Shown here piece after piece: positions 1 to 64,000 of a stretch of 64,000 bases of DNA. Source of the stretch: an uncultured Gemmatimonadales bacterium (GTDB lineage Bacteria; Gemmatimonadota; Gemmatimonadetes; Gemmatimonadales; Gemmatimonadaceae). The notes beneath the pieces are model-generated. The model did not search any database, had not been told where the DNA came from, and saw nothing but the letters and a program-made list of their open reading frames with translations. Numbering within the stretch: position 1 is the first letter of the stretch; each line of letters opens with the position of its first letter. The translations under genes were made by a program, and so were the position numbers. The DNA is taken from the NCBI GenBank assembly GCA_963701965.1, contig OY969695.1:2272001-2336000 (forward strand). The letters run 5' to 3'.

Positions 1-349
1 CCTGGGCCTGGGCCAGCTGCTTGGTCATGCGCGCATCCCGCAGGCTGTCGGCGGAGTGTTGCGCCACCGCGCGTGCGTTGCTCGCCTCGGCGGTCTGCGC
101 GGCGCGCAACGCCACTGTGCTGATGCCGTCCACGTACTGCTGGTTCTGCGCCTGCGTGAACGCCGTCTGCGCGGTGTCGATCGCGCCCTTGGCGCGAATC
201 ATGTCGCCCTCGGCGCGCCGGTCGGCGCCCTGGGTCTGCAGGGTTTGATAAAGCGCCTGCGCCTGCGTCAGCGCCGCCGGCTTCTGCACGGATGCGCCGC
301 ACGCGGCGACGCTGGCGACGGCCGCCAGTATCACGAGACGCCGGATCAT
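1..349 (-). CDS. Lipoprotein with DUF4398-like helical N-terminus (possibly OmpA-family); truncated by window edge
   Basis: Manual translation from ATG at 349: MIRRLVILAAVASVAAC-GASVQKPAALTQAQALYQ...; lipobox VAAC; ATGA overlap with the stop of the upstream gene; not in the ORF track because no stop falls in the window. Confidence 0.7.
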   Translation of the reverse strand, partial: MIRRLVILAAVASVAACGASVQKPAALTQAQALYQTLQTQGADRRAEGDMIRAKGAIDTAQTAFTQAQNQQYVDGISTVALRAAQTAEASNARAVAQHSADSLRDARMTKQLAQAQ

Positions 350-717
350 GGCTTGCTCCCCGAGCTGGCCGTGAGCTTCGCGAGCTGCGCCTGCTCGGCG
401 TCCCGCGCGTGCTCGGTGGCGACGCGCTGCGCATCGGCCTGCGCGAACGCCGCATCGGCCGCGGCCAGTCGCGCGGCGAGCGCCGCGCGATCGAGCTTCT
501 TGGCCTTGGTCAGCGAGTCGGCCTCGACCAGGCGGGCGCGCGCCGAACGGATGGCGTCGGACGACAAACTGTCCGCGCCAGCCTGAGCCGCGGCGCTGAT
601 CAAATCCTTGGCGCGGCTGATGTTGGAAGTGGCATCGCCGACGGTCGGCGGGAACGACCCGCCGCCAGAGGCGCAGGCCGAAAGAACCAGGAGTCCAGTC
701 AGTCGAAAGAGGCGCAT
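346..717 (-). CDS. DUF4398-like alanine-rich lipoprotein
   Basis: MRLFRLTGLLVLSAC lipobox; Ala-rich helical body; start moved to ATG 717 within track ORF 346..834. Confidence 0.7.
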   Translation of the reverse strand: MRLFRLTGLLVLSACASGGGSFPPTVGDATSNISRAKDLISAAAQAGADSLSSDAIRSARARLVEADSLTKAKKLDRAALAARLAAADAAFAQADAQRVATEHARDAEQAQLAKLTASSGSKP

Positions 718-723
718 TGCATA

Positions 724-739
724 TACGGGGTTTGTTCGG
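724..739 (+). promoter_or_regulatory. Candidate SOS-type operator, direct repeat TACGG-N6-TTCGG
   Basis: 11-bp-period repeat just upstream of the radical SAM-imuA-imuB operon; same architecture at 6764-6779 before dnaE2. Confidence 0.4.
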
Positions 740-751
740 TATATACCAAGA

Positions 752-1795
752 GTGACGCAGCAAACCGTGCTCTTCGATGATACCGCCGAAGAGGCCACTC
801 GAACACCCTCGAACTTGGGGTCGCAGGCGGACATTGCCTACTACGGCGCCCGGGCGCAATCGGTGTTGAACACGCCCGAAGCGACCGGCATGGGCTACTG
901 GTCCGTCAACCCGTATGTCGGCTGCGCCTTTGGGTGCGCGTACTGCTACGCGCGGTTCACGCACCGGTATGCCATGGAGCGGGCGCCGGTGGCGGGGGTG
1001 GAGGCGTTGCCGCCGTGGCTCGCGTTCGAGCGGCGGATCATCGTCAAGCCAAACGCGGCCGAGCGGTTGCGCGAGACCCTGCGACATGGGAGTGCGCGGC
1101 ACACGGGGCTGATCGCGGGCGAGGCGCTCGTCATTGGGACGGCGACCGACCCATATCAGCCCGCTGAGCGGCGGTTTCGGGTGACGCGGGGCATCCTCGA
1201 GGTCCTCGCCGATCATGCCGGGATGCGCATCGTCATTTACACCAAGAGTCCATTGGTGACGCGCGACGCGGATGTCCTGATGCGCGTCGCCCGGCGGTCG
1301 CGTGTCACCGTGTTCATCTCGCTCATCACGGGCGATGGCGATCTGGCGCGGCGGTTGGAGCCCCGCGCGCCGACGCCGCATGCGCGGTTGCGCGCCGCCG
1401 AGCGGTTGGTGCGCGCGGGGATCGATGTCGGAATCAACATTGCGCCCGTGTTGCCGGGCATCACTGATGATCCGGCGGCGTTGGATGCGCTGGTGGCGCG
1501 ACTGGCCGCCGCGGGTGTCACACGAGTCTTTGCCGATACGTTGCGCCTGCGGTCGGATGCGCGCCAGCGATATCTCCCCGTCATCGAGGCCGAGTTTCCG
1601 CAGTTGGCGGCGCGATATCGGGCGGCGTACGCGGACGGGTATCGCGTCGGCGAGCGGTATCGCGCCGGCATGCGCCGGGCGCTGGGTCGCATCTGCGCCG
1701 CGCACGGCGTGCAGTTCCGGTCTGGCGATGGCGGCGCCGCCGGGCGCGAAGCGTTGCCAAAATCCGGTCCGGGACAGCTCGAACTCGCGGTCTGA
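752..1795 (+). CDS. Radical SAM protein, SPL-like/Rv2578c-type DNA-repair-associated family
   Basis: NPYVGCAFGCAYCYA (CxxxCxxC), TDPYQPAE, TKSPLVTRD, LEPRAP motifs; GTG 752 chosen as start; C-terminal QLELAV. Confidence 0.85.
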   Translation: MTQQTVLFDDTAEEATRTPSNLGSQADIAYYGARAQSVLNTPEATGMGYWSVNPYVGCAFGCAYCYARFTHRYAMERAPVAGVEALPPWLAFERRIIVKPNAAERLRETLRHGSARHTGLIAGEALVIGTATDPYQPAERRFRVTRGILEVLADHAGMRIVIYTKSPLVTRDADVLMRVARRSRVTVFISLITGDGDLARRLEPRAPTPHARLRAAERLVRAGIDVGINIAPVLPGITDDPAALDALVARLAAAGVTRVFADTLRLRSDARQRYLPVIEAEFPQLAARYRAAYADGYRVGERYRAGMRRALGRICAAHGVQFRSGDGGAAGREALPKSGPGQLELAV

Positions 1796-1830
1796 CCCCG
1801 GTGTCATGATACGGGGTCATGACACGTGTC
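1793..1830. repeat. Nested inverted-repeat (REP-like) element between radical SAM and imuA
   Basis: TGACCCCG...CGGGGTCA arms and an overlapping GTGTCATGA...TCATGACAC pair. Confidence 0.55.
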
Positions 1831-2536
1831 GGGATCGTCGTCGCTACTCGCGCTCAAACAACGGCTTGCCGAAGTCATTCGCGCGCCGGTTCCCGGGTCG
1901 GCCGGCTTGGCGACCGGACTCGACGCGCTCGATCGGGCATTGGCCGGCGGCGGCCTGCCGCGCGGACGGCTGACCGAAATCACGGGACCGCGGGGCAGTG
2001 GCAAGACGACGCTGGTCCGGCGCATCGTCGCCGTGAACGCGGCGCGGGCCACGGGCGACATCGCGGTCGCCTACATCGATGCCGCCCGCACGCTCGTGCC
2101 GCGCGAATGGGCGCATCTGGCCTTGTGGGTGATCCGTCCCGCCGATCCCGGCCGCGGCGCCTGGAGCGCGGACGTGTTGCTGCGGAGCGGCGCCTTTGGG
2201 CTCGTCGTGCTCGACGGCGCGCCGCCGCTCAGCCGGGCGGTGACGGCGCGCCTGACGCAGTTGGCCCGCGACAGCGATGCGGTCCTGCTGGCGCTGGGCG
2301 ACGACGACAGCGGACGGCGGACCAGTGTGCTGGGCGCGACGGTCCGGCTCCGCGTCAGCGGATGGCGGGTCGTGATCGAAAAGGGCGGAAGTCACCACGC
2401 AATGGAGGTGCCGCGTGACATCGGATTGGCGCGTCGCTTGTCTACGCATCCCGAGGTTCCCGATCGGCGCGGTGTGGCGCGCGCCAGGGGCCGCGGACGA
2501 TCTCCGCGATGCGGCGAGCCCCCAGCATTGGGATGA
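1826..2536 (+). CDS. imuA: ImuA/RecA-like mutasome protein
   Basis: TGLDALDRALAGGGLPRGRLTEITGPRGSGKT (RecA-like with Walker A), LLRSGAFGLVVLD; lies before imuB. Confidence 0.8.
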   Translation: MSGSSSLLALKQRLAEVIRAPVPGSAGLATGLDALDRALAGGGLPRGRLTEITGPRGSGKTTLVRRIVAVNAARATGDIAVAYIDAARTLVPREWAHLALWVIRPADPGRGAWSADVLLRSGAFGLVVLDGAPPLSRAVTARLTQLARDSDAVLLALGDDDSGRRTSVLGATVRLRVSGWRVVIEKGGSHHAMEVPRDIGLARRLSTHPEVPDRRGVARARGRGRSPRCGEPPALG

Positions 2537-4188
2537 CCGTCTGCTGGCCCTCGCGCACGACAAGACCCTCAAGACCATTTCGTATGCCGCCGGCCGGCGG
2601 CGGGTGCGCGCCGGCATGACGGTGACCGAGGCCAAGGCCCATTGCGCCGATATCACCATCCTTCCGTGGGATGATGCCATCATCGATCGGGCGGTCACCG
2701 ATGTGACCGCGGCGCTGCTGGCGGCCAGCCCCCAGGTGACGCCGGCCGCCGGCGCGCCCGGCATGTGGTGGGCCGGCGCGAGTGGGCTCGATCGCGTCGG
2801 CGGCGAACCGGAGCTCGTGCGCACGTTGGTCCGCATCGCCAGTCAATGGCATCCCCACGCCCGCGTCGCGGTCGCCGACTCGTGCGTGGCGGCGCGGGCT
2901 GCGACGTGGGCTCTCGGCGACGCTTCGCGTCACGAGAGCCCAGATCGGTTGGACCGATCCCCGCTCCGCCGGGATCCCGGCGACGCTTCGCGTCGCGAGA
3001 GCCCAGATCGGTTGGACCGATCCCCGCTCCGCCGGGATCCCGGCGACGCTTCGCGTCGCGAGAGCCCAGATCGGTTGGGCCGATCCCCGCTCCGCCGGGA
3101 TCCCGGCGACGCTTCGCGTCGCGAGAGCCCAGATCGGTTGGGCCGATCCCCGCTCCGCCGGGATCCCGAGTGCGACCCGATCATCCCCTCCGGGTCGTGA
3201 CGCCGCGTATCTGGCATCGGCTCCCCTCACCCTCGCACCCATGGACGCCGAAGTGCGCGACGCGCTCTTCGCGCTGGGGATCCGGACACTCGGCGCGTTG
3301 GCGGCGTTTACCCCGGCCGACGTCGAGCGGCGCTGGGGCGACGCCGGACTCGCGGCCTGGCGGCTGGCGCGCGGCGACGACCGGCGGCGGCCGGTGCTGG
3401 CGCGCGTCGAGGCGGCGCGGGCCGTCTCGGCCGAGCTGTCCGGAGCAGTGTCGACCCTCGAGCCGGTCCTCTTTCTCGTGCGCGCGGCCCTCGACCGGCT
3501 CGTGGCGCAGCTCCAGGCCGACGGCCGCGCGGCGGCCACGATCGCCATCACCCTCCTGTTGGACGACCGGCGCACCGTCACGCGGGAGATCAGCATGGCG
3601 CGGCCGTTGGCCCGCGCGGCCCCGCTGCTCGAGCGATGCCGGACGCTGTTGGAGCGGTTCACGCTCTCGTCGCCCGTAGCCGGCGTGACCGTCGCGATCA
3701 CCGCGACCGCGCCGGCGTCCGGCGAGCAAGGCAATCTCTTCGACACCGCGTGGCGCGACGGCGGAGCGCTGGACGCCGCGCTCGACCGGTTGCGCACCGA
3801 GCTGGGCGCCGACGCCGTCGTGCGGCCGGTCGCCCGCGACCGGCACTGTCCGGAGCGGAGCGGCGCGTGGGTCGCGGACACGGACGCGGCCGCCGCCCTC
3901 GCGCCGGCGGCATCGACTGCCCCCGTCGCCACGGCGCCGCGCCGGTTTCTCGCCGCGCCCGAGTCCATCGATGTCGAATGCGCCGGCGACCGGCCGATCG
4001 CGTTTCGCTGGCGCGCCCGGCGCATTCCGATCGAGCACGCCATCGGCCCCGAGCGCCTCGCCGGCGACTGGTGGGATGACAGCTATTGCCGCGACTACTG
4101 GCGGTGCGAAAGCCCGGATACCGCGTTCGTCATTTATCGCGACTATCTGCGCGGCGCCCAGTGGTACGTGCAGGGCTGGCACGACTGA
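2415..4188 (+). CDS. imuB: ImuB, catalytically inactive Y-family polymerase homologue; one extra base near 3192 (probable sequencing error) and an internal 63-bp tandem repeat
   Basis: N-half in 2415..3200 (VRAGMTVTEAKAHC); C-half in frame 2782..4188 (LGIRTLGAL, QGNLF clamp motif, GPERLAGDWW...RDYW...WYVQGWHD); removing one G from CCGGG gives IIPSGRDAAYLA. Confidence 0.8.
2915..3168 (+). repeat. Tandem repeat, 4 x 63 bp, in frame inside imuB (21-aa unit GDASRRESPDRL[D/G]RSPLRRDP)
   Basis: Units start at 2915, 2978, 3041 and 3104; two variable positions; internal hairpins GCGACGC-TTC-GCGTCGC and GATCGGT-TGG-ACCGATC. Confidence 0.95.
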
Positions 4189-4198
4189 CCGGCGACGG

Positions 4199-6637
4199 CT
4201 ACTCCGGACGCATCGCGATCACCGGATCGATGGCCGCCGCGCTCCGCGCCGGCAGCCATGACGCGAGCGCCGCGACGCCCAGGAGCGCGATGCAGACCAA
4301 CTCGTATGTGGGCGGGTCGTCCGGGCGAATGCCGTAGAGCAGGGCGGCGAGTACCCGTCCCCCGAGGTAGGCGACGAGCAAGCCGAGCCCGAGGCCGATG
4401 GCGGCGAGTCGGAGCCCTTGCCCGACGACGAGACCCACAACCTGTCCCTCGCGCGCCCCCAACGCCATGCGGATCCCCAGCTCCCGCCGTCGCTCGCGGA
4501 CCGAGTAGGCGAGCACGCCATAGATGCCGATCACGGCGAGCAAGAGCGCCACCGTCGCGAACGCCCCCACCACTGCCGCGTAGAGGCGCGGCCGGGCGAC
4601 CGTCTCCCGCAATGCCTGCGTCATCGTCTGGGCGGAGAAGATCGGCACTTTCGGATCCACGGCCAACACGGCCCGGCGGGCCGCGGGGATCAGCGTGCCC
4701 GGATCCGCGGACGACCGCACGACGAACGTGAGATAGCCGATCGACTGTTGATCGAACGCCGCGTAGAGTCGTGGCCCCGATGGCGCCTTGAGGTCGGCAT
4801 CCTTGGTGTCGCCCACGACGCCGACGATTTCCCCGCCCATGGTGACTGTGTCCCGGTGCCCGGTCGAGTCGCCGGTCCAACCCACGCGGAGGCTCTTCCC
4901 GATCGGCGACTCGCCGGGGAACACTTCCTTCGCGAACGTCTCGTTGACTACCATGACCTGGTGGCCGCCCGGCCGATCGTCATCCGTGAACGTACGCCCC
5001 GCGCGGAGCGGAATGCCCAGGGCCGAGAAGTACCGGGGTGTCACGATCTGGATGTACGCCAGCTGCTTGTGGTCGACAGGATCGGGCGGGCGGCCGTCGA
5101 CGTCGACGGTGCTCATCGCATCGGCGAGTCCGAACGGGACGCCAAATCCCGCGCCGGCCGCGATGGTACCGGGAAGCGCGCCGAGACCCTGGTTGACCGC
5201 GTGCACGAAGCCCCGTTGACTGGCCCACGTGGTGTATTGGGCACGGGGGAGCGTGACGTCGAACCGCACGACGTTCTCCGGTCGGAACCCCGGGTCGACC
5301 GCGATCACTCGCAAGAAGCTGCGCGTGAGGAGTCCCGCGCTGATCAGGAGGAGGACGGCCAGCGCTGTCTCACCGGCGACGAGCGCACTCCGCAGGCGGC
5401 CGGCGCGCCGGTGTGCGCTCGCGCCGCGCGAATCGGACTTGAGCGACGCGAGGACGTCGGAGCTCGCGGCCTGCAGCGCGGGCGCCAGGCCGAAGAGCAG
5501 GCCCGTGAGCACGGCGATCGTCGCGGTGAACATCAGCACCCGCCCGCTCAGGGTCACCTCATCCAGCCGCGGCAGGTTGCCCGGGTGCGTGGCGATAAGC
5601 ACCTGGATACCGGCATACGCCAGCGCCACGCCAGCCGCCGCGCCGGCGCACGACAGGAGCAGGCTCTCGGTGAGCAGTTGCCGCGCGATCCGTCCTCGGC
5701 CGGCGCCGAGCGCGACGCGCACCCCGAGCTCCGCGGCCCGGCCCGAGGCCCGCACCAAGAGCAGGTTGGCGATATTCGCGCAGGCGATGAGCAGCACGCA
5801 TCCCACTGCGCCGAGGAGCACGTAGAGCGCGCCACGGGCGTCACCCACGATGCGATCCCGCAACGGCTGGAGCGTGTAGCGAAAGTCGGCGTCCTCCTCC
5901 AGGTGCTGCTGGCGCAGGCGTTCCGTCACCGTCACGAACTCTTTGCGGCCGCCCTCCAGCGTGACGTTCGGCGCCAGCCGGCCGATGACCTGCACGTAGT
6001 GAGAGGCGCGCATAGCGGGCGCGAGGACCGCGGGATTGAACACCTCGGGGACCCAGATATCCGGGTCCCGCGGAAATGTGAAGCTCCGCGGCGCGACGCC
6101 GATGATCGTGTAGGGTGCGCCATCGAGGTCGATCGTGCGACCGACAGCATGCGCGTCCGCGCCGAACCGCGAGCGCCACAGCGCGTCGCTCAGCACCGCG
6201 ACCTTGGGCGCGCCGACCGCGTCCTCTCCCGGCGCGAACACGCGGCCGTGGGCGGCGGACACGCCGAGGATCGTGAACCAGTTCGCGGTGACGGTGGCCG
6301 CGCTCAAGCGCACGGGATCCGTCTCGCCTGTCATGTTGTTGGTGCCCATCTCGTACACCGCCATCGCGTCCAGCCGGTGCACTTGATCGCGCCAGTCCGC
6401 GAAGTCCGGCGGTGACACGAAGGTCGAATGGGTGGGGCCATCCGCCGACGTGACCGCGACCAGGCGGTCAGGGGCGCCAAAGGCCAGCGGGTTGAGCAGC
6501 ACGCTGTCGACGACGCTGAAGATCAGTGTGTTGGCGCCGATCGCGACGGCGAGCGTCACGACGATGGCGAGAGCAAACCACGGGGCCATCCGGAGACTCC
6601 GGAAGGCGGTGCGCAGGTCGGCGAGCAGGGTGTCCAT
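4199..6637 (-). CDS. ABC transporter permease, duplicated MacB/FtsX (ADOP-type), no adjacent ATPase
   Basis: DLRTAFRSL...TLAVAIGANTLIFSVV, LLIACANIANLLL, RELGIRMALGA, PARSAAAIDPVIAMRPE. Confidence 0.92.
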   Translation of the reverse strand: MDTLLADLRTAFRSLRMAPWFALAIVVTLAVAIGANTLIFSVVDSVLLNPLAFGAPDRLVAVTSADGPTHSTFVSPPDFADWRDQVHRLDAMAVYEMGTNNMTGETDPVRLSAATVTANWFTILGVSAAHGRVFAPGEDAVGAPKVAVLSDALWRSRFGADAHAVGRTIDLDGAPYTIIGVAPRSFTFPRDPDIWVPEVFNPAVLAPAMRASHYVQVIGRLAPNVTLEGGRKEFVTVTERLRQQHLEEDADFRYTLQPLRDRIVGDARGALYVLLGAVGCVLLIACANIANLLLVRASGRAAELGVRVALGAGRGRIARQLLTESLLLSCAGAAAGVALAYAGIQVLIATHPGNLPRLDEVTLSGRVLMFTATIAVLTGLLFGLAPALQAASSDVLASLKSDSRGASAHRRAGRLRSALVAGETALAVLLLISAGLLTRSFLRVIAVDPGFRPENVVRFDVTLPRAQYTTWASQRGFVHAVNQGLGALPGTIAAGAGFGVPFGLADAMSTVDVDGRPPDPVDHKQLAYIQIVTPRYFSALGIPLRAGRTFTDDDRPGGHQVMVVNETFAKEVFPGESPIGKSLRVGWTGDSTGHRDTVTMGGEIVGVVGDTKDADLKAPSGPRLYAAFDQQSIGYLTFVVRSSADPGTLIPAARRAVLAVDPKVPIFSAQTMTQALRETVARPRLYAAVVGAFATVALLLAVIGIYGVLAYSVRERRRELGIRMALGAREGQVVGLVVGQGLRLAAIGLGLGLLVAYLGGRVLAALLYGIRPDDPPTYELVCIALLGVAALASWLPARSAAAIDPVIAMRPE

Positions 6638-6763
6638 GCGCCAAGTCTATGAAAGTGCCGTGCCCGCCACATCACAATCCTAACTATCTACAAAATAAGA
6701 GCTTATGTGCCGAAGGCACCAAGCGATTTGATCGAAGTCGGGATGAACAGTTCCAGATCTGGT

Positions 6764-6779
6764 TTCGGCTTATATTCGG
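6764..6779 (+). promoter_or_regulatory. Direct repeat TTCGG-N6-TTCGG overlapping a -10 box (TATATT 6771-6776) 6 nt before the dnaE2 ATG
   Basis: TTCGGCTTATATTCGG; leaderless geometry; matches the 724-739 motif. Confidence 0.5.
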
Positions 6780-6782
6780 GAT

Positions 6783-9700
6783 ATGTCGTACGTCGAGTTG
6801 CACTGCCACTCGGCCTTTTCGCTGCTCGATGGCGCATCGATTCCCGAAGCGTTGGTCGATCGCGCGGCCGCTCTCGGGATGCCGGCGCTGGCGCTCACCG
6901 ACCACGACGAGCTCGGAGGATTCGTCCGCTTTGCCCAGGCGGCGCGGACCGCCGGGATCGACGCCATCATCGGCAGCGAGATCACGGTCGCCGGATCGCA
7001 TCTGGTGCTGTTGGCCGAGTCCCGCCAGGGCTACGGCAACCTGTCGACGCTCATCACCCTCGGCCGGATGGGCGCTCAGCGCGGCGAGCCGTCGGTCGCG
7101 CTCGACCAAGTCGCGGCCCACGCCGCGGGACTCCTGGCGCTGACGGGTTGTCCCCGCGGGTGGGTGCCGTCGCGACTGGCGGCAGGCGACCCGCGCGGGG
7201 CCCGCGCGGCCGCGGGGACCTTGGTCGACATCTTCGGCCGCGACCACATCGCGATCGAGTGCTGGGATCACGGCCTGCCCGAGGAGCGCGAGCTCGTGCG
7301 CGGGCTCCTCGGTATCGCCAAGGCCGCCGGCGTGCCGTGGGTCGTCACCAACGACGTGCACTACGCCGAGCCCGGCGGCCGCATCGTGCAGGAATGTGTT
7401 GTCCTGCCTCCGACACCAGTCCACGCTCGACGCGATGGGGACGCGGCTCCGGCCGAACAGTGAGTGGTACCTCAAGAGCGACGCCGAGATGCGAAGCCGG
7501 TGGGAGGACCCCGCCGGGGTGCGGGCCACCGAGGCCATCGCCGAGCGTTGCCGGTTCCGGCTGGACGATCTCCACGCCACGCTCCCGCGGTTCGCGGTGC
7601 CGGACGACAAGACACCGGATGCCTACCTTGCCGAACTGGTCGAGCAAGGCGCGGTCGCGCGGTGGGGGGGGCGACGAACGGATAAGCAGCGGCGGCAGCT
7701 CGATCACGAGCTGGCCATGATCCGGCAGCTCGGCTACGCCGGGTTCTTTCTCATCGTCTGGGACATCATGCGGTTTGCCCGCGAAGAGGGCATCCTCGCC
7801 CAGGGCCGTGGCTCGGCGGCCAACTCGGCCGTCTGCTACTGCCTCGGCATCACGGCCGTCGATCCTATTCGCATGGGATTGCTCTTCGAGCGGTTTTTGA
7901 GCGAAGGACGGCGCGAGCCGCCGGACATCGATCTCGATTTCGCGCACCGCGAGCGCGAGCGGGTGATCCAGTACGTCTATGCCACGTACACGCGGGAGCA
8001 CGCGGCAATGGTCTGTGAGCAGATTACCTATCGCGGCCGCTCCGCGGTCCGCGATGCGGCGCGCGTGTTCGGGTTCTCGGTGGAGCAAGCCGGCGTCCTC
8101 GCCGATCTCAGCGATCGGTTTTCGGCGCGCGAGACCGCGGCGACGCTGCGCGGCGCTGACGCGCCGGCAGCGCGCCCCCGGCCGCTCAAGCGATCACCGC
8201 ACGAGATGCGGGCGGTCGCATCCAAGCCCAATGACGATCACGATCGCCATCACGATCATGAATACCACCACGAACCCGAGCACCGTCACGACCACGAAGA
8301 GCGGCGCAATCCGACGACGGCGATTCGGCCGCACGACCATGTGCTGACGCGCGCCGGGCTCGATCCGGCGGACCGGCGCGTCGCGCTCCTGGCCGACGTC
8401 GTCGACGGGCTGCATCAGCTGCCCCGGCATCGCTCGATCCACGTCGGCGGTTTCGTCCTGACCGACGAACCCTTGTCGACCGTCGTGCCGATCGAGCCGG
8501 CATCGATGCCGGACCGCACGGTGATCCAATGGGAACGCGACGATCTCGAAGGCGCGGGCCTGATCAAGATCGACCTGCTCGGCCTCGGGATGCTGACACT
8601 GCTGCAGGATTGCATCCTGTATATCGCCAGGATGCGGGGCACGACGATCGACCTGGCGCATCTCGACATGTTCGACGCGGACGTCTACGCCAGCATGAGC
8701 CGCGCCGACACCATTGGCGTCTTTCAGATCGAGAGCCGGGCGCAGATGAGCACCCTGCCGCGGCTCCAGCCGCGTTGCTTCTACGATCTCGTGGTCGAGG
8801 TGGCGATCATTCGCCCGGGTCCGATCCAGGGCGACATGGTGCACCCGTACTTGCGCCGGCGCGCGGGCCGTGAAACGATCGAGTACCCCCATCCCAAGCT
8901 CCGCCCGATCCTCGAGCGCACGCTCGGCGTGCCGCTCTTTCAGGAGCAGGGGATGCAGGTGGCCATCGCCTGCGCCGGGTTCACGCCCGGCGAGGCGGAC
9001 AACCTGCGCCGGGCGATGGGACACAAGCGTTCGCGCGAGAAGATGGCGGCGATCCAGGACGCGCTCGTGGGCGGCATGATCCGGAACGGCATCGCGCCGG
9101 ACCTGGCCGCGCGCATTTACAAACAGATCAACGGGTTCGCGGATTACGGATTCCCCGAGTCGCACGCCGCGAGCTTCGCGTTGCTCGTGTATGCGTCGGC
9201 GTATCTGCGCTTCTATTACGCGCCGGAGTTTCTGGCGGCCATTCTCAACGCGCAGCCCATGGGGTTTTACGCCCCGGGGACACTGGTCGAAGACGCCCGC
9301 CGTCACGGCGTCGAGGTGCGACCCGTCGATCTCACCTGCTCCGATTGGGACTGCACGCTCGAGTCTACGGCCTCCGCGCCCGCGACCCGTCTCGGCTTAC
9401 GCTGTGTCCGTGGCCTCGGCACCGCGGCGAAGAACGCGTTGGCCCGGGCGCGAAGCGCCGGGCCATTTCGATCGGTGGAGGATTTTGTCGATCGCGTGCG
9501 GCTTGATCGACGAGCGGTGCGACAGTTGGCGGAGGCTGGCGCGTTCGACACAATGGTCGGCGGGACGCGCCGCGACGCGCTGTGGCGCGTGCTGGAAGCA
9601 CAGCGCGGGACCGGCGGGCCGCTCGTCGTGCACCCGCCCACCCCCACCCCGGCGCACGTGCCGGCAATGGCGCCGTACGAACTGACCGCGGCCGACTATC

Positions 9701-10092
9701 GCACGACCGGTCTCTCCCTCAACGGCCACCCCATGATCCACCTGCGCGCGACGATCCGGCCCAATGGGATTCGCACGGCCCTGGACATCGTGACGCACGG
9801 GCGGGACGGCGAACGGATCGCGGCGGCGGGGCTCGTCATCTGCCGCCAGCGGCCGGGCACGGCGAAGGGATTCGTCTTTCTGACGCTCGAAGACGAAACG
9901 GGCACCCTCAACGTGGTCGTCACGCCGAAACGCTTCGAGCGCCACGCGCTCGTGATCTCGCGGACGCCACTGCTTTTGGTGCGGGGCACACTGCAGGTGG
10001 AAGAGGGGGTCGTGAACCTGCGGGCCGACACGTTCAAGGTCCTCGACGCCCCGGTGGGCGCCGAGCACGCCCAGCGCCACGACTTTCACTAG
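6783..10092 (+). CDS. dnaE2: Error-prone DNA polymerase III alpha DnaE2 (ImuC); one extra base near 7393 (probable sequencing error)
   Basis: PHP domain YVELHCHSAFSLLDGAS...TNDVHY; GRGSAANSAVCYCLGIT, PPDIDLDF, HRSIHVGG, YGFPESHA, RQRPGTAKG; C-terminal HDFH typical of DnaE2; removing one A joins RIVQDVLSCLRH. Confidence 0.92.
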
Positions 10093-10330
10093 CCGCCGCC
10101 GACTCCCGATCCACGATCGTCCCGAACTGGGTCCACGACACGTTCATCGCGGACAGCAACTGATCGATTTTCACCGCGGTCGGATTGAACACGCCCCGTT
10201 CGATTCGGCTGATATACGCGCGCGCGACACCCGCGGTCGCCGCCAGGCGTTCTTGAGACACGCCGGCCTCCTCGCGAACGACGCGAATCGCTTTCGCCAG
10301 AATCGCCGAGGTCACGGCACGCGGGCGCAC
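10089..10330 (-). CDS. XRE/Cro-family HTH regulator (RM controller C-protein-like)
   Basis: IRVVREEAGVSQERLAATAGVARAYISRIERG..NPT HTH_3 pattern. Track ORF 10034..10330 suggests the true stop is at 10034, overlapping the dnaE2 end, so the 3' coordinate is uncertain. Confidence 0.8.
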
Positions 10331-10381
10331 GCTGCGTATTAATTCGGCCGCCGATCACGCGTCAGCGTCGTATGCGGCCAC

Positions 10382-10427
10382 GCCTTATAGAGCCCTTGCC
10401 TTATAAGGCCACGGGTGAAAACTCACC
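10382..10427. promoter_or_regulatory. Tandem TATA-centred operator boxes upstream of the XRE gene
   Basis: GCCTTATAGAGC (10382-10393), perfect palindrome GCCTTATAAGGC (10398-10409), then GGTGA-AAAC-TCACC. Confidence 0.5.
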
Positions 10428-10624
10428 GTTGTGCCAAGCGGCGTACGCTGGCAAGATGCAGAAAGGCAGACGCCGCGCCGCATGGATTCCCCTCACCAGT
10501 CGAAAAACCAAGACAATGCTCCGACCCTGGCGCACATTGCTCGCCGCCCGTCAGCTCACTGTCACCTTCACATTCGTAGTCGGCGTCCGCTTCCGGCGCA
10601 TCGGCCGTCGGAAGCGAAGAAACC

Positions 10625-11614
10625 CTACCGCGGCGACACGGCCTGCGCGCGCGGGGGTGAGGTGCGCCAGGTGAGCGACCAGCGGCGCTCCGCGCCCGGC
10701 GCGAGCCACCCGGCGCTGTCCCACGGCTGCAGCAACGCGTTCGTGAGCGAGTCCGGCGCGCCAATGCAGGGCGCGAGGGAGAGCGTCGTCGACGGTTTGG
10801 TCCGCCGGGTCGCGCTCCAGCCGCGCCGATTGAGCCAGAGCGCCACATAGGGCGCCTCGGCCGCATCGAAGACGGCCTCCAGGCGCGCGCCGCCCTGCTC
10901 CACCCCCACGACGACCGGCCCCGCGGGCATCGTCAGAAAGAGCTTGCAGGCGTAACTCTTGGCCACGGCATCCGGCCAGGAGAGGTCGGCGATCTTTTTC
11001 TCCAGGCGCGCCCGCGGCCAGCGAAATTCGTCGGACATGCCGCTGGCGTCGCCGTAGCGGCCATCCGCGCGCACGAGTGCACCGGCCGGCAGATCGAGCC
11101 ACGTGTCCTGCGTGAGCGACAGGATGGGCTGCGCGGACCAGAGGAACGGCATCGGGTCCTCGCTCAGGTTTTGCACCGCGTAGCGCATCAGCACGGTGCC
11201 CGCGGTCGTCACCTGCACGCTGCGCGTGAAGCGGTACGGCATCCGAAACCGGTACGCCATCTTCTTGCCGTCCCACACGCACGTCGCCGCCTGCCCATCG
11301 GCCGGCGTCTCCACGGTCACGTCGGGCCGCGCCGACCACAGCTCGCCGTGATCCGGCAGCTTCACCCCTCCGTATCGCTTGATGCTGCCCGGGATGTCAC
11401 ACGGCGCGACCGTCGGGAAGCACTCGTCGTAGCCTCCCAACTCGCCGGTGTCGCTGTACACCATGGTGTCCGCCGGCGCCGCGGGCGTGACGCCCGGGTT
11501 GGACCACAGCCACTGGCGTCCGCCGATCTCCAGGATGTCGATCTTGCCGCCGAGCGCCGGGACAATGCGCACGCGCGACCCGCCCCCTTGCAGCTCGACG
11601 AACCCGAGATTCAC
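10625..11614 (-). CDS. Galactose mutarotase/aldose 1-epimerase-like protein
   Basis: VPALGGKI, GGYDECFPTV, LPDHGELWS, WLNRRGW; GTGA overlap with ispH stop. Confidence 0.75.
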   Translation of the reverse strand: MNLGFVELQGGGSRVRIVPALGGKIDILEIGGRQWLWSNPGVTPAAPADTMVYSDTGELGGYDECFPTVAPCDIPGSIKRYGGVKLPDHGELWSARPDVTVETPADGQAATCVWDGKKMAYRFRMPYRFTRSVQVTTAGTVLMRYAVQNLSEDPMPFLWSAQPILSLTQDTWLDLPAGALVRADGRYGDASGMSDEFRWPRARLEKKIADLSWPDAVAKSYACKLFLTMPAGPVVVGVEQGGARLEAVFDAAEAPYVALWLNRRGWSATRRTKPSTTLSLAPCIGAPDSLTNALLQPWDSAGWLAPGAERRWSLTWRTSPPRAQAVSPR

Positions 11615-12828
11615 CGGGCCTCTTCGACCGTGATCCCTCGTGTGGCGAACACGCGCGCCACGGCCTCGCCGATCTTGTTGTTCGGCGTGCTCGCTCCCGC
11701 GGTAATGCCCACGCGGACCGGCCGGTTCTCCGGCAACCATCCGGTGGTCTCGATCTCGTCGTGGGCGCCCGCCGGCCGGTGGCGGATCGTGCCGGCCGCG
11801 ACGTCGAGACAGCACGCGTCCTCGACGTGATACGTCGCCACCTTGGCCGCGCAGATCGCCGCCAGGGACAGCGTGTTGCTCGAGTTGTACCCGCCCACCA
11901 CCAGCATCACGTCCAGCGGCTCGGCCAGCAACGCCTCGACGGCGTCCTGCCGGTCCTGCGTCGCGCTGCAGATCGTGTCGAACGTCCGAAAGTTCTCCGT
12001 CCGGTACGCCGCGCCGCGCGCCCGCGCCATCGCCGCGCCAATCTCCTCGCCGATCGCCAGGGACTCGCGCGCCAACATGGTCGTCTGGTTCGCCACGCCA
12101 ATGCGGGCCAGGTCGCGGTCCGGATCGAACGCCGGCAATGCCGCGCGCGCGAACTGCGTCAGGAACGCCGCCCGGTCGCCGCGGCCCTCAATGTAGTCGC
12201 AGACGATCCGGGCCTCGTCCATGTCGCGGACCACGAGGTAGTGCCGTCCGCTGTACTTCTCCACCTGCGACGCGGTGGCCCGCGTCTCCTCGTGGTAGTA
12301 CTTGCCGTGGATGAGCGCCGTGAACCCGTCCCGGGCGTAAGAATCGACGCGCTTCCAGACGTTCAGCACCGACCCGCACGTGGTGTCGACCATCACGACG
12401 CCTTTTTGTCGCAGCGTCTCGAAGTCCTGCATGGTGACGCCGAACGCCGGCAGGATCACCACGTCATGCGCGTCGACCGCCCGGAAATCGAATCCCTCGA
12501 GTCCCGGTGACAGGAACTCGATCCCCATCTCCCGCATCTTCGCGTTCACGTGCGGGTTGTGGATGATCTCGCCCGCCAGGAAAATCCGCCGGTCGGGAAA
12601 TTTCGTGCGCGTCTGATAGGCGTATTCGACGGCCCGCTCGACGCCATAGCAGAACCCGAACTCGCGCGCCAGCCGGACGGTGACATCGCCGGCCGTCAGC
12701 GTATAGTCGTTCGCCCGCAGGAGGTCGACCAACCGCCCCGAGTAGTCCGCCGTCAGCGAATCCTGCACCTCGGACTTGAGGCCGAAGCCCTTGCGGTAGT
12801 ACGTCGGGGAGACGTCGGAGGCGGGCAT
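11611..12828 (-). CDS. ispH: 4-hydroxy-3-methylbut-2-enyl diphosphate reductase
   Basis: FGFCYGVERA, IIHNPHV, DTTC, HEET, NQTT, TICSATQDRQ, SSNT, GITAGASTP. Confidence 0.95.
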   Translation of the reverse strand: MPASDVSPTYYRKGFGLKSEVQDSLTADYSGRLVDLLRANDYTLTAGDVTVRLAREFGFCYGVERAVEYAYQTRTKFPDRRIFLAGEIIHNPHVNAKMREMGIEFLSPGLEGFDFRAVDAHDVVILPAFGVTMQDFETLRQKGVVMVDTTCGSVLNVWKRVDSYARDGFTALIHGKYYHEETRATASQVEKYSGRHYLVVRDMDEARIVCDYIEGRGDRAAFLTQFARAALPAFDPDRDLARIGVANQTTMLARESLAIGEEIGAAMARARGAAYRTENFRTFDTICSATQDRQDAVEALLAEPLDVMLVVGGYNSSNTLSLAAICAAKVATYHVEDACCLDVAAGTIRHRPAGAHDEIETTGWLPENRPVRVGITAGASTPNNKIGEAVARVFATRGITVEEAR

Positions 12829-12847
12829 GCCCAAATCTAGCGGACGA

Positions 12848-13489
12848 TCACTGCGTCGGCGTCAGTTGCACGCCGTTGACATTGCCAATGCCCATGGAGA
12901 TGTAGGGCGGGAAGTTGGCGCTCCACTGGACGTTGACCTTGGTGCAACCCCCGGTCGGCACGGTCAGGTGCGAGAGGGGGGTTTTGACGCACAGGCCGCG
13001 GGCGACAACGTCCTTCACTACCACCGTCGCGGTGCTGTCGACAAGAGCGCTCGCCACCGTATCCGGGTAGAAGACCACCGACGTCCGTAGGGTATCACCC
13101 GACGCCTTCTTCTCGAACGTCATCGTCGCCTCGATGAAGCTCGTGGGGTTGAGCGCCCCCGACCACGCCGCCAGGACATACGACGAGTCGATCGTCACGC
13201 CGCCAGGACCCGCGACCGGGATGACGCTGGCAATGGTTACGGCCTCGTAGACGGTCTGGGTCCCTTCGACGTTGATCTGGATGATCCCCGGCACGACGCC
13301 GAGCGCGACGGCATCGTCGATCGTCTGGAGCCACGCGATGCGGTGATTCCCCGCCGACATCGATCCGGCCAGCGAGTCGAAATGGAGCGCCAGCTGGGCG
13401 CTCGTCTGGGCCGGGGTCGACGACGGGGCCACCGTCTGGTCGCTGCAAGCCGCCAGCAGTAGCACAGCGGGGAACAAGCGTCGCTTCAT
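12848..13489 (-). CDS. Hypothetical lipoprotein (paralogue 3 of a tandem trio)
   Basis: MKRRLFPAVLLLAAC lipobox; LALHFDSLA, GVVP, DSSYVLAAW; C-terminal Cys pair. Confidence 0.75.
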   Translation of the reverse strand: MKRRLFPAVLLLAACSDQTVAPSSTPAQTSAQLALHFDSLAGSMSAGNHRIAWLQTIDDAVALGVVPGIIQINVEGTQTVYEAVTIASVIPVAGPGGVTIDSSYVLAAWSGALNPTSFIEATMTFEKKASGDTLRTSVVFYPDTVASALVDSTATVVVKDVVARGLCVKTPLSHLTVPTGGCTKVNVQWSANFPPYISMGIGNVNGVQLTPTQ

Positions 13490-13490
13490 G

Positions 13491-14195
13491 TCATCGCTCC
13501 GCAATGCGCAGAGTGCCTTGCCCCGTGGCTCCGGCCGCGCCGAGGTCGAGCCGGACGCCGGGGATCGGTTGAGTCGGCATGTCGAGGCGCGCCGCCGGGT
13601 CGGTTGATGTCCTCTGGCGCAGGCGGACGCTGAACGACCACGTCGTGGCCTGCCGCGCGCAACGCACGCCCGAACCAAACGGGTCCGCGTGGAGCGGCGT
13701 AAAGGGGCATCCGGTGCGGAGGTCCGCGCGGGCGACGCTGATGGTGCCCGAATCGGACACGAGCAGGCCGCTGCCGTCGGGCGTGTAGGTCACCGTGCCC
13801 GCCGCGGCTCCGCCGGCGGTCGGACGGGCGCTCACCGTCGCCAGGATGAACGCGGACGGCTCCCACCCATCCCATGCCACGGCGACGAACTGCGAGTCGC
13901 GAGGTCCCACGACGCCCTCGTAGGCCAGCGCGTCGAACTGTCGCGTCACCCCATCGGCCACGATGGCCACTGGCACGGGGCGGACGCCACGGGCGAGACC
14001 AACCGTGATCTCGCGGAGGTAGTCCGCCCGCATGCCTTGGCCGGCGGCCGAGGCCCGGATAGCGAGGCTGTCGTAGTGCATGGCGAGCGCACTCGCTCTC
14101 GGTCCCGTCGGTGCCGTTCCGGCGCAGGCACCGAGCAGGGAGGCAACGGCCGCCGGCGCGACCACCAGGCGGCGAAACCGACGAGCGCCATGCAT
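13491..14195 (-). CDS. Hypothetical lipoprotein (paralogue 2)
   Basis: LLGAC lipobox; LAMHYDSLA, GVRP, DSQFVAVAW; Cys pair. Confidence 0.72.
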   Translation of the reverse strand: MHGARRFRRLVVAPAAVASLLGACAGTAPTGPRASALAMHYDSLAIRASAAGQGMRADYLREITVGLARGVRPVPVAIVADGVTRQFDALAYEGVVGPRDSQFVAVAWDGWEPSAFILATVSARPTAGGAAAGTVTYTPDGSGLLVSDSGTISVARADLRTGCPFTPLHADPFGSGVRCARQATTWSFSVRLRQRTSTDPAARLDMPTQPIPGVRLDLGAAGATGQGTLRIAER

Positions 14196-14205
14196 CCGAC
14201 CGAAT

Positions 14206-14898
14206 CTAGCGTATCACCAGTGGCCCGGGCGACCCGCCGTTCGGCAGGCTCAAGGTTTCGAGACCAGGAAACCGGAAACCAAACTGCCATTCGAGCAACG
14301 CGCCCGCGCACTGCGACGCGTTCGAATCGTTGCCCTCCGAGGGGATCGTCGTGAACACGCACGGGGACCCGACCGCACCGAATTGCGCCGTCACCGCCCC
14401 GGAGTCGGCGCGCACGACCTTCGTGCCGATAATCGACACCGCCTGCACGCCGCCGGTATCGGCGTCGAGGCCGAGGACGTTGAGCTGCGGCGCGATCGGC
14501 GGGGCGATGCCCTGCACGTCGCCGACCACGGCCACGATCATGGTGTCGGCGGGGATGTCTTTCCACGCGGTGAAGACCAGGACCGAATCCACGATGCTGT
14601 CGGCACCCGACGGCTCGGTGACCACCTTCGCCATACTCCACGAGAGGGCGTGGTAGGTGTCACCCAACGGCGACTTCGAGCTGAAGACCAGGGTGATCGG
14701 GTCCACGCCGTCGACGACGGCCCGGAGCGCCAACTTGACCCCGGCCGCGCGGGCGAGTTGTCCGGCCGCCGTGGCCGCCGTGGCCACCGAATCGAGGAAG
14801 CTGGCCAGCTTGGTATCGGCATGAGCCGGGGGGATGGTCGTGTCCTGGCAGGCAGCCAGCGCGACCGCGGTGATGAGTCCTAAACAATGAAGGCGCAT
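14206..14898 (-). CDS. Hypothetical lipoprotein (paralogue 1)
   Basis: MRLHCLGLITAVALAAC lipobox; LASFLDSVA, GVDP, DSVLVFTAW; Cys pair. Confidence 0.72.
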   Translation of the reverse strand: MRLHCLGLITAVALAACQDTTIPPAHADTKLASFLDSVATAATAAGQLARAAGVKLALRAVVDGVDPITLVFSSKSPLGDTYHALSWSMAKVVTEPSGADSIVDSVLVFTAWKDIPADTMIVAVVGDVQGIAPPIAPQLNVLGLDADTGGVQAVSIIGTKVVRADSGAVTAQFGAVGSPCVFTTIPSEGNDSNASQCAGALLEWQFGFRFPGLETLSLPNGGSPGPLVIR

Positions 14899-14976
14899 AT
14901 AGTTCTGTAAAACATATGGATAGGCTCGTTCCTCCGCCACTATGGACACCCCGCGCCTGAGCGTACGTTTCGGCCA

Positions 14977-15969
14977 ATGCGTGAGGACGAAGGCGAAGGC
15001 CGGCCGGAGCTGCTCCGCCCGCCCGCGTTGTGCAAGGGCGATGCGATCGGGGTCGTGGCTCCCTCGTACGCTCCCCGGCCGGGATGGCTCTCGCGCGGCG
15101 TCAAAGCGTTGGAACGCGCCGGCTATCCCGTGGTCTTGGACTCGGAGTTGGCCACCCTACGCCGGTTCCAGCGCGCCGAAGACGAGCGGCGGGCCGAGAA
15201 CTTCATGGGCATGTGGCTCGACCCCAGGGTCAAGGCCGTTATCGGCGGGACCGGCGGCTACGGCGCCGTCCGCATGCTCCCGCACCTGGAGCCCGAGATC
15301 TTTCGCCTCAACCCCAAGAGTTTCGTCGGCTATTCGGACGTGACGGCGTTGCACCTGTGGCTCATGCGTCGCGCGAATCTGCGCGTGTTCCATGGGCCGA
15401 CCGTCGACGACTTGATCCCCAGCGTGCGCGATCCGACCATGTCGTCCTTGCTGGCGGCGCTCACGGTGCCGAGGCCGGCCACGCGCATCGGGCGCGACGT
15501 CGCCCGGGTCGTCCGTCCGGGGCGGGCCGTCGGGCGCCTCACGGGAGGCAACCTGTCACTGGTCCAGCAGTCGATTGGCACACCGTACGAGATCGACACC
15601 CGCGGGGCGATCCTCTTTTTGGAAGAGACCCGGGAGCCGATGTCGGTCGCCGACGAGCGTCTCGTGCACCTGCGGGCGGCGGGCCTCATGCGGAATGTGC
15701 GGGGCGTCGTGTTCGGCCAACTCTCGCTCGACCGATCCGAGGAAGACGAATTCGAGGACTTTCTCACGGATCTGGTGTCGGATCTCGACGTGCCGATCAT
15801 CACCGATTTTCCCTCCGGGCATGAGATTCCGAATCTCACGCTGCCGCTGGGCACGGAAGTGGAGTTGGTGGCCGAGGAGCACACCGGTTGGTTGGTGTAC
15901 CGCGAGGACGCCTTGATCGCGCCCGCGACGCCCGCTATCGTCGGGGCGGCGGCATCGGCTGCCGACTGA
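14977..15969 (+). CDS. LD-carboxypeptidase, peptidase S66 family
   Basis: GGYGA, GYSDVT (catalytic Ser), GGNL, LFLEE, GHE..N.TLPLG. Confidence 0.9.
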   Translation: MREDEGEGRPELLRPPALCKGDAIGVVAPSYAPRPGWLSRGVKALERAGYPVVLDSELATLRRFQRAEDERRAENFMGMWLDPRVKAVIGGTGGYGAVRMLPHLEPEIFRLNPKSFVGYSDVTALHLWLMRRANLRVFHGPTVDDLIPSVRDPTMSSLLAALTVPRPATRIGRDVARVVRPGRAVGRLTGGNLSLVQQSIGTPYEIDTRGAILFLEETREPMSVADERLVHLRAAGLMRNVRGVVFGQLSLDRSEEDEFEDFLTDLVSDLDVPIITDFPSGHEIPNLTLPLGTEVELVAEEHTGWLVYREDALIAPATPAIVGAAASAAD

Positions 15970-15971
15970 GC

Positions 15972-16577
15972 ATGCACACACGGCTGTGGCTCGACTTCGT
16001 CAATACGGACAATGCACGGCGGGGTACCGGCGCCGACGTGCTGGGTGACTTCGCGACCTTCTTGGCCTGGCTGGCCGCGGCGGGAGCGCTCGACTCGGAT
16101 CGCGTGTCCGGTATCCTGCGGCGCGCCGAGCAGCAGCCCGCGGGCGCGGGCGCGGTGTTGGCGGACGCGCGGCGGGTACGGGTGGCGTTGCGCGTGCTCG
16201 CCGAGTGCGGCGCGCAGGTGGAGCGGGCGCGCCTCGACGCGCTCGCCGAGATCAACCGCGTGCTCGGGCGGAGCGCCGGCACCCGGCGCATCGATCTCCG
16301 CGGGGACGGGCGCTTCGTGCGGACGTTTGCGCCGGTCGGCGACGCATTTGCCGGCCTCATGATCCCGGTGGTCGATTCCGCCGGCGACGCGCTCGTCACT
16401 GGCGAGCTGGTTCGCGTGCGCCGGTGCGTCGGCGCCCGGTGCACGCGCGTATTCCTCGATGTCACCAAGAACGGGCGCCGCCGGTGGTGCGACATGGCCA
16501 CGTGCGGGAACCGCGCCAAGGCGGCGCGGCACCGCGAGCGCGTGCGCGAGCGCGTCGTCGACTCGGAGTTGGCGTAA
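15972..16577 (+). CDS. ABATE/CGNR zinc-finger protein
   Basis: LDFVNT N-terminus; RRC...C..VFLD.TKNGRRRWCDMATCGNRAKA. Confidence 0.9.
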   Translation: MHTRLWLDFVNTDNARRGTGADVLGDFATFLAWLAAAGALDSDRVSGILRRAEQQPAGAGAVLADARRVRVALRVLAECGAQVERARLDALAEINRVLGRSAGTRRIDLRGDGRFVRTFAPVGDAFAGLMIPVVDSAGDALVTGELVRVRRCVGARCTRVFLDVTKNGRRRWCDMATCGNRAKAARHRERVRERVVDSELA

Positions 16578-16578
16578 C

Positions 16579-16965
16579 GTGACGCTCGACGCCAGCGATC
16601 TGGCTGCGTCCCTCACCGTTGGTGATATCCGAAAGAGCCTCGCGTGGTACCGCGACGTCCTGGGTTTCACGGTCCATCAGGAGCACGCGCGCAACGGGAC
16701 GCTGCGCGCGGTCTCGCTCCGCGCCGGGGCCGCCCGGATCCTGCTATCGCAGGATGACGGCGCCAAAGGCCCTGACCGGATCAAGGGTCAGGGGATTTCG
16801 TTGCAGCTCACCACGGCGCAGAACATCGACGAGATCGCGCAACGCGTGACGGCACATGGAGCCGTGCTCGACACCGAGCCCACCGACGCCTTCGGGGCGC
16901 GGATGTTTCGCGTGCGCGACCCGGACGGATTCCGCCTGACGATCTCGTCCGGCCGTCCCGGCTAG
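16579..16965 (+). CDS. VOC/glyoxalase family protein
   Basis: SLAWYRDVLGF, FGARMFRVRDPDG. Confidence 0.85.
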   Translation: MTLDASDLAASLTVGDIRKSLAWYRDVLGFTVHQEHARNGTLRAVSLRAGAARILLSQDDGAKGPDRIKGQGISLQLTTAQNIDEIAQRVTAHGAVLDTEPTDAFGARMFRVRDPDGFRLTISSGRPG

Positions 16966-18110
16966 CTCTCCGTTTCCCGAAGATCTATATCGCGTGCGCG
17001 CAGCGCGTCGATGTAGCGGCGCGCCGGCATGCATTCGTCCGGCGTCCACACGCCGGGCTCGCCGACTTGGCCGCACGCCTGGAACTGTCCGGTGATCGCC
17101 AGCGAGTATCCCGTCGTGCGCATCATCGCGCTGATGCCGCGGGCGGCATCGAAGTAGTCCAACAACTCGAACGCGACGCGCTTGGGCGCCCCGTTGGACT
17201 CGCCCTCGACGACGACGCGCAGGGCCACGAGATCTTTGCCCGAGGGTTTCTTGAGGCGCGGTCCCATGGTCGCCACGACCACGTCGCGGGGCACAACTTT
17301 CGTACCCTTCACGTCCACCGGTTGGAGGTCAAGCAGACCCAGATCGCGGATCGCGGCCATGATGTGGGCGTGGCCGGGATAGCGCAGCGTCTTGTACTCC
17401 ATCGTCGGGATCTTGCCTTCGTAGCGGAACGCCATCGTCGAGAGACCGCCGGCGGTGTGAAAGGCCTCCAGCTCGCCGACCGGAGCCGGAAACGCCACGG
17501 GCTCGATCTCGGAGAGGGCCTTCACCTGCTGCCGTTTCCCGCCGCGGACGACCCAGGACAGCGTCGTGTAGTAGTCGAGTACGCCCTCGAGGGAATAGAC
17601 GATCTGATAGTTGAGCGGCGGCTCCGGGTTCTGCGGCAATCCGCCGACGAAGATCTTCACGGAGCGTGGGCGGTCGATCTTCGAGATGCCGTATTGGGCC
17701 AGGATGTTGACCATCCCGGGGGCCACGCCGCAGTCCGGCACCACGGTCACGCCGGCATCTCGCGCCCGGGCGTGCAGTTCCTTTTGCTGAAAGACGATCT
17801 CGGTGTTGCCGCCCAGATCCGCGAAGTGGACCTTGGCCTCGACGGCCAGGCGCGCGAGATCGAGGTTGAAGTAGTACGGGATGGCGCTCATCACGGCGTC
17901 CCCCGTTTGCATGAACGCCCGGACGCCGTTGGTGTCGCGCACGTCGAGGCGCGTCGGGATCAGGCGCTGGCCGACGTAGGGCGCCAGGAACGCGGGAAGA
18001 TGGTCGACATCGACGTCGGCGAGGCGGACTTCGCCGACATCGGGATTTTGGAGCAGATCATAGGCGCACGCGGAACCCTGGAGCCCGGCGCCAAGCACGA
18101 GCATTCGCAT
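16962..18110 (-). CDS. Saccharopine dehydrogenase/lysine 6-dehydrogenase family protein
   Basis: VLGAGLQG, DLGG, DCGVAPG, VGGLPQ, YKTLRYPGH, AMMRTTG. Confidence 0.88.
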   Translation of the reverse strand: MRMLVLGAGLQGSACAYDLLQNPDVGEVRLADVDVDHLPAFLAPYVGQRLIPTRLDVRDTNGVRAFMQTGDAVMSAIPYYFNLDLARLAVEAKVHFADLGGNTEIVFQQKELHARARDAGVTVVPDCGVAPGMVNILAQYGISKIDRPRSVKIFVGGLPQNPEPPLNYQIVYSLEGVLDYYTTLSWVVRGGKRQQVKALSEIEPVAFPAPVGELEAFHTAGGLSTMAFRYEGKIPTMEYKTLRYPGHAHIMAAIRDLGLLDLQPVDVKGTKVVPRDVVVATMGPRLKKPSGKDLVALRVVVEGESNGAPKRVAFELLDYFDAARGISAMMRTTGYSLAITGQFQACGQVGEPGVWTPDECMPARRYIDALRARDIDLRETES

Positions 18111-18133
18111 GGCGCGAAATGTAACCCGGGCGT

Positions 18134-19271
18134 TCAGCCGCCGGTGCCGTCCACTCGATAGATGATGCCGCCGCTGTCGTCGGAGATGAACACCGCGCCG
18201 TCGCGCGCGACGGCGATATCGACGGGGCGCCCCCACCGGGTGCCATCCGGCCGCTGCCACCCCGTGATGAAATCGTCATAGCCGGTGGGCCGGCCGCCGC
18301 TCAGATGCACGCGCACGACCTTCGCGCCCGTTGGCTGATGCCGGTTCCACGACCCATGAAACGCCACGAGGGCATCGCCGCGATACTCGGGCGGCAATTT
18401 CACCGCGTCGCGCAGGAACGCGATGCCGAGCGGCGCCGAGTGCGCCTGAAATCCGAGGACGGGAGGGATCTCCCCCGCGCACCGGGCCGGATCGTGGAAC
18501 TCCGGATTCGCCATGTGATCGCCATAGCAGTACGGCCAACCATAATCCCCGCCATCGCGGAGGATGTCGAGGCGATCCGGCGGCAGATCCTCGTGATCCG
18601 GCTCGAGGTTGTCCCGTTCGTTGACCGTGGCCCAGATCTGCCCGGTGCCGGTGTCGAGCGCCAATCCGACCGCGTTGCGCAGCCCGCGGGCATAGACGTG
18701 TCCGTGGCCGCCGTGCTCGTCGAACCGCATCACCGCCGCGCGCTCCGAATCTTCCTCGACGCACAGGTTGCACGACGAGCCAATGGACACGTACATCGCG
18801 CTGTCGGCGCCGAACACGATCGTGCGCGTCCAGTGGCCGCCACCGCCCGCGTAGTGATTCACGGGCGTGGGCGCGCCGGCGGCGTGCCCGTCGGGTCCCA
18901 CGGTCAATCGCACCACGCCGTCGTTCTCCGCGACGTAGAGCGCGCCGCCGTGAAACGCCAGCCCGTGCGGCTCTTTGAGTCCTGTGGCGACGATAGTGGT
19001 CGGCCCCGCGAGTCCGTGACCCGCGTCGGGAATCCGCACGACCTGTCCCAGCAGCGGCTGCGAGATGTAGAGCGCGCCGTCCGGTCCGACCACCATGAAC
19101 CGCGCGTCGGTCACATGTGCGAACGTCGTGACGTGAATCCCGTCGGGCGCGTGCAGCGCGTCGCCGGGCAAGCGCAGAATGCCGCGACGCCATCCATCCC
19201 CCGACGAACACCGCGCAGGCACTGACGACCGCGCCCACGCGCTGCAGCGCGCCCACGGGGAGCGCGCTCAC
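18134..19271 (-). CDS. PQQ-dependent glucose/sorbosone dehydrogenase family; one extra base near 19166 separates the signal peptide from the body
   Basis: GHWTRT, GSSCNLC, GLRNAVG, YGWPYCY, AHSAPLG, HGSWNR, GRPVD; N-terminal hydrophobic segment in frame 18276..19271 joins as SRHSALAGDALHAP after removing one base. Confidence 0.85.
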
Positions 19272-20794
19272 TTCAAGTCACCCGTCCGGGTCTTCGTCCA
19301 GATCACGACCGTCTCGCACGATGTCCCCGGCTTGCTGTATTCCGCCGGCGTGTCGACGTCGCTGTACACCTCGACCGCTTCGACCTCGGTCGGGCGCATG
19401 AAGTCGTTGAGGTCGCCCGGCGTCTGCTCCGCATACGGCACACCGTCGAGGACGTAGTTGACGCACGATCCGCCGACGCCGCGCGACCCTTGGAGGACGG
19501 GCTGGCCGGTCGAGTAGTCGACGTGAATGCCCGGCATCGTCGTGAAAATGTCGGTCATGTACGTCGGCAATTTTCCCTCGATCTGGTCACGGGTCAGAAA
19601 ATGCCCCAGACCCATCTTCTTGCGTTGCTCGAACCCGACTTTCTGCAAGCCGGTCTGAGCCGCGGCCGTAACCTTGATCGGGTCCAGGGTTGGTGGCGCG
19701 ATCTGCAGGGTGAGCGCGACCGTGCGCGGCTCGCGCAATGTGAGGTCGACGGGCTGCGTCACTGGCGAAAACCCGACTTTGCGCACGACCAGCGTCTGTG
19801 TGCCCGACGGGAGATTGCGCAGGTTGAAGTTCCCGGAGCTGTCGGTCACGGTGGTCGAGACCGCTCCGACCACCGTGATATTGGCCCCAGCGATCGGACG
19901 GTCCGCCGCATTGACGATGCGCCCGTTGGCCACGGCGTGGCCGCTGCGGAGGCCGGTCGCTTTCGATACTGGCGCCGGGGCCGGGGCTCCGGGCGCGGGT
20001 TTGGGCGTCGAATCCACGACGGCGACGACGGTCGTCGTGTCGGGCTTGGCCGTGTGCAGCGTCACGACCTGAATCGTGGTCTCGGTGAAATCGACCGGGA
20101 CGTCAGCCGTGGCGTAGCCGCTGAACGTCGCGCGCACCGCGGCCTTTGTACCCGCCGGGACTCCGCAGATGTGGTACGACCCACTGTTGTCGACGATCGA
20201 CTCGCGATACCGCTGGATGTGCTTGACGCCGATGTCGCGCCCCACCTCCAGCTGCGACCAGACCATCGAGACCTTGGCGCCCGTCGATGGATTGTCGGTG
20301 TCGGCGTCCAACACACGCCCGACCACGACCCCGGGGCCCGTGATACGCTTTTCCGGAGGACAGAACGTCCCCGCAACCGTCGCCTGCGACGGAGTCGCCA
20401 GCGCGATGAGGGCGTACCGGCCCGCGGGGAACGTCACCGGGTTGGTCTGGATCCCCACCCCAATCGAGTCGAGCAGCGGGTGCACCAGCGCGATCTTGTA
20501 GTCGCCCGGCGCGATGCTGTCGATCCGGAAGTGCCCGGTCGAGTCCGTCACCCCTTGCCGGTCGGTCCCCATGATGGTCACGGTGGCGCCGATCAGCGGG
20601 CCGCCGTGAATGCTGTCGGCCACGACGCCGACAGCGCCGGAGATCGGCGGACCGGCCGCCTGAGCCGGCTGAGCCGGCTGGGTGGGTGACGGGGCCGCCG
20701 GCGGAGTGGCCGGTGGCTTGGTGGGCTTCGTTTGTTGCGCCTGGCTGTGCGAGAATGCGCACGCCAGGAGAAAGGCGGTCGTTGGCCAACGCAT
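19268..20794 (-). CDS. Secreted protein with carboxypeptidase-regulatory-like repeats and a C-terminal TonB plug-like domain, no barrel
   Basis: Signal peptide; repeated G.V.D...P..GA.V...TDS.G.F; C-terminal GFEQRKK.G.GHFLTR, VEAVEVY, VVIWTK. Confidence 0.75.
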   Translation of the reverse strand: MRWPTTAFLLACAFSHSQAQQTKPTKPPATPPAAPSPTQPAQPAQAAGPPISGAVGVVADSIHGGPLIGATVTIMGTDRQGVTDSTGHFRIDSIAPGDYKIALVHPLLDSIGVGIQTNPVTFPAGRYALIALATPSQATVAGTFCPPEKRITGPGVVVGRVLDADTDNPSTGAKVSMVWSQLEVGRDIGVKHIQRYRESIVDNSGSYHICGVPAGTKAAVRATFSGYATADVPVDFTETTIQVVTLHTAKPDTTTVVAVVDSTPKPAPGAPAPAPVSKATGLRSGHAVANGRIVNAADRPIAGANITVVGAVSTTVTDSSGNFNLRNLPSGTQTLVVRKVGFSPVTQPVDLTLREPRTVALTLQIAPPTLDPIKVTAAAQTGLQKVGFEQRKKMGLGHFLTRDQIEGKLPTYMTDIFTTMPGIHVDYSTGQPVLQGSRGVGGSCVNYVLDGVPYAEQTPGDLNDFMRPTEVEAVEVYSDVDTPAEYSKPGTSCETVVIWTKTRTGDLK

Positions 20795-20826
20795 GTCTAA
20801 TTGTACGCCAGTACCGCCCCGCCTGT

Positions 20827-21858
20827 TCAGGTCCCGCCGAACAATCGCATGATCCGGGACGCCCGGTTGTTGGGCGTCTGCGCCGCCGCCTCGAACGCGT
20901 CGGCCATCTCGGGCGCCGTGCGGTACCGGTGCTCGGGATCCCGTTCCATCCCCTTGAGCAGCACCTTCTCGACGGCCGACGACGCGTTGATGTCGGGGCG
21001 CGCCCGCCGGATCGGCGTGGGCGCGTCCCGGAGCCGGGCGATCATGAGCTCCTGCTGGGACTTCCCCTCGAACGGGAGCTTGCCGGTCAGCATCTCGAAT
21101 GTCATGAGCGCCAGCGCATAGACGTCGGTCCGCCCATCGAGGGGCTTCCCGCGCAGCTGTTCGGGGCTCATGAACTCCGGCGTGCCCAGCACGATGCCGG
21201 TCGCGGTCAGTTTCTCGAGCTCGGCGCCCGCCCGCCGCTCCTTGGCCAGTCCAAAATCCATGACCACGGCCCGATCATCGATCGAGATGATGACGTTCTC
21301 GGGCTTGAGATCCCGGTGGACGATCTTGAGATCATGCGCCACTTGCAGCGCGGACGCGATGTCGCGCACGTAGCGGACGACCTCGGCCAGAGGCAGTTTG
21401 CCCAGCCGGTACGTCCGGTCGGCCAACACCTCGCCCTCGATGTAGGGCATGACAATGTAGACCATGCCCTCGGCCGTCTGCCCGAGGCGCTTGATGTGGC
21501 AAATATTGGCGTGCTCGAGCCGCTGGCCGACGTCGGCCTCGCGCCGCAACCGCGCCATCGATGTCGCATCGGTCGAGAGAGCGGGCGACAGCACCTTGAT
21601 CGCCACGCGCTCGCCCGTCTCCCGATCCGTGGCGAGGTACACGTACGACATGCCGCCTTCGCCCAGCTTCGACTCGATCTTGTAGCGCCCGTCGATCGTC
21701 CGGCCGGACAACGTCGCATACTCCGGGGGCGGCGTCTTACGGGCCGGGGGATCGGCCGCTCCGACCGCGCGCGCCACGGGCAAACGCGTCCCATCGCGCG
21801 TGCAGAACTTCGCGGTGTCCGCGTACGTCGCACCGCAGCTCGGACAACGCAGAGACAT
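20827..21858 (-). CDS. Hanks-type Ser/Thr protein kinase with N-terminal zinc ribbon
   Basis: CPSC...FCTRDG; LGEGGMSYVY, VAIK, HRDLKPEN, DFGLAK, GTPEFMSPEQ. Confidence 0.93.
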   Translation of the reverse strand: MSLRCPSCGATYADTAKFCTRDGTRLPVARAVGAADPPARKTPPPEYATLSGRTIDGRYKIESKLGEGGMSYVYLATDRETGERVAIKVLSPALSTDATSMARLRREADVGQRLEHANICHIKRLGQTAEGMVYIVMPYIEGEVLADRTYRLGKLPLAEVVRYVRDIASALQVAHDLKIVHRDLKPENVIISIDDRAVVMDFGLAKERRAGAELEKLTATGIVLGTPEFMSPEQLRGKPLDGRTDVYALALMTFEMLTGKLPFEGKSQQELMIARLRDAPTPIRRARPDINASSAVEKVLLKGMERDPEHRYRTAPEMADAFEAAAQTPNNRASRIMRLFGGT

Positions 21859-21862
21859 TCGT

Positions 21863-23353
21863 TTAAGTCCTCACGCAGTTACGCCCGTCGGCCTTCGCCC
21901 GGTACAGCGCGGCATCCGCTTGCGCAAACAGGTCTTCGGCCGTATCGACACGCACGGACGGAAAGGTCGCGACGCCGATGCTCCCCGTCAAACGCAATCC
22001 GCCGCTCGACCCTTCGGCACCAATGACCGCGAATGGCTGGGCTTCGATCCGTTCCCGAATACGCTCGGCGAACGCGACCGCACCGGCCTCGGCAGTTTCG
22101 GGAAGGACGATCACGAATTCCTCGCCGCCGTAACGCGCCACGACGTCGACGCTGCGCACGGCGTGCTGCAGCAGAACCGCCACTTCGCGGAGCGCGTCGT
22201 CACCCGTCAGATGGCCGTACGTGTCGTTGATGCGCTTGAAGTGATCCAGGTCGATCATGAGCAGCGTGACGACGGAGTTGTACCGGCGGGCGCGATCGAG
22301 CTCCGACGTCAAACGCAGGGTCAGCGCGCGCCGATTCAAGACCTGGGTCAGCGGATCGGTGTGGGCCAGGGCCTCGAGGCGCGCGTTGTCAGCCTTGGTC
22401 ATCTCGATGACCTGGGCGCGCTGAATGGTCGCGACCGCGGCCTTGATGACGGTGTCCGCGAACTCGACGTCCTCGGCCGACAGGGGCGGCTCTTCACCGG
22501 TGCGGCGGAGAAAGAACACGCCGGCCTGCGTCCGATCGAGGCTGAACGGCAGCGCGATCACCGACCGGATGGCGACGCCCAGGCCTTCCCGATCCCACTC
22601 CAGACGGGTGTCGGCGTAGAGGGGACTGGTCGACAGATCCTCGATCAACACTGCCCGGCCGGAATCGAGCGCCGCGCGGATCTCGGGATATTTCTCCAGC
22701 TGGATCTCGAGGTTGCGGAGCGCGGGATTCTCGTACGCGGTCGCCACGATGCCGATCGCGTCTCCGGGCCGGGCCAGAATCACCGAGCAATGCGAGAGAC
22801 TGAGCGCGCGCGCCACGCGGCGCGCCAGGATGTGATAGATCTCGTCCGACGAGAGATCGCCGGTGACTTCGTGGAGGATGTCCACGAGCTTGCGGCGACT
22901 CTCGGCTTCCTCGCGGGCACGACGCAACTCCTGCTCGGTCGTGCGCAAGGCTTCGTGCGCCGAGCGGAGCGCGGCGCGAATGCGGAGCTGGGCCTGGATG
23001 CGGGCCAGCAGCTCGCGGACGCGAAACGGCTTGCGCACGAAATCGGCGGCCCCGAGGCCGAGTGTGCGAACGGCGGCCTCCTCGGGCGGGAGCGCCGATA
23101 CCATGAGCACCGGCAAGTCGCGCCACCGCTCATCCGCCTTGATGCGCTCCAGCGTCTGATAGTTGTCCGCGCCCGGCAGCGAGACGTCGAGCAACAGGAG
23201 GTCGGGCGGCGATTCGTGCTCCAGACGTTCGAACAAGGCCTGGCCGCCGTGGGCGGCGCTCACGTCGTACCCCTGCTCCTTGAGCACCCACGCCATGGTC
23301 TGCAGCACGGCCGGATCATCGTCGGCGACGAGGATCCGCGTGTGGGCGATCAT
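21863..23353 (-). CDS. Diguanylate cyclase (REC-GAF-GGDEF)
   Basis: ILVADDD, LLLLD, KPF receiver; DPLT, DLDHFKRIND.YGH, RSVD I-site, ARYGGEEF. Confidence 0.92.
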   Translation of the reverse strand: MIAHTRILVADDDPAVLQTMAWVLKEQGYDVSAAHGGQALFERLEHESPPDLLLLDVSLPGADNYQTLERIKADERWRDLPVLMVSALPPEEAAVRTLGLGAADFVRKPFRVRELLARIQAQLRIRAALRSAHEALRTTEQELRRAREEAESRRKLVDILHEVTGDLSSDEIYHILARRVARALSLSHCSVILARPGDAIGIVATAYENPALRNLEIQLEKYPEIRAALDSGRAVLIEDLSTSPLYADTRLEWDREGLGVAIRSVIALPFSLDRTQAGVFFLRRTGEEPPLSAEDVEFADTVIKAAVATIQRAQVIEMTKADNARLEALAHTDPLTQVLNRRALTLRLTSELDRARRYNSVVTLLMIDLDHFKRINDTYGHLTGDDALREVAVLLQHAVRSVDVVARYGGEEFVIVLPETAEAGAVAFAERIRERIEAQPFAVIGAEGSSGGLRLTGSIGVATFPSVRVDTAEDLFAQADAALYRAKADGRNCVRT

Positions 23354-23556
23354 TCTAGGGAAGGAGGAGATGAGGGCAGGATGGGCTCGACGTCCGGACG
23401 GACGCTCCAGAGTATGCTACTAAGCGACCTCGAGTAATACCCCAGTATTGAGCGGAGTGCCGCCGCGAAGGCGGCACAGCGCAGTAAAACGAACGTCTAC
23501 AACGATTTAGACCACTGACTGCCGCTCGACGAGCCAGGTCACATCTCCGGCGCGCG

Positions 23557-26067
23557 CTACTCCTCGACTTCGCCGTCGACCGGCGCCGTGTCCGCGCCGC
23601 CCACCTCGGCCTCACCGGCCTCCTCAGGCACGACACGCGCCACCGCCGTCACCAGATCGCCATCGTCGAGTTGAACGAGCTTCACGCCCTGCGCGATGCG
23701 GCCGGTCACCCGGACCTGCGCCACCGACGACCGGATGATCACACCGTGCTTCGTGATCAGCATGATCTCGTCCTCGGGCAGCACCTCCATCACGGTCACG
23801 ACGTCCCCGGTCCGCTCGGTGCGATTGACCGTGATGATGCCTTTGCCCCCGCGCTGCTGCACGCGGTACTCCTCGAGGCGGGAGCATTTGCCCATGCCCT
23901 TTTCGGTCACGACCAGGATGGTCGCGTCGCGCTTGATCACGACCATGCCGACGACGGCGTCGGTCGCGGCCAGCTCGATGCCTTTGACGCCCGTCGTGTC
24001 CCGCCCCATCGCCCGCACGTCCGACTCGTGGAACCGGATCGAAAGCCCGTGCCGCGTCGCGAGAATGATGTCGTTCGAGCCGTTCGTGATCTGCACGTCG
24101 ATCAGCTCGTCGTCCTTCTCGACCTTGATGGCCTTGATGCCGTTCACGCGCGGATTCGCGTACTCCGACAGCACGGTCTTCTTCACCGTCCCGCGCCGGG
24201 TGCAGAACAGGAGATACTGGGTGTCGGAGAACTCGCTGACCGGCAGCAGCGCCTTGATGTTCGTCTCGGGGCTGACGTTGATCAGATTGACGATCGGCTT
24301 GCCTTTCGTCGCCCGGCCGGCCTGCGGGATCTCGTGCACCTTGAGCCGGAAGCACCGGCCGTCATCGGTGAAGACCAGGATGTGATCGTGGGTCGACCCG
24401 ACGAACAGGTGCTCGATGAAGTCCTGGTCTTTGAGATCTTGCCCGGACAGGCCGCGGCCGCCCCGGCGCTGGCGCCGATACGTGGAGACCGACGTCCGCT
24501 TGATGTAGCCCGAGTGCGAGACCGTGATCACCATGTCCTCCTCGGCGATCAGGTCTTCGATGGTGAACTCGCCTTCGTCACTCGTGATCTCGGACCGGCG
24601 CTCATCGCCGAACTTGTCGGCGATCTTCCCCAACTCGTCTTTCAAGAGCTTCATGCGCTTGGGCCGCGATTCCAGCAAGGCGCGCAGCTCCTTGATGGTC
24701 CCCCGCACCTCGGCCAACTCGGCCTCGAGCTTCTCGATCTCGAGACCCGTGAGCCGGGCCAACCGCATGTTGAGGATCGCCTCGGCCTGCCGCTCGCTGA
24801 GCTTGAACCGCCGCTGGAGCTGCGTGCTGGCGGTTGGCGCGTCCGGGGCCTTCCGAATGAGCGCCACGACCTCGTCAATGTTGTCGACGGCGATCTTGAG
24901 CCCTTCGAGGATGTGCTCGCGCTCCAGCGCCTTGTCGAGCTCGAACTGGGCGCGCCGCACGATCACCGTGTGCCGGTGCGCGATGTAGTGCTCCAGGAGC
25001 TCCTTCAGACCCATGACCTTCGGCACCAGCTGCTGCGTCGCGGCGTCGGGCACCAGCGCCAGCATGATCACGCCGAACGTGGCCTGCATCGTGGTGTGCT
25101 TGTAGAGCTGGTTGAGCACGACCCGGGGAATGACGTCGCGCCGCAGCTCCATCACGATCCGCCGGCCTTCCCGACTGGTCTCGTCGCGGAGGGCGGTGAT
25201 GCCATCGAGCTTCTTGTCGTTGACCTGCTCCTTGATCTGCTCGACGAGCTTGGCCCCGCTCACCTGATAGGGGAGCTCGGTGACGACGATCTGCGACTTG
25301 CCGTTCTCGCGCTCTTCGATGACGGCGCGCGCGCGCATGACGATCCGGCCGCGACCGGTGTCCTGATAGTCCTTGATGCCCTGCCGGCCGTAGATGTACG
25401 CGCCCGTGGGGAAATCGGGACCCTTCACGAGTCGCCGCAGCTCGCCGATGGTGGTCTCCGGATTGTCGATCAGCGCCACGCAGGCGTTGATCACTTCGCG
25501 CAGGTTGTGCGGCGGAATGTTCGTCGCCATGCCGACCGCGATGCCCGACGACCCGTTGACGAGGAGATTGGGGAAACCGGACGGCAGCACCCGCGGCTCC
25601 TCCAACCGGTCGTCGAAGTTGGGCGCGAAATCGACGGTGTTCTTGTCGATGTCGGCCAACATCTCGATCGCCATCGCCGTGAGACGGGCCTCGGTGTAGC
25701 GATAGGCCGCCGCGCGATCGCCGTCGGCACTGCCGTAGTTGCCCTGTCCATCGACGAGCGGATAGCGGAGCGAAAAATCCTGCACCATGCGGACGAGCGC
25801 TTCGTAGACCGAGCTGTCGCCATGGGGGTGGTACTTGCCGAGCACGTCGCCAACGACGGTCGCCGCCTTCTTGTAGGGCCGCCCGGGCACCAGGCCCAGC
25901 TCGTTCATCGCGAACAGCACCCGGCGATGCACGGGCTTGAGCCCGTCGCGCACATCGGGAAGGGCGCGCGACACGATGACGCTCATCGAGTAGTTGATGA
26001 ACGACTCTTTGATCTCGTCGTCGATCAGGCGCGGGAGAATGCGCTCGCGATTGTTCGGTGCGGTCAT
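23557..26067 (-). CDS. gyrA: DNA gyrase subunit A
   Basis: [29 protein letters not shown], GyrA-box QRRGGRG, C-terminal blades. Confidence 0.97.
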
Positions 26068-26121
26068 ATCAAAAACTTACCCGACAGCCCGCGGTGGCGC
26101 AACGCGAACCCTAGCGTGCAA

Positions 26122-26907
26122 CTACTTTAATGACATGGGCTTATCGTCAGCGACGCCGGTGCTGTTCGCGGCGTCCTCCCGCTCGTGGGCCGCGGCGTCC
26201 CGCTCGATCGCCTCGCGCTCCGCCCGGTACGCCTCGTACCAGTGGCGCGTGATCTCGCCAGCCAGCTCCCGGTTGCCGAGCCCGAACGCCAGCGCCAGCG
26301 CCAGCGCCACGGCGCCGAACAGGATGGCGAATGCCGTCGTCACGATCTGAGTGGCGACGCCGAGCTCCTGGAGGGCCATGAACACGGCGAGGAGGATCAC
26401 GCCACCGCGGCCGACGCGGGCCAACGTCGGACCGCCGCGCAACGCGCCGGCCGAGGCCATGATCAGGCCGCCCACGAAGGCCCCGAGGACGTTGCCGATC
26501 ATGATGATCACGATCGCGGCGATGACGCTCGGGATGTATCCCACCAGCTCGGTGAACACGCCCGACAGGGATTCGCCGAGGGCGTCGGCCGCCACCAATA
26601 GCGCGGCGAACATCACGAACCAGAACGCGAGGTTGGCCGCGACCCGCGTCGGGTCCATATGCGACCCGGAACGCTCCACGGCGTCCATGACACCGCCGCG
26701 TTCCAGCATCAGGTTGAACCGCACGCGCCGCAACAACCGGCGGGTGACGCGCTCGACGAGCGCCGCCAGCAAGTAGCCGACGAACACGATCACCAGCGCG
26801 CCCAAGAGCGGCAGCACGTGGTGCGCCATCTCCGTAAAGCTCGTTTGGATGCGATCGATCGCCGACGCCTGCGGCGTGGTCGCGGTCGTATCGACCTGTA
26901 CTAACAT
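26122..26907 (-). CDS. TM-helix repeat protein (small-conductance mechanosensitive channel-like, CmpX-type)
   Basis: Hydrophobic helices; YIPSVIAAIVII, ALQELGVA, ALALALAFGLG.RE. Confidence 0.75.
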   Translation of the reverse strand: MLVQVDTTATTPQASAIDRIQTSFTEMAHHVLPLLGALVIVFVGYLLAALVERVTRRLLRRVRFNLMLERGGVMDAVERSGSHMDPTRVAANLAFWFVMFAALLVAADALGESLSGVFTELVGYIPSVIAAIVIIMIGNVLGAFVGGLIMASAGALRGGPTLARVGRGGVILLAVFMALQELGVATQIVTTAFAILFGAVALALALAFGLGNRELAGEITRHWYEAYRAEREAIERDAAAHEREDAANSTGVADDKPMSLK

Positions 26908-26917
26908 GGGCAGCGCG

Positions 26918-27145
26918 TCATGTCCTGGTCCCCCGCTTCACATCAAAAATGGCGCTGCGCCGGCACGAGGGGCAGATGAGCCAGTCGCGGTTGCGCGCGT
27001 ACCCGAGGCCAAACGATCCGCCGCCCAGGCGTTTGCGGCGCATGGGCGTCCGGCACCGCGGACATTCGGGGTCCTGCCCGGCGGCCAGTACGGCGCGCAT
27101 GGTCCTGAGCTCGGCATCGTCGTACTGCGCTTTGGGCTCAGTCAC
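26918..27145 (-). CDS. Small zinc-ribbon protein
   Basis: CPRC...CPSC; start overlaps the thioesterase end. Confidence 0.7.
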   Translation of the reverse strand: MTEPKAQYDDAELRTMRAVLAAGQDPECPRCRTPMRRKRLGGGSFGLGYARNRDWLICPSCRRSAIFDVKRGTRT

Positions 27146-27518
27146 CGGTCAGGGCCGGGCGCAAGGCGTCCGGGATGGGAATGGTCCGCTGCGACTGATA
27201 GTCGAACATGACCTGCACGGTCGATCCTTCGGCGACCAACCGGTCGTCGCGCGTGTCGACGATGCGGTAGGTCCAGACCCAGGCTTTCGTGCGCATCTCG
27301 GCCGTGGTGATGTCGATGGCCAGCGGGTCGCCGTACTTGGCCTGGCTCACGTAGCGGATGCGCGCTTCGGCGATGATGAAGTTGAAGTCGGCGGTGACGC
27401 CCGCGAGCCCGGTCCACACGTGCCGCCGCGCCATCTCGAAGTACGAGAGAAAGATCGCGTTGTTCACGTGCCCGCGGATGTCGTAGTCGCTGTACCGGGT
27501 CTGGAGGGCGATGCGCAC
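27138..27518 (-). CDS. Acyl-CoA thioesterase (4HBT/YbgC hot-dog family)
   Basis: RYSDYD.RGHVNNA.FLSYFEMAR; GTG start at 27518. Confidence 0.88.
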   Translation of the reverse strand: MRIALQTRYSDYDIRGHVNNAIFLSYFEMARRHVWTGLAGVTADFNFIIAEARIRYVSQAKYGDPLAIDITTAEMRTKAWVWTYRIVDTRDDRLVAEGSTVQVMFDYQSQRTIPIPDALRPALTGD

Positions 27519-27519
27519 G

Positions 27520-28566
27520 TCAGGCGTCTCCGGCGACGGTGAGCACGATCTTTCCGAACTGCTCCCGATGGGCCAGCCGTTGATACGCTTCGCGCCCGCG
27601 CGCCAGCGGATACACGCCATCGATGACCGGCGCGAGCCGTCCGGCGCTCAACTCGGCCGTGATGGCGTCGAACTCGCGATCGTTTCCCATGGTCGATCCC
27701 ATGAGCGACCACTGGTTCCAGAATAACCGCCGCACGTCGGTCTCGACCATCGGTCCGGACGACCCGCCGCAGGTGACCAGTCGCCCGCCCCGGCCCAGCG
27801 CGCCCAGCGACGAGGCCCAGCTCGACGTGCCGACGCTGTCGATGACGACGTCCACCCCGCGTTTGCCGGTACGGGCCCGCACGTCCTTCGCGACATCGGT
27901 CGTCGCGTAGTTGATGCCGACTTCCGCGCCCAGCGCGACGGCGCGGGCCAGCTTGGCATCGGAGCTCGAGGTCACCCAGACGCGGGCGCCGAGCGCGCGC
28001 CCGATGGCCATCGCGGCGAGCGCGACCCCGCCGCCGATGCCCTGGATCAACACGATGTCGCCCGCGCGCACGCGGGCCCGCGTCACCATCATCCGCCACG
28101 CGGTCAACGTCGCCAGCGGAAACGCGGCCGCCACGTCCATCGGCGTCTCCCGGGGAATGCGGCGGACGTTGAGGGCGTTCACGACGAGGAGCTCGGCGAA
28201 CGTGCCCGGCAAATGCTCGCCGATCACGCCGAACTTGACGCACTCCGACTGTTCACCCGCGCGGCAGTATTCGCAGGTCCGGTCGCTGACGCCGGGATTC
28301 AGGATGACATGGTCGCCGGGCGCGACCGTGTCGACGGCCGGGCCGACGGCATCAATGACGCCCGCGGCGTCGCAACCGACGATCCACGGCGGGACGATCG
28401 TGAGACCGGGCAGTCCCGCGACGACGAGCAGATCGAGACGATTCAGCGCGGCGGCGTGGACCCGGATGCGGACATCCGTTGGTGCGGCGAGGTCGGGAAC
28501 CGGGAGGTCGGTGCGATACGCGAGCTGGTCCAGCCCCCCGTGCGCTGCAATGGTGAGTCCTCGCAC
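27520..28566 (-). CDS. Zinc-binding dehydrogenase/quinone oxidoreductase (MDR family)
   Basis: [19 protein letters not shown]...[22 protein letters not shown]. Confidence 0.9.
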
Positions 28567-28626
28567 CCGTTCTCTCGCCGGTTATATTCCCAAACGAAAA
28601 TCTCTGGAAAGCTACGGGGAAACTCG

Positions 28627-29877
28627 ATGATTGCCATTAAGGTGCCGCCGCTCGGTGAGTCCATCGTCGAGGCTACCGTGTCCCGCTGGACCAAACAGCC
28701 AGGAGACGCGGTTGCGGCCGGGGAGACGTTGGTCGAGCTGGAGACGGACAAGGTGACCGTCGAGGTCCCCGCGCTCCGCGCCGGTGTTCTCGTCTCCCAC
28801 GCGCACGCCGAGGGGGACATCGTCAAAGTCGACGAGCCACTCGGCGAGCTGGACGACGAGGCCGTCCCGGCGACGCTGGGCGCCGCCACGCTCGGCGCCG
28901 CCAGCACTGTGAGCGCGGCGCCAGCCGCCGCCACGCCCGCGGCCGCACCAGCACCAGCACCAGCACCAGAAAGCGTGCGGGCCGCTCCGTCGGCGCAACG
29001 CGTGGCGGCCGAACGCGGGGTGGACCTGGCGACCGTCAAGGGCACTGGCCGGGGAGGCGTGGTCAGTAAGCCGGATGTCCTCGACAAGCTGGCGCGCCCC
29101 GAGAAGGCGCCGGCCGGCGCGCCTAGCGCAGCGCCTAGCGCAGCGCCTCGCGCGCCGGCGCCCGTCGCGCCGACAAATGGCGCGCGCGAGACCCGCGAAA
29201 AGATGTCGACGCGCCGGCGCCGGATCGCCGAGAACTTGCTGCAGTCGCAGCAGTCCACGGCCCATCTGACGACATTCAACGAAGTCGACATGTCGGCCAT
29301 CGCGGCGCTCCGCGACCGCCTGCGGGAGCGCGTGGAGAAGGAGCAGGGCGTGCGGCTCACGTACATGCCCTTCTTCGTCAAGGCCGCGTGCCACGCGCTG
29401 GCCCAGTACCCGGTCGTGAACGCCCAGATCAATGGCGACGCGATCGTGTACCGGCATTATGTGCACATGGGGATCGCGGTGGCCTCCGACCAGGGCTTGG
29501 TCGTGCCCGTGGTCCGCGACGCCGACAGCAAGGGCATCCTGGCTACGAGCCGGGAGATCTCGGCCCTCGCGGGGCGCGCCCGCGAAGGCAAGCTGTCGCT
29601 CGACGACCTCGCCGGCGGGACCTTCACGATCACCAACGGCGGCGTCTTTGGCTCGCTGGTCTCGACGCCGATCCTCAACTATCCGCAGGTCGGCATCCTG
29701 GGCCTGCACAAGATCCAGGACCGCCCGGTGGCGATCAACGGGCAGGTCGTGATCCGCCCAATGATGTACATCGCCTTGTCCTACGACCACCGTCTGGTGG
29801 ACGGCCAGCAAGCCGTGTTGTTTCTGGTCCGGATCAAGGAGTTGATGGAAGACCCGGCCAGCATGTTGGTCGATTAG
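28627..29877 (+). CDS. sucB: 2-oxoglutarate dehydrogenase E2, dihydrolipoamide succinyltransferase
   Basis: [16 protein letters not shown] lipoyl Lys, [33 protein letters not shown]. Confidence 0.93.
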
Positions 29878-31274
29878 TGGACGCCGACGTCGTCATCATC
29901 GGCGGCGGCCCGGGTGGATACGTGGCCGCCCTTCGCGCCGCGCAACTCGGCCTGTCAACGGTCTGCGTCGAGCAGGACGCCACGCTCGGCGGGACGTGCG
30001 TCAACGTGGGCTGCATTCCGTCCAAAGCGTTGCTCACGAGCTCCGAGCACTTCGAGTTCACGAAACTGCACACGGCCGAGCACGGATTCCATGCGGCGGT
30101 GGTGACCCTGGACTTGCCGCGGATGTTGGCCCGGAAAGATGAAGTCGTGGGCCAGAACACGCGCGGCATCGAGTTCTTGTTCCGGAAGAACAAGATCACG
30201 TGGGCCAAGGGGCGCGGCACCCTCAAGCCGGGCAACATCGTCGACGTCACCGCCGCGGACGGCACGGTCACGTCCTATCGGGCAAAGGACGTCATTCTCG
30301 CGACGGGCTCGTCGTCGATCGAGCTGCCGTTCTTGAAGTTCGACGAAGAGCGCGTGCTCTCGAACATCGGCGCGCTCAAGATCCCCGCGGTCCCTGAACA
30401 TCTCGTCGTCGTCGGTGGCGGCGTCATCGGCCTCGAGCTCGGCTCGGTGTGGCGCCGCCTCGGCGCGCGGGTCACGGTGCTCGAGCTCGAGCCGTCGATC
30501 CTGCCGGGGTTCGACTCGGACATCGTGCGCGAGGCCGAAAAGGTTTTCAAGAAGCAGGGCCTGGAGCTCCGGACCGGGGTGTGCGTCACGGGCGCCCGCC
30601 GCAAGGATTCGCGCGTCGTGCTCGACGTCGACCGGAACGGCACCGTCGAACAGGTCGAGGGCGACTACGCGCTGGTCTCGGTGGGACGGCGGCCGAGCCT
30701 CGGCGGCATCGACGCCGCGGCACTGGGCCTCGACCTCGGGCGGCGCGGCGAGATCATGGTCGATCTCCAGATGCGCACAAACTTGCCGCACGTGTACGCG
30801 ATCGGCGACGCGGTCGGCGGCAAGCTGCTGGCGCACAAGGCGGAGGAGGAGGGTGTCGTCGCCGCCGAGACGATCGCCGGTCGGCCGGCGCGCATGCGCT
30901 ATCACGCCATCCCCAACATCGTCTACACGTGGCCCGAGATCGCCTCGATCGGGTGGGCCGAGCATGAGATCGCGGCATCCGGACGGAAGTACAAGACCGG
31001 ACGGTACCCATTCTCCGCCAACCCGCGGGCCCGGACGATGGGTGAGGCGGGCAGCGGCTTCGTGAAATTCCTGGCCGACGCCGAGACCGACGAGCTGCTG
31101 GGGGCCCATTCCATTGGCCCCAACGTGTCGGAGCTCGCCGCCGAGATCGTGCTGGCGTTCGAGTACCGGGCGACCGCCGAGGATATCGGTGGGCTCATTC
31201 ACGCGCACCCGACGCTGTCCGAAGCGACGAAAGAGGCGGCGCTCGCGGTGCACGGCGAGGCGTTGCACATCTGA
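29877..31274 (+). CDS. lpdA: Dihydrolipoyl dehydrogenase
   Basis: GGGPGGY, GGTCVNVGCIPSK, GGGVIGLE, HAHPTLSE; GTG overlaps the sucB stop. Confidence 0.95.
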   Translation: MDADVVIIGGGPGGYVAALRAAQLGLSTVCVEQDATLGGTCVNVGCIPSKALLTSSEHFEFTKLHTAEHGFHAAVVTLDLPRMLARKDEVVGQNTRGIEFLFRKNKITWAKGRGTLKPGNIVDVTAADGTVTSYRAKDVILATGSSSIELPFLKFDEERVLSNIGALKIPAVPEHLVVVGGGVIGLELGSVWRRLGARVTVLELEPSILPGFDSDIVREAEKVFKKQGLELRTGVCVTGARRKDSRVVLDVDRNGTVEQVEGDYALVSVGRRPSLGGIDAAALGLDLGRRGEIMVDLQMRTNLPHVYAIGDAVGGKLLAHKAEEEGVVAAETIAGRPARMRYHAIPNIVYTWPEIASIGWAEHEIAASGRKYKTGRYPFSANPRARTMGEAGSGFVKFLADAETDELLGAHSIGPNVSELAAEIVLAFEYRATAEDIGGLIHAHPTLSEATKEAALAVHGEALHI

Positions 31275-31747
31275 ACGTCGTCATTCGTCCGCTGGAGCAG
31301 AGTGACGCGCCAGCCGCGCGTGGGCTCTTCATGCAGGCGTTCGGAAACACGCTGTACGCCGAGGCGCCGCGCGACGCCCTGCGGCGGGCCCTCGCCGGCG
31401 AGAATCCCCGCGAGCACGGCGGTCTCATCGCCCAGCGCGAGGCCCAAGTCGTCGGCGTAGCCGTGTACGGATTCGTCGCCGGCGCCGAGGGCGCCGGGCG
31501 GATGCACGCGATGGCCGTCGCGCCCGACTCCCGCCGGCACGGGATTGCCCGCCAGCTCATCGAAGCGTTCGTCGACGACCTCGCCCGCCGCGGGGCGCGA
31601 TTCGTGATCGTCGAGATGCCCGACGCCGCGGAGATGGCCATCGGACGCACCCTCCTCATGAATGCGCGCTTCGCCGAGGAGTCCCGGGTCGCCGATTACT
31701 TCCGGGATGGGGTCGCTCTGGCGTTTCTGCGGCGCGACCTGCGCTAG
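31271..31747 (+). CDS. GNAT family N-acetyltransferase, possible CTG start (first ATG at 31331)
   Basis: AVAPDSRRHGIARQL motif A; in-frame upstream NVVIRPLEQSD begins at the CTGA overlapping the lpdA stop. Confidence 0.8.
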   Translation: MNVVIRPLEQSDAPAARGLFMQAFGNTLYAEAPRDALRRALAGENPREHGGLIAQREAQVVGVAVYGFVAGAEGAGRMHAMAVAPDSRRHGIARQLIEAFVDDLARRGARFVIVEMPDAAEMAIGRTLLMNARFAEESRVADYFRDGVALAFLRRDLR

Positions 31748-31751
31748 ATGG

Positions 31752-31793
31752 CGAAAGGGCCGGTTCCGCCGCGAGGCGGACCGGCCCTTTTCG
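31752..31793. terminator. Bidirectional intrinsic terminator
   Basis: AAAGGGCCGG-TT-CCGCC-GCGA-GGCGG-A-CCGGCCCTTTT between convergent genes. Confidence 0.85.
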
Positions 31794-31809
31794 ACCAACG
31801 GGTCGTCGA

Positions 31810-32235
31810 CTAGCGCCGCATTGTCGCGCCAATGGCGGCACCGAGGGCGAGGAGGCTCCCCGCCGCGGCGGCCACTGCCAGAGGGCTGACCGCGATCGGC
31901 CGGCTCCACCACGAGGTGCTCACCGGAGCGGTGGTCGGCAGCGCGTCCATGATGCGCTGCGCCACGTGCTCGGGCGTCTGCATATGGCGCCGGGTCTCGA
32001 GATCCCGGTCCAGCCGCTTCCAGAACTCGACATGCCGCGCCCCTTCACTGCCGACGAGCGCCGACTCGGCGACTTCGCCATCAAGCCAGGCATGCACGAG
32101 TTCCGTGGTGCGCGACACGCCGATCGGGACCTCTCGGTCCGAGACGCGGCGAGCCGGCGGCCGCGAGACGTCGCGCAATGGGCGCGGGCTCTCGACTTTG
32201 TCGATCGGCTCCGGCGCATTCAGGTCATCATGCAT
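31810..32235 (-). CDS. Putative anti-sigma factor (single C-terminal TM)
   Basis: TAATG-coupled to the ECF sigma; VHAWLDGE motif; C-terminal hydrophobic helix. Confidence 0.65.
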   Translation of the reverse strand: MHDDLNAPEPIDKVESPRPLRDVSRPPARRVSDREVPIGVSRTTELVHAWLDGEVAESALVGSEGARHVEFWKRLDRDLETRRHMQTPEHVAQRIMDALPTTAPVSTSWWSRPIAVSPLAVAAAAGSLLALGAAIGATMRR

Positions 32236-32876
32236 TAGGCGTATTTCTCCTCTAAAAGGACCTGGAGCGCCTCGCGAGCGCGGTGCACGCGCATCTTGAG
32301 CGCCCCAACCGTAGTACCGAGCAGATCAGCCATCTCTTCGTAGGACCGACCTTCCACGTGTTTCATGACGAACGCCTCGCGCAACGACGGCGCCAGCGCC
32401 GCCAGAGCCCGGTCGAGGTCCCCCCTCAACTCCGTCCGGTCGAGATCTTCATCAGGAGTCGCGTATCCAGACGGCTGGTCGTCCTCGTCGTAACTGAGAT
32501 GCGTGCGCCGGATGTTCTTGAGCCAATCCTTGCACCCATTGGCGACGATTCGGAATACCCAAGCGTCGAACCGCCCCCGCACCTCGGCCAGATGTTGATA
32601 AGCTTTGATGAAAGACATCTGGAGGATGTCTTCCGCAACATCAGGGCTCCCAGTCATGCCAAGAGCGTGCCGATAGAGCGGGTCGCTATAGCGCCCGATC
32701 AGCATCGAGAACGCTTCGCGATTCCCCGCCAGGACCCGCGCGATGATTTGCTGGTCCGCCTCCAACTGATCGGCCTGGGCCGCCGTGACAGTGCTTTTCA
32801 CGGCGCTAGCATAACGCGTTTGCTCCGTACCGGATAGCCCCACGGACGAGTCCGCGTCTTTGATCGTGGCTGTCAC
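32235..32876 (-). CDS. ECF RNA polymerase sigma factor
   Basis: AEDILQMSFIKAY, FDAWVFRIVAN, SYEEMADLLG..VGALKMRVHRAR. Confidence 0.93.
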   Translation of the reverse strand: MTATIKDADSSVGLSGTEQTRYASAVKSTVTAAQADQLEADQQIIARVLAGNREAFSMLIGRYSDPLYRHALGMTGSPDVAEDILQMSFIKAYQHLAEVRGRFDAWVFRIVANGCKDWLKNIRRTHLSYDEDDQPSGYATPDEDLDRTELRGDLDRALAALAPSLREAFVMKHVEGRSYEEMADLLGTTVGALKMRVHRAREALQVLLEEKYA

Positions 32877-32882
32877 GGCGTG

Positions 32883-32911
32883 ATGACGCGTACTCCCAGG
32901 ATGACGTCACA
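32883..32911 (-). promoter_or_regulatory. Candidate ECF autoregulatory promoter TGTGAC-N17-CGTCAT
   Basis: Minus strand TGTGAC (32911-32906), 17 nt, CGTCAT (32888-32883), 6 nt before the GTG start. Confidence 0.55.
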
Positions 32912-32929
32912 CTGCTGGCGGATATCGTT

Positions 32930-34024
32930 TTATCGAAGCCGCACGTGGTACAGATACTCGGTGACCCCCGATGCCCGATATCGGCGGTTGTTACCATCTC
33001 GGTCCGCCCGATATCGTCGATACGAATAGGAAAACTGTCGCACTGGCGCCACAGCCCGGCGTCCGAGAATCGCTTTGAAGTCCGCATTGGCCAGAATCCC
33101 CTCCGAGTTGTAACTCACCAGAACGTGCCGCGCCCCGGTCGCCGCCAACAGATCGTCCAGCGCCTTGGCGACCCGGGACGGCCTGCACCACGCGCTCGGG
33201 GGCGTGCGGTCGACCGGTAAGCCGGTCTTCCCGCGGACCTCCGGCGTCGCCGTGAACCATCCCGTGGCGATCAGCTCCGGTATATGGTAGTACCCGGAGT
33301 ATTGTCGGCCGTTGTACGGCGGATCTACATAGAGCAGGTCAACGGGACCCAATCGCCCGGCGATCGCCGCCGCGTCTCCCATGTGCGCCCGGGCGCCCGC
33401 GGCGCGAGAGACGGGACGGTCCGGGTCCACGCGAAACGGCCGCAGGGCATTCGGCTGCCACTGCTTGATGTACGCCGCGTAAATGCCCGCCGTGTTCGCG
33501 ACCCGGTCGGCCCCCTCGATGATGGCGGCCAGCAGGAGATAGTAGGCATCGTCGCTGACCAACGCGTCCGCATGCCACCGGTGCAAGGCGTGTCGCGCGC
33601 CGTCGATCCGCCGCGCATTCTCATCGGTGAAGTACATCCGGCCCCCCGCGGGCGCGAAATGCCGCGACAGGAATCCGGTCTCCGGCGCCACGCAACTGGA
33701 GAGGTACTCGGCCAACACGCTCAGACCATCGCGGGCGGCCGGCCGAAAGGCCGGCGACTTGAGCGCGCGGCGCACGTCGGCGTCGCCCGCCGCCACGCGC
33801 GGCACGCTGGGGCCGCGTCGGGCGACGACATACGCGCGTTGAAAGACGTAGGAGTACGTCATCACGTCGCTGGAATCGACCCGCCAGCCAATGCCCTTGA
33901 GCGCGCGCCCGACGGCCGCCGTGCCCGCGAACGCGTCGTGCGCGCGACCCGGCGCAATGCGCAACTGCCCGAGGGCATCGGCCAGAAAGGGGAGCAACCG
34001 CGTTTTGTTGCCGATGTAGCGCAC
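32930..34024 (-). CDS. Orphan N6-adenine DNA methyltransferase (D12 class, FokI/NlaIII-like)
   Basis: MRYIGNK, DAFAGTAAVG, RMYFT.ENA.RID, VANTAG.Y.AY, YVDPPYN.RQY, VSYNSEG. Confidence 0.88.
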   Translation of the reverse strand: MRYIGNKTRLLPFLADALGQLRIAPGRAHDAFAGTAAVGRALKGIGWRVDSSDVMTYSYVFQRAYVVARRGPSVPRVAAGDADVRRALKSPAFRPAARDGLSVLAEYLSSCVAPETGFLSRHFAPAGGRMYFTDENARRIDGARHALHRWHADALVSDDAYYLLLAAIIEGADRVANTAGIYAAYIKQWQPNALRPFRVDPDRPVSRAAGARAHMGDAAAIAGRLGPVDLLYVDPPYNGRQYSGYYHIPELIATGWFTATPEVRGKTGLPVDRTPPSAWCRPSRVAKALDDLLAATGARHVLVSYNSEGILANADFKAILGRRAVAPVRQFSYSYRRYRADRDGNNRRYRASGVTEYLYHVRLR

Positions 34025-34064
34025 GGGCGAATCATGCGCGTCTCGCGCCGTATCTACCAGAGCA

Positions 34065-35021
34065 CTACCAGAGCGTCGCGTGCCCCACGATCACGGAGCC
34101 GATCAGGCGGGCCGCCGGCCCGCCTTGATATTCGCGCGCCTGCGTGGTCAGCCGGAGCTCGACGGTGTAGCCAAAGAGACGCATTCCCGGCCCGATGTCC
34201 GTTTCCGACGTCCACGGCAACAACTGCGCGTGCGCGCTGCGCTGGAACGTGCTCCCGTCGAGGAAGATGTTGTGCAGCACCCACTGTTCGTGCGCGCCCA
34301 CGGCCATGTAGACCTGGAGCTGCGACGTGTCGCGCAAGAGGCCAAAGCGCGCGCGGGCGCCCACGCTGGTGCCCGTGCGCACGTTGCCGATCGCCGCGTC
34401 CCAGTCGGGCACCACCTGGAGCGACACATCGCGCGTGAGCTTGGCATCGACCGCCAAGTAGCGCTCACCGTACTGCACGATGAGGCCCGGTTCGAACGGC
34501 AGCTGGTGGCGCCACCCGGGCACCGGCGGTCCCAATCCCGTGATCTGGTGAAACGTGTTCTGCGTCCACGCCGCCAGCGACGGCGGGCCGATGACGCCGA
34601 TATCCGCGGTCAGCGTCCGCGAACGAAATGCGCTCACCGTCGTCGTCGAGAGCTCGGCGTACAACCAGCCGGCATAGGGCCGCTGATTGGGCCCCGGATT
34701 CATCGGGGCCCGCGTCGGCGTATAGATCTCTTGTCCGATCGTGATCTGCTGCGTGGCGCAGCCCTCGTCGGTGCCGACCGTGCGGCACGACGGCGCGGCC
34801 GTCAGGAGCCGCGAGAACCAGGGCATGGGCGCGATGTCGATCGACACGCGCAAACCCTGGGTATAGTTGTCATCCGCGCGCCGGTGCGACGGGACCCAGA
34901 CCGCGAGATTCCCGTTGTCCTCCTGCACGGACCAACTCCCGGGTTGCTGCGCCCCGCTGCCGCGCGCCGCCAGCATCCCGATCGCCACCACCAACCATGT
35001 TCGACCAAGTCTTTCGCGCAT
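34065..35021 (-). CDS. Lipid A deacylase LpxR family (DUF2219) outer-membrane protein
   Basis: D.NYTQG, GQEIYTP, RPYAGWLY, GVIGPPSLA...Q..FH, GW.HQL, NIFLDG. Confidence 0.82.
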   Translation of the reverse strand: MRERLGRTWLVVAIGMLAARGSGAQQPGSWSVQEDNGNLAVWVPSHRRADDNYTQGLRVSIDIAPMPWFSRLLTAAPSCRTVGTDEGCATQQITIGQEIYTPTRAPMNPGPNQRPYAGWLYAELSTTTVSAFRSRTLTADIGVIGPPSLAAWTQNTFHQITGLGPPVPGWRHQLPFEPGLIVQYGERYLAVDAKLTRDVSLQVVPDWDAAIGNVRTGTSVGARARFGLLRDTSQLQVYMAVGAHEQWVLHNIFLDGSTFQRSAHAQLLPWTSETDIGPGMRLFGYTVELRLTTQAREYQGGPAARLIGSVIVGHATLW

Positions 35022-35103
35022 AGGCCACCGCCTATCGTGCAATCGTCCGGCCGAAACAACTCACTGGTGAGGGTATTGGTTCCGATGGGTGCCGCCATGG
35101 TCG

Positions 35104-36195
35104 TCAGGGAAACGCGCGCCATCCGCGGGCGCGCACGCGCACGCCGTGCTCATCGAGACGCGGCGGTGGATACCGCACGGCACCGGGCACACTCGGTGCC
35201 ACGCCCGTCAACGGCGAGCACTCGACTTCGGCCAACGCTTCGCGCACCGACTTCACGGTGCCGTGCGGCACACCGGCGCGCGCCAAGCGCAGGATCCATT
35301 CGCCCGCGGACCGCTCCGCGAGTCGCGCGGCCACAGCGCCCACGACCCGGTCGCGCTGCGTGACACGGCCCGCATTGGTCCGTAACGATAAATCGGCGGC
35401 GAACGCGGACAGTTCCAGCGCCTCGGCGCATCGCACCCACTGCGCATCGCTCCCCACCGCGACCACAATGGGCCGATCGGCAGTCTCGAAAAGTTGGTAG
35501 GGAACGAGATTCGGATGCGCATTGCCCCACCGCGCCGCATCGCGGCCGGTCACCAACGTGTTTTGGGCGACATTCACCAGCGCCGCCGCGGCGCTGTGGG
35601 CGAGCGAGATCACGATCCGCCGCTCGCCGCCACGATCACGGGAAAAAAGCGCGCCAAGAATGGCAATGCAGGCGTCTTTCCCGGCGAGCACATCGGCGAG
35701 GGCGACGCCGACCTTCATCGGCGCGCCGTCAGGCTCGCCCGTGATCGCCATCCAGCCACGCTCGGCCTGCACCGCAAAGTCGTATCCGACGCGAGAGTCG
35801 TCGCGCCCAAACCCCGCGATCGTACACCAGACGAGTCGCGGACACTCGGCGAGCACAGCGGCAGGATCGAGCCCGCGGCGGGTCAGCGCGCCAGGTAGAA
35901 AATTGTCGACGACAACATCGGCCTCGACCATGAGGGACCGGATCAGCCGCTGGTCGAGGGGGTCATCGAGGTCGGCCGCCAGACTCCACTTGTTTCTGTT
36001 CACGCTCAGGAAATAGGCGCTCTCCCCCGCCTCATCGAATGGCGGCCCCCACCCGCGCGTGTCGTCACCCGAGCTCGGCCGTTCAACTTTGATGACATCG
36101 GCGCCAAGGTCGCCAAGCATCATCGTGCAGAGCGGACCGGCAAGTACTCGCGTCAGATCGAGGACTTTGATCGTACTGAGATTATATTGTTGCAT
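35104..36195 (-). CDS. CaiB/BaiF (family III) CoA-transferase
   Basis: KVLDLTRVLAGP, LGADVIKVERP..GDDTRGWGPP, NRNK.S, DNFLPG, PPRLDEH. Confidence 0.92.
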   Translation of the reverse strand: MQQYNLSTIKVLDLTRVLAGPLCTMMLGDLGADVIKVERPSSGDDTRGWGPPFDEAGESAYFLSVNRNKWSLAADLDDPLDQRLIRSLMVEADVVVDNFLPGALTRRGLDPAAVLAECPRLVWCTIAGFGRDDSRVGYDFAVQAERGWMAITGEPDGAPMKVGVALADVLAGKDACIAILGALFSRDRGGERRIVISLAHSAAAALVNVAQNTLVTGRDAARWGNAHPNLVPYQLFETADRPIVVAVGSDAQWVRCAEALELSAFAADLSLRTNAGRVTQRDRVVGAVAARLAERSAGEWILRLARAGVPHGTVKSVREALAEVECSPLTGVAPSVPGAVRYPPPRLDEHGVRVRARGWRAFP

Positions 36196-36349
36196 TACTG
36201 TTGTGATTAAGTCGGCATTATTCGTGATTTCCACGAGTGCTGTGCGGTGCGTGGCCCATCGCGTAATCTCCGAGGGCAACTTGCGTAGATGACGAACAAT
36301 CATATACTTACCGCCGCGCGTGGGTCTCACCACTCGGAGCACGCACCCC

Positions 36350-36974
36350 ATGGCGGATAAGCCGCACACAACTGACCCGAAGCCGGCACCGGAGCCAGCG
36401 GCATCCACCTCGACTGGCAACTCATCCCCGCCGACGCCGCCGAAGCGCAGTCCCGGCCATCGAGGGGCCGATGTCCGGGATACGGTCGCCGAGATGGCGG
36501 CCAAGGCCCAAGAGATCAGCCAAGAGGCTGGCAGCAAGAATGGCGTCGGCCATGCGCGACGTCATCAGTGCGGCTGCCGGCATGGCATCGTTCGCCGCCG
36601 ACAGTGCGCGCGATCTCGTCCAGTACATGGTGCGGCGTGGTCAGATGACGCAAGAGGAAGCCGACAAGCTGATCCGGGAAGCGGAGGAGGCGGCTGGCAA
36701 GCGGAACGTCAACCTGCCGTTGCCGCCATCGAAGCAGCCCAAGCCTCCGGCACCTGTCGCGCCGCCGATCGCCGTAGCTCCTCCCGTCAGTGTCGCGCCA
36801 GCAGCTGCGCCACCGGTCGAGGTCAAGGCCGCGCCAAAGGCGCCGCCGAGCCATCCCGCACCGGCCGCCGTCGCCAAGCATCCGGTGAAGAAGGCGGCGG
36901 CCAAGACGCCGGTCAAGAAAGCCAAGGCGCCCGCCAAGGTGGTCGCCAAGAAGAAGCCCGCGAAAAAGCGCTAA
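36350..36974 (+). CDS. Phasin-like protein with histone H1-like Lys/Ala/Pro tail (PhaF-like); one extra base near 36539
   Basis: LVQYMVRRGQMTQEEADKL core; KKAAAKTPVKKAKAPAK tail; N-terminal frame joins as AGSK-MASAM after removing one A. Confidence 0.6.
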
Positions 36975-36983
36975 GCTACCCGC

Positions 36984-38864
36984 TCAGCGTAACACCGGCT
37001 CGCCGACGATCGCCGCCGTCTGCCCCGACGTGCGGCGATCTTGCGTCGCCAGCACGTCGAGCACGTGCGCGCAGTTGATCAGCGCGATGTGCGTGAACGC
37101 CTGCGGAAAGTTGCCGAGAAACTCACCGGTGCGCGGGTTGAGCTCTTCGCTATAGAGCCCGAGATGATTGGCGTGCGTCAGCATGCGCCGAAAGACGCGC
37201 TCGCCATGCTCCCGCTCGCCGCTCAACGCGAGGGCCTCGGCGAGCCAGAAGGTGCAGATGGAAAAGACGCCTTCCCCTCCGGGAAGCCCATCGTCATTCC
37301 GGTAACGGTAGACCATTTCCTGGTCCCCGGACGTCAACTCCCGGAGCACCGCCTTGACGGTCCCCACAACCCGCGGATGATTCCGCGGCAAAAACCCCAT
37401 CATGGGAATGACCAGATTCGAGGCGTCGAGCGCATCGGTCCCATAGTACTGAACGAAGCTCTGCTTGGCCTCGCTCCACCCATTGGCCATGACGTCCTGA
37501 TGGATGGCCTCCCGCTCCGCCTCCCACCGCTCGATCGGCGCCGGCAGCACGAATTCCTTCGCCATGCGAATGCCCCGATCCAGCGCCACCCAGCACATGA
37601 CTTTACTCATGACGTAGTGCTGGAGCGTCCCACGGACTTCCCAGATGCCGCTGTCCGGCAGCCGCCAGTTCGCCGCCACCCACGACACCAGCCGCTCCAG
37701 CGTGACCCACGTCCCCTCGGACACCTCGTTGCTGCGGCTCCAGAGATACGCGGTCTCCAGCAACTCGCCGTACACGTCGAGCTGCAGCTGCCCATACGCC
37801 GCGTTCCCGACCCGCACCGGCCCCGAGCCCTGATAGCCCTCGAGATGCGGCAGGATCTCCTCGGTCAACCGCCGCCGCCCGTCGATCCCATACATGATCT
37901 GCAGATGCGTATCGGTCGTCTTCCGCGCCACGCGCTTGAGGAACGACATGAACCGGTCCGCTTCTTCCGAGTGCCCGAGGATGCTCAACGAGTACAGCAC
38001 GAAGGCCGAGTCCCGGATCCACGTGAACCGGTAGTCCCAATTCCGGACGCCACCGATCTCCTCCGGCAGCGACGTTGTCGCCGCCGCCACGATCGCCCCC
38101 GTCGGCTCATAGCACAGGAGCTTGAGCGTCAACGCCGACCGCTCGACCGCCGACCGATAGGGACCCGCGTAGTTGATGCGGCTGCCCCACTGCAGCCAGA
38201 ACGCCTCCGTGTCCGCCAGCCGCCGCTCCGACTCGTAGGAGCCCACCGGGCGGACCTCGTCGTCGTCATAGCGGAGCGCAAACCACGTCGACTCGCCCGC
38301 GCGCAACTTGAGGCGCACGCGCGCCATGCCGTCCTCGAGCGTCCACCACAGGTCCTGTGGCGCCGCCAGTGTGGCGACCTTGTCCTCCGCATCGGTGGCG
38401 AGCACGCCATGGCGGCGTGGATGCACATAGGTCGTGCCCGCGCCGTAGTTGAAGCGCGGCGCGAACTGCACATCCATCTCCACCTCGCCCCGCACACAAC
38501 TCAGCCCGCGATGGATCTCCGCGAACGGCCGGGCCGCCCCGCTCGGGGCGATGGGCATGAAGTCCGTGAGCTCGAGGATGCCGCCATCCGGCGTGTGGAA
38601 CGTCGTCACCAGCACGCACGTGCCCGGGCGATACCGCTGCTCGACGCTGTAGCCGCCCGCAGGCCGGATGGCGAAGTGGCCGCCGGCCCCGCTGTCGAGC
38701 ACCGCCCCGAACAACGACGGCGAATCGAAACTGGGAAAGCAGCACCAATCGATGGATCCCGACCGGCAGACCAACGCCGCCGTGTGCAGGTCCCCAATGA
38801 TCCCATAGTCGGAAATCGCGGCGTACCGGCCCGTGAACCCGATACCGTCCTCGCCCGACGCCAT
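36984..38864 (-). CDS. Glycoside hydrolase family 15 (glucoamylase/trehalase-like)
   Basis: ISDYGIIGD..TAAL, GSIDW.C, AAATTSLPE..GG.RNWDYR..WIRD, D.GIWE, LGNFPQAFTH. Confidence 0.92.
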   Translation of the reverse strand: MASGEDGIGFTGRYAAISDYGIIGDLHTAALVCRSGSIDWCCFPSFDSPSLFGAVLDSGAGGHFAIRPAGGYSVEQRYRPGTCVLVTTFHTPDGGILELTDFMPIAPSGAARPFAEIHRGLSCVRGEVEMDVQFAPRFNYGAGTTYVHPRRHGVLATDAEDKVATLAAPQDLWWTLEDGMARVRLKLRAGESTWFALRYDDDEVRPVGSYESERRLADTEAFWLQWGSRINYAGPYRSAVERSALTLKLLCYEPTGAIVAAATTSLPEEIGGVRNWDYRFTWIRDSAFVLYSLSILGHSEEADRFMSFLKRVARKTTDTHLQIMYGIDGRRRLTEEILPHLEGYQGSGPVRVGNAAYGQLQLDVYGELLETAYLWSRSNEVSEGTWVTLERLVSWVAANWRLPDSGIWEVRGTLQHYVMSKVMCWVALDRGIRMAKEFVLPAPIERWEAEREAIHQDVMANGWSEAKQSFVQYYGTDALDASNLVIPMMGFLPRNHPRVVGTVKAVLRELTSGDQEMVYRYRNDDGLPGGEGVFSICTFWLAEALALSGEREHGERVFRRMLTHANHLGLYSEELNPRTGEFLGNFPQAFTHIALINCAHVLDVLATQDRRTSGQTAAIVGEPVLR

Positions 38865-39679
38865 TATTGCGCAGCGGCACGCGCCGCCGCCAGCCATGCC
38901 AGCAGTGAGCCCATCTCCATCGGATTCGACACGACAAACTCCGCCGCCGTCTCGTGCGTTCCCTCGCCGCCGCCGTCGACGTGCACCGTCACCGCCCGCG
39001 GCAAGCGCGCGCGTAACGTCCGAAACGCATCCTCATCGGTCACGTCATCCCCGGCAAACAGCACGGATGCGTCACTCCCCACACCGCCCACGCGCTCGGC
39101 CAACGCCAGCACGGCGGTTCCCTTGTCCACCGGCACCGGTGGTCTCAATTCCATGACCTTCTTCCCCTCGGATACCACCAACCCGTAGGTCGCGGCCACG
39201 CGCGCGACCATCTCATGGAGCTCGGCCTGCGGCACGCGGTCGGCCTCGGCCCCCCGATAGTGTACCGTCACGGTCCACCGTTTGTTCTCGATGATGACGC
39301 CGCGCCGCCCGACCAGGGCGGCGGCCAACGCATCGGTCGCTTCGCCCACGGCTTCCTCGAACCGGGCCACATCGCGCTCCACCGCGATCTCGCCGTCGGG
39401 CGCGATGACCTCCGCGCCGTGGTTCCCGACGACCCACGCCCGGTCGACGGCGACCAGCCGCCGCGCGTCCTCCGCCGACCGCCCGGAGACCACCCCGACA
39501 ATGACGCCCGGCGCGTCCGCCAGCGCGGCCAGCGCCATGCGCGTCGGCGCCGGCACGACCGCATCCGACGGCCGAGGCGCGATCGGCGCCAGCGTCCCGT
39601 CGACATCGAGCAATACCACTAACGGCGTACCCGCCAGCCGGGGCGCAATGCGCTCCCGGGTGTCCGTTTCGAGCGTCAC
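38864..39679 (-). CDS. otsB: Trehalose-6-phosphate phosphatase
   Basis: LDVDGTLAPI, VVSGR, GNHGAE, GKKVMELRP, DKG, GDDVTDEDAF. Confidence 0.92.
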   Translation of the reverse strand: MTLETDTRERIAPRLAGTPLVVLLDVDGTLAPIAPRPSDAVVPAPTRMALAALADAPGVIVGVVSGRSAEDARRLVAVDRAWVVGNHGAEVIAPDGEIAVERDVARFEEAVGEATDALAAALVGRRGVIIENKRWTVTVHYRGAEADRVPQAELHEMVARVAATYGLVVSEGKKVMELRPPVPVDKGTAVLALAERVGGVGSDASVLFAGDDVTDEDAFRTLRARLPRAVTVHVDGGGEGTHETAAEFVVSNPMEMGSLLAWLAAARAAAQ

Positions 39680-41181
39680 GAGCCCGCGGGGGCGTGCATC
39701 TCCAACAATGCGACCACGCGATCGGTGATTGCGTGCAACCAATCGAAGATCGTGGCGTGTCGCAACCGCTCCCGCATCTCGTGCATGCGCGCCCGGCGCT
39801 GCACCGGCGACATCTCCAGGGCGTTCCGAATGCCGGCCGCGAATCCGTCGACATTGAAAGGATTCACCAGGACGGCGCCGTCGATCTCCTCGGCCGCGCC
39901 CGTGAACCGGCTCAGGACGAGCACGCCGCGCTCGTCGATCTGACACGCGAGGAACTCCTTGGCCACCAGGTTCATCCCATCCTGGAGCGATGACACCAGG
40001 CACAAGTCCGCCGACCGATAGATCGCGGCCAACTCGGGGGCGTCGGCGTTCTCCGTGATCACGACAATGGGCGTCCAGCCCGGGGACGCGAACCGCCGGT
40101 TGATCTCCTCGGTCAGCGCCACGACTTCCGCCTGCAGCGCGCAGTACGGCGCCAACTCCGACCGCGACGGAGTGGCGACGACGAGCATGGTGAATCTCCC
40201 GCGCAGCTCCGGCGTCTCCTGCCACAGGAGATCGAGCGCCCGCAAGCGTTCGGGAATGCCCTTCGTATAGTCGATCCGGTCGACGCTCACGCCGAGCTGT
40301 TTGCCGTCCGCGGCGTAGCGCCGCCGCAACTCGGCGGCGTGTTGCGCCACGTCGGGGGCCTCGGCAATGCTCTCGAAGCGCTCGACGTCGATACTGATCG
40401 GAAAGGCGCCCACCGACATCGTCCGGCCGTCGTACGTCACCGTCCGCGCCTCGCGATCGACCGTGGCGCCCGGTAAGAGCTCGGCGACGCACGCGAGAAA
40501 ATTCTGCGCGTACCGGTCGGTGTGAAAGCCCAGCAGATCGTTTCCCACGAGACCCCGCAAGATCCCCTGGTAGACACCATACGGCAGCAGGTGCAGAATC
40601 TCCGGCGGCGGAAACGGGATGTGCCAGAACTGATGAATGAAGAGCTCGGGGCTCTCGTCGCGGCTGACCGACCGGCGGAGCAGGTTGGCCACGAGCGCGA
40701 ACTGATAGTCCTGAATCCAGACAATGGGCCGGCCGCCGACCCGCCTCGCCTCCTCGAGGACCGCTTCGGCGAATCGCGCGTTGACCGCCTGATACCGGTC
40801 CCACTGATCGGCCCGGAATTGATAGTGGTGTACAAGCAAATGGCAGAGCGGCCACAGCACGCTGTTCGCGAAGCCAAGGTAATAGCCCTCGACATCGGCC
40901 TCATCCAGCCACACGCGCCGCAGCGTATACTCCGGCTCCTCGGGCGGAGGAGGCACGCGCAGCCGCCCGTCCAAATCCGCGGTGGCATGGTCGGCCGAGC
41001 CCGATCCCCACGCGACCCACACCCCGTGGGTGCGGCGGAGCGTCGGGTCGAGGGCGCTCACGACCCCGCCGGGCGGGGATCGCACCTCGATGGCTCCGCG
41101 GTGCGACACGTGCTCGTACGGCTCCCGATTTGAGAGCAGAATCAGTGTCCGACCTTCCAGGACAGAGGCGACGTCAGCCAT
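39676..41181 (-). CDS. otsA: Trehalose-6-phosphate synthase (GT20)
   Basis: SNREP, GG...AL, YYLGFAN..LWPL.H, FWHIPFP, VDRIDYTKG, DGMNLVAKEF. Confidence 0.93.
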   Translation of the reverse strand: MADVASVLEGRTLILLSNREPYEHVSHRGAIEVRSPPGGVVSALDPTLRRTHGVWVAWGSGSADHATADLDGRLRVPPPPEEPEYTLRRVWLDEADVEGYYLGFANSVLWPLCHLLVHHYQFRADQWDRYQAVNARFAEAVLEEARRVGGRPIVWIQDYQFALVANLLRRSVSRDESPELFIHQFWHIPFPPPEILHLLPYGVYQGILRGLVGNDLLGFHTDRYAQNFLACVAELLPGATVDREARTVTYDGRTMSVGAFPISIDVERFESIAEAPDVAQHAAELRRRYAADGKQLGVSVDRIDYTKGIPERLRALDLLWQETPELRGRFTMLVVATPSRSELAPYCALQAEVVALTEEINRRFASPGWTPIVVITENADAPELAAIYRSADLCLVSSLQDGMNLVAKEFLACQIDERGVLVLSRFTGAAEEIDGAVLVNPFNVDGFAAGIRNALEMSPVQRRARMHEMRERLRHATIFDWLHAITDRVVALLEMHAPAGS

Positions 41182-41195
41182 GGAATCAATGACGG

Positions 41196-41211
41196 CGCAA
41201 CACGCGTGCCG
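41196..41211 (-). promoter_or_regulatory. Sigma54-type -24/-12 promoter for otsA-otsB-GH15
   Basis: Minus strand CGGCACGCGTGTTGCG fits TGGCAC-N5-TTGC; 14 nt upstream of the ATG. Confidence 0.65.
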
Positions 41212-41229
41212 CACTAGCTTACGCCTCTT

Positions 41230-41448
41230 ATGGCCGAGCTAACCACTGCCCAATATGACGCGCTCGAGCGCGCCATAACGAACTCGACCCGCATCGCCAT
41301 CTATCGGCGGGGCACCGAGTATGTCGTGATACCGACGCGCCTCATCTTTGCCGGCGGCCGGGAATCGCTCCAAGCCCGGCACCCGACGACCGGAGACCCG
41401 ATCAGCCTCTTCATCGATGAGGTCGAGTCGATCGATGTCGTCGGTTAA
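41230..41448 (+). CDS. Small hypothetical protein (72 aa)
   Basis: Globular-looking composition (QYDALERAI...RRGTEYVVIP...HPTTG); overlaps the rnhA start. Confidence 0.7.
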   Translation: MAELTTAQYDALERAITNSTRIAIYRRGTEYVVIPTRLIFAGGRESLQARHPTTGDPISLFIDEVESIDVVG

Positions 41449-42052
41449 GTCACTGGTCGCCGTTTATGCCGACGAATCATGTCTCGGCAACGGCCGAGAG
41501 GGTGACAATCCGGGTGGCGCCGGCGCGCTGCTCGAATATCGTCGGAGCAATGGCGCCATCGAGCGGCGTGATCTGTGGACCAGCGAGCGGGCGACGACGA
41601 ACAACCGGATGGCTCTGCGGTCGGTGATCGAGACCTTTCGCGCGCTCGCCGCCCGGCCCTGTCGCGTGGTGTTCACCAGCGATTCGCGATACCTGATCGA
41701 CGGACTCGGTGATTGGGTCTTCGGCTGGGCGGCGCGCGGATGGGTCCGCAAGGGAGGGCCCATCGAGAATCTCGCGCTGTGGCATGAGGCGATCGACGCC
41801 GTGCGGGCGGGCGATCATGAGGTCGCTTGGCGCTGGGTACGCGGCCATGCCGGCCACCCGCAGAACGAGTACGCGAATCACCTGGCCACGCGCGCCGCGG
41901 CCCAACAATCGGTTTCGAACGGCGTCGTACCGTCGGAATTCGACGCGTGGCTCGGCGAGCAGCCCTCGTTGAAGCCGCTGGCCGAGTTTCCCGACGCCGA
42001 GGCCTTCGTGCCATCACGATCGTTACCGGCGCGACCGCCGGCGCGTCGATAG
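41435..42052 (+). CDS. rnhA: Ribonuclease HI
   Basis: YADESCLGN..NPGG, TTNNRM, TSDSRY, W...GW, ENLALW, WVRGHAGHPQNE. Confidence 0.9.
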   Translation: MSSVKSLVAVYADESCLGNGREGDNPGGAGALLEYRRSNGAIERRDLWTSERATTNNRMALRSVIETFRALAARPCRVVFTSDSRYLIDGLGDWVFGWAARGWVRKGGPIENLALWHEAIDAVRAGDHEVAWRWVRGHAGHPQNEYANHLATRAAAQQSVSNGVVPSEFDAWLGEQPSLKPLAEFPDAEAFVPSRSLPARPPARR

Positions 42053-42055
42053 AAT

Positions 42056-42241
42056 ATGGTGAAATACCTGATTCTTCTCGCCATCGGCGTCGCGGTCGGT
42101 TATGGTCTGGGGTTTCAGGACGCGAAGCAGAACGACCAGAACGTCGTCGCGCGTCTCGTCGGCGCGGTGGGCGGCGCGAATCGCGACAAGGTGCGCGCGG
42201 ACGTGGACGCGCAAATGGACCGGGTTGAGAAAAAACCGTAG
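42056..42241 (+). CDS. Small membrane-anchored hypothetical protein
   Basis: N-terminal hydrophobic helix followed by GY..GF.DA. Confidence 0.65.
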   Translation: MVKYLILLAIGVAVGYGLGFQDAKQNDQNVVARLVGAVGGANRDKVRADVDAQMDRVEKKP

Positions 42242-42253
42242 TGGGTGATCGCG

Positions 42254-42880
42254 ATGGATGATCTGGATCGGCTGTTCCGTAGGCTCGTGGTCAACATCCG
42301 GGCCGACTATCCCGCGTATCTCACGAATCCGTTCCCGGTCGCGGAGCTCTACCAGAGTATCGTGCCCTACCGGCACAACCGGTCGGAGTTGGAGATCGGC
42401 GTCCCCGGCGACTACGAATTGGCGCTGACGCGGCTGCTGGCCGGCGAGCGGGGATACGTACTCGGTGACGCCGCGATGCAGCACGCAATGCGGCAGGCCA
42501 CGGAAACCACCGCGTTCACCTATCGCAATTACGCCGCGTCGGTGATCGAGATCTCGGCCGATGCGGTGCGCGCGATCGATGACCAGATGAAGAAGCAGAA
42601 CGCGCGCACGCCCACGCCCACTGTGTCGCCCGCCACCCGCCCGGCGGCCGCGGCGCCCACGACCATTCTGGCGACCGGACCGTGCATGTTCTGCGGCGGC
42701 CCGCTGCCCGACGATCGCCGCATCACGTTCTGTCCCCACTGCGGACACAACGTCACCGTGAGACTGTGTCCCGCGTGCAGTGCGGAGCTCGAGGTCGAGT
42801 GGCGATTTTGTCCCGTCTGCGGGCGCGAGGTCGAGCTGGAAGCTCCCGAGGCAGCCGTCGAGAGCGACGCGCCGATGTAG
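42254..42880 (+). CDS. Double zinc-ribbon domain protein
   Basis: CMFC...CPHC...CPAC...CPVC at the C-terminus. Confidence 0.8.
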   Translation: MDDLDRLFRRLVVNIRADYPAYLTNPFPVAELYQSIVPYRHNRSELEIGVPGDYELALTRLLAGERGYVLGDAAMQHAMRQATETTAFTYRNYAASVIEISADAVRAIDDQMKKQNARTPTPTVSPATRPAAAAPTTILATGPCMFCGGPLPDDRRITFCPHCGHNVTVRLCPACSAELEVEWRFCPVCGREVELEAPEAAVESDAPM

Positions 42881-42898
42881 CACGATGTAGGTTTCGGG

Positions 42899-43960
42899 AT
42901 GCGCGCGTTTCGAGTGGCAGTGGTCCTTGGGCTCAGCCTCATAGGTCTCGCCGCACCACTGCACGCCCAATGGCCGATCAAGACGCGGGAACACGTCGAC
43001 CTGTGGCTCACCGCGTTCGCCGAGTTGAACGGAGACACGGCGGCAAAAGTCCCGACCTACCGCCGCGACTATCTCGAGACCATCGCGTTCGCCGAGAATC
43101 AGCACGGCCTCCTCACATCGCTCGATTCGGTCCACGACCGGTTGCAGGCGCACTGGGACGTCACCCCCACGCTCGCCGGTGCCCGGTCGCTGGCCCTCGA
43201 CGCGGGGACGTGGGAGGAGATGAACTCGGCGATCGACCTGTACTTGGAGCCGGCGCCCAAAGACCAAGGAGGCGGCGGGATCACGTTCGGGGGTCCGAAG
43301 CGACCCAAGCCCGACCCCAAGGCCCCGAAGCCCGACGTCTACAACCGGCTGCCCGATTACTTCTCGACGCCCAATGACCGGCAGTGGCTCGGCGAGCTGG
43401 CGCACGGGCTCGATGGCATGCGGTCGCAGTTCTACCATAGTTGGTGGGTCGCCGAACAACGCCGCCGGCTGCCCGTGCTGGTGGCGACCGACTCGGTGTG
43501 GCGGCGCGTCTACCAACCCAAGCTGCAAGGGTTTCTGACCGCGACGCACCAAGGCACCGGTGAGATCATTCTGTCCCTGCCCGTCAATGGCGGTGGCGTG
43601 GCGCTGCAACTGCCAAACGGCCCCAAGTCTATCGCCGTCCCGTTCCCGGACAGCGCCGACGCCGCCGTCGAAGTCGTGTACGTCTTCGCGCACGAAGCAG
43701 CAAAGACGGTCGCCGCCGACGCCATCACTGCCGGCACGACAGCCGACGAGCGACGGAATGGGATCGCCGCCCAGTACGCCGAGGCCCTCGCCGTCCGTGG
43801 CGGCGCCCTCTTGCTCCAACGGACGGCGCCGGAACTGGCCAGCGGCTATGCCCGATACTATTCGCGGGGCGGGGACCCGGCGGCGCTCGCGTCGCAGTTC
43901 CCGCTACCGGATAAGATCAGGGACGCGCTGGCGCACCAGATCGATCTCGCTATCAAATGA
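42899..43960 (+). CDS. Secreted hypothetical protein, degenerate zincin-like motif
   Basis: Signal peptide (LHA-Q); VFAHEAAK and a downstream EALAVRG. Confidence 0.65.
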   Translation: MRAFRVAVVLGLSLIGLAAPLHAQWPIKTREHVDLWLTAFAELNGDTAAKVPTYRRDYLETIAFAENQHGLLTSLDSVHDRLQAHWDVTPTLAGARSLALDAGTWEEMNSAIDLYLEPAPKDQGGGGITFGGPKRPKPDPKAPKPDVYNRLPDYFSTPNDRQWLGELAHGLDGMRSQFYHSWWVAEQRRRLPVLVATDSVWRRVYQPKLQGFLTATHQGTGEIILSLPVNGGGVALQLPNGPKSIAVPFPDSADAAVEVVYVFAHEAAKTVAADAITAGTTADERRNGIAAQYAEALAVRGGALLLQRTAPELASGYARYYSRGGDPAALASQFPLPDKIRDALAHQIDLAIK

Positions 43961-43989
43961 GTGTCCCGGTCCGCTATTCTTCAGGAACG

Positions 43990-44784
43990 ATGGACGACCT
44001 CCCCGCACCGGTGCCCGCCGGCGCGCTCGACCGCGCCGCGGTCGAGCGCGTCCTGGCCCGGGCGGCGGAGTTGCAGTCCCAGGGTGTGGGCGACGATCCG
44101 GCGGATGTCATTACTGACGCGCAGTTGATCGCCGCCGGCAGCGAGGTGGGCCTCTCGCTCACACACCTCCGCCAGGCCATCGCCGAAGAGCGGACGCGCG
44201 TGGGCATCCCGCTGGAGCGCGGTCTCCGCGCCCAGGTCGCGGGCGCCGGCACGGCTTCGGCTGGCCGCACAGTCGCCGGGACACCCGGCGCGGTGCTGGC
44301 GGCGCTGAATCAAACGCTCGTGCGCGACGAGAGCATGGCAGTCAAGCGCCGGTACGCCGAGCGCTGGACGTGGGAGCCGAAACGCGACTTCTGGGCGATG
44401 TTCCGCCGGCTTGGCGGCTGGCGCTTCGACCTCCAGTACGCCAGCGAAGTCGCGGCGACCGTCGTGGCGGTGGATGAGCAGCGCGTGGCGGTCCGTCTCG
44501 ACGCCGACGTCTCGCGCACACGCGATGCCCGGCTGGAGCAGGGGGCGGGCGTCGCGGCCGGCGGCGTGGCGACCGGCGTGGCGATGTTCGGGATCGGCAC
44601 CGCGGTTGCGCACCTGGTGGTCGCGGCGGTGGCCGTCACGGCCACCCTGCCGGTGATCGCCGGGATCGCGGGCGGATATATGTTGGCGCGCCGGCATCGC
44701 CAGACCGTGGAGCGGACGCAACTGGCGCTGGAGCAGGTACTCGATCGCCTGGAACATGGGGAACTGCGAGGGCGGCTGCCGTGA
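43990..44784 (+). CDS. Hypothetical membrane protein
   Basis: ERVLARAAELQ...EVGL..LRQAIAEE N-terminus; two C-terminal TM helices; GTGA-coupled to the next gene; alternative start 43957. Confidence 0.7.
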   Translation: MDDLPAPVPAGALDRAAVERVLARAAELQSQGVGDDPADVITDAQLIAAGSEVGLSLTHLRQAIAEERTRVGIPLERGLRAQVAGAGTASAGRTVAGTPGAVLAALNQTLVRDESMAVKRRYAERWTWEPKRDFWAMFRRLGGWRFDLQYASEVAATVVAVDEQRVAVRLDADVSRTRDARLEQGAGVAAGGVATGVAMFGIGTAVAHLVVAAVAVTATLPVIAGIAGGYMLARRHRQTVERTQLALEQVLDRLEHGELRGRLP

Positions 44785-45662
44785 TCGACTCGGTCGGAGT
44801 GCTCGGCGGTGGGCTCATGGGGAGCGGCATCGCCGAGGTTTCGGCACGCGCCGGTTTGCCGACGTACGTCAGAGAGGTCTCGGCGGAACTGGCCGACAAG
44901 GCGCGGCGGGCCATCGAGAAGTCGCTGGAGCGCGGCGTCGATCGCGGCAAGCTGACGCGGGGGGAGCGCGACGCGGCGCTGGCGCGCCTCGCGTTCGGCA
45001 CCGACCTCCAGGCCGCGGCCGTCGGCAAGATCGTGATCGAAGCGGTCGTCGAGGACATCGAGGTCAAGAACCACCTGTGGCGAGAGCTGAACCGGCTGGC
45101 GAAGCCCGAGACCATCTTCGCGTCGAACACATCGAGCCTCACGATCGCCGCCATGGCCATGGCCAGCGGGCGACCGGATCGGCTGATCGGGCTCCACTTT
45201 TTTAATCCCGTGCCGGTGATGCCCCTGGTCGAGGTTGTCCGCACCATTGGGACGAGCCGGGAGACGTTCGATGCGGCGGTCGCGCTGGTGACGCGGCTGG
45301 GCAAAGAGCCGATCGCCGCCAAGGACGCATCGGGGTTCATCGTGAACCGGCTCCTCGTCCCCTACATGCTGGACGCCGTGCGGGCGTTGGAGCAGGGGGT
45401 CGGCGCGACCCACGCCATCGATACCGCCATGCGGCTCGGCACGGGTCACCCGATGGGGCCCCTGACGCTGCTCGACTTCGTTGGCATCGACACGGCGTGC
45501 CGGATCGCCGAGATCATGTTCGACGAATACCGGGAAGAGCGGTTCGCCCCGCCGCCGCTGCTGCGCCGCATGGTACTCGTGGGCTGGTTCGGCCGGAAAT
45601 CCGGCCGCGGGTTCTACGACTACGCGACGGACCCACCGCAACCCACCGACCTAGGTCTGTAG
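44781..45662 (+). CDS. 3-hydroxybutyryl-CoA dehydrogenase
   Basis: GGGLMGSGIA, IEAVVE, ASNTSS, GLHFFNP, GFIVNRLL, PMGPL.LLD.VG, GRKSGRGFY. Confidence 0.93.
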   Translation: MIDSVGVLGGGLMGSGIAEVSARAGLPTYVREVSAELADKARRAIEKSLERGVDRGKLTRGERDAALARLAFGTDLQAAAVGKIVIEAVVEDIEVKNHLWRELNRLAKPETIFASNTSSLTIAAMAMASGRPDRLIGLHFFNPVPVMPLVEVVRTIGTSRETFDAAVALVTRLGKEPIAAKDASGFIVNRLLVPYMLDAVRALEQGVGATHAIDTAMRLGTGHPMGPLTLLDFVGIDTACRIAEIMFDEYREERFAPPPLLRRMVLVGWFGRKSGRGFYDYATDPPQPTDLGL

Positions 45663-47212
45663 TGCAGGGTCCGCCCGGATTTCTCGGCGCGTTCCGCGAC
45701 GACGTTCCCGCCCGCGCCGTGTACTCCGAGGCCGCGGGCATCGCGCGGATCACGCCGCTCGCCGTCGCCGTTCCCACGAGCGCCGACGACGTCGTAACGC
45801 TGGTCCGCTGGGCGAAGGCCACGCGGACGCCGCTCATCCCGCGGGGATCGGGGAGTAGCATGGCGAGCGGCGCGATCGGCCCCGGGGTCATCGTCGATCT
45901 GAGCCGCCTCGATACGATGCAACCCGTGGACGCGGCGCACCGCCGGGTGTGGGTCGGCCCGGGCGCGCTGCGCGACGCCGTCGATGCGGTCGCGGCGCGC
46001 GAGGGGCTGCGCTTTCCGGTCGACCCGTCGAGCGGCGCCTTCTGCACGATCGGCGGAATGGCCGCCACGAACGCCGCCGGCGCGCACGCGCTGCGCCTCG
46101 GCGCCATGCGGCGCTGGGTCACGGCGCTCGACTGCGTGTTCGCCGACGGCCGTCGCGAAACGATCCGCCGCGGCGGGGGCGCCGCCGCGCGTCCGGCGCT
46201 CGGGGTCAGAAAAAATTCCTCGGGATACGCGATCGGCGGGGAACTGATCGATCTGCTGGTGGGCAGCGAGGGCACGCTGGCCCTTTTCGTCGGCATCGAG
46301 TTGGCGCTGGACGCGCGGCCGGCGGCCACGGCGAGCATCCTGGCGGCGTTCCCCACCCTGGAGTCCGCGGTGGCCGGCTCGGCGGCGGCCCGTGACGCGG
46401 GCGCGGCGGCCTGCGAGTTACTCGACAAGACGTTTCTCGACGTCGCCGAGGGCGCCGCGGCGGCGGCGGGATGTCCGCCGCGGACCGAGGCGGTGCTCTT
46501 GATCGAGATGGAGGGCGGCGCCGCGGGCGCCTACGCGCTGGGCCAGGCGTTGGCGCGCGCGGGCGCGAGCCGCGTCGACGTGGCCCGCGATCCGGCGGCG
46601 GAGCGGGCGCTGTGGGCGCTGCGACATGCGGCCAGCCCGATTTTGGCGCGGCTGGATCCGGCGCTCAAGTCCATGCAGTTCATCGAGGACGGCGCGGTGC
46701 CGCCGGTCCGCCTCGCGGAGTACGTGCGCGGGGTGCGCGAGGCGTTGACGCGACACGGTGTCCGCGGGGTCATTTTTGGACACGCGGGCGATGCGCACAT
46801 CCACGTCAATCCGCTGATCGACACGCGCACGCCCGACTGGCGCGACCGGGTCGAAGCGCTCCTGGCCGACGTCGTGGACCTGACGGCGCGACTTGGCGGG
46901 ACGCTGAGCGGGGAGCACGGCGATGGGCGGCTTCGGACCCCACTGCTCGACGCCGTGTGGGACGCGGCGGCGCGCGAGTGGTTCGCGGACGTGAAACGCC
47001 AATTCGATCCGGACGGCATTCTGAATCCGGGCGTGAAGGTCCCCGTCCCCGGGCAGCGGGCGCTCGAGGACATCAAATACGATCCCGATCTCCCGGCGCT
47101 GCCGGCTGCTGCTGCCGCGGTGCTGGCCCGGGTCGAGCGCGACCGGGCATACGCGGCGTCGCGTCTCGCGTTGCTCGACGCCGCCGCTCCGCCTCGGGAC
47201 CCCGTCTCCTAG
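45662..47212 (+). CDS. FAD-linked oxidase (GlcD/D-lactate dehydrogenase family)
   Basis: PRGSGSS, VDPSS..CTIGG..ATNA.G, GSEGTL, FGHAGD.H.H, SGEHGDG, FDP.GILNPG. Confidence 0.88.
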   Translation: MQGPPGFLGAFRDDVPARAVYSEAAGIARITPLAVAVPTSADDVVTLVRWAKATRTPLIPRGSGSSMASGAIGPGVIVDLSRLDTMQPVDAAHRRVWVGPGALRDAVDAVAAREGLRFPVDPSSGAFCTIGGMAATNAAGAHALRLGAMRRWVTALDCVFADGRRETIRRGGGAAARPALGVRKNSSGYAIGGELIDLLVGSEGTLALFVGIELALDARPAATASILAAFPTLESAVAGSAAARDAGAAACELLDKTFLDVAEGAAAAAGCPPRTEAVLLIEMEGGAAGAYALGQALARAGASRVDVARDPAAERALWALRHAASPILARLDPALKSMQFIEDGAVPPVRLAEYVRGVREALTRHGVRGVIFGHAGDAHIHVNPLIDTRTPDWRDRVEALLADVVDLTARLGGTLSGEHGDGRLRTPLLDAVWDAAAREWFADVKRQFDPDGILNPGVKVPVPGQRALEDIKYDPDLPALPAAAAAVLARVERDRAYAASRLALLDAAAPPRDPVS

Positions 47213-47323
47213 CACGGCATTGTGCCCCTATCTTTGATCTCGCCGGATCGGATCTCGCGCCACCGGATCTCGCGCCTTCGCCGTCGTACCGTTCTCCCAA
47301 CTCTATTCTACCTTATAGAACAA

Positions 47324-48073
47324 GTGCTCTACCGCGCCCCGGTCGTTTCCGTGCTGTCCCGTCCCGTGTTCACGGAGCCCGCGCACTTGCCGGTGCACTG
47401 GCTCGGCGACAGCACGGACGGCGAGCGCCTCGCCGAGTTTGCCGGGCGGCTGTGCTACATGAGCCAGTCCAATCCGGCCGAGCGGGAGACCCGCGCCTAT
47501 CTGGAGAACATCAAGCGCCAGCGCCACGGGAGCGTCCTCGAGCACGCCAACTACTCGCTGCTCCTCGAGGGTGTGAGCCGCTCGCTGACGCACGAGTTGG
47601 TGCGACACCGGGCCGGCTGGGCCTTCTCGCAGTTGTCCCAGCGCTACGTCGACGAGTCCGAGGCCGCCTTCGTCGTTCCCCCGGCGATCGACGGCGACGC
47701 CGCGTTGGAGGCGGAGTGGCTCCGCCAGGTCGAGGAAGCGCAGACCACGTACGTGCGGCTGGTCGGGGAGCTCATGGAGCGCTACACGTGGGTCGCCGAC
47801 CGCGTGCACCGGCGGAAGATGGCGCGGGAAGCCGCGCGCGGCGTGCTCCCGAACTCGACGGAGACGAAGATCGTCGTCACCGCGAACGCCCGCGCCTGGC
47901 GGACGATGCTCGAATTGCGCGCGGGCGAGGGCGCCGACCTCGAGATCCGGCGACTCGCCGTCGCCGTGCTCCGGGTCCTCCGCGATGAGGCGCCCGCGTT
48001 CTTCTCCGACTTCGAGATCTACGTCGCCGACGACCGCCGCGACGCCGCGCGCGTCGGCTATCACAAGGTCTAA
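47324..48073 (+). CDS. thyX: Flavin-dependent thymidylate synthase
   Basis: AGRLCY, HGSVLEH, HELVRHRAGWAFSQLSQRY, EAARGVLP, N.RAW, EIR; start uncertain (47222 or 47324). Confidence 0.93.
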   Translation: MLYRAPVVSVLSRPVFTEPAHLPVHWLGDSTDGERLAEFAGRLCYMSQSNPAERETRAYLENIKRQRHGSVLEHANYSLLLEGVSRSLTHELVRHRAGWAFSQLSQRYVDESEAAFVVPPAIDGDAALEAEWLRQVEEAQTTYVRLVGELMERYTWVADRVHRRKMAREAARGVLPNSTETKIVVTANARAWRTMLELRAGEGADLEIRRLAVAVLRVLRDEAPAFFSDFEIYVADDRRDAARVGYHKV

Positions 48074-48164
48074 ATCAGAGCAAATCGCCAGAGTCTTTCG
48101 CGAAACGCGAGACGAGTCATTGCGCGACAAAATCGTAGTCGGTATACTCCCGCCAATTCGTAAC

Positions 48165-48180
48165 TGGCATCGCTCTTGCG
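48165..48180 (+). promoter_or_regulatory. Sigma54-type -24/-12 promoter for the ATP-grasp/GNAT/KamA operon
   Basis: TGGCATCGCTCTTGCG fits TGGCAC-N5-TTGC with one mismatch; 37 nt before the ATG. Confidence 0.68.
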
Positions 48181-48217
48181 CGTCCGTTGCACGAGGCTCA
48201 CGCACGCAAAGGACCGG

Positions 48218-49396
48218 ATGACGAGAATCGGATTCTCCTACAATCAGAAGCCAGAGCCCGATGCCACGGATCGAGGGCTGAGCGCCGCGAGTGGAGCGGT
48301 CGCCGGCAACGACGAAGACCCGGCTCGGGACGACGAACCTCCCAGTAGTCGCGCCGCGGCGCGCCGACTGGGAGCCGGCGCTTTTGGCCGCCGGGCGCTC
48401 GCCGAGCTCGAAGCCGACGACGAGTTCGCCGAATGGGATGATCCCCAGACCATCGATGCCGTCGAGCACGCCCTGTCCGCGCTGGGCGAGGTCGTGCGCT
48501 TGGAGGCGACGGAAGACTTTCCCGAGCGGCTGCGCGATGCCCGCCCGGATATCGTCTTCAACATGGTCGAGGGCCTGGGCGGGGCGAACCGCGAGGCGTT
48601 GGTGCCGGCGATCTGCGAGTTCTATGGAATTCCCTATTCCGGCAGCGACGCGTTCACGCTCGCGTTGTGTCTCGACAAAGCGCGGACCAAGGAGATCCTG
48701 TCCTACCACCGGATCCCGACCGCCGCGTTCCAGGTCGTCCACCACATCGACGACCTGGCCGCGCTGCGCCGGTTGGCCTACCCGCTGTTCGCCAAGCCGC
48801 TCCACGAAGGGTCCTCGAAGGGCATCACCGAGCGGAACCTGTGTCGCACCACGACCGAGCTCGACGCCCAAGTCGGCTTTCTGCTGGAGCGGTACCACCA
48901 GCCGGTGCTCGTCGAGGAGTTCCTGTCCGGCGACGAGTTCACCTGCGCGGTCCTCGGCAATGGCGCCGCGGCACAAGTGCTGCCGATCGTCGGCATCGAC
49001 TTCGGCGCCCTGCCACCCGGCGCGCTACCGATCTACGGATTCGAGGCGAAATGGCTCTGGGACCGGCCCGACAACCCGCTGCGGATCTTCGCCTGTCCGG
49101 CGCCCATCGATGATGAGCTGCGCCAGCAGATCGAACGCGTCTCCCTGGCCGCGTACCGCGTCCTCGGCTGCCGCGACTGGTCGCGGGTCGACGTCCGATT
49201 GGACGCCGCCGGTGTACCCAACGTCGTCGAGGTCAACCCGCTTCCGGGCATGCTCCCCGATCCCGCGGACAATTCCTGCTTTCCGAAAGCAGCGCGGGCG
49301 GCGGGGATGACGTACGATGAGTTGATCCAGACGTGTCTACTCAACGCCGCCGAGCGGCAACACGTGCACATCAAGGCCAAAGGGAGAGGGGCGTGA
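48218..49396 (+). CDS. Ddl-like ATP-grasp ligase 1 (not a canonical D-Ala-D-Ala ligase)
   Basis: VFNMVEG, PYSGSD, LDKARTK, KP.HEGSSKGI, VEEFL.G.EF, RVDVR, EVNPLPG; lacks the N-terminal GG.S.E motif. Confidence 0.85.
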   Translation: MTRIGFSYNQKPEPDATDRGLSAASGAVAGNDEDPARDDEPPSSRAAARRLGAGAFGRRALAELEADDEFAEWDDPQTIDAVEHALSALGEVVRLEATEDFPERLRDARPDIVFNMVEGLGGANREALVPAICEFYGIPYSGSDAFTLALCLDKARTKEILSYHRIPTAAFQVVHHIDDLAALRRLAYPLFAKPLHEGSSKGITERNLCRTTTELDAQVGFLLERYHQPVLVEEFLSGDEFTCAVLGNGAAAQVLPIVGIDFGALPPGALPIYGFEAKWLWDRPDNPLRIFACPAPIDDELRQQIERVSLAAYRVLGCRDWSRVDVRLDAAGVPNVVEVNPLPGMLPDPADNSCFPKAARAAGMTYDELIQTCLLNAAERQHVHIKAKGRGA

Positions 49397-50445
49397 AAGT
49401 CGCGATTCTATTTGATGGCGCCTCGGCCCTGGGCAAGACGCCCGACATGCTGATCCTCGAGGCGGTCGAGGCGGTCGAGCACGTGTTCGCGGACGACGGC
49501 CACGAAGTCGTGCGCATTCCCGTCAATCCGGACGCCCGCTGGATCGAGCGAATGCGGAAGGCGAAGTTCGACCTCGCCTTCAATCTGTGCGAGGGCGTCG
49601 ACGGCGTCGCGTCGTTGGAGCCCGCGGTCGTTTCGGTGCTGGAGCTTCTCGGCGTCCCCTACAGTGGCAGCTCCAGCGCGACCACCGCCCTGTGTCTGCG
49701 CAAAGATCTGGTGAACAGCCTCCTCGACCGGTTCGGGCTCCCCGTGCCCCGTTGGTCGGTGACCCGCCCGGGCGGCGCCCTGCCCGCCGTGGGATTCCCG
49801 GCGATCTGCAAGCCGGCGGCCGAGGACGCATCACTCGGCGTGGAGCAGCGGTCGGTCGTCCGGACGGGCCGCGCCCTCGCCGAACGGATCGACGCCATGC
49901 ACGAACGCTGGAACGACGTGATCGTCCAGCGCTACATCGACGGCCGCGAAGTGAACGTGGGCATCATCGGGGACCGTGTCCTCCCGATCGCCGAGGTCGA
50001 CTTCGGCGCCATGCCCCGCGGGATGTGGCGGATCGTCTCCTATCGTTCGAAATGGGTGACCGGGAGCGACGAGGACCTCGGAGCCGCGCCCCAATGCCCG
50101 GCCGACCTCCCGTCCGAGCTCACCGCCGAGATCGTGACCGTCGCGCTCGCCGCGTGGCGGGCCGTCGGCGGCACCGGCTATGGTCGGGTCGACATGCGCA
50201 TCGACCGCGCCGGCCGCCCGTGGATCCTCGAAGTCAACGCCAACCCCGACTTGAGTCCCGGCGCCGGTCTCTCGCGGATGGCCGAGACGTTGGGACTCGA
50301 CTATGGCGCGCTCATTCGTCTCATCGCCGCGCAGGCGCTTGCCGTACGGGCGGACGTGTCGGCCGACCAGTGGGCGCTCACGCAGCAGCTGTCGGGCGTC
50401 GAGCTGACGCTCGACACCGGCGCGCCGGCCGCCGCCACCGGGTGA
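49393..50445 (+). CDS. Ddl-like ATP-grasp ligase 2
   Basis: FNLCEG, PYSGS, KPAAEDASLG, YIDGRE.NV, GYGRVDMR, EVNANP; GTGA-coupled. Confidence 0.85.
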   Translation: MKVAILFDGASALGKTPDMLILEAVEAVEHVFADDGHEVVRIPVNPDARWIERMRKAKFDLAFNLCEGVDGVASLEPAVVSVLELLGVPYSGSSSATTALCLRKDLVNSLLDRFGLPVPRWSVTRPGGALPAVGFPAICKPAAEDASLGVEQRSVVRTGRALAERIDAMHERWNDVIVQRYIDGREVNVGIIGDRVLPIAEVDFGAMPRGMWRIVSYRSKWVTGSDEDLGAAPQCPADLPSELTAEIVTVALAAWRAVGGTGYGRVDMRIDRAGRPWILEVNANPDLSPGAGLSRMAETLGLDYGALIRLIAAQALAVRADVSADQWALTQQLSGVELTLDTGAPAAATG

Positions 50446-50948
50446 CGACGCGACCGCTGACTCGGCACGACCGCGAGTCACTGGAAACCCTCATCCTCGC
50501 GACCGGCGCGTTCTCGGCGTCCGAGACCGATGTCGCGCTGCAGGTGTTCGACGAAGCCTTCCCGCCCGACGAGGGCACGGGCGATCCCGACTACGCGTTT
50601 CTGGGCGTATGCGACGCCGCGGACACCGCCCGGCTCCTCGGGTACGTCTGCTATGGTCCGATTCCGGGCAACGACCGCGGATACGACGTCTATTGGATCG
50701 CGGTCCATCCCGGCGTCCAGCACCGCGGGCTCGGCACGGTGCTCATGCACGAGGTCGAGTCCCGCCTCGCCGCCTGGAGCGCCCGCCTGATCGTCGTCGA
50801 AACCTCCGGCCGGGCCGCCTACGCGCTGACGCGCGCGTTTTATGCAAGGCTCGGCTACACCGAGTCGGGCCGGGTCCGCGGCTTCTACGCTCCGGATGAC
50901 GATCGGGTGCTGTTCACCAAACGCCTAAAAAGCTCTGGTGCCGCATGA
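50442..50948 (+). CDS. GNAT family N-acyltransferase
   Basis: YWIAVHP.VQHRGLG, VETS...Y..TR.FY..LGY; GTGA-coupled. Confidence 0.85.
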   Translation: MTTRPLTRHDRESLETLILATGAFSASETDVALQVFDEAFPPDEGTGDPDYAFLGVCDAADTARLLGYVCYGPIPGNDRGYDVYWIAVHPGVQHRGLGTVLMHEVESRLAAWSARLIVVETSGRAAYALTRAFYARLGYTESGRVRGFYAPDDDRVLFTKRLKSSGAA

Positions 50949-52027
50949 GCGAATGGCAACAGGTCCTCAAGAATCAGAGCGTCGCGACGCTCACCGCGCT
51001 TGCCGAGCGGTTCGGGACGGAGCAGATCGACGTCGACGCGCTGGCCGAGGCCTTCGACCGGTTCCAGATGCGGATCACTCCGGCGGCCCTCGATCTCATC
51101 AAGGCCCCCGACGATCCAATGTGGCGCCAGTACGTCCCCACGGTGGAGGAGCTGGACGTCGTCGACGGCATCACGGACTCCCTCGACGAGGACGCGGACT
51201 CCCCCGTCCCCAACATCACGCATCGGTATCCCGACCGGGCGCTCTTTCTCGTGAGCCCGGTCTGCGCGTCCTACTGCCGGTTCTGCACCCGCCGGCGGAA
51301 GGTCGGCGATCCCGAGAAGATCCCGCTCAACCAGTACGACTCCGCGTTCGCCTACCTCCGGGCCCACACCGAGATCCGCGATGTGATCCTGAGCGGCGGC
51401 GATCCGATGATGCTCTCCGACCGGCGGCTGGAGTATCTGTTCGAGCAGCTCCGGGCCATCCCGCATATCGAGATCATCCGGATTGGCAGCCGGATTACGT
51501 CCCATCTGCCCGAGCGGATCACGCCCGAGTTCTGCGAGATGGTCCAGAAGTACCATCCGGTCTACATGAACACCCACTTCAATCACCCGGATGAATTGAC
51601 GCCCGCCGCCGTGGCGGCGCTGGACCGCCTGTCCAAGGCGGGCATCCCGCTGGGGTGTCAGACCGTGCTGCTCAAGGGCGTCAATGACGATCCCGTCGTC
51701 ATGAAGGCCTTGATGCATGCGCTGCTCAAGGCCCGGGTCCGGCCCTACTACATCTATATGGCCGACCAGGTCGCCGGTGGCGAGCACTTCCGAACCACCG
51801 TCGAGAAGGGACTGGAGATCATCGCCGCCCTGCGCGGGTGGACGTCGGGACTCGCTGTCCCCCACTTCGTGATCGACGCCCCGGGCGGAGGCGGCAAGGT
51901 GCCGCTCCTACCCGAGTACGTCGACGAGATCACGGACGAGAAGGTCGTGTTCCGGAACTTCCGCGGGCAGCGCTTCGAATACCGGCAGCCCAGAGCAACA
52001 GCCAAAAGCAACTCCATCAGACAATAA
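50945..52027 (+). CDS. KamA-family radical SAM/PLP aminomutase (lysine 2,3-aminomutase-like)
   Basis: THRYPDR, CASYCRFCTRRR, SGGDP, THFNHPDE, Q.VLLKGVND, RPYY, SGLAVP..VIDAPGGGGK; ATGA-coupled. Confidence 0.9.
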   Translation: MSEWQQVLKNQSVATLTALAERFGTEQIDVDALAEAFDRFQMRITPAALDLIKAPDDPMWRQYVPTVEELDVVDGITDSLDEDADSPVPNITHRYPDRALFLVSPVCASYCRFCTRRRKVGDPEKIPLNQYDSAFAYLRAHTEIRDVILSGGDPMMLSDRRLEYLFEQLRAIPHIEIIRIGSRITSHLPERITPEFCEMVQKYHPVYMNTHFNHPDELTPAAVAALDRLSKAGIPLGCQTVLLKGVNDDPVVMKALMHALLKARVRPYYIYMADQVAGGEHFRTTVEKGLEIIAALRGWTSGLAVPHFVIDAPGGGGKVPLLPEYVDEITDEKVVFRNFRGQRFEYRQPRATAKSNSIRQ

Positions 52028-52036
52028 AAGCGGCGA

Positions 52037-52567
52037 TTAGTCGCCCTCCGTGTCATAGGCGAGGCCGTCGGCTTCGCGGAACGTGTCGAGCAGTGACTCC
52101 CCCGTGAGGCGCATCGCCTCGGTGAGCGGGGTCATCGAGAAACCGATCGCGCGCCGCGACCCTTCCGGCCAGTCCGGCATCGAGAGCCCCGCGACGAGTC
52201 GCCGGATGATCTGGCCGAACTCGCCCAGCAACCGACCCGCCGTCTCGCGCAGCGTGTCGAACGGGATGGTCAGATCCCGGATCACCATCTGGCCCGTGGT
52301 GGAATCGCGCCACGCGGCATCGCCGACGGCGCCCCGCTCCGGCCAGATACCGAGATTGCGGATCGTCCCTGAATGCTCGTCCGGCGTGCGGTTGGTTTCG
52401 ACCGCGGCCGCCAGCGCCAACGCCAGTGTATCCGGTGTGGGTTGACCATAGAGCGTCACCACATTGCGCGGCGGCCGATCAGGATACTGGGGCGCCGGCA
52501 CCAAATTCACATGCGCGAGCACTGGTGAGTGTTCGGGGTGATCCTCGAGCATGACGAGGACGTCCAT
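52037..52567 (-). CDS. Hypothetical protein
   Basis: 176-aa ORF with strong SD (AAGGAGG) upstream; no family recognised. Confidence 0.65.
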   Translation of the reverse strand: MDVLVMLEDHPEHSPVLAHVNLVPAPQYPDRPPRNVVTLYGQPTPDTLALALAAAVETNRTPDEHSGTIRNLGIWPERGAVGDAAWRDSTTGQMVIRDLTIPFDTLRETAGRLLGEFGQIIRRLVAGLSMPDWPEGSRRAIGFSMTPLTEAMRLTGESLLDTFREADGLAYDTEGD

Positions 52568-52631
52568 TCCCCTACCTCCTTGTTAGTTCCATGTACGAGC
52601 CAAGTGCCGGCAAAGTTCCCTCTATTATCGG

Positions 52632-53075
52632 CTACTCTCGGGCAAGAGCTATACCGCCAGCCAGGGCACACGCTAACACGATGTAGAACAACGCTGCTTG
52701 CGCGGGGAACGCTGTCAGATCGTTGCCGAAGCGCAACAAAGATGCGGCAAGCAATGCGTTGAGCATCCAGATCGCAATGCTGCTCAAGATCGCGACAACG
52801 ACCAGCCGCACGCCTTTGAGGCGCGCGGCGAGCGCCGCGAACGCGAGGCCCCAGAAGAGGGCGATCACCGTGTGCAGTGTGATCCCCGTCACAGTCGCGA
52901 CGGCGGTGGACGGCGACGCCGCCGGCGCGAACGCAGCGAGCAACTGGCGCCCGGCAGCGGCAAACGGGTTGTAGTGTTCGGCGTGCGCGAGGCCGAGGAG
53001 AACACCGGCAGTCGACGACGCGGCCAGCGCGCCGGTAATCAGGCCGAATCGGAAGCGATCCACGGTGTCATGCAC
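52632..53075 (-). CDS. Hypothetical 4-TM membrane protein
   Basis: Four hydrophobic segments; G..LH...A..WG..F pattern; start uncertain. Confidence 0.65.
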   Translation of the reverse strand: MHDTVDRFRFGLITGALAASSTAGVLLGLAHAEHYNPFAAAGRQLLAAFAPAASPSTAVATVTGITLHTVIALFWGLAFAALAARLKGVRLVVVAILSSIAIWMLNALLAASLLRFGNDLTAFPAQAALFYIVLACALAGGIALARE

Positions 53076-53177
53076 GCGCGAAAGAAAATGCCCAATGATC
53101 GGACGTCTCAAGGGCGTTTTTCGCACTACCCGGCCGGCCGGGGTTGCCGGGTGCGCTCACCCTTACCAGTATTGGAC

Positions 53178-53894
53178 ATGGGGCAGACCGCGGCTTACCC
53201 GGCGACAATCCTGGTAGTCGAGGACCGTCTGGAGGTCCTGGAGGTCGTGCGCCGCTCCCTGACCAGCCACGGCTACACGGTGCGGACCGCCGAGGACGGC
53301 GAGAGCGGGCTCAATCTGGCCCTGGATCTCAAGCCCGATCTCATCATCCTCGACATCGGGTTGCCCAAGCGGAACGGCCTGCACGTGGCCCGCGAGCTGC
53401 GCAACCGCGCCTATCGTGGGCCCGTCCTCATGCTCACGGCGCTGGACACCGTCTCGGACAAGGTCGTCGGCTTCGACGCCGGCGCCGATGACTACCTGGC
53501 CAAACCGTTCGACTTCGAGGAGCTGTTGGCGCGGGTCAAAGCCCTGCTGCGCCGCTCCACCATACGCGCCGACGACACCATCATGCGCGTGGAGGACCTC
53601 ACGCTCTCGCCCCTGACCCGCGAGGTCACGCGGGCTGGCGAACTGATCCCGCTGACCGCCAAGGAGTACTCCCTCCTCGAGTACCTGATGCGCAATTCGG
53701 GGCGGATCATGACGCGCGAGCAGATTACCGAGGAGGTCTGGAAAGCGGACCTCGACGGGTCGTCCAACGTGGTCGACGTCTATATCAGCTATCTCCGCCA
53801 GAAAATCGACGCGCCCGGGCGGACGCCCCTGCTGCACACGATCCGCAAGAGCGGGTACTGCCTCAGCCCGACCCGGCCATCGTCGCGTAGTTAA
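53178..53894 (+). CDS. OmpR/PhoB-family response regulator (no adjacent kinase)
   Basis: ILVVED, IILDIGLP, MLTA, GADDYLAKPF, LT.KEY.LLEYL, NVVDVYISYLRQKID. Confidence 0.93.
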   Translation: MGQTAAYPATILVVEDRLEVLEVVRRSLTSHGYTVRTAEDGESGLNLALDLKPDLIILDIGLPKRNGLHVARELRNRAYRGPVLMLTALDTVSDKVVGFDAGADDYLAKPFDFEELLARVKALLRRSTIRADDTIMRVEDLTLSPLTREVTRAGELIPLTAKEYSLLEYLMRNSGRIMTREQITEEVWKADLDGSSNVVDVYISYLRQKIDAPGRTPLLHTIRKSGYCLSPTRPSSRS

Positions 53895-53924
53895 CGCCAG
53901 TCCCGGGGCGCTCGTCCAACTCGT

Positions 53925-55463
53925 ATGCGCCTCTTTGTCCTGGCGGTGGCGGTGGCGGTCCTGGCGATGGCGTGTGCGGGCCATCACGGACCGCCCGAAG
54001 GGCACGTGACGCCCCTGGCCGCCGTTTCCGACAGCGGTCGCGAGTTGACGGCCGATCAACAGGTCTACCAGGCGCTCGCCCGCCTGACGTTCGGCCCCGG
54101 GCCTGGCGACGTGGCGCGCGTGCGGGCCATGGGCGTGGACCAATGGATGGCGGCCCAATTCACGCCGTCGAAACTGGATGACCGCGCCACGGAGCGGTTC
54201 GTCGCCGACCATTTCCCCACGAGTTATCCGCCACCCGGCCGCGCGCGCGGCGCCGACTCGGCGGCGCGGAAGGCACGGGCCCAGGAGCGCCGGCAAGTCG
54301 TCGCCGACCTCCAAACGGCGCGCGTGGCGCGGGCAGTCATGACCACCCGGCAACTCCAGGAAGTGATGGTCGACTTCTGGGAGAACCACTTCAACGTGTT
54401 CGTCGGCAAGGGCGGACCGGAGCCCTACCTGCTCTCCAGCTACGAGCGCGCGGCGATCCGGCCGTACGCGCTCGGACGGTTTCGGGACCTGCTGGGCGCC
54501 GTGGCCCAGAGCCCGGCGATGCTCTACTACCTCGACAACTGGGAGAGCGGGCGGCGCCGGGGGCTCAACGAGAACTACGGCCGCGAGCTGCTGGAGCTGC
54601 ACACCCTCGGGGTCAATGGCGGCTACACCCAACAGGACGTGATCGCGGTCGCCCGCGCCTTCACGGGTTGGTCCTTCGTCGGGCTGGCGCAGCCGAACGC
54701 CGGGGACTTCGTGTTCCGTCCCGCCGATCACGATACGCAAGAAAAGCGCGTCCTCGGCCACACCATCGCGGCCGGCGGCGGCATCGCGGATGGCGAGGCC
54801 GTGCTCGACATCCTCGCCCGGAGCCCGGCCACGGCGCGGTTCATCGCCCGCAAGCTGTGCGTGCGATTCGTCAGCGACAGCCCGCCGCCGGCGCTCGTGG
54901 ATCGCGCTGCCGCCCGTTTCACGGAAACCGACGGCGACCTGCGCCAGGTGCTGTGGACGATCGTGACGTCCCCGGAGTTCTGGTCCCGATCGGTCTATCA
55001 TGCCAAGGTGAAAACTCCGTTCGAGGTCGTGGTCAGCGCGTTGCGGGCGCTGCATGCGGCACCCGACAGCACACCGCGCACGGCCCAGATCGTGGCGCGT
55101 CTGGGCGAGCCGATCTTCGGACACCAGGCGCCGGACGGCTACGCCGAGACGGGCGAGAGTTGGATGAACACGGGCGCCATCCTGGGGCGGATCAACTTCG
55201 GGTTGGCGCTGGCGGCCAACCGTGTCCCGGGCGCGTCGGTGGCCGGGTGGCCCGAGGCGGCCGAGCTCGCGGGGGCGCCGCGCGACGTGCAGGTCGACCG
55301 CGTCGTGGGCGCTCTGTTGGAAGGCGGCGCGTCGCCCGACACGCGTCGGATCCTGCTGACGGGGACGCATCCGATGCTCGGCGGCAAGCCGGCCGAGCAG
55401 ACGGCCGGGTTGGCACAGGTCGTGGGTCTGGCGTTGGGTTCGCCGGAATTTCAGCGTCGCTGA
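53925..55463 (+). CDS. DUF1800 family protein (lipoprotein signal)
   Basis: RLTFGP, FWENHFNV, SPAML.YLDN, NENYGRELLELHTLG, ARAFTGW, SPEFQRR. Confidence 0.9.
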   Translation: MRLFVLAVAVAVLAMACAGHHGPPEGHVTPLAAVSDSGRELTADQQVYQALARLTFGPGPGDVARVRAMGVDQWMAAQFTPSKLDDRATERFVADHFPTSYPPPGRARGADSAARKARAQERRQVVADLQTARVARAVMTTRQLQEVMVDFWENHFNVFVGKGGPEPYLLSSYERAAIRPYALGRFRDLLGAVAQSPAMLYYLDNWESGRRRGLNENYGRELLELHTLGVNGGYTQQDVIAVARAFTGWSFVGLAQPNAGDFVFRPADHDTQEKRVLGHTIAAGGGIADGEAVLDILARSPATARFIARKLCVRFVSDSPPPALVDRAAARFTETDGDLRQVLWTIVTSPEFWSRSVYHAKVKTPFEVVVSALRALHAAPDSTPRTAQIVARLGEPIFGHQAPDGYAETGESWMNTGAILGRINFGLALAANRVPGASVAGWPEAAELAGAPRDVQVDRVVGALLEGGASPDTRRILLTGTHPMLGGKPAEQTAGLAQVVGLALGSPEFQRR

Positions 55464-55477
55464 TCAGGAGATCCCAA

Positions 55478-56713
55478 ATGCAACGCCGCGTCTTCATGAA
55501 GTCCGGTGCCATGGCGCTGGTGACCCTGGGCCTCAGTCCACGGTTCCTCCGACGGATGGCCTTCGGGATGGATGTCCGAAACAGCAAACGCACGCTCATC
55601 TGTCTTTTTCAGCGCGGCGCCGCCAATGCGCTCAACATCGTGGTGCCACACGGCGAGCGGACCTACTACGCCCTGCGGCCATCGATCGCCATTCCGCGCC
55701 AGACCGTCCTCGATCTCGACGGATTCTTCGGCTTCCACCCATCGCTCGCGGCGCTCAAGCCGCTGTATGACCGCGGGCTCTTGGCGCCCGTGCACGCCGT
55801 CGGCTCGCCCAGCGCGACCCGGTCGCACTTCAATGCCCAGGACTACATGGAGACCGGCACGCCGGACGATAAGAGCACGCCCGACGGTTGGCTCAACCGG
55901 TATCTGGCCGCCAAAGGCACATGCGCGGAGTGCCAGTTGACCCCATTTCGGGCGGTCTCGCTCACGGCGCAGACGCCGCGGATCCTCGAGGGTCCGGCGC
56001 CGACGGTCGCGATGAACAGCCTGGCCGAGTTCAGCGTCCGCGCCACCGGGTCGGACGTCGAGCGCTTGGAAGCCCTCTATCGGACGGGATCGGCCGATCT
56101 CGTACACGGCGCCGGCAGCGAGATGTTCGACGCCGTGAAGATGCTGCAAGCGGCCAATCCCCAGAAATACACCCCCGCGGCGGGCGTCGAATATCCCAAA
56201 TCGGCGTTCGGTCTCCGGCTGCAGCAGATCGCGCAGCTGATCAAGATGGACCTGGGCGTGGAGATCGCCTTCGCCGACGTCGGCGGTTGGGACACCCACG
56301 TCAACCAGGGCGGAGCGACCGGCCAACTCGCCGGGCGGCTGGAGGATTTCGCCAAGAGCATCGCGGCGCTGGTGGCGGACCTCGGCGATCGGATGGCCGA
56401 CGTCACCATCCTGACCATGTCGGAGTTCGGCCGGATGGCCCGCGAGAACGGCAACGGCGGCACCGATCACGGGCACGCCGGCGCGCTCTTCGTCTTGGGC
56501 GGCAACGTGCGTGGTGGCACGGTCCACGGGAAGTGGCCCGGTCTGGCGCCGGAGCAACTGTATGAGAGTCGCGACCTGGCGCTCACGACCGATTTCCGCG
56601 CGGTGTTCGCCGAAGTCGCCGCGCGCCACTTGGGCGCCGGTCGACTCGACGCCATATTCCCCGGCTATGCGGGCCGGGAACAGGACTGGCTCGGCGTCTT
56701 GCGCGCGACCTAG
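55478..56713 (+). CDS. DUF1501 family protein (Tat-type signal)
   Basis: QRRVFMK; FQRGA, YYALRP.IAI, RSHF, GGWDTH.NQ, SEFGR...ENG..GTDHG, DFR.V. Confidence 0.9.
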   Translation: MQRRVFMKSGAMALVTLGLSPRFLRRMAFGMDVRNSKRTLICLFQRGAANALNIVVPHGERTYYALRPSIAIPRQTVLDLDGFFGFHPSLAALKPLYDRGLLAPVHAVGSPSATRSHFNAQDYMETGTPDDKSTPDGWLNRYLAAKGTCAECQLTPFRAVSLTAQTPRILEGPAPTVAMNSLAEFSVRATGSDVERLEALYRTGSADLVHGAGSEMFDAVKMLQAANPQKYTPAAGVEYPKSAFGLRLQQIAQLIKMDLGVEIAFADVGGWDTHVNQGGATGQLAGRLEDFAKSIAALVADLGDRMADVTILTMSEFGRMARENGNGGTDHGHAGALFVLGGNVRGGTVHGKWPGLAPEQLYESRDLALTTDFRAVFAEVAARHLGAGRLDAIFPGYAGREQDWLGVLRAT

Positions 56714-56732
56714 GTCGATCGTCAGCAGGTTG

Positions 56733-57717
56733 ATGAGCCCCTATCGATTCGTTCTGCTGGCCGCGTGTCTCTTGACCGCGTGCCGAGCCCACACGCGCCG
56801 TGCGACCAGCACGGGCGACGTCCAGCCGCCGGCGACGCGCGCGGCCAACATTCACGGCAAGATCCCGATCCTCGAGTACCACCTGATCGGCGATCACGAG
56901 AGCATGTACTCCATCACGCGCGAGCACTTTCGCCGCGACTTGGAGATGCTCTACGCCCGCGGCTATCGGCCGATCACCGTCGCCCAACTTCTCGACAAGC
57001 ACATCGACGTGCCGGCGGGGATGTCCCCGGTCGTGTTCACGTTCGATGACGCGTCGCCCGAGCAGTTCCGCTACATCGAGCGCCCGGACGGCACGTTGGA
57101 GATCGACTCGACGTCGGGACTGGGGATCTGGCTCGATTTTCATCGCCAGCATCCCGACTGGGCAAATCACGCCACCTTCTGCTTGCTGCCCGGGGCGGCT
57201 GCGGGGCACAATTTCTTTGGCAACGGCGGGATCGAGGGACAGAAGACCGCGTGGCGATACAAGAAGGTCCGGTATCTCGCCGAGCAGGGCTTCGAGCTGT
57301 GCGACCACACGCTGTGGCACGCGCAGCTCAACAAGTACTCCGACGCCTTCGTCCAGGAGCAGATCGCGCGGGGGCAGTTGGCGATCGACTCGGCGGTGCC
57401 CGGCTACCACGTGCGCACGTTCGCCCTCCCGCAGGGATTGTGGCCCAAGAACCACGACCTGGCGCATAAGGGTGAATGGCGGGACCCCAAGACCGGGCAC
57501 GATGTGCCCTACAGCTTCGAATGCGGTCCTGGAAGTCGCCGGACCGCCGGCGCCCAGCCCGTACGACCCGTCCTTCAACGGCTGGCGCCTGCCGCGTATC
57601 CAGGCTTTCGGCAATGCGGTGGAGCACGTCCTCGACAACTTGGATCGGACGGGCACCCGATACGTCTCGGACGGAAATGCGACGGTGTTGCGCTCGCCGC
57701 CCGCGACGTCTAGGTAA
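56733..57717 (+). CDS. Polysaccharide deacetylase (CE4) lipoprotein; one extra base near 57520
   Basis: LTAC lipobox; PILEYH, FTFDDA, HTLWH, FALPQG; C-terminus continues in frame 57046..57717 (AVLEV...PAPSP...RYVSDG). Confidence 0.8.
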
Positions 57718-57775
57718 GACGGCCTACGCCGAACCACCTACGCCCAAAGCGCCAACGGCGTGTTAGCGTTGGCGC

Positions 57776-58594
57776 GTGTCCGCCCTCTCGGTTTTGGCCT
57801 TTCTCCCCGCTCCGCTCCTGGCGCATCTGCGGGTGGTGTTGCACCCGTATCACGCGCTGACCGCCCACGACGCCTGGGAGCCGTTCGAGAACGCCGTCCG
57901 GCGCACGGCGTGGGACGCCGTCGTCGCCGATCCGTATGCCGATGGCGGTCCGCGCACGGATGATCTGGCCGCGTTGATCGAGGCGTTTCCGTCGACGCCG
58001 CTCACGCTGTACACGTGCTTCGCGCCAATGATGCTGCAGTCGCTGTCGGCGCTGGCGCGTCTGGGCGGGGGCACGCACCAGATCGTGATGCACCGCTTCG
58101 ACAATGATCCCCGGCGATTTCTGGACCTGCTGGAGCACCAGCCCACGCACGCGCTGAGCGCGTCGCTCCTGCGCTGCCTCAGCCCCGGGCTCGAGCGCCT
58201 GGCGCCGCCGATCGCGCGCGCGGTCGAGCGGCTCGTGCGCCGACCCGCGATGTTCGGGACCGCGGCCGACCTGGCGGCGTCGGCCAATGTCACCGTGCGC
58301 ACCATCTATCGGCAACTGGCGGCCGCGGGATTCGACTCGCCGCGCACCCTGATCGTGGGGGCCCGGCTGCTGCGTGCCTACGCCTACGCGCGCGACCCCG
58401 GGCAGTCCTTGGAGCACGTCGCCGCCCGCGTCGGCTACAGCGCGCCGCGCATCCTCACCCGCCACATGCGGGAGCTGGTGGGCGTCACGCCGCGCGCCGC
58501 CCGGCGGCGCATCCCGGCCGACGAATTCGTGTCGCTGCTGGCGGCGCGGTTGTATCTCGGCTGTGCTACAGCCGCCAGCCGGACAGCGTCGTGA
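57776..58594 (+). CDS. AraC-family regulator with receiver-like N-terminus
   Basis: DLAA.ANV.VRTIYRQL and VAARVGYS...L.R..R..VG.TP HTH pair. Confidence 0.82.
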   Translation: MSALSVLAFLPAPLLAHLRVVLHPYHALTAHDAWEPFENAVRRTAWDAVVADPYADGGPRTDDLAALIEAFPSTPLTLYTCFAPMMLQSLSALARLGGGTHQIVMHRFDNDPRRFLDLLEHQPTHALSASLLRCLSPGLERLAPPIARAVERLVRRPAMFGTAADLAASANVTVRTIYRQLAAAGFDSPRTLIVGARLLRAYAYARDPGQSLEHVAARVGYSAPRILTRHMRELVGVTPRAARRRIPADEFVSLLAARLYLGCATAASRTAS

Positions 58595-59156
58595 TGGCCT
58601 GATCGAGCGCAGCCCGCTGCTCGGGCGCCTGCGCCCGGCGGCGGAGCGTTTTGTAGGCGTCCAGCGCCAGCCCCAACGCCACGGGATCATGTTCGGCGCC
58701 GGCGAGACTGGCCGCGTTGTCGGCCAGGTTGGCGCGCGCGAGATCATCGTCGGGGAACCGGTCACACACCTGCTGCCACCGCCCGACGCGTTCGCGGGGA
58801 ATCGATTCCGTCAGCGCCCACAGGTGCCAGGCGCCCCGATTGGCGGGATCCGCGGCCAGCGCCCGCGACGCCAGCGCCCCGACGACATCGGGGCCGCGAC
58901 CGGCCATCCAGTAGGCGCTGGCCAGCACCACCAGCGCGCGGGCATTCGACGGCTGGGCGGCGACGATTTGTTCGTACAAATAGCCGGCTACTTCCGGGAT
59001 GTCCCGGTACGGCTCGGCGGCCGAGATCAACGCGTCGACCGGGGCTCCCGCGGCCGCGCGCTCCAACTCGTCATGGAGCGCCGCTACGTTGGCGTGGGCG
59101 TGGTAGGCGGCGACGGCGTCGGCGACGGCCTGCTCGACCGAACGGGGTGAAGGCAT
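58566..59156 (-). CDS. TPR-like helical hypothetical protein
   Basis: QPSNARALVVLA..Y, RALAADPANRGAW. Confidence 0.65.
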   Translation of the reverse strand: MPSPRSVEQAVADAVAAYHAHANVAALHDELERAAAGAPVDALISAAEPYRDIPEVAGYLYEQIVAAQPSNARALVVLASAYWMAGRGPDVVGALASRALAADPANRGAWHLWALTESIPRERVGRWQQVCDRFPDDDLARANLADNAASLAGAEHDPVALGLALDAYKTLRRRAQAPEQRAALDQAITTLSGWRL

Positions 59157-59368
59157 GGGCGAAAACTAGAGCACGGTCCCTGCCTCACGGGCTTGCCCTT
59201 GCGATTTTACGCGGGAGCGGCCATACTCGTATCTTGTTGGGGGTGCATTCGGGCATACGAAGCACCCGCCTCCAGCTTCCATATCGCGCGTGAACGCTCC
59301 GCGCTCCGAGGATAGTAGCGCAGACACTGCGCGGTGCGCGCACGACCACATACTCTACTGATAGGTGC

Positions 59369-60934
59369 ATGAACGAACGCCGACGCCCCCATCGTCGCGG
59401 CCGTGGGCCTCGCCCCTTTGGCCGTCAGCAACCCGATCAGACGGGCGAGCCGAATCCTTATCGTGACGTTCCCGATGAAGGAGGCGGCGCCGAATCGACT
59501 GCCGCGACCGGCTTGAGTCAGGGCCCGCCGGATCCGGGCAGCGAGGGACCGCCGCGCGAGGCCGCGGACGACGCGACGGGATTCGCGTCCGAGCCGACGG
59601 AACCAGTCAATACCGTACAACCGAACGATCCGCCGTCGCCGCAGCGACCCAGGCCCGAAGGCGGATACCAAGGGAACCAGCCGCAGCACAATCACCAGCA
59701 CAACGGCCGCCGGCACCAGCAGCCCCACGGGCAGGGCGGCGGACGACGCAATCGCGGGCGCGGTCCGCGCCGCGAGCATCAGCCGGCCCCGCAAGGTCCG
59801 CCAGCGCCGATCACGCCGGACGGCAATGTCGCCGGGTGGTTCGACTCGGCGCGCGAGGGCGGATTCATTCGCCGCGCCACGAACAGCTATCTCGCCGAGA
59901 ATGGCGACGCCTTCGTGCCGCCGCATCTGGTGCGGCAATACGCGCTCCGGCGCGGTGACGCCGTGATCGGCACCGTCGGACGCGACGCCCGCGGCCGCGT
60001 GACGCTGGTCGAAGCGACGCTGATCAACGACAGTGAGCCGGCGCAGATGCTGCGCCGCCCCGACTTCAGCTCGCTGACGGCCGAGTATCCGGACCGGAAG
60101 CTGACGCTGGAGACCGGGCGGCCCGCCAAGGGCGGACCCGAGCTGACGCGCCGGGCCATCGATCTCATCGCCCCGATCGGCTACGGCCAGCGGGCGCTGA
60201 TCGTGGCGCCGGCGCGGGCTGGAAAGACGATGCTGCTCCAGGCGATCACCGAGGGCGTGGCGATCAATCATCCCAACGCGGTGCTCCTGGTGCTGCTCGT
60301 GGATGAACGGCCGGAAGAAGTCAGCGAGATGATCACCTGGGGTTACGGCGAGGTCGTGGCGTCGAGCTTCGACCAGCCGGCCGAACGGCACGTCAATGTC
60401 GCCGAGATGGTGCTGGAGCGCTCCCGGCGGCTCGTCGAGATGGGGAAAGACGTTGTGATCGTGCTCGACTCGATCACGCGCCTGGCCCGCGGCCACAACA
60501 CCGTGGAGCGAGGCACGGGTCGCACGCTTTCCGGCGGCCTCAATGCCACCGCCATGGCCAAGCCCAAGGCGTTTTTCGGCTCGGCGCGCGCCGTGGCCGG
60601 CACGGTCGGCGGCGGATCGCTGACGATCATCGCCACCGCGCTCGTCGAGACCGGGTCGCGGATGGACGACGTCATCTTCGAGGAATTCAAGGGAACGGGC
60701 AACTCGGAGATCAAATTGGACCGCTCGCTCGCCGAGAAGCGCATTTTCCCGGCCATCGACATCGCGACCAGCGGCACGCGGCGCGAGGAGAAGTTGTTCC
60801 GGCCGGATCAACTCGACGGCGTGTATACGTTGCGCCGCGGCTTGCAGCAGATGCCTCCGCAGTCGGCCATGGAATGGTTGATCAAGCGGATCGCCGCCAC
60901 GGCCAACAACGACGCGTTGCTTTCGGGGTTGTAG
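59369..60934 (+). CDS. rho: Transcription termination factor Rho with a long disordered N-terminal extension
   Basis: APIGYGQRALIVAPARAGKT, DERPEEV, VLDSITRLAR, GR.LSGG, TALVETGSRMD, FKGTGN, SGTRREE. Confidence 0.96.
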   Translation: MNERRRPHRRGRGPRPFGRQQPDQTGEPNPYRDVPDEGGGAESTAATGLSQGPPDPGSEGPPREAADDATGFASEPTEPVNTVQPNDPPSPQRPRPEGGYQGNQPQHNHQHNGRRHQQPHGQGGGRRNRGRGPRREHQPAPQGPPAPITPDGNVAGWFDSAREGGFIRRATNSYLAENGDAFVPPHLVRQYALRRGDAVIGTVGRDARGRVTLVEATLINDSEPAQMLRRPDFSSLTAEYPDRKLTLETGRPAKGGPELTRRAIDLIAPIGYGQRALIVAPARAGKTMLLQAITEGVAINHPNAVLLVLLVDERPEEVSEMITWGYGEVVASSFDQPAERHVNVAEMVLERSRRLVEMGKDVVIVLDSITRLARGHNTVERGTGRTLSGGLNATAMAKPKAFFGSARAVAGTVGGGSLTIIATALVETGSRMDDVIFEEFKGTGNSEIKLDRSLAEKRIFPAIDIATSGTRREEKLFRPDQLDGVYTLRRGLQQMPPQSAMEWLIKRIAATANNDALLSGL

Positions 60935-60949
60935 GTCCGCGCCTTGCTC

Positions 60950-63298
60950 ATGGGCAAGGCGGTGCGGTGGATCATCTGGAGCGGGTTGATTTCAGCGAGC
61001 GTCGCGGCGCAGGACGTGCGCGCCCCGACCCGACGCGATCGTCCCGAAGTCACGAAGGTCCGGTTCGAGGGAGTCGTGCATCTCGACGCCGGCACCTTGG
61101 CCGATGGCATCGGCACGCAGGCCTCGCATTGCAAGAACGTGCTCTTGGAGCCGTTCTGCGTCTTCTGGAAGACGCCCCTCTTCTACCAGCGTGAGTACCT
61201 CGATCGCGAGGAGCTCAAGCGGGACGTCATCCGGGCGCTGATCTACTACTACAAGCGCGGCTACCGCGACGCGGTCGTCGACACGGCGATCGTGCCCCCC
61301 TCCGGCACCGCGGTTCAGGTCGTATTTCGCGTCACGGAAGGCAAGCCCACGCGGCTGACCCGGATACAGATCGATACGCCTCCGGGCCTGTTGTCCAAAC
61401 GCGCGCTCGGCAGCAAAACGGTGCGGATCCACGTCGGACAGCGCTTCGACCTGTTCGCCCTGGACTCGACCGTCACCAACATCCAACACGCCCTGTGGGC
61501 CCGCGGATACGCCGAGGCGCGCGTCGATACCAATACGACGCTGGCGGGCGGCGACAGCGCGGGACCGGTCGCGGCGGTCCGTCTGACCGTGAATCCCGGC
61601 AAGGTCAACACCGTCGGCGCGATCAGCATCGCGCGCGACGCGGGCGCCAAGGTGTCGGAGCAGACGGTCCGCCGATCGCTCACGTTTCGCGAGGGCGCGC
61701 TGTACAAGCGCGGCGAGGTCCAGTCCGACCAACGCACGCTGTATCAATCCGGGATGTTCCGGCGCGTGGGGATCACCGCGGCCCACGATACCACGCCGGG
61801 GCGCGACAGCGTGCGGAACATCCAGGTCCAGGTGAGCGAGGCGCCGCTGCGCGATCTGCAGAACCAGGTCGGGTTCAGTACAGTCGAGTTCTTCCAGGTC
61901 TCGAGCCGGTTCCAGAGCTACAATTTTCTGGGGGGCGGCCGGGTGCTCACGGTCACGGGCGGCCTGTCGAACCTTTTCGCGTCGGCGCTCAACGGCAAAG
62001 GGCCGTTCACCAATGTGATCGCCGCATCCGGCGCCGGCGACTTCGGCATCGACACGCGGCCGTTTCTCGAACCGACGTGGCAGCTGGGCCTCGATCTCAC
62101 GCAGCCCTGGTTCCTTGCCCCGCAGAACTCGCTGGGCGTCGGGTTGTTTGCCCGGCGGCGGAGCGCGCCCGGCGTGTTTATCGACTACGGCTATGGCGCC
62201 AACGTGACGTTCACCCGCCAGGTGTTCGATCGGGCGGCGCTCTCCTTTCGCTACCAGTACGAGCTGACGAAGACGGACGCGGCCGACGTGTACTATTGCG
62301 TGAACTTCGGCATCTGCGACCAGCCGACGATCGACGCGTTCAATCACAAGTTCCAGTCGCTCTCGCCGCTGTCGGTCGCCCTGACGATCGACCACACCAA
62401 CAACGAGTACTATTCCGTCGGCTACCCGACGAGCGGATACGCGATCAAGAGCGAGCTGTCGCACGCGTCGGCGCTCACCTTGTCCGACTTCCGGTACAAC
62501 CGTGCCGTCGTCGACGCGGCATGGTATCACGCGATCGGGGTTCCGCGCGGCGTACTCGCCCTGCGGGCCCGCGCGGGCTGGGTCCACGCGCTGGCCAGCA
62601 CGACGAAAGCACTCGGCGACACGGGATCGGCGGCGATCTTGAATCCGCGGGTCCGGTTCTACGCGGGCGGCGCGAACTCGGTGCGCGGTTTCGGTGAGAA
62701 TCTGCTGGGTCCCCGCATTTTGACCATCCCCCCGGATTCCCTCCGCTACAAAGTGGCGAAGATCAGCACGCACGTGAACAGCCTGTTCGTCTTCTGTCCA
62801 CCGTCAACACCGATCCAGGAGTGCCCGCTCAATCCGGCGCCGATCGGCTACACCGGAGCGGAAGGCAAGCCGGCCAAAGCGGTCCTGAGCGACAACGAGT
62901 TCACCGTCCGCCCGCTGGGCGGCGATCAGGTGCTCGAGGGGAGCGTCGAGTACCGGTTCCCGTTGGCGGGCGCCCTCGGCGCCGCGCTGTTCGTCGATGG
63001 CGCGATCGTCGGGGCCGGTAGCGACAATCAATCCCAGCCGGTGCAGACGGCGGGCGCGATCACGCCGGGCTTCGGCATTCGATACTATTCGTCGGTTGGG
63101 GCGATCCGCATCGACTTGGGTCTCAATCCGGTGACGACCGACAACCTGATCGTGCTCACGCAGGTGGGGGCGGGGCCGACCGCGACGCTGGTCCAGGTCA
63201 AAGGACACCGCACGTACGCGCCGGCGATCACCGAGGCGAGCTTCGCGGCCTTTTTCCAGCGGGTCCAGCTCCATCTCTCCATCGGCCAGGCGTTCTGA
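60950..63298 (+). CDS. OMP85 family (TamA/BamA-like) outer-membrane protein
   Basis: POTRA motifs (YYKRGY, ARGY), RFYAGGANSVRGF, EYRFP, GAIRIDLG, C-terminal SIGQAF. Confidence 0.9.
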   Translation: MGKAVRWIIWSGLISASVAAQDVRAPTRRDRPEVTKVRFEGVVHLDAGTLADGIGTQASHCKNVLLEPFCVFWKTPLFYQREYLDREELKRDVIRALIYYYKRGYRDAVVDTAIVPPSGTAVQVVFRVTEGKPTRLTRIQIDTPPGLLSKRALGSKTVRIHVGQRFDLFALDSTVTNIQHALWARGYAEARVDTNTTLAGGDSAGPVAAVRLTVNPGKVNTVGAISIARDAGAKVSEQTVRRSLTFREGALYKRGEVQSDQRTLYQSGMFRRVGITAAHDTTPGRDSVRNIQVQVSEAPLRDLQNQVGFSTVEFFQVSSRFQSYNFLGGGRVLTVTGGLSNLFASALNGKGPFTNVIAASGAGDFGIDTRPFLEPTWQLGLDLTQPWFLAPQNSLGVGLFARRRSAPGVFIDYGYGANVTFTRQVFDRAALSFRYQYELTKTDAADVYYCVNFGICDQPTIDAFNHKFQSLSPLSVALTIDHTNNEYYSVGYPTSGYAIKSELSHASALTLSDFRYNRAVVDAAWYHAIGVPRGVLALRARAGWVHALASTTKALGDTGSAAILNPRVRFYAGGANSVRGFGENLLGPRILTIPPDSLRYKVAKISTHVNSLFVFCPPSTPIQECPLNPAPIGYTGAEGKPAKAVLSDNEFTVRPLGGDQVLEGSVEYRFPLAGALGAALFVDGAIVGAGSDNQSQPVQTAGAITPGFGIRYYSSVGAIRIDLGLNPVTTDNLIVLTQVGAGPTATLVQVKGHRTYAPAITEASFAAFFQRVQLHLSIGQAF

Positions 63299-64000
63299 TG
63301 CGCGCCCTGCGCTGGATCGTGGGAATCGCCGCCACGGTGATCGCGCTGTCCGTGGGCACGCTCCTCATCCTGACGCAAACGGACTTCGGGCGCGAGCGCC
63401 TGCGCCGCTTGGCGCTGGGGATCGTGAACAAGAGCGTGCATGGCATCGTCCGCATCGGACACCTGAGTGGGAATCTGCTCACCGGTCTCCAGGCGGACGA
63501 CATCGCGATCACGGACAGCGCGGGCGCGCCGTTCGTGGCGGCGCGCCACGCGTCGGTGGGCTACGCGTTGGGTGATCTCTTACACCAGCGTCTGACGTTC
63601 TTCGACGTGCGCGTCGATCATCCCGTGGTCGTGATCGACCAGTCGGCGGACGGAGTCTGGAACTTCCAGCGCATCTTCGTCCCGTCCCATGCCCCGAAGG
63701 ACACGACGAAGCATGGGTTCGGCGATTGGATCGCGCTGCGGAATGTGCGCATCGTCGACGGCCGGTTCGTCATGCGGCGGCCGTGGAAGACCGACAGCGC
63801 CCCGCCGCCCGACGCCCGCCTCGTGATCGTCGGCGGGCCGGGGACGTATCAGCAAGTCATGGAGGCCGGCGCGATCAACGCGACGTTGCCGGTCGTGCGT
63901 GTGGCGGATCCGGCGTACAAGGACAAGCTGGCGCAGATCGCGACGCTCAACACCGATCTCGCGCTGTTCAAGCCGCCGATCGCCCGCGTCGATGATCTGG
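63298..64000 (+). CDS. TamB-like protein, 5' part (runs off the window)
   Basis: Manual translation from the TGATG overlap: MRALRWIVGIAATVIALSVGTLLILTQTDFGRERLR...IGHLSGNLLTG; follows the OMP85 gene. Confidence 0.75.
   Translation, partial: MRALRWIVGIAATVIALSVGTLLILTQTDFGRERLRRLALGIVNKSVHGIVRIGHLSGNLLTGLQADDIAITDSAGAPFVAARHASVGYALGDLLHQRLTFFDVRVDHPVVVIDQSADGVWNFQRIFVPSHAPKDTTKHGFGDWIALRNVRIVDGRFVMRRPWKTDSAPPPDARLVIVGGPGTYQQVMEAGAINATLPVVRVADPAYKDKLAQIATLNTDLALFKPPIARVDDL

Follow-up and report, generated by a model that had tools for sequence, protein, structure and literature searches.

An SplB-like radical SAM protein with clamp-binding-like termini encoded ahead of imuA-imuB in a Gemmatimonadales bacterium

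Does a radical SAM enzyme encoded directly ahead of imuA-imuB belong to the ImuA-ImuB-DnaE2 mutasome, or does it act beside it? The question is raised by a locus at 752-10092 of a 64,000-nt stretch of DNA from a Gemmatimonadales bacterium (hereafter the window), which the original prediction described as a single cassette with the radical SAM enzyme as a possible fourth, clamp-tethered component.

Gene organization and the likely LexA box

The first gene (752..1795, plus strand) encodes a 347-aa COG1533/SplB-like radical SAM protein of a Gemmatimonadales clade, and its product matches a database protein of the same length at 100%. The ORF starts with GTG and reads VTQQTVLF...QLELAV, in agreement with the predicted ends MTQQTVLF and QLELAV. 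A TTG at 608 was rejected as an alternative start because the longer ORF would run over the likely LexA box and a divergent, small lipoprotein-like gene (346..717, minus strand; start at 717 inferred). The RecA-like imuA (1826..2536, plus strand; 50 bits against the ImuA model, below its cut-off of 150) begins 30 nt past the radical SAM stop codon, and its 3' end is overlapped by the 5' part of imuB (2415..4188, plus strand; Y-family IMS and IMS_C domains). imuB also encodes the expected QGNLF motif, which is clamp-binding-like (3727..3741, plus strand), and carries an inserted, dispersed REP-like element consisting of a 63-nt tandem repeat in 4.1 copies with hairpins (2908..3168). The error-prone polymerase gene dnaE2 (6783..10092, plus strand; NF004225 over cut-off) lies beyond an 812-aa ADOP duplicated permease on the minus strand (4199..6637; TIGR03434, 921 bits, over cut-off), which is outside the system and splits imuB from dnaE2. 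imuB has a frame shift near 3180 and dnaE2 one near 7395; relatives have an intact imuB, a genome of the same genus has an uninterrupted dnaE2 of 1079 aa, and both shifts are probably sequencing errors.

A TTCGG-N6-TTCGG direct repeat occurs upstream of lexA, recA, the radical SAM gene and dnaE2. The copy at 724..739 (TACGG-N6-TTCGG, plus strand, one mismatch) lies 12 nt upstream of the radical SAM start codon, within the 34-nt intergenic region next to the lipoprotein-like gene, and is the only box ahead of rSAM-imuA-imuB. dnaE2 has its own exact copy, TTCGGCTTATATTCGG (6764..6779, plus strand), 3 nt upstream. The locus thus consists of two units, rSAM-imuA-imuB and dnaE2, each with a likely LexA box and with the permease between them; the predicted cassette holds for the first unit, headed by the radical SAM gene, but not for 752-10092 as a whole. 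A scan of positions 500-7000 for sigma-70 promoters and terminators found none.

Across relatives, two exact copies of the repeat precede lexA in 28/28 cases, a copy with at most one mismatch precedes recA in 30/30, and the radical SAM gene has one upstream in 75/101, while the count in coding controls was 0. By sequence conservation, the box is therefore common to lexA, recA and the radical SAM gene. Genome-wide, exact boxes were not enriched (16 sites vs 9-36 for other spacings), nor was the box in the window (5 sites vs 6.5 expected), and it is from position and conservation that TTCGG-N6-TTCGG is likely the Gemmatimonadales LexA box. The alphaproteobacterial LexA box is a GTTC-N7-GTTC direct repeat. 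That of Balneolaeota is also a direct repeat (PMC7739468). The Gemmatimonadales repeat shares with such boxes the 11-bp period and the location upstream of lexA, recA and translesion synthesis genes, but differs in its consensus and in being doubled upstream of lexA. The 20 literature matches listed, of 263, included no paper on Gemmatimonadota. Regulation of this kind has precedents, since excerpts of PMC3323433 and PMC8565304 describe SplB/COG1533 genes as SOS-regulated in several groups, and an excerpt of PMC3381160 places a LexA peak at Rv2578c/Rv2579.

Family, fold and active site of the radical SAM protein

The protein scored 54.6 bits against PF04055 (gathering score 29.5), which places it in the radical SAM superfamily. 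Indeed, it contains CAFGCAYC at residues 58-65, a CxxxCxYC [4Fe-4S] motif (C58, C62 and C65, followed by Y66; 923..946, plus strand) whose three cysteines are present in all 65 rows of alignment A1. It also matched the family models NF038135 (Rv2578c family; 217 bits, E 2e-64) and NF033668 (PA0069 family; 198 bits, E 2e-58), both below the curated cut-offs of 430 and 360. Correspondingly, a tree placed the Gemmatimonadales proteins in a clade of their own (100/99), separate from the Rv2578c and PA0069 clades. The likeness to Rv2578c and PA0069 extends to whole-domain homology, an SOS box and a C-terminal clamp-like motif in annotated members, but the Gemmatimonadales protein has an extra N-terminal motif and its gene is often operonic with imuA-imuB.

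The predicted resemblance to spore photoproduct lyase (SPL) was borne out at the level of fold. Foldseek with the predicted structure returned SPL as the top structure (E 9e-10, TM 0.56-0.61), and VIA aligned 271 residues with SPL at Z 20.5 and rmsd 3.3-3.4, 3.7 Z above the next family (16.8) and over the entire domain. SPL was also the top PDB profile match (E 5e-4) when the diverse alignment A3 was searched, although PDB sequence searches with the query alone or with alignment A1 gave a chance match only and the ESM Atlas returned generic radical SAM clusters only. Whole-domain homology to Rv2578c and PA0069, together with the SPL-like fold, places the protein in the broad COG1533/SplB-like SOS group, a label taken from an excerpt of PMC8565304. 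It is thus a member of a widespread family, in a soil-type bacterium. SplB (TIGR04070; PDB 4FHC) is the closest solved fold and shares the CxxxCxYCY motif and several SAM-contact residues, but the identity is 14-16%, the TIGR04070 score is 20.1 bits against a cut-off of 400, and the Gemmatimonadales gene is preceded by a likely LexA box, its product bearing tails that resemble clamp-binding peptides. SPL itself is under sporulation control and not damage-induced, as excerpts of PMC12029717 state.

All radical SAM barrels score about Z 15, and the predicted SPL-like fold therefore leaves the substrate unfixed. Equivalents of SPL Tyr96, Tyr98, Ser195 and Ala234 are retained. The hydrogen-donor fourth cysteine of SPL is apparently missing, Thr130 mapping to Cys140 and Ala44 to the position of Cys77 in clostridia; the Cys140 register was inferred from motif spacing (the Asp143 spacing in PMC3467042) rather than from residue-level structural alignment. 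Thr130 was found in 63/65 and 67/82 rows. Other cysteines, at positions 262 (42/65 rows), 315 (57/65) and 42 (17/82), could serve as the donor. The protein is rather likely to act on a DNA lesion. Pyrimidines joined covalently, as in the spore photoproduct, are the leading candidate, although this narrower suggestion is doubtful. During SOS, a clamp-tethered enzyme might instead direct its radical chemistry at a replisome protein, or at a base or nucleotide that it modifies, without reversing lesions. Thr130 at the donor position, the low score against the SPL model, and the PFL-activating enzyme, RlmN and viperin as next structural neighbours at Z 15-17 speak for this; the lead of SPL in Z over the whole domain, the retained SPL residues and the three alternative cysteines speak against it, and we consider it unlikely.

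Terminal motifs and the sliding clamp

The N-terminal QTVLF (residues 4-8; 761..775, plus strand) and the C-terminal hexamer QLELAV (residues 342-347; 1775..1792, plus strand) both lie in predicted disordered, accessible tails (pLDDT below 50 at residues 4-15 and 327-347). Among evaluable close homologues, the N-tail pattern Q-x-x-[LM]-[FL] was present in 94/110, the C-tail pattern, which allows V, M or I at the last place (the query hexamer ends in V and not L/F), in 108/119, and both together in 87/110. By comparison, among 4044 crudely called genes of the same genome the N pattern was found in 37 (first 27 aa) and the C pattern in 36 (last 20 aa), about 1%; the patterns were fixed after inspection of the sequences and the homologues are kin, so that the counts are not independent. 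This conservation agrees with the prediction of clamp-binding-like ends. Only the Gln and two hydrophobic positions are fixed in the alignments, the flanks being variable, and the Gln codons are mixed (CAG 41, CAA 10).

According to the available text of PMC11139829, clamp-binding motifs are defined as Q-phi-x-[LM]-[FL] or Q-phi-x-[LM]-x-[FL] with an aliphatic position 2, where Ala or Gly reduces binding; that of PMC3919608 names positions 1, 4 and 5 as the most important. The C-motif fits the hexameric form in most homologues, with Leu at position 2 in 99/108. The N-motif is QxxLF in 91/110, with Q, L and F fixed, but its position 2 is G, T, A or S in most homologues (also I), outside the definition in that text of PMC11139829. 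In the replicative DnaE of the same genome, QGSLF occurs near residue 925, in the interval from the HhH domain (813-896) to the OB domain (1002-1080) where the DnaE clamp motif lies, and a non-aliphatic position 2 is thus in local use.

The tails might instead be non-clamp elements, such as proteolysis tags or contacts with other partners, on a gene whose only tie to imuA-imuB is a common SOS promoter. The hydrophobic C-terminus (-LAV) is reminiscent of protease tags, position 2 of the N-motif is non-canonical and short motifs are prone to over-reading. Against this, the Gln is fixed, the spacing is of the clamp type, extra residues often follow the motif in place of a chain end, pentamer and hexamer forms swap across phyla, and the genome's own DnaE and ImuB use the same Q-G-x-L-F form, which makes this explanation quite improbable. 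Structure prediction for the two 30-residue tails in complex with a DnaN dimer, in which the N-tail was scored, gave ipSAE values of 0.12 and 0.25 against a mark of 0.32; lacking folded controls and unlike the calibration, it counts neither for nor against binding. Judged from the conserved sequences, the protein very probably binds the beta sliding clamp.

Relationship with the mutasome

As in known ImuA-ImuB-DnaE2 cassettes, all three genes are present here, in split form; the locus differs in that the radical SAM gene leads and dnaE2 is separate, divergent from the permease. In 14/35 relatives the radical SAM gene is directly upstream of imuA, and in another 4 the distance is 1-5 kb; an imuA-, imuB- or dnaE-like gene lies within about 5 kb downstream in 22/46 long-flank loci, and a second DnaE was found in 10/10 tested genomes having the gene. 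An earlier impression that many relatives with the radical SAM gene lack dnaE2 was rejected, the second DnaE in these ten genomes being divergent. Together with the 30-nt gap and the sole box ahead of rSAM-imuA-imuB, these data favour a fourth mutasome subunit that processes lesions or crosslinks for the mutasome. However, imuA is directly next in only 4/46 long-flank loci, the two genes are 840 kb apart in relative G007, and direct adjacency is confined to the 14/35 relatives. The motifs do not follow adjacency either, the N-motif being present in 8/12 adjacent and 9/17 non-adjacent cases and the C-motif in 10/11 and 12/16. Moreover, protein and family searches of two 100% complete relatives (G015 and G020) did not find the radical SAM gene, although imuA and dnaE2 are present, and a PA0069-family member ending QLRLF sits in a 4.9-Mb Aeromonas record with one DnaE and no DnaE2; obligate co-occurrence with imuA, imuB and dnaE2 thus fails. 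In mycobacteria, a mutasome paper (PMC10421592) contains neither "Rv2578c" nor "radical", and reports a clamp-like motif in ImuB as well. The predicted adjacency to imuA is hence real but partial, and membership of the mutasome is unsupported and very unlikely.

We therefore favour, with modest confidence, a stand-alone, SOS-induced, clamp-tethered repair enzyme that shares the regulation of the mutasome without being its subunit, and that probably works alongside, not inside, ImuA-ImuB-DnaE2 at replication forks. LexA would repress lexA, recA, dnaE2 and the radical SAM gene through the box until damage releases them. The C-terminal motif would dock in a DnaN pocket, and the N-terminal motif might add avidity over the two pockets of the clamp dimer or aid competition with ImuB and Pol III, so that the enzyme would act at clamps on damaged DNA. 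There, a 5'-deoxyadenosyl radical derived from SAM at the [4Fe-4S] cluster would take a hydrogen from a flipped-out lesion, as the CxxxCxYC motif and the predicted SPL-like fold suggest. Because the SPL fourth cysteine appears absent, the radical would be quenched differently from SPL, perhaps with one SAM spent per turnover.

Few SOS genes have been reported as widely as those of the SplB-like radical SAM kind, usually labelled just photolyases, and the literature searched yielded no substrate for their products. The parts of the system are already known, and probably so is the operon arrangement. Erill reportedly described a splB-imuA-imuB-dnaE2 operon in Verrucomicrobia in 2016. In the literature searched, with several key papers outside it, no earlier report was found of clamp tails on the SplB-like family, of the second, N-terminal tail or of the Gemmatimonadales LexA box. 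A family-wide clamp-type tail points to the likely site of action of these enzymes and provides a handle on their role, including whether they counteract damage-induced mutagenesis or contribute to it. It is a tentative extension, which we hold to be possible but improbable, that the long-form SplB-like family (Rv2578c, PA0069 and the Gemmatimonadales clade) comprises unrecognised sliding-clamp partners, the first replisome-recruited radical enzymes, which would reverse some lesion before translesion polymerases reach it or while competing with them, with the Gemmatimonadales form gripping both clamp-dimer pockets and gating mutasome access.

The C-motif is older and family-wide and also occurs in annotated COG1533/SplB-like members, while the N-motif is largely a Gemmatimonadales addition. 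Among distant representatives, many of which are fragments or frameshifted, the C pattern was found in 44/131 and the N pattern in 17/95. Eight of nine homologues fetched from outside Gemmatimonadota, the Aeromonas protein among the eight, end in a clamp-like pentamer, and no imuA or imuB match was found within 2 kb of them. Separately, a DUF72 protein encoded in the same genome as the locus ends in QMSLF.

Clamp-like motifs at the ends of the radical SAM protein

The radical SAM gene (752-1795 (+)) encodes a 347-aa protein that carries QTVLF near its N-terminus (residues 4-8) and ends in QLELAV (residues 342-347), and all peptides quoted in the original prediction were found in the sequence. 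Among the 119 closest homologues, which are the best listed of 6822 matches, the N-tail pattern Q-x-x-[LM]-[FL] was present in 94 of the 110 evaluable proteins, the C-tail pattern in 108 of 119 and both together in 87 of 110, against a background of 37 (N-tail) and 36 (C-tail) in 4044 crudely called genes of the own genome; the patterns were set after the sequences had been viewed, and the homologues are kin, so the counts cannot be treated as independent. Conservation in the tails is confined to the anchor positions, whose codons are mixed. In 150 distant representatives, many of which are fragments, the C-tail matched in 44 of 131 and the N-tail in 17 of 95. Of 36 plasmid-collection matches, 10 were fetched, chosen for taxonomic spread. 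Eight of nine non-Gemmatimonadota homologues had a clamp-like C-terminal end (QEPLF, QLTLL, QYSLF, QGELF, QESLF, QLSLF, QLSLL and QLRLF), while a short Paenibacillus homologue had no C-terminal motif. This distribution across the fetched homologues indicates that the C-tail motif is family-wide and that the N-tail motif is mostly a feature of Gemmatimonadales. As judged from sequence, the tails on this probable SOS radical SAM enzyme are real, conserved and probably of the clamp type.

The gene of the own clamp, dnaN, lies at G000:C1:2640947-2642053 (-). Peptides in DnaE (QGSLF, between the HhH and OB domains), ImuB (QGNLF) and a DUF72 protein (QMSLF) of the own genome favour taking Q-G/T-x-L-F for a clamp motif in this genome, although a review of the clamp (PMC11139829) defines motif position 2 as aliphatic in its available text. 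The DUF72 protein (L237:225-1031 (-)) has QMSLF as its clamp-like tail, and a metallo-beta-lactamase-fold protein (L238:205-972 (+)) ends in a similar one, QLSLGL. The DUF72 gene lies downstream of imuB in the same-genus genome G001 and adjoins the radical SAM gene in loci L126 and L137. A clamp-like QMDLF/QMDFF motif was also seen in the DnaA linker of 26 of the 27 Gemmatimonadales loci with a visible linker (L003:2757-4034 (-), where dnaA adjoins dnaN, and L034-L063), which could mean that the initiator is under direct clamp-coupled control; other DnaA-like genes exist.

Transcription units, the likely LexA box and the mutasome

The source genome is a single 5.12-Mb contig (95% complete). 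A likely LexA box (724-739 (+)) lies ahead of the radical SAM gene, which is followed after 30 nt by imuA (1826-2536 (+)), whose 3' end is overlapped by imuB (2415-4188 (+)). An ADOP permease gene on the minus strand (4199-6637) separates imuB from dnaE2 (6783-10092 (+)), which has its own upstream box (6764-6779 (+)). The region 752-10092, proposed as one cassette, therefore comprises two transcription units, and in G001 the corresponding rSAM-imuA-imuB and permease/dnaE2 blocks are ~30 kb apart. A small XRE-type HTH gene (10034-10330 (-)) converges on dnaE2.

TTCGG-N6-TTCGG occurred in at least two exact copies before lexA in 28/28 evaluable loci (2 skipped) and, when one mismatch was allowed, ahead of recA in 30/30; other repeat spacings gave 0-3 matches in the same loci; none was found before dnaN (0/25, 5 skipped), a weak control consisting mostly of dnaA coding sequence. 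At 75 of 101 homologous loci, T[TA]CGG-N6-TTCGG was found in the 600 nt preceding the cysteine motif; neither other spacings nor coding controls gave a hit. In the own genome, the box also precedes ruvB-like (named by its sequence, without a search), rSAM_link_UDG-like, DUF763 and DUF5131 genes. TTCGG-N6-TTCGG is likely the LexA box of Gemmatimonadales. The own lexA (G000:C1:4876420-4877025 (-)) has two copies in its upstream region (G000:C1:4877025-4877095; set also L174-L233), a second lexA-like gene (L002) has no exact site, and in most members of the own family recA has a variant of the TTCG[TC] type ahead of it. The rSAM_link_UDG-like gene, a second radical SAM gene scoring below the cut-off (L234:132-1394), has a counterpart between this radical SAM gene and imuA in L077 (6111-7505). 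A Zn-ribbon-like small ORF, CPxC...GCxxCxxCGWxxC[GSA], was seen in 39 loci (e.g. L024-L030, L032, L116-L153), nearly always immediately ahead of the radical SAM gene and in other Gemmatimonadales families, and is absent from the window.

The radical SAM gene was found in 35 of 40 relatives; across the phylum, with the own genome counted, 86 of 121 genomes had it. In these 35 relatives, imuA starts <400 nt after the gene in 14, is 1-5 kb away in 4 and lies elsewhere or on another contig in 5; 12 had no imuA match at E 1e-15 beyond recA, although a divergent imuA may escape. In the 46 of 80 GTDB loci with long flanks, imuA directly follows the gene in 4, and an imuA/imuB/dnaE-like gene lies <~5 kb downstream in 22. 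No imuA or imuB match was found within 2 kb of any of the nine non-Gemmatimonadota homologues, and a second DnaE was found in 10/10 tested genomes. An obligate tie of the enzyme to the mutasome, as for a fourth component, is argued against by G015 and G020 (both 100% complete), in which imuA and dnaE2 are present and the radical SAM gene was not found, by tail motifs whose presence is independent of imuA adjacency, and by a 4.9-Mb Aeromonas record (a single record) with one DnaE and a PA0069-family protein ending in QLRLF. These data suggest that the enzyme is probably independent of the mutasome, and grouping of SOS genes behind a shared box accounts for the rSAM-imuA order. The unpublished genome G012 contributes one row to the 35/40, 28/28, 30/30 and 75/101 counts, the four 'near' cases and the adjacency counts; no conclusion rests on it. 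A second dnaE2-like gene (G000:C1:243000-252000) has no imuA/imuB matches there and is flanked by ORFs resembling, by eye, a group II intron reverse transcriptase and an IS transposase; this region is possibly foreign or contaminant DNA.

Family, predicted fold and possible role

A profile search placed the protein in the radical SAM superfamily (PF04055), with NCBIfam scores against cut-offs of 217/430 for Rv2578c, 198/360 for PA0069 and 20/400 for spore photoproduct lyase (SPL). Its named homologues are from Gemmatimonadaceae/Gemmatimonadota. In a tree of 51 hand-picked rows (query, 10 named records, 11/80 loci and 29/150 representatives), the query fell in a clade of 12 rows (100/99) that is separate from the Rv2578c and PA0069 clades and in which every named row is from Gemmatimonadota. 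The AlphaFold model (pLDDT 85.7, pTM 0.85; input of 65 sequences hand-picked from 120) predicts unstructured tails (residues 4-15 and 327-347), and its best structural match by both Foldseek and VIA-align is SPL (VIA-align: 271 residues aligned at Z 20.5 and rmsd 3.3-3.4, against Z 16.8 for the next family). A profile from 82 rows, made up of the query plus 81 mostly full-length sequences picked by hand from 150 representatives, matched SPL at E 5e-4, pairing CxxxCxYCY, Ser195 and Ala234 (SPL numbering as in the available part of PMC3467042). The SPL fourth-cysteine position is apparently Thr130 here, in a putative register, and cysteines at other positions recur often in a subset of family members.

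It is established that splB-like genes are under SOS control, and linkage of these genes with SOS neighbourhoods is described, in the accessible parts of PMC3765255, PMC3323433, PMC8565304, PMC7739468, PMC11139829, PMC11791011, PMC3467042, PMC12029717, PMC9380542, PMC3381160, PMC3919608 and PMC10421592, which include a 20-fold induction by mitomycin C of an S. venezuelae 'Radical SAM protein' (product name only). The literature search, within the text these sources make available, found no clamp motif on the SplB-like radical SAM family, and the term 'radical' is absent from that part of the clamp review. DNA damage likely lifts LexA repression; one or both tails would then bring the enzyme to clamps at gaps or stalled forks, where a SAM-derived radical would act on a flipped lesion, for which two linked pyrimidines are the most plausible candidate.

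Frame changes and repeats in the polymerase genes

In the window, imuB (at 3180) and dnaE2 (at 7395) each contain one frame change; each is a single ORF in G001, as is imuB in the related genome G004. Eighteen G001 regions yielded 184 called ORFs; 139 of them have an orthologue in the own genome, and 8 of these 139 are frame-changed there, including dnaA, the gene adjoining the window start and three genes <20 kb from each other. Because dnaA is broken and the breaks cluster, the frame changes are likely indel errors of the assembly. Alternatively, since two frame changes in this locus would be uncommon at the average rate (about 1%), the polymerase genes may be decaying in this strain. A His/Asp/Glu-rich 18-nt repeat insertion lies inside dnaE2 (8234-8298), and a hairpin-rich 63-nt unit occurs in 4.1 tandem copies in imuB (2908-3168). 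About 16 further copies of the 63-nt unit (82-91%) are dispersed over the genome, many within called ORFs, indicating that it is a REP-like element inserting into coding sequence.

Follow-up and report, generated by a model that had tools for sequence, protein, structure and literature searches.

Two Ddl-like ATP-grasp ligases, a GNAT and a KamA aminomutase in a Gemmatimonadales operon: a candidate beta-lysine amide pathway

What would be made by an operon that combines a lysine-type aminomutase with two relatives of D-alanine-D-alanine ligase (Ddl) and an acetyltransferase? The question is raised by positions 48165..52027 of a 64,000-nucleotide stretch of DNA, the window, from an uncultured Gemmatimonadales bacterium (GCA_963701965.1 OY969695.1:2272001-2336000). 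The four-gene operon is real. Its genes run in the order ligase A, ligase B, GNAT, KamA, and the coordinates (Table 1) bear out the GTGA, GTGA and ATGA overlaps at the successive junctions reported in a first-pass annotation. That annotation proposed that a beta-amino acid, probably beta-lysine, is acylated and then ligated into a small peptide serving as a compatible solute, a cell-wall precursor or a bioactive metabolite. No published description of the ligase-ligase-GNAT-KamA gene set was found in full-text literature searches. Our results support a conserved pathway that links an aminomutase with lysine-type binding residues, two amide-bond ligases and a GNAT; we infer the substrate, the order of the steps, a ligase heterodimer and the product.

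Table 1. Features of the operon and its upstream region, in window coordinates
Feature	Position	Strand	Basis
Predicted sigma70-type promoter, TTGCGC-N17-TATACT	48120..48148	+	Conservation upstream in relatives
Predicted sigma54 -24/-12 promoter, TGGCATCGCTCTTGCG	48165..48180	+	Conservation upstream in relatives
Likely ribosome-binding site, AAGGA	48209..48213	+	Sequence; 4 nt ahead of ATG at 48218
Ligase A, Ddl-fold ATP-grasp enzyme, 392 aa	48218..49396	+	PF07478, AF2 model, residues
Ligase B, second Ddl-fold ATP-grasp enzyme, 350 aa	49393..50445	+	TIGR01205 score, residues
GNAT acetyltransferase, Dde_3044 (PDB 2r7h) family, 168 aa	50442..50948	+	Profile and fold match
KamA-family radical-SAM/PLP 2,3-aminomutase, 360 aa, likely lysine-specific	50945..52027	+	TIGR00238, 2a5h alignment

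Conservation and control of the gene set

The order ligase A-ligase B-KamA, whose conservation among KamA relatives had been suggested as a check, recurs in 73 of 73 sufficiently long loci, with the GNAT included in 60; the survey comprised 80 loci, seven of which end at contig ends and were excluded. Among 151 genomes of the phylum a close KamA occurs in 64, always accompanied by ligase A, which itself occurs in 73. Nine genomes have ligase A without a close KamA, and in G129 (94% complete) there is no KamA match at all. Parts of the set are also found fused: 150 distant representatives include at least 26 two-ligase fusions, four ligase-KamA fusions and three ligase-GNAT fusions. Distant relatives of ligase A exist without KamA or GNAT. 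A Thioflavicoccus plasmid carries a related ligase amid genes for diaminobutyrate and diaminopropionate, together with a KamA; no copy of the four-gene set was present in the seven plasmid regions examined. The scan of named genomes returned close kin only, and the spread across phyla is thinly sampled.

The operon had been described as sigma54-type. The upstream element has the GG-N10-GC spacing correct for a -24/-12 promoter, but the single site is not above chance, since TGGCA-N6-TTGC occurs nine times in the genome against 13-28 times at other spacings. What raises it above chance is conservation: YGGCR-N6-YTGC is found upstream in 29 of 50 dereplicated relatives, with at most three for each of the other spacings from 3 to 10, one on the reverse strand and three in the coding control. 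The GG-N10-GC element was not found in nine more distant loci checked. In this assembly rpoN is split between two frames (C1:5,047,194), a point against our best reading, and the genome has 13 sigma54-activator domains, none of them in the window. A general survey of sigma54 lists COG1509 for Bacilli only (PMC12316311), and the gene set is not mentioned in the main text or supplements of the D. vulgaris sigma54 regulome paper.

A sigma70-like element lies just outside the interval first annotated and was missed there. It agrees with the E. coli consensus at eight of 12 positions and is not listed by a simple promoter scan. The pattern TTGCRH-N17-TAYHHT, derived from the same sequences in which it was counted, occurs upstream in 39 of the 50 relatives, with N16 in two more and none at other spacings or in controls. 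In 28 of 41 relatives the GG of the sigma54 site begins 45-48 nt past the sigma70-like -35 element (46 here), and between that -35 element and the start codon there are anywhere from 71 to 210 nt. Basal transcription may start from the predicted sigma70-like promoter, with switching by sigma54 at the other.

The aminomutase, the ligases and the acetyltransferase

KamA, the only one found in the genome, scores 288.5 bits against TIGR00238 (cut-off 199.2) and matches lysine 2,3-aminomutase (PDB 2a5h) with an E value of 4e-110. The first-pass assignment of a CxxxCxxC motif, a PLP lysine and acidic residues is upheld by this alignment, from which the 2a5h residue numbers were counted. The motif corresponds to C107, C111 and C114; R116, D274 (YMAD), D311 (VIDAP) and K318 (GGGGK) align with Arg134, Asp293, Asp330 and Lys337. 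The first three, which we take to be lysine-site residues, are invariant in 14 of 14 relatives, and K318 presumably binds PLP. On these sequence features the specificity is likely to be for lysine. Two observations count against our best reading. Firstly, the best equivalog model, TIGR03820 (lysine), gives 431 bits, below its cut-off of 525. Secondly, the match stops at residue 368 of 416 in 2a5h; the C-terminal extension of the clostridial enzyme, presumably zinc-binding, is missing, and Asp occupies the position of Cys268.

These departures, an identity of about 50% to known or annotated lysine aminomutases and the compatibility of both Asp residues with other basic substrates leave some room for ornithine or arginine, for example, as the substrate, in which case the product would not be a beta-lysine compound. 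We give this little credence: the lysine model is ahead of the others by 42 to 204 bits (Glu 389, Arg 324, EpmB 228), and the only solved relative is a lysine 2,3-aminomutase sharing long identical stretches round the active site. No PF09043 match, for the lysine 5,6-aminomutase of lysine fermentation, was found in the genome, although the control matched none of 14 genomes.

The EpmA/EpmB/EF-P system likewise employs a KamA-family enzyme to provide beta-lysine for amide formation. An assignment of KamA as EpmB was rejected. The EpmB model scores lowest, and the tip of the genome's EF-P reads TPGN, with Asn and not Lys. No EpmA exceeds the cut-off, the best TIGR00462 hit reading as a full-length LysRS, and the earlier dismissal of an EpmA/EF-P role here stands.

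Both ligases fall below the Ddl cut-off (TIGR01205, 245.65 bits), ligase A with 155 and ligase B with 123, whereas the genome's own Ddl, encoded elsewhere, reaches 308. Ligase A matches PF07478 (E value of 5e-35), and its AF2 model (pLDDT 89.6), with a low-confidence insertion at about residues 20-55, is closest in fold to DdlB. As first noted, the two differ from one another, being 34% identical and falling in separate clades. Residue roles follow Ddl in E. coli numbering, with positions transferred via the genome's own Ddl. All ATP/Mg and oxyanion-site residues are shared with Ddl and Van ligases, the catalytic set being K154, K193, R323, D325, E338, N340 and G344 in ligase A and K104, K140, R265, D267, E280 and N282 in ligase B.

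An ATP-grasp core lacking the GG.S.E motif had been claimed. The core is kept and the literal motif (GGxSxE) is absent from both, but its Glu survives as E72 (AEWD) in ligase A and in 84 of 90 clade-A sequences, with Asp in ligase B. Judged from the alignments, the sharper departure from Ddl is the change of His63 to Glu, which is seen in 89 of 90 sequences of the A type and in all 21 of the B type, with the equivalent of Glu15 kept alongside. In ligase A, where Glu68 is also replaced by Arg, the donor site includes E72, E118 and R125; ligase B has E67 for His63, W221 for Tyr216, D286 for Gly276 and A291-G292 for Ser281-Leu282. The extra carboxylate would suit a diamino-acid donor.

Since Ddl and Van are the nearest named families and folds, we considered a Van-like pathway to an alternative peptidoglycan dipeptide, or an exported antibiotic, and judge it very improbable. 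The Van models score no higher than 120 bits, their cut-offs being 495-775; the flanks consist of thyX, an FAD oxidase and unknown genes, with no van-cluster neighbours and no exporter, D,D-peptidase or dehydrogenase neighbour by the operon. A canonical Ddl above the cut-off is present elsewhere, His63 is lost, and a close relative in the ligase cluster is labelled as a Nitrososphaerales archaeon. In Desulfovibrio alaskensis G20 the counterpart genes are dispensable, while ddlB is expected to be essential (PMC4045070). The earlier view that these are not true Ddl enzymes is supported, and the cell-wall option loses ground.

The GNAT matches PDB 2r7h, the title of which names DDE_3044, with a profile E value of 1e-45 (next best 1.5e-7) and a TM score of 0.84-0.89. 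Identity with AblB was rejected, as TIGR03827 has no hit to the GNAT or in the genome and the control was positive in six of 14 genomes. In 13 of 73 Gemmatimonadaceae loci the gene has decayed or been deleted, and capping is therefore not always needed. In nine GNAT-less relatives a conserved 390-nt spacer separates ligase B from KamA. A structured RNA was considered and rejected, the covariation term being unfavourable (+3.2 kcal/mol) and Rfam giving no match in three loci searched; the spacer is what remains of a GNAT gene after decay. When a DNA profile was built from intact copies of that gene, nine of nine spacers matched it, eight of them at two colinear places, with best scores of 4-13 bits per spacer compared with -0.1 or less for 140 shuffles.

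The nearest named GNAT family, far under its cut-off, is RimI, a protein acetyltransferase. Together with acceptor-site residues unlike those of Ddl (Tyr216 to Trp or variable; Ser281-Leu282 to Ala-Gly in ligase B) and distant ligase relatives that adjoin SET-domain genes (L100, L103) or a PLP decarboxylase (L097), this could indicate that beta-lysine or its acetylated form is attached to a larger acceptor such as a protein terminus, polyamine, lipid or surface glycan. We regard this as unlikely, though deserving consideration. The fold is closest to a small-molecule ligase, Ddl, and the loci, in which thyX is upstream in 72 of 72 and the downstream neighbours vary, have no conserved gene for an acceptor, glycan or lipid at their flanks.

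The counterpart in Desulfovibrio alaskensis

D. alaskensis G20 carries the same four gene types, also with a sigma54 link, contiguously and on one strand: Dde_3040 (sigma54 regulator), Dde_3041 (KamA), Dde_3042 and Dde_3043 (Ddl-like) and Dde_3044 (GNAT) (PMC4045070). The order differs (KamA-ligase-ligase-GNAT, adjoining the activator gene) and this set is also uncharacterised. Its GNAT is the best match to ours in sequence and fold; Dde_3041-3043 were paired with the operon genes by annotation only.

Mutant fitness from pooled assays is available, for Dde_3044 as three tag measurements from two mutant strains (PMC4215793). In 800 mM NaCl the Dde_3044 values were -1.00, -1.63 and -1.29 in one experiment, the lowest set of 82 experiments for these mutants, and -0.57, -0.77 and -0.97 in another; at pH 6.0 they were -0.77, -1.01 and -0.73. 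One of the two NaCl sets and most pH values lie under the paper's reproducibility mark of 1 (PMC4215793). In contrast, KamA and ligase mutants gave -0.50 to +0.12 in NaCl among the eight rows listed, and the loss of fitness in salt and at pH 6 is limited to the GNAT mutants (PMC4215793). Phosphate limitation gave Dde_3043 values close to zero, and those of Dde_3044 spanned -0.53 to +0.46 (published supplement). The G20 supplements on pressure and nitrate hold no rows for Dde_3040-3044. These data suggest that the GNAT is likely to matter under salt and acid stress, although the defect could stem from an unrelated substrate of this enzyme. Two points qualify the absent salt defect of the KamA and ligase mutants: an ablA is annotated separately in G20, and cells grown in a pool can feed one another.

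A product and its possible role

A close precedent is AblA/AblB, which makes N-epsilon-acetyl-beta-lysine in methanogens; two papers (PMC1224877, PMC3543383) describe a lysine 2,3-aminomutase and a GNAT in one operon linked to salt stress, with abl deletion blocking growth at high salt. Our operon adds two ATP-grasp ligases, its KamA is a shorter protein that scores under the AblA cut-off, and its GNAT is the 168-residue Dde_3044 type. Since mutants of KamA and of the ligases in G20 have no defect in salt, a role as a required osmolyte is weakened, and with it the compatible-solute proposal in that form. The proposed order, acylation and then ligation, is weakened too: only GNAT mutants lose fitness, which favours acetylation as the final step. 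What survives of the first-pass pathway is that it is neither Ddl, EpmB nor AblA/AblB, and that aminomutase, two ligases and GNAT are linked by conservation and by fusions of parts.

We consider it somewhat probable that ligation of beta-lysine yields a small cationic amide, which then receives an acetyl cap. KamA would likely convert L-lysine to beta-lysine. Two successive ATP-dependent amide bonds would likely follow, formed by ligases A and B (a heterodimer, possibly) and giving a small cationic compound resembling a di- or tripeptide. Lastly, the GNAT would likely cap a free amine of this compound from acetyl-CoA. The product may be a dispensable stress-protective or nitrogen-holding solute, with the uncapped intermediate a burden under salt and acid stress. 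GNAT loss in relatives, ligase A without KamA and the absent KamA and ligase salt defect speak against this reading. Compared with N-acetylglutaminylglutamine amide (NAGGN), made by a GNAT/ATP-grasp enzyme that we take to be Ngg, the operon lacks an amidotransferase, has an aminomutase instead and uses Ddl-type ligases. The likeness is to a non-ribosomal acetylated dipeptide solute with its charged groups masked, as NAGGN is in PMC1224877.

Harm from GNAT loss alone would also fit a polycation. The ligases, often fused and under predicted sigma54 control, might iterate to an oligo- or poly-beta-lysine or mixed polyamide as a nitrogen store, with the GNAT limiting chain length or charge. We think this improbable. 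In Ddl-fold enzymes the lid closes over two small substrates, no conserved hydrolase neighbour occurs in the loci, and the G20 phenotypes are salt and acid, nitrogen limitation not being among the 82 experiments.

A bolder form of the capped-amide reading, which we offer tentatively as possible but doubtful, is a stress metabolite widespread among bacteria and present in some archaea. It would be a beta-lysyl peptide with an acetyl cap, built by two Ddl-derived ligases that pair as a heterodimer and have a diamino-acid pocket, and its uncapped form would be toxic under salt and acid stress. In the fixed tandem promoter, sigma54 polymerase would be parked over the first 30 nt of the transcript started by sigma70, forming a roadblock that lasts until its activation.

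The capped-amide reading is directly testable, with arrayed G20 transposon mutants in the four genes and the regulator, a GNAT crystal structure and a published phenotype condition (800 mM NaCl, pH 6). If true, it would provide a new small molecule and, within the Ddl fold, a new specificity class, as well as a purpose for a KamA clade with neither EpmA nor AblB, and thousands of genes annotated 'D-alanine-D-alanine ligase' would be re-labelled. The ligase family gave 7,057 hits with E values of 0.001 or less among 8,000 scored candidates, and the named top hits nearly all bear that label.

Gene order and surroundings of the operon

The four genes of the first-pass annotation, encoding two Ddl-like ATP-grasp ligases (A and B), a GNAT acetyltransferase and a KamA aminomutase, are all present and overlap as described, by GTGA (A/B), GTGA (B/GNAT) and ATGA (GNAT/KamA). 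Their GC content is that of the window. The operon lies downstream of thyX and faces a convergent gene of unassigned function.

Features of the operon, its surroundings and the source genome (C1 marks genome coordinates; all others are in the window)
Feature	Position	Strand	Remark
5' block	44781-48073	+	fixed; hydroxyacyl-CoA dehydrogenase-like gene (45/80 loci), FAD-linked oxidase (68/80), thyX (77/80)
Ligase A	48218-49396	+	operon gene 1
Ligase B	49393-50445	+	operon gene 2
GNAT	50442-50948	+	operon gene 3
KamA	50945-52027	+	operon gene 4
Terminator-like hairpin	52032-52045	-	oriented for the 176-aa gene
176-aa gene	52037-52567	-	downstream in 26/80 loci; zero Pfam or NCBIfam matches
tRNA-Sec	C1:354852-354948
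EF-P	C1:1216231-1216779		locus L119
Genome's own Ddl	C1:2,716,594
rpoN	C1:5046401-5047832		loci L081, L082

The closest relatives of the operon are found in Gemmatimonadaceae, and the gene order is kept. Among the best 80 of 293 loci (77 of these 80 carry Gemmatimonadota labels), the order is A-B-GNAT-KamA in 60 and A-B-KamA in 13, with contig-end breaks in seven; a decayed GNAT remnant persists in nine of the 13. Since thyX is constant upstream (72/72 loci with sufficient sequence) and the downstream flank is variable, no transporter, hydrolase or acceptor gene is conserved beside the operon in those loci.

Across 151 genomes of the phylum ligase A occurs in 73 and a close KamA in 64, all within the 73, although these genomes are kin and not independent. 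Eight of the nine genomes with ligase A and no close KamA have a distant KamA, and A-B-GNAT was retained in 7/7 opened regions of genomes lacking the close KamA. In one genome of the phylum, G145, a distant KamA lies directly behind GNAT on the same strand. Four distant KamA proteins, aligned at 28-29% identity, keep R116, D274 and D311, with the loop lysine one residue earlier. Three of the four lie ahead of a class III aminotransferase, and proteins of this distant kind are also found where ligase A is absent from the genome; G145 is therefore a single case of KamA replacement in place and no general rule. Pairs of KamA and a PRK05769-type class III aminotransferase, possibly a beta-lysine catabolic route, were seen in several Gemmatimonadales and Deinococcus radiodurans (L109:723-3537, L113:580-3358, L115:2627-5489, L091:5890-9259).

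Fusions among 150 distant representatives join two ligase domains (at least 26), ligase and KamA (four) or ligase and another GNAT type (three); one cluster member is labelled as a Nitrososphaerales archaeon. Of twelve metagenome loci, one has KamA-A-B-GNAT with a PLP decarboxylase next in line, another has KamA-A-B, and several place ligase A beside other ATP-grasp or SET-domain genes, without GNAT. On low-GC metagenome contigs (L100:9-1810, L103:5185-8023, L098, L101) ligase A adjoins a second divergent ATP-grasp gene and GNAT is absent nearby; two also carry a SET-domain gene, and methylation may replace acetylation. Locus L095:42-4769 has four ATP-grasp enzymes in a row, ligases A and B and then two ATP-grasp_4 genes. 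Thioflavicoccus mobilis plasmid pTHIMO01 (L088:3557-9038) carries a candidate diamino-acid peptide cluster, with genes for diaminobutyrate transaminase, SbnA and an ornithine cyclodeaminase homologue, together with that of a related Ddl-like ligase, facing KamA and adjacent to IS66.

The ligases and the aminomutase

Ligases A and B score 155 and 123 bits against TIGR01205, the Ddl model (cut-off 246), and the genome's own Ddl, encoded elsewhere, scores 308 bits. The two are not Ddl. They share 34% identity, and a FastTree phylogeny of 136 rows puts them in separate clades, both distant from the Ddl of this genome; as it includes a single true Ddl and shows no supports, this tree compares them only in part with the Ddl and Van families.

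Residues were mapped through the genome's own Ddl, using E. coli Ddl numbering. Equivalents of Lys97, Lys144, Arg255, Asp257, Glu270 and Asn272 are present in both ligases, which are therefore likely to be active. At the donor site the His63 position is Glu in 89/90 A-type and 21/21 B-type sequences, Glu15 is kept in ligase A (E72; 84/90 A-type) and is Asp in ligase B, and the Glu68 position is Arg in the A type (88/90). The additional carboxylate would fit a donor that carries two amino groups. An AF2 model of ligase A (pLDDT 89.6), for which the top fold matches are DdlB structures, places E72 on the loop preceding helix 76-87, past a low-confidence insertion. Rhizobial plasmids carry a single related ligase with Glu for His63 (L089:6773-9855; L090:6800-10060); its neighbour is a CapA-family gene in NGR234 and an MFS transporter in S. 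medicae.

The aminomutase belongs to the KamA family (288 bits, cut-off 199). The lysine model is top-scoring at 431 bits, yet below its cut-off of 525, with the Glu, Arg and EpmB models lower. Against lysine 2,3-aminomutase (PDB 2a5h; E 4e-110) the equivalents of Arg134, Asp293, Asp330 and Lys337 are kept, and the alignment stops near residue 368 of 416. Neither a second KamA nor an AblB-family gene was found in the source genome, which is 95% complete. The EF-P tip normally carries Lys or Arg as the modified residue. Here it reads TPGN, with Asn, and no EpmA above cut-off occurs in the genome, so an EpmB role is excluded. For lysine fermentation, PF09043 (lysine 5,6-aminomutase) had no match in the genome, but its control also matched in 0 of 14 genomes. 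A Rhizobium leguminosarum pRlvC KamA (L092:2984-8095) lacks the Asp330 equivalent; a different ATP-grasp gene precedes it, and a fixA-family gene is close by.

The operon partly works like AblA/AblB, of which it is not a member, and partly resembles the pathway to NAGGN, an acetylated dipeptide (PMC1224877); its proteins belong to none of Ddl, Van and EpmB. In a full-text literature search, with subscription journals and bioRxiv supplements outside its scope, neither the gene set nor Dde_3041-3044 was found described. We conclude that the operon is a real, conserved small-molecule pathway, apparently undescribed, and lean towards an acetyl-capped beta-lysine amide as its most likely product.

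Matching genes and mutant fitness in Desulfovibrio alaskensis G20

The GNAT profile matches PDB 2r7h with E 1e-45 (next best 1.5e-7), and a fold search also placed first this entry, titled DDE_3044. The G20 annotation in PMC4045070 has consecutively, on one strand, a sigma54 regulator (Dde_3040), a lysine aminomutase family gene (Dde_3041), two Ddl-like genes (Dde_3042/Dde_3043) and the GNAT (Dde_3044). The same source gives Dde_3040-3044 as all dispensable, with arrayed mutants, and ddlB (Dde_0366) as expected essential.

Across the 82 experiments that PMC4215793 tabulates by strain, all three measurements of Dde_3044 mutants reach their minimum in one 800 mM NaCl experiment (-1.00, -1.63, -1.29). 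Values are -0.57 to -0.97 in the other 800 mM NaCl experiment, -0.73 to -1.01 at pH 6.0 and +0.05 to -0.27 at pH 8.5-9.5; those beyond 1 are termed highly reproducible. The eight rows examined, of nine for Dde_3041-3043, all lie at -0.50 to +0.12 in NaCl and -0.40 to +0.07 at pH 6.0. For the convergent Dde_3045, mutant values are -0.37 to +0.09 in NaCl (PMC4215793).

Because fitness is lost in NaCl and at pH 6.0 in Dde_3044 mutants, with no such loss in Dde_3041-3043 mutants, the pattern may be read as salt and acid stress driving flux through the pathway, such that product left uncapped, that is, ligase-made beta-lysine amide not acetylated by the GNAT as the last step, would harm the cell. 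It would also be evidence against an osmolyte needed for salt growth, and weakens the compatible-solute role first proposed to that extent. Alternatively, the GNAT may act on another substrate that lies behind the Dde_3044 phenotype. Further caveats on this reading are that cross-feeding can occur among pooled cells, that an ablA is annotated separately in G20 (PMC4045070), that some Gemmatimonadaceae have lost the GNAT, and that Dde_3041-3043 are equated with our genes only by annotation. The present copy contributes a predicted tandem promoter, an acidic donor pocket that does not vary, the GNAT losses and, through the published G20 phenotype, a testable order of steps.

Promoters and sigma54 machinery

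The predicted sigma54 motif is conserved upstream in 29/50 dereplicated relatives, at the correct spacing only, but is not enriched genome-wide in the source genome and is missing from all nine more distant loci checked. A second predicted element, the sigma70-like TTGCRH-N17-TAYHHT, occurs in 39/50 relatives and in no controls; the pattern was drawn from the same 50 sequences, so the evidence is its sharp spacing rather than that count. The sigma54 GG begins 45-48 nt past the sigma70-like -35 in 28/41 and 56 nt past it in one, and is absent in 12; between -35 and start codon the distance varies widely, 71 to 210 nt. If bound, sigma54 polymerase would sit over the 5' end of the sigma70 transcript, so that the tandem promoter may work as a switch or roadblock.

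The source genome has 13 sigma54-activator domains, none of them within the window. A frameshift near 5,047,194 splits rpoN into two reading frames; this is likely to be an assembly error, since the operon genes carry similar frameshifts at several other loci, or else a real pseudogene. A tRNA-Sec gene was also called in this genome.
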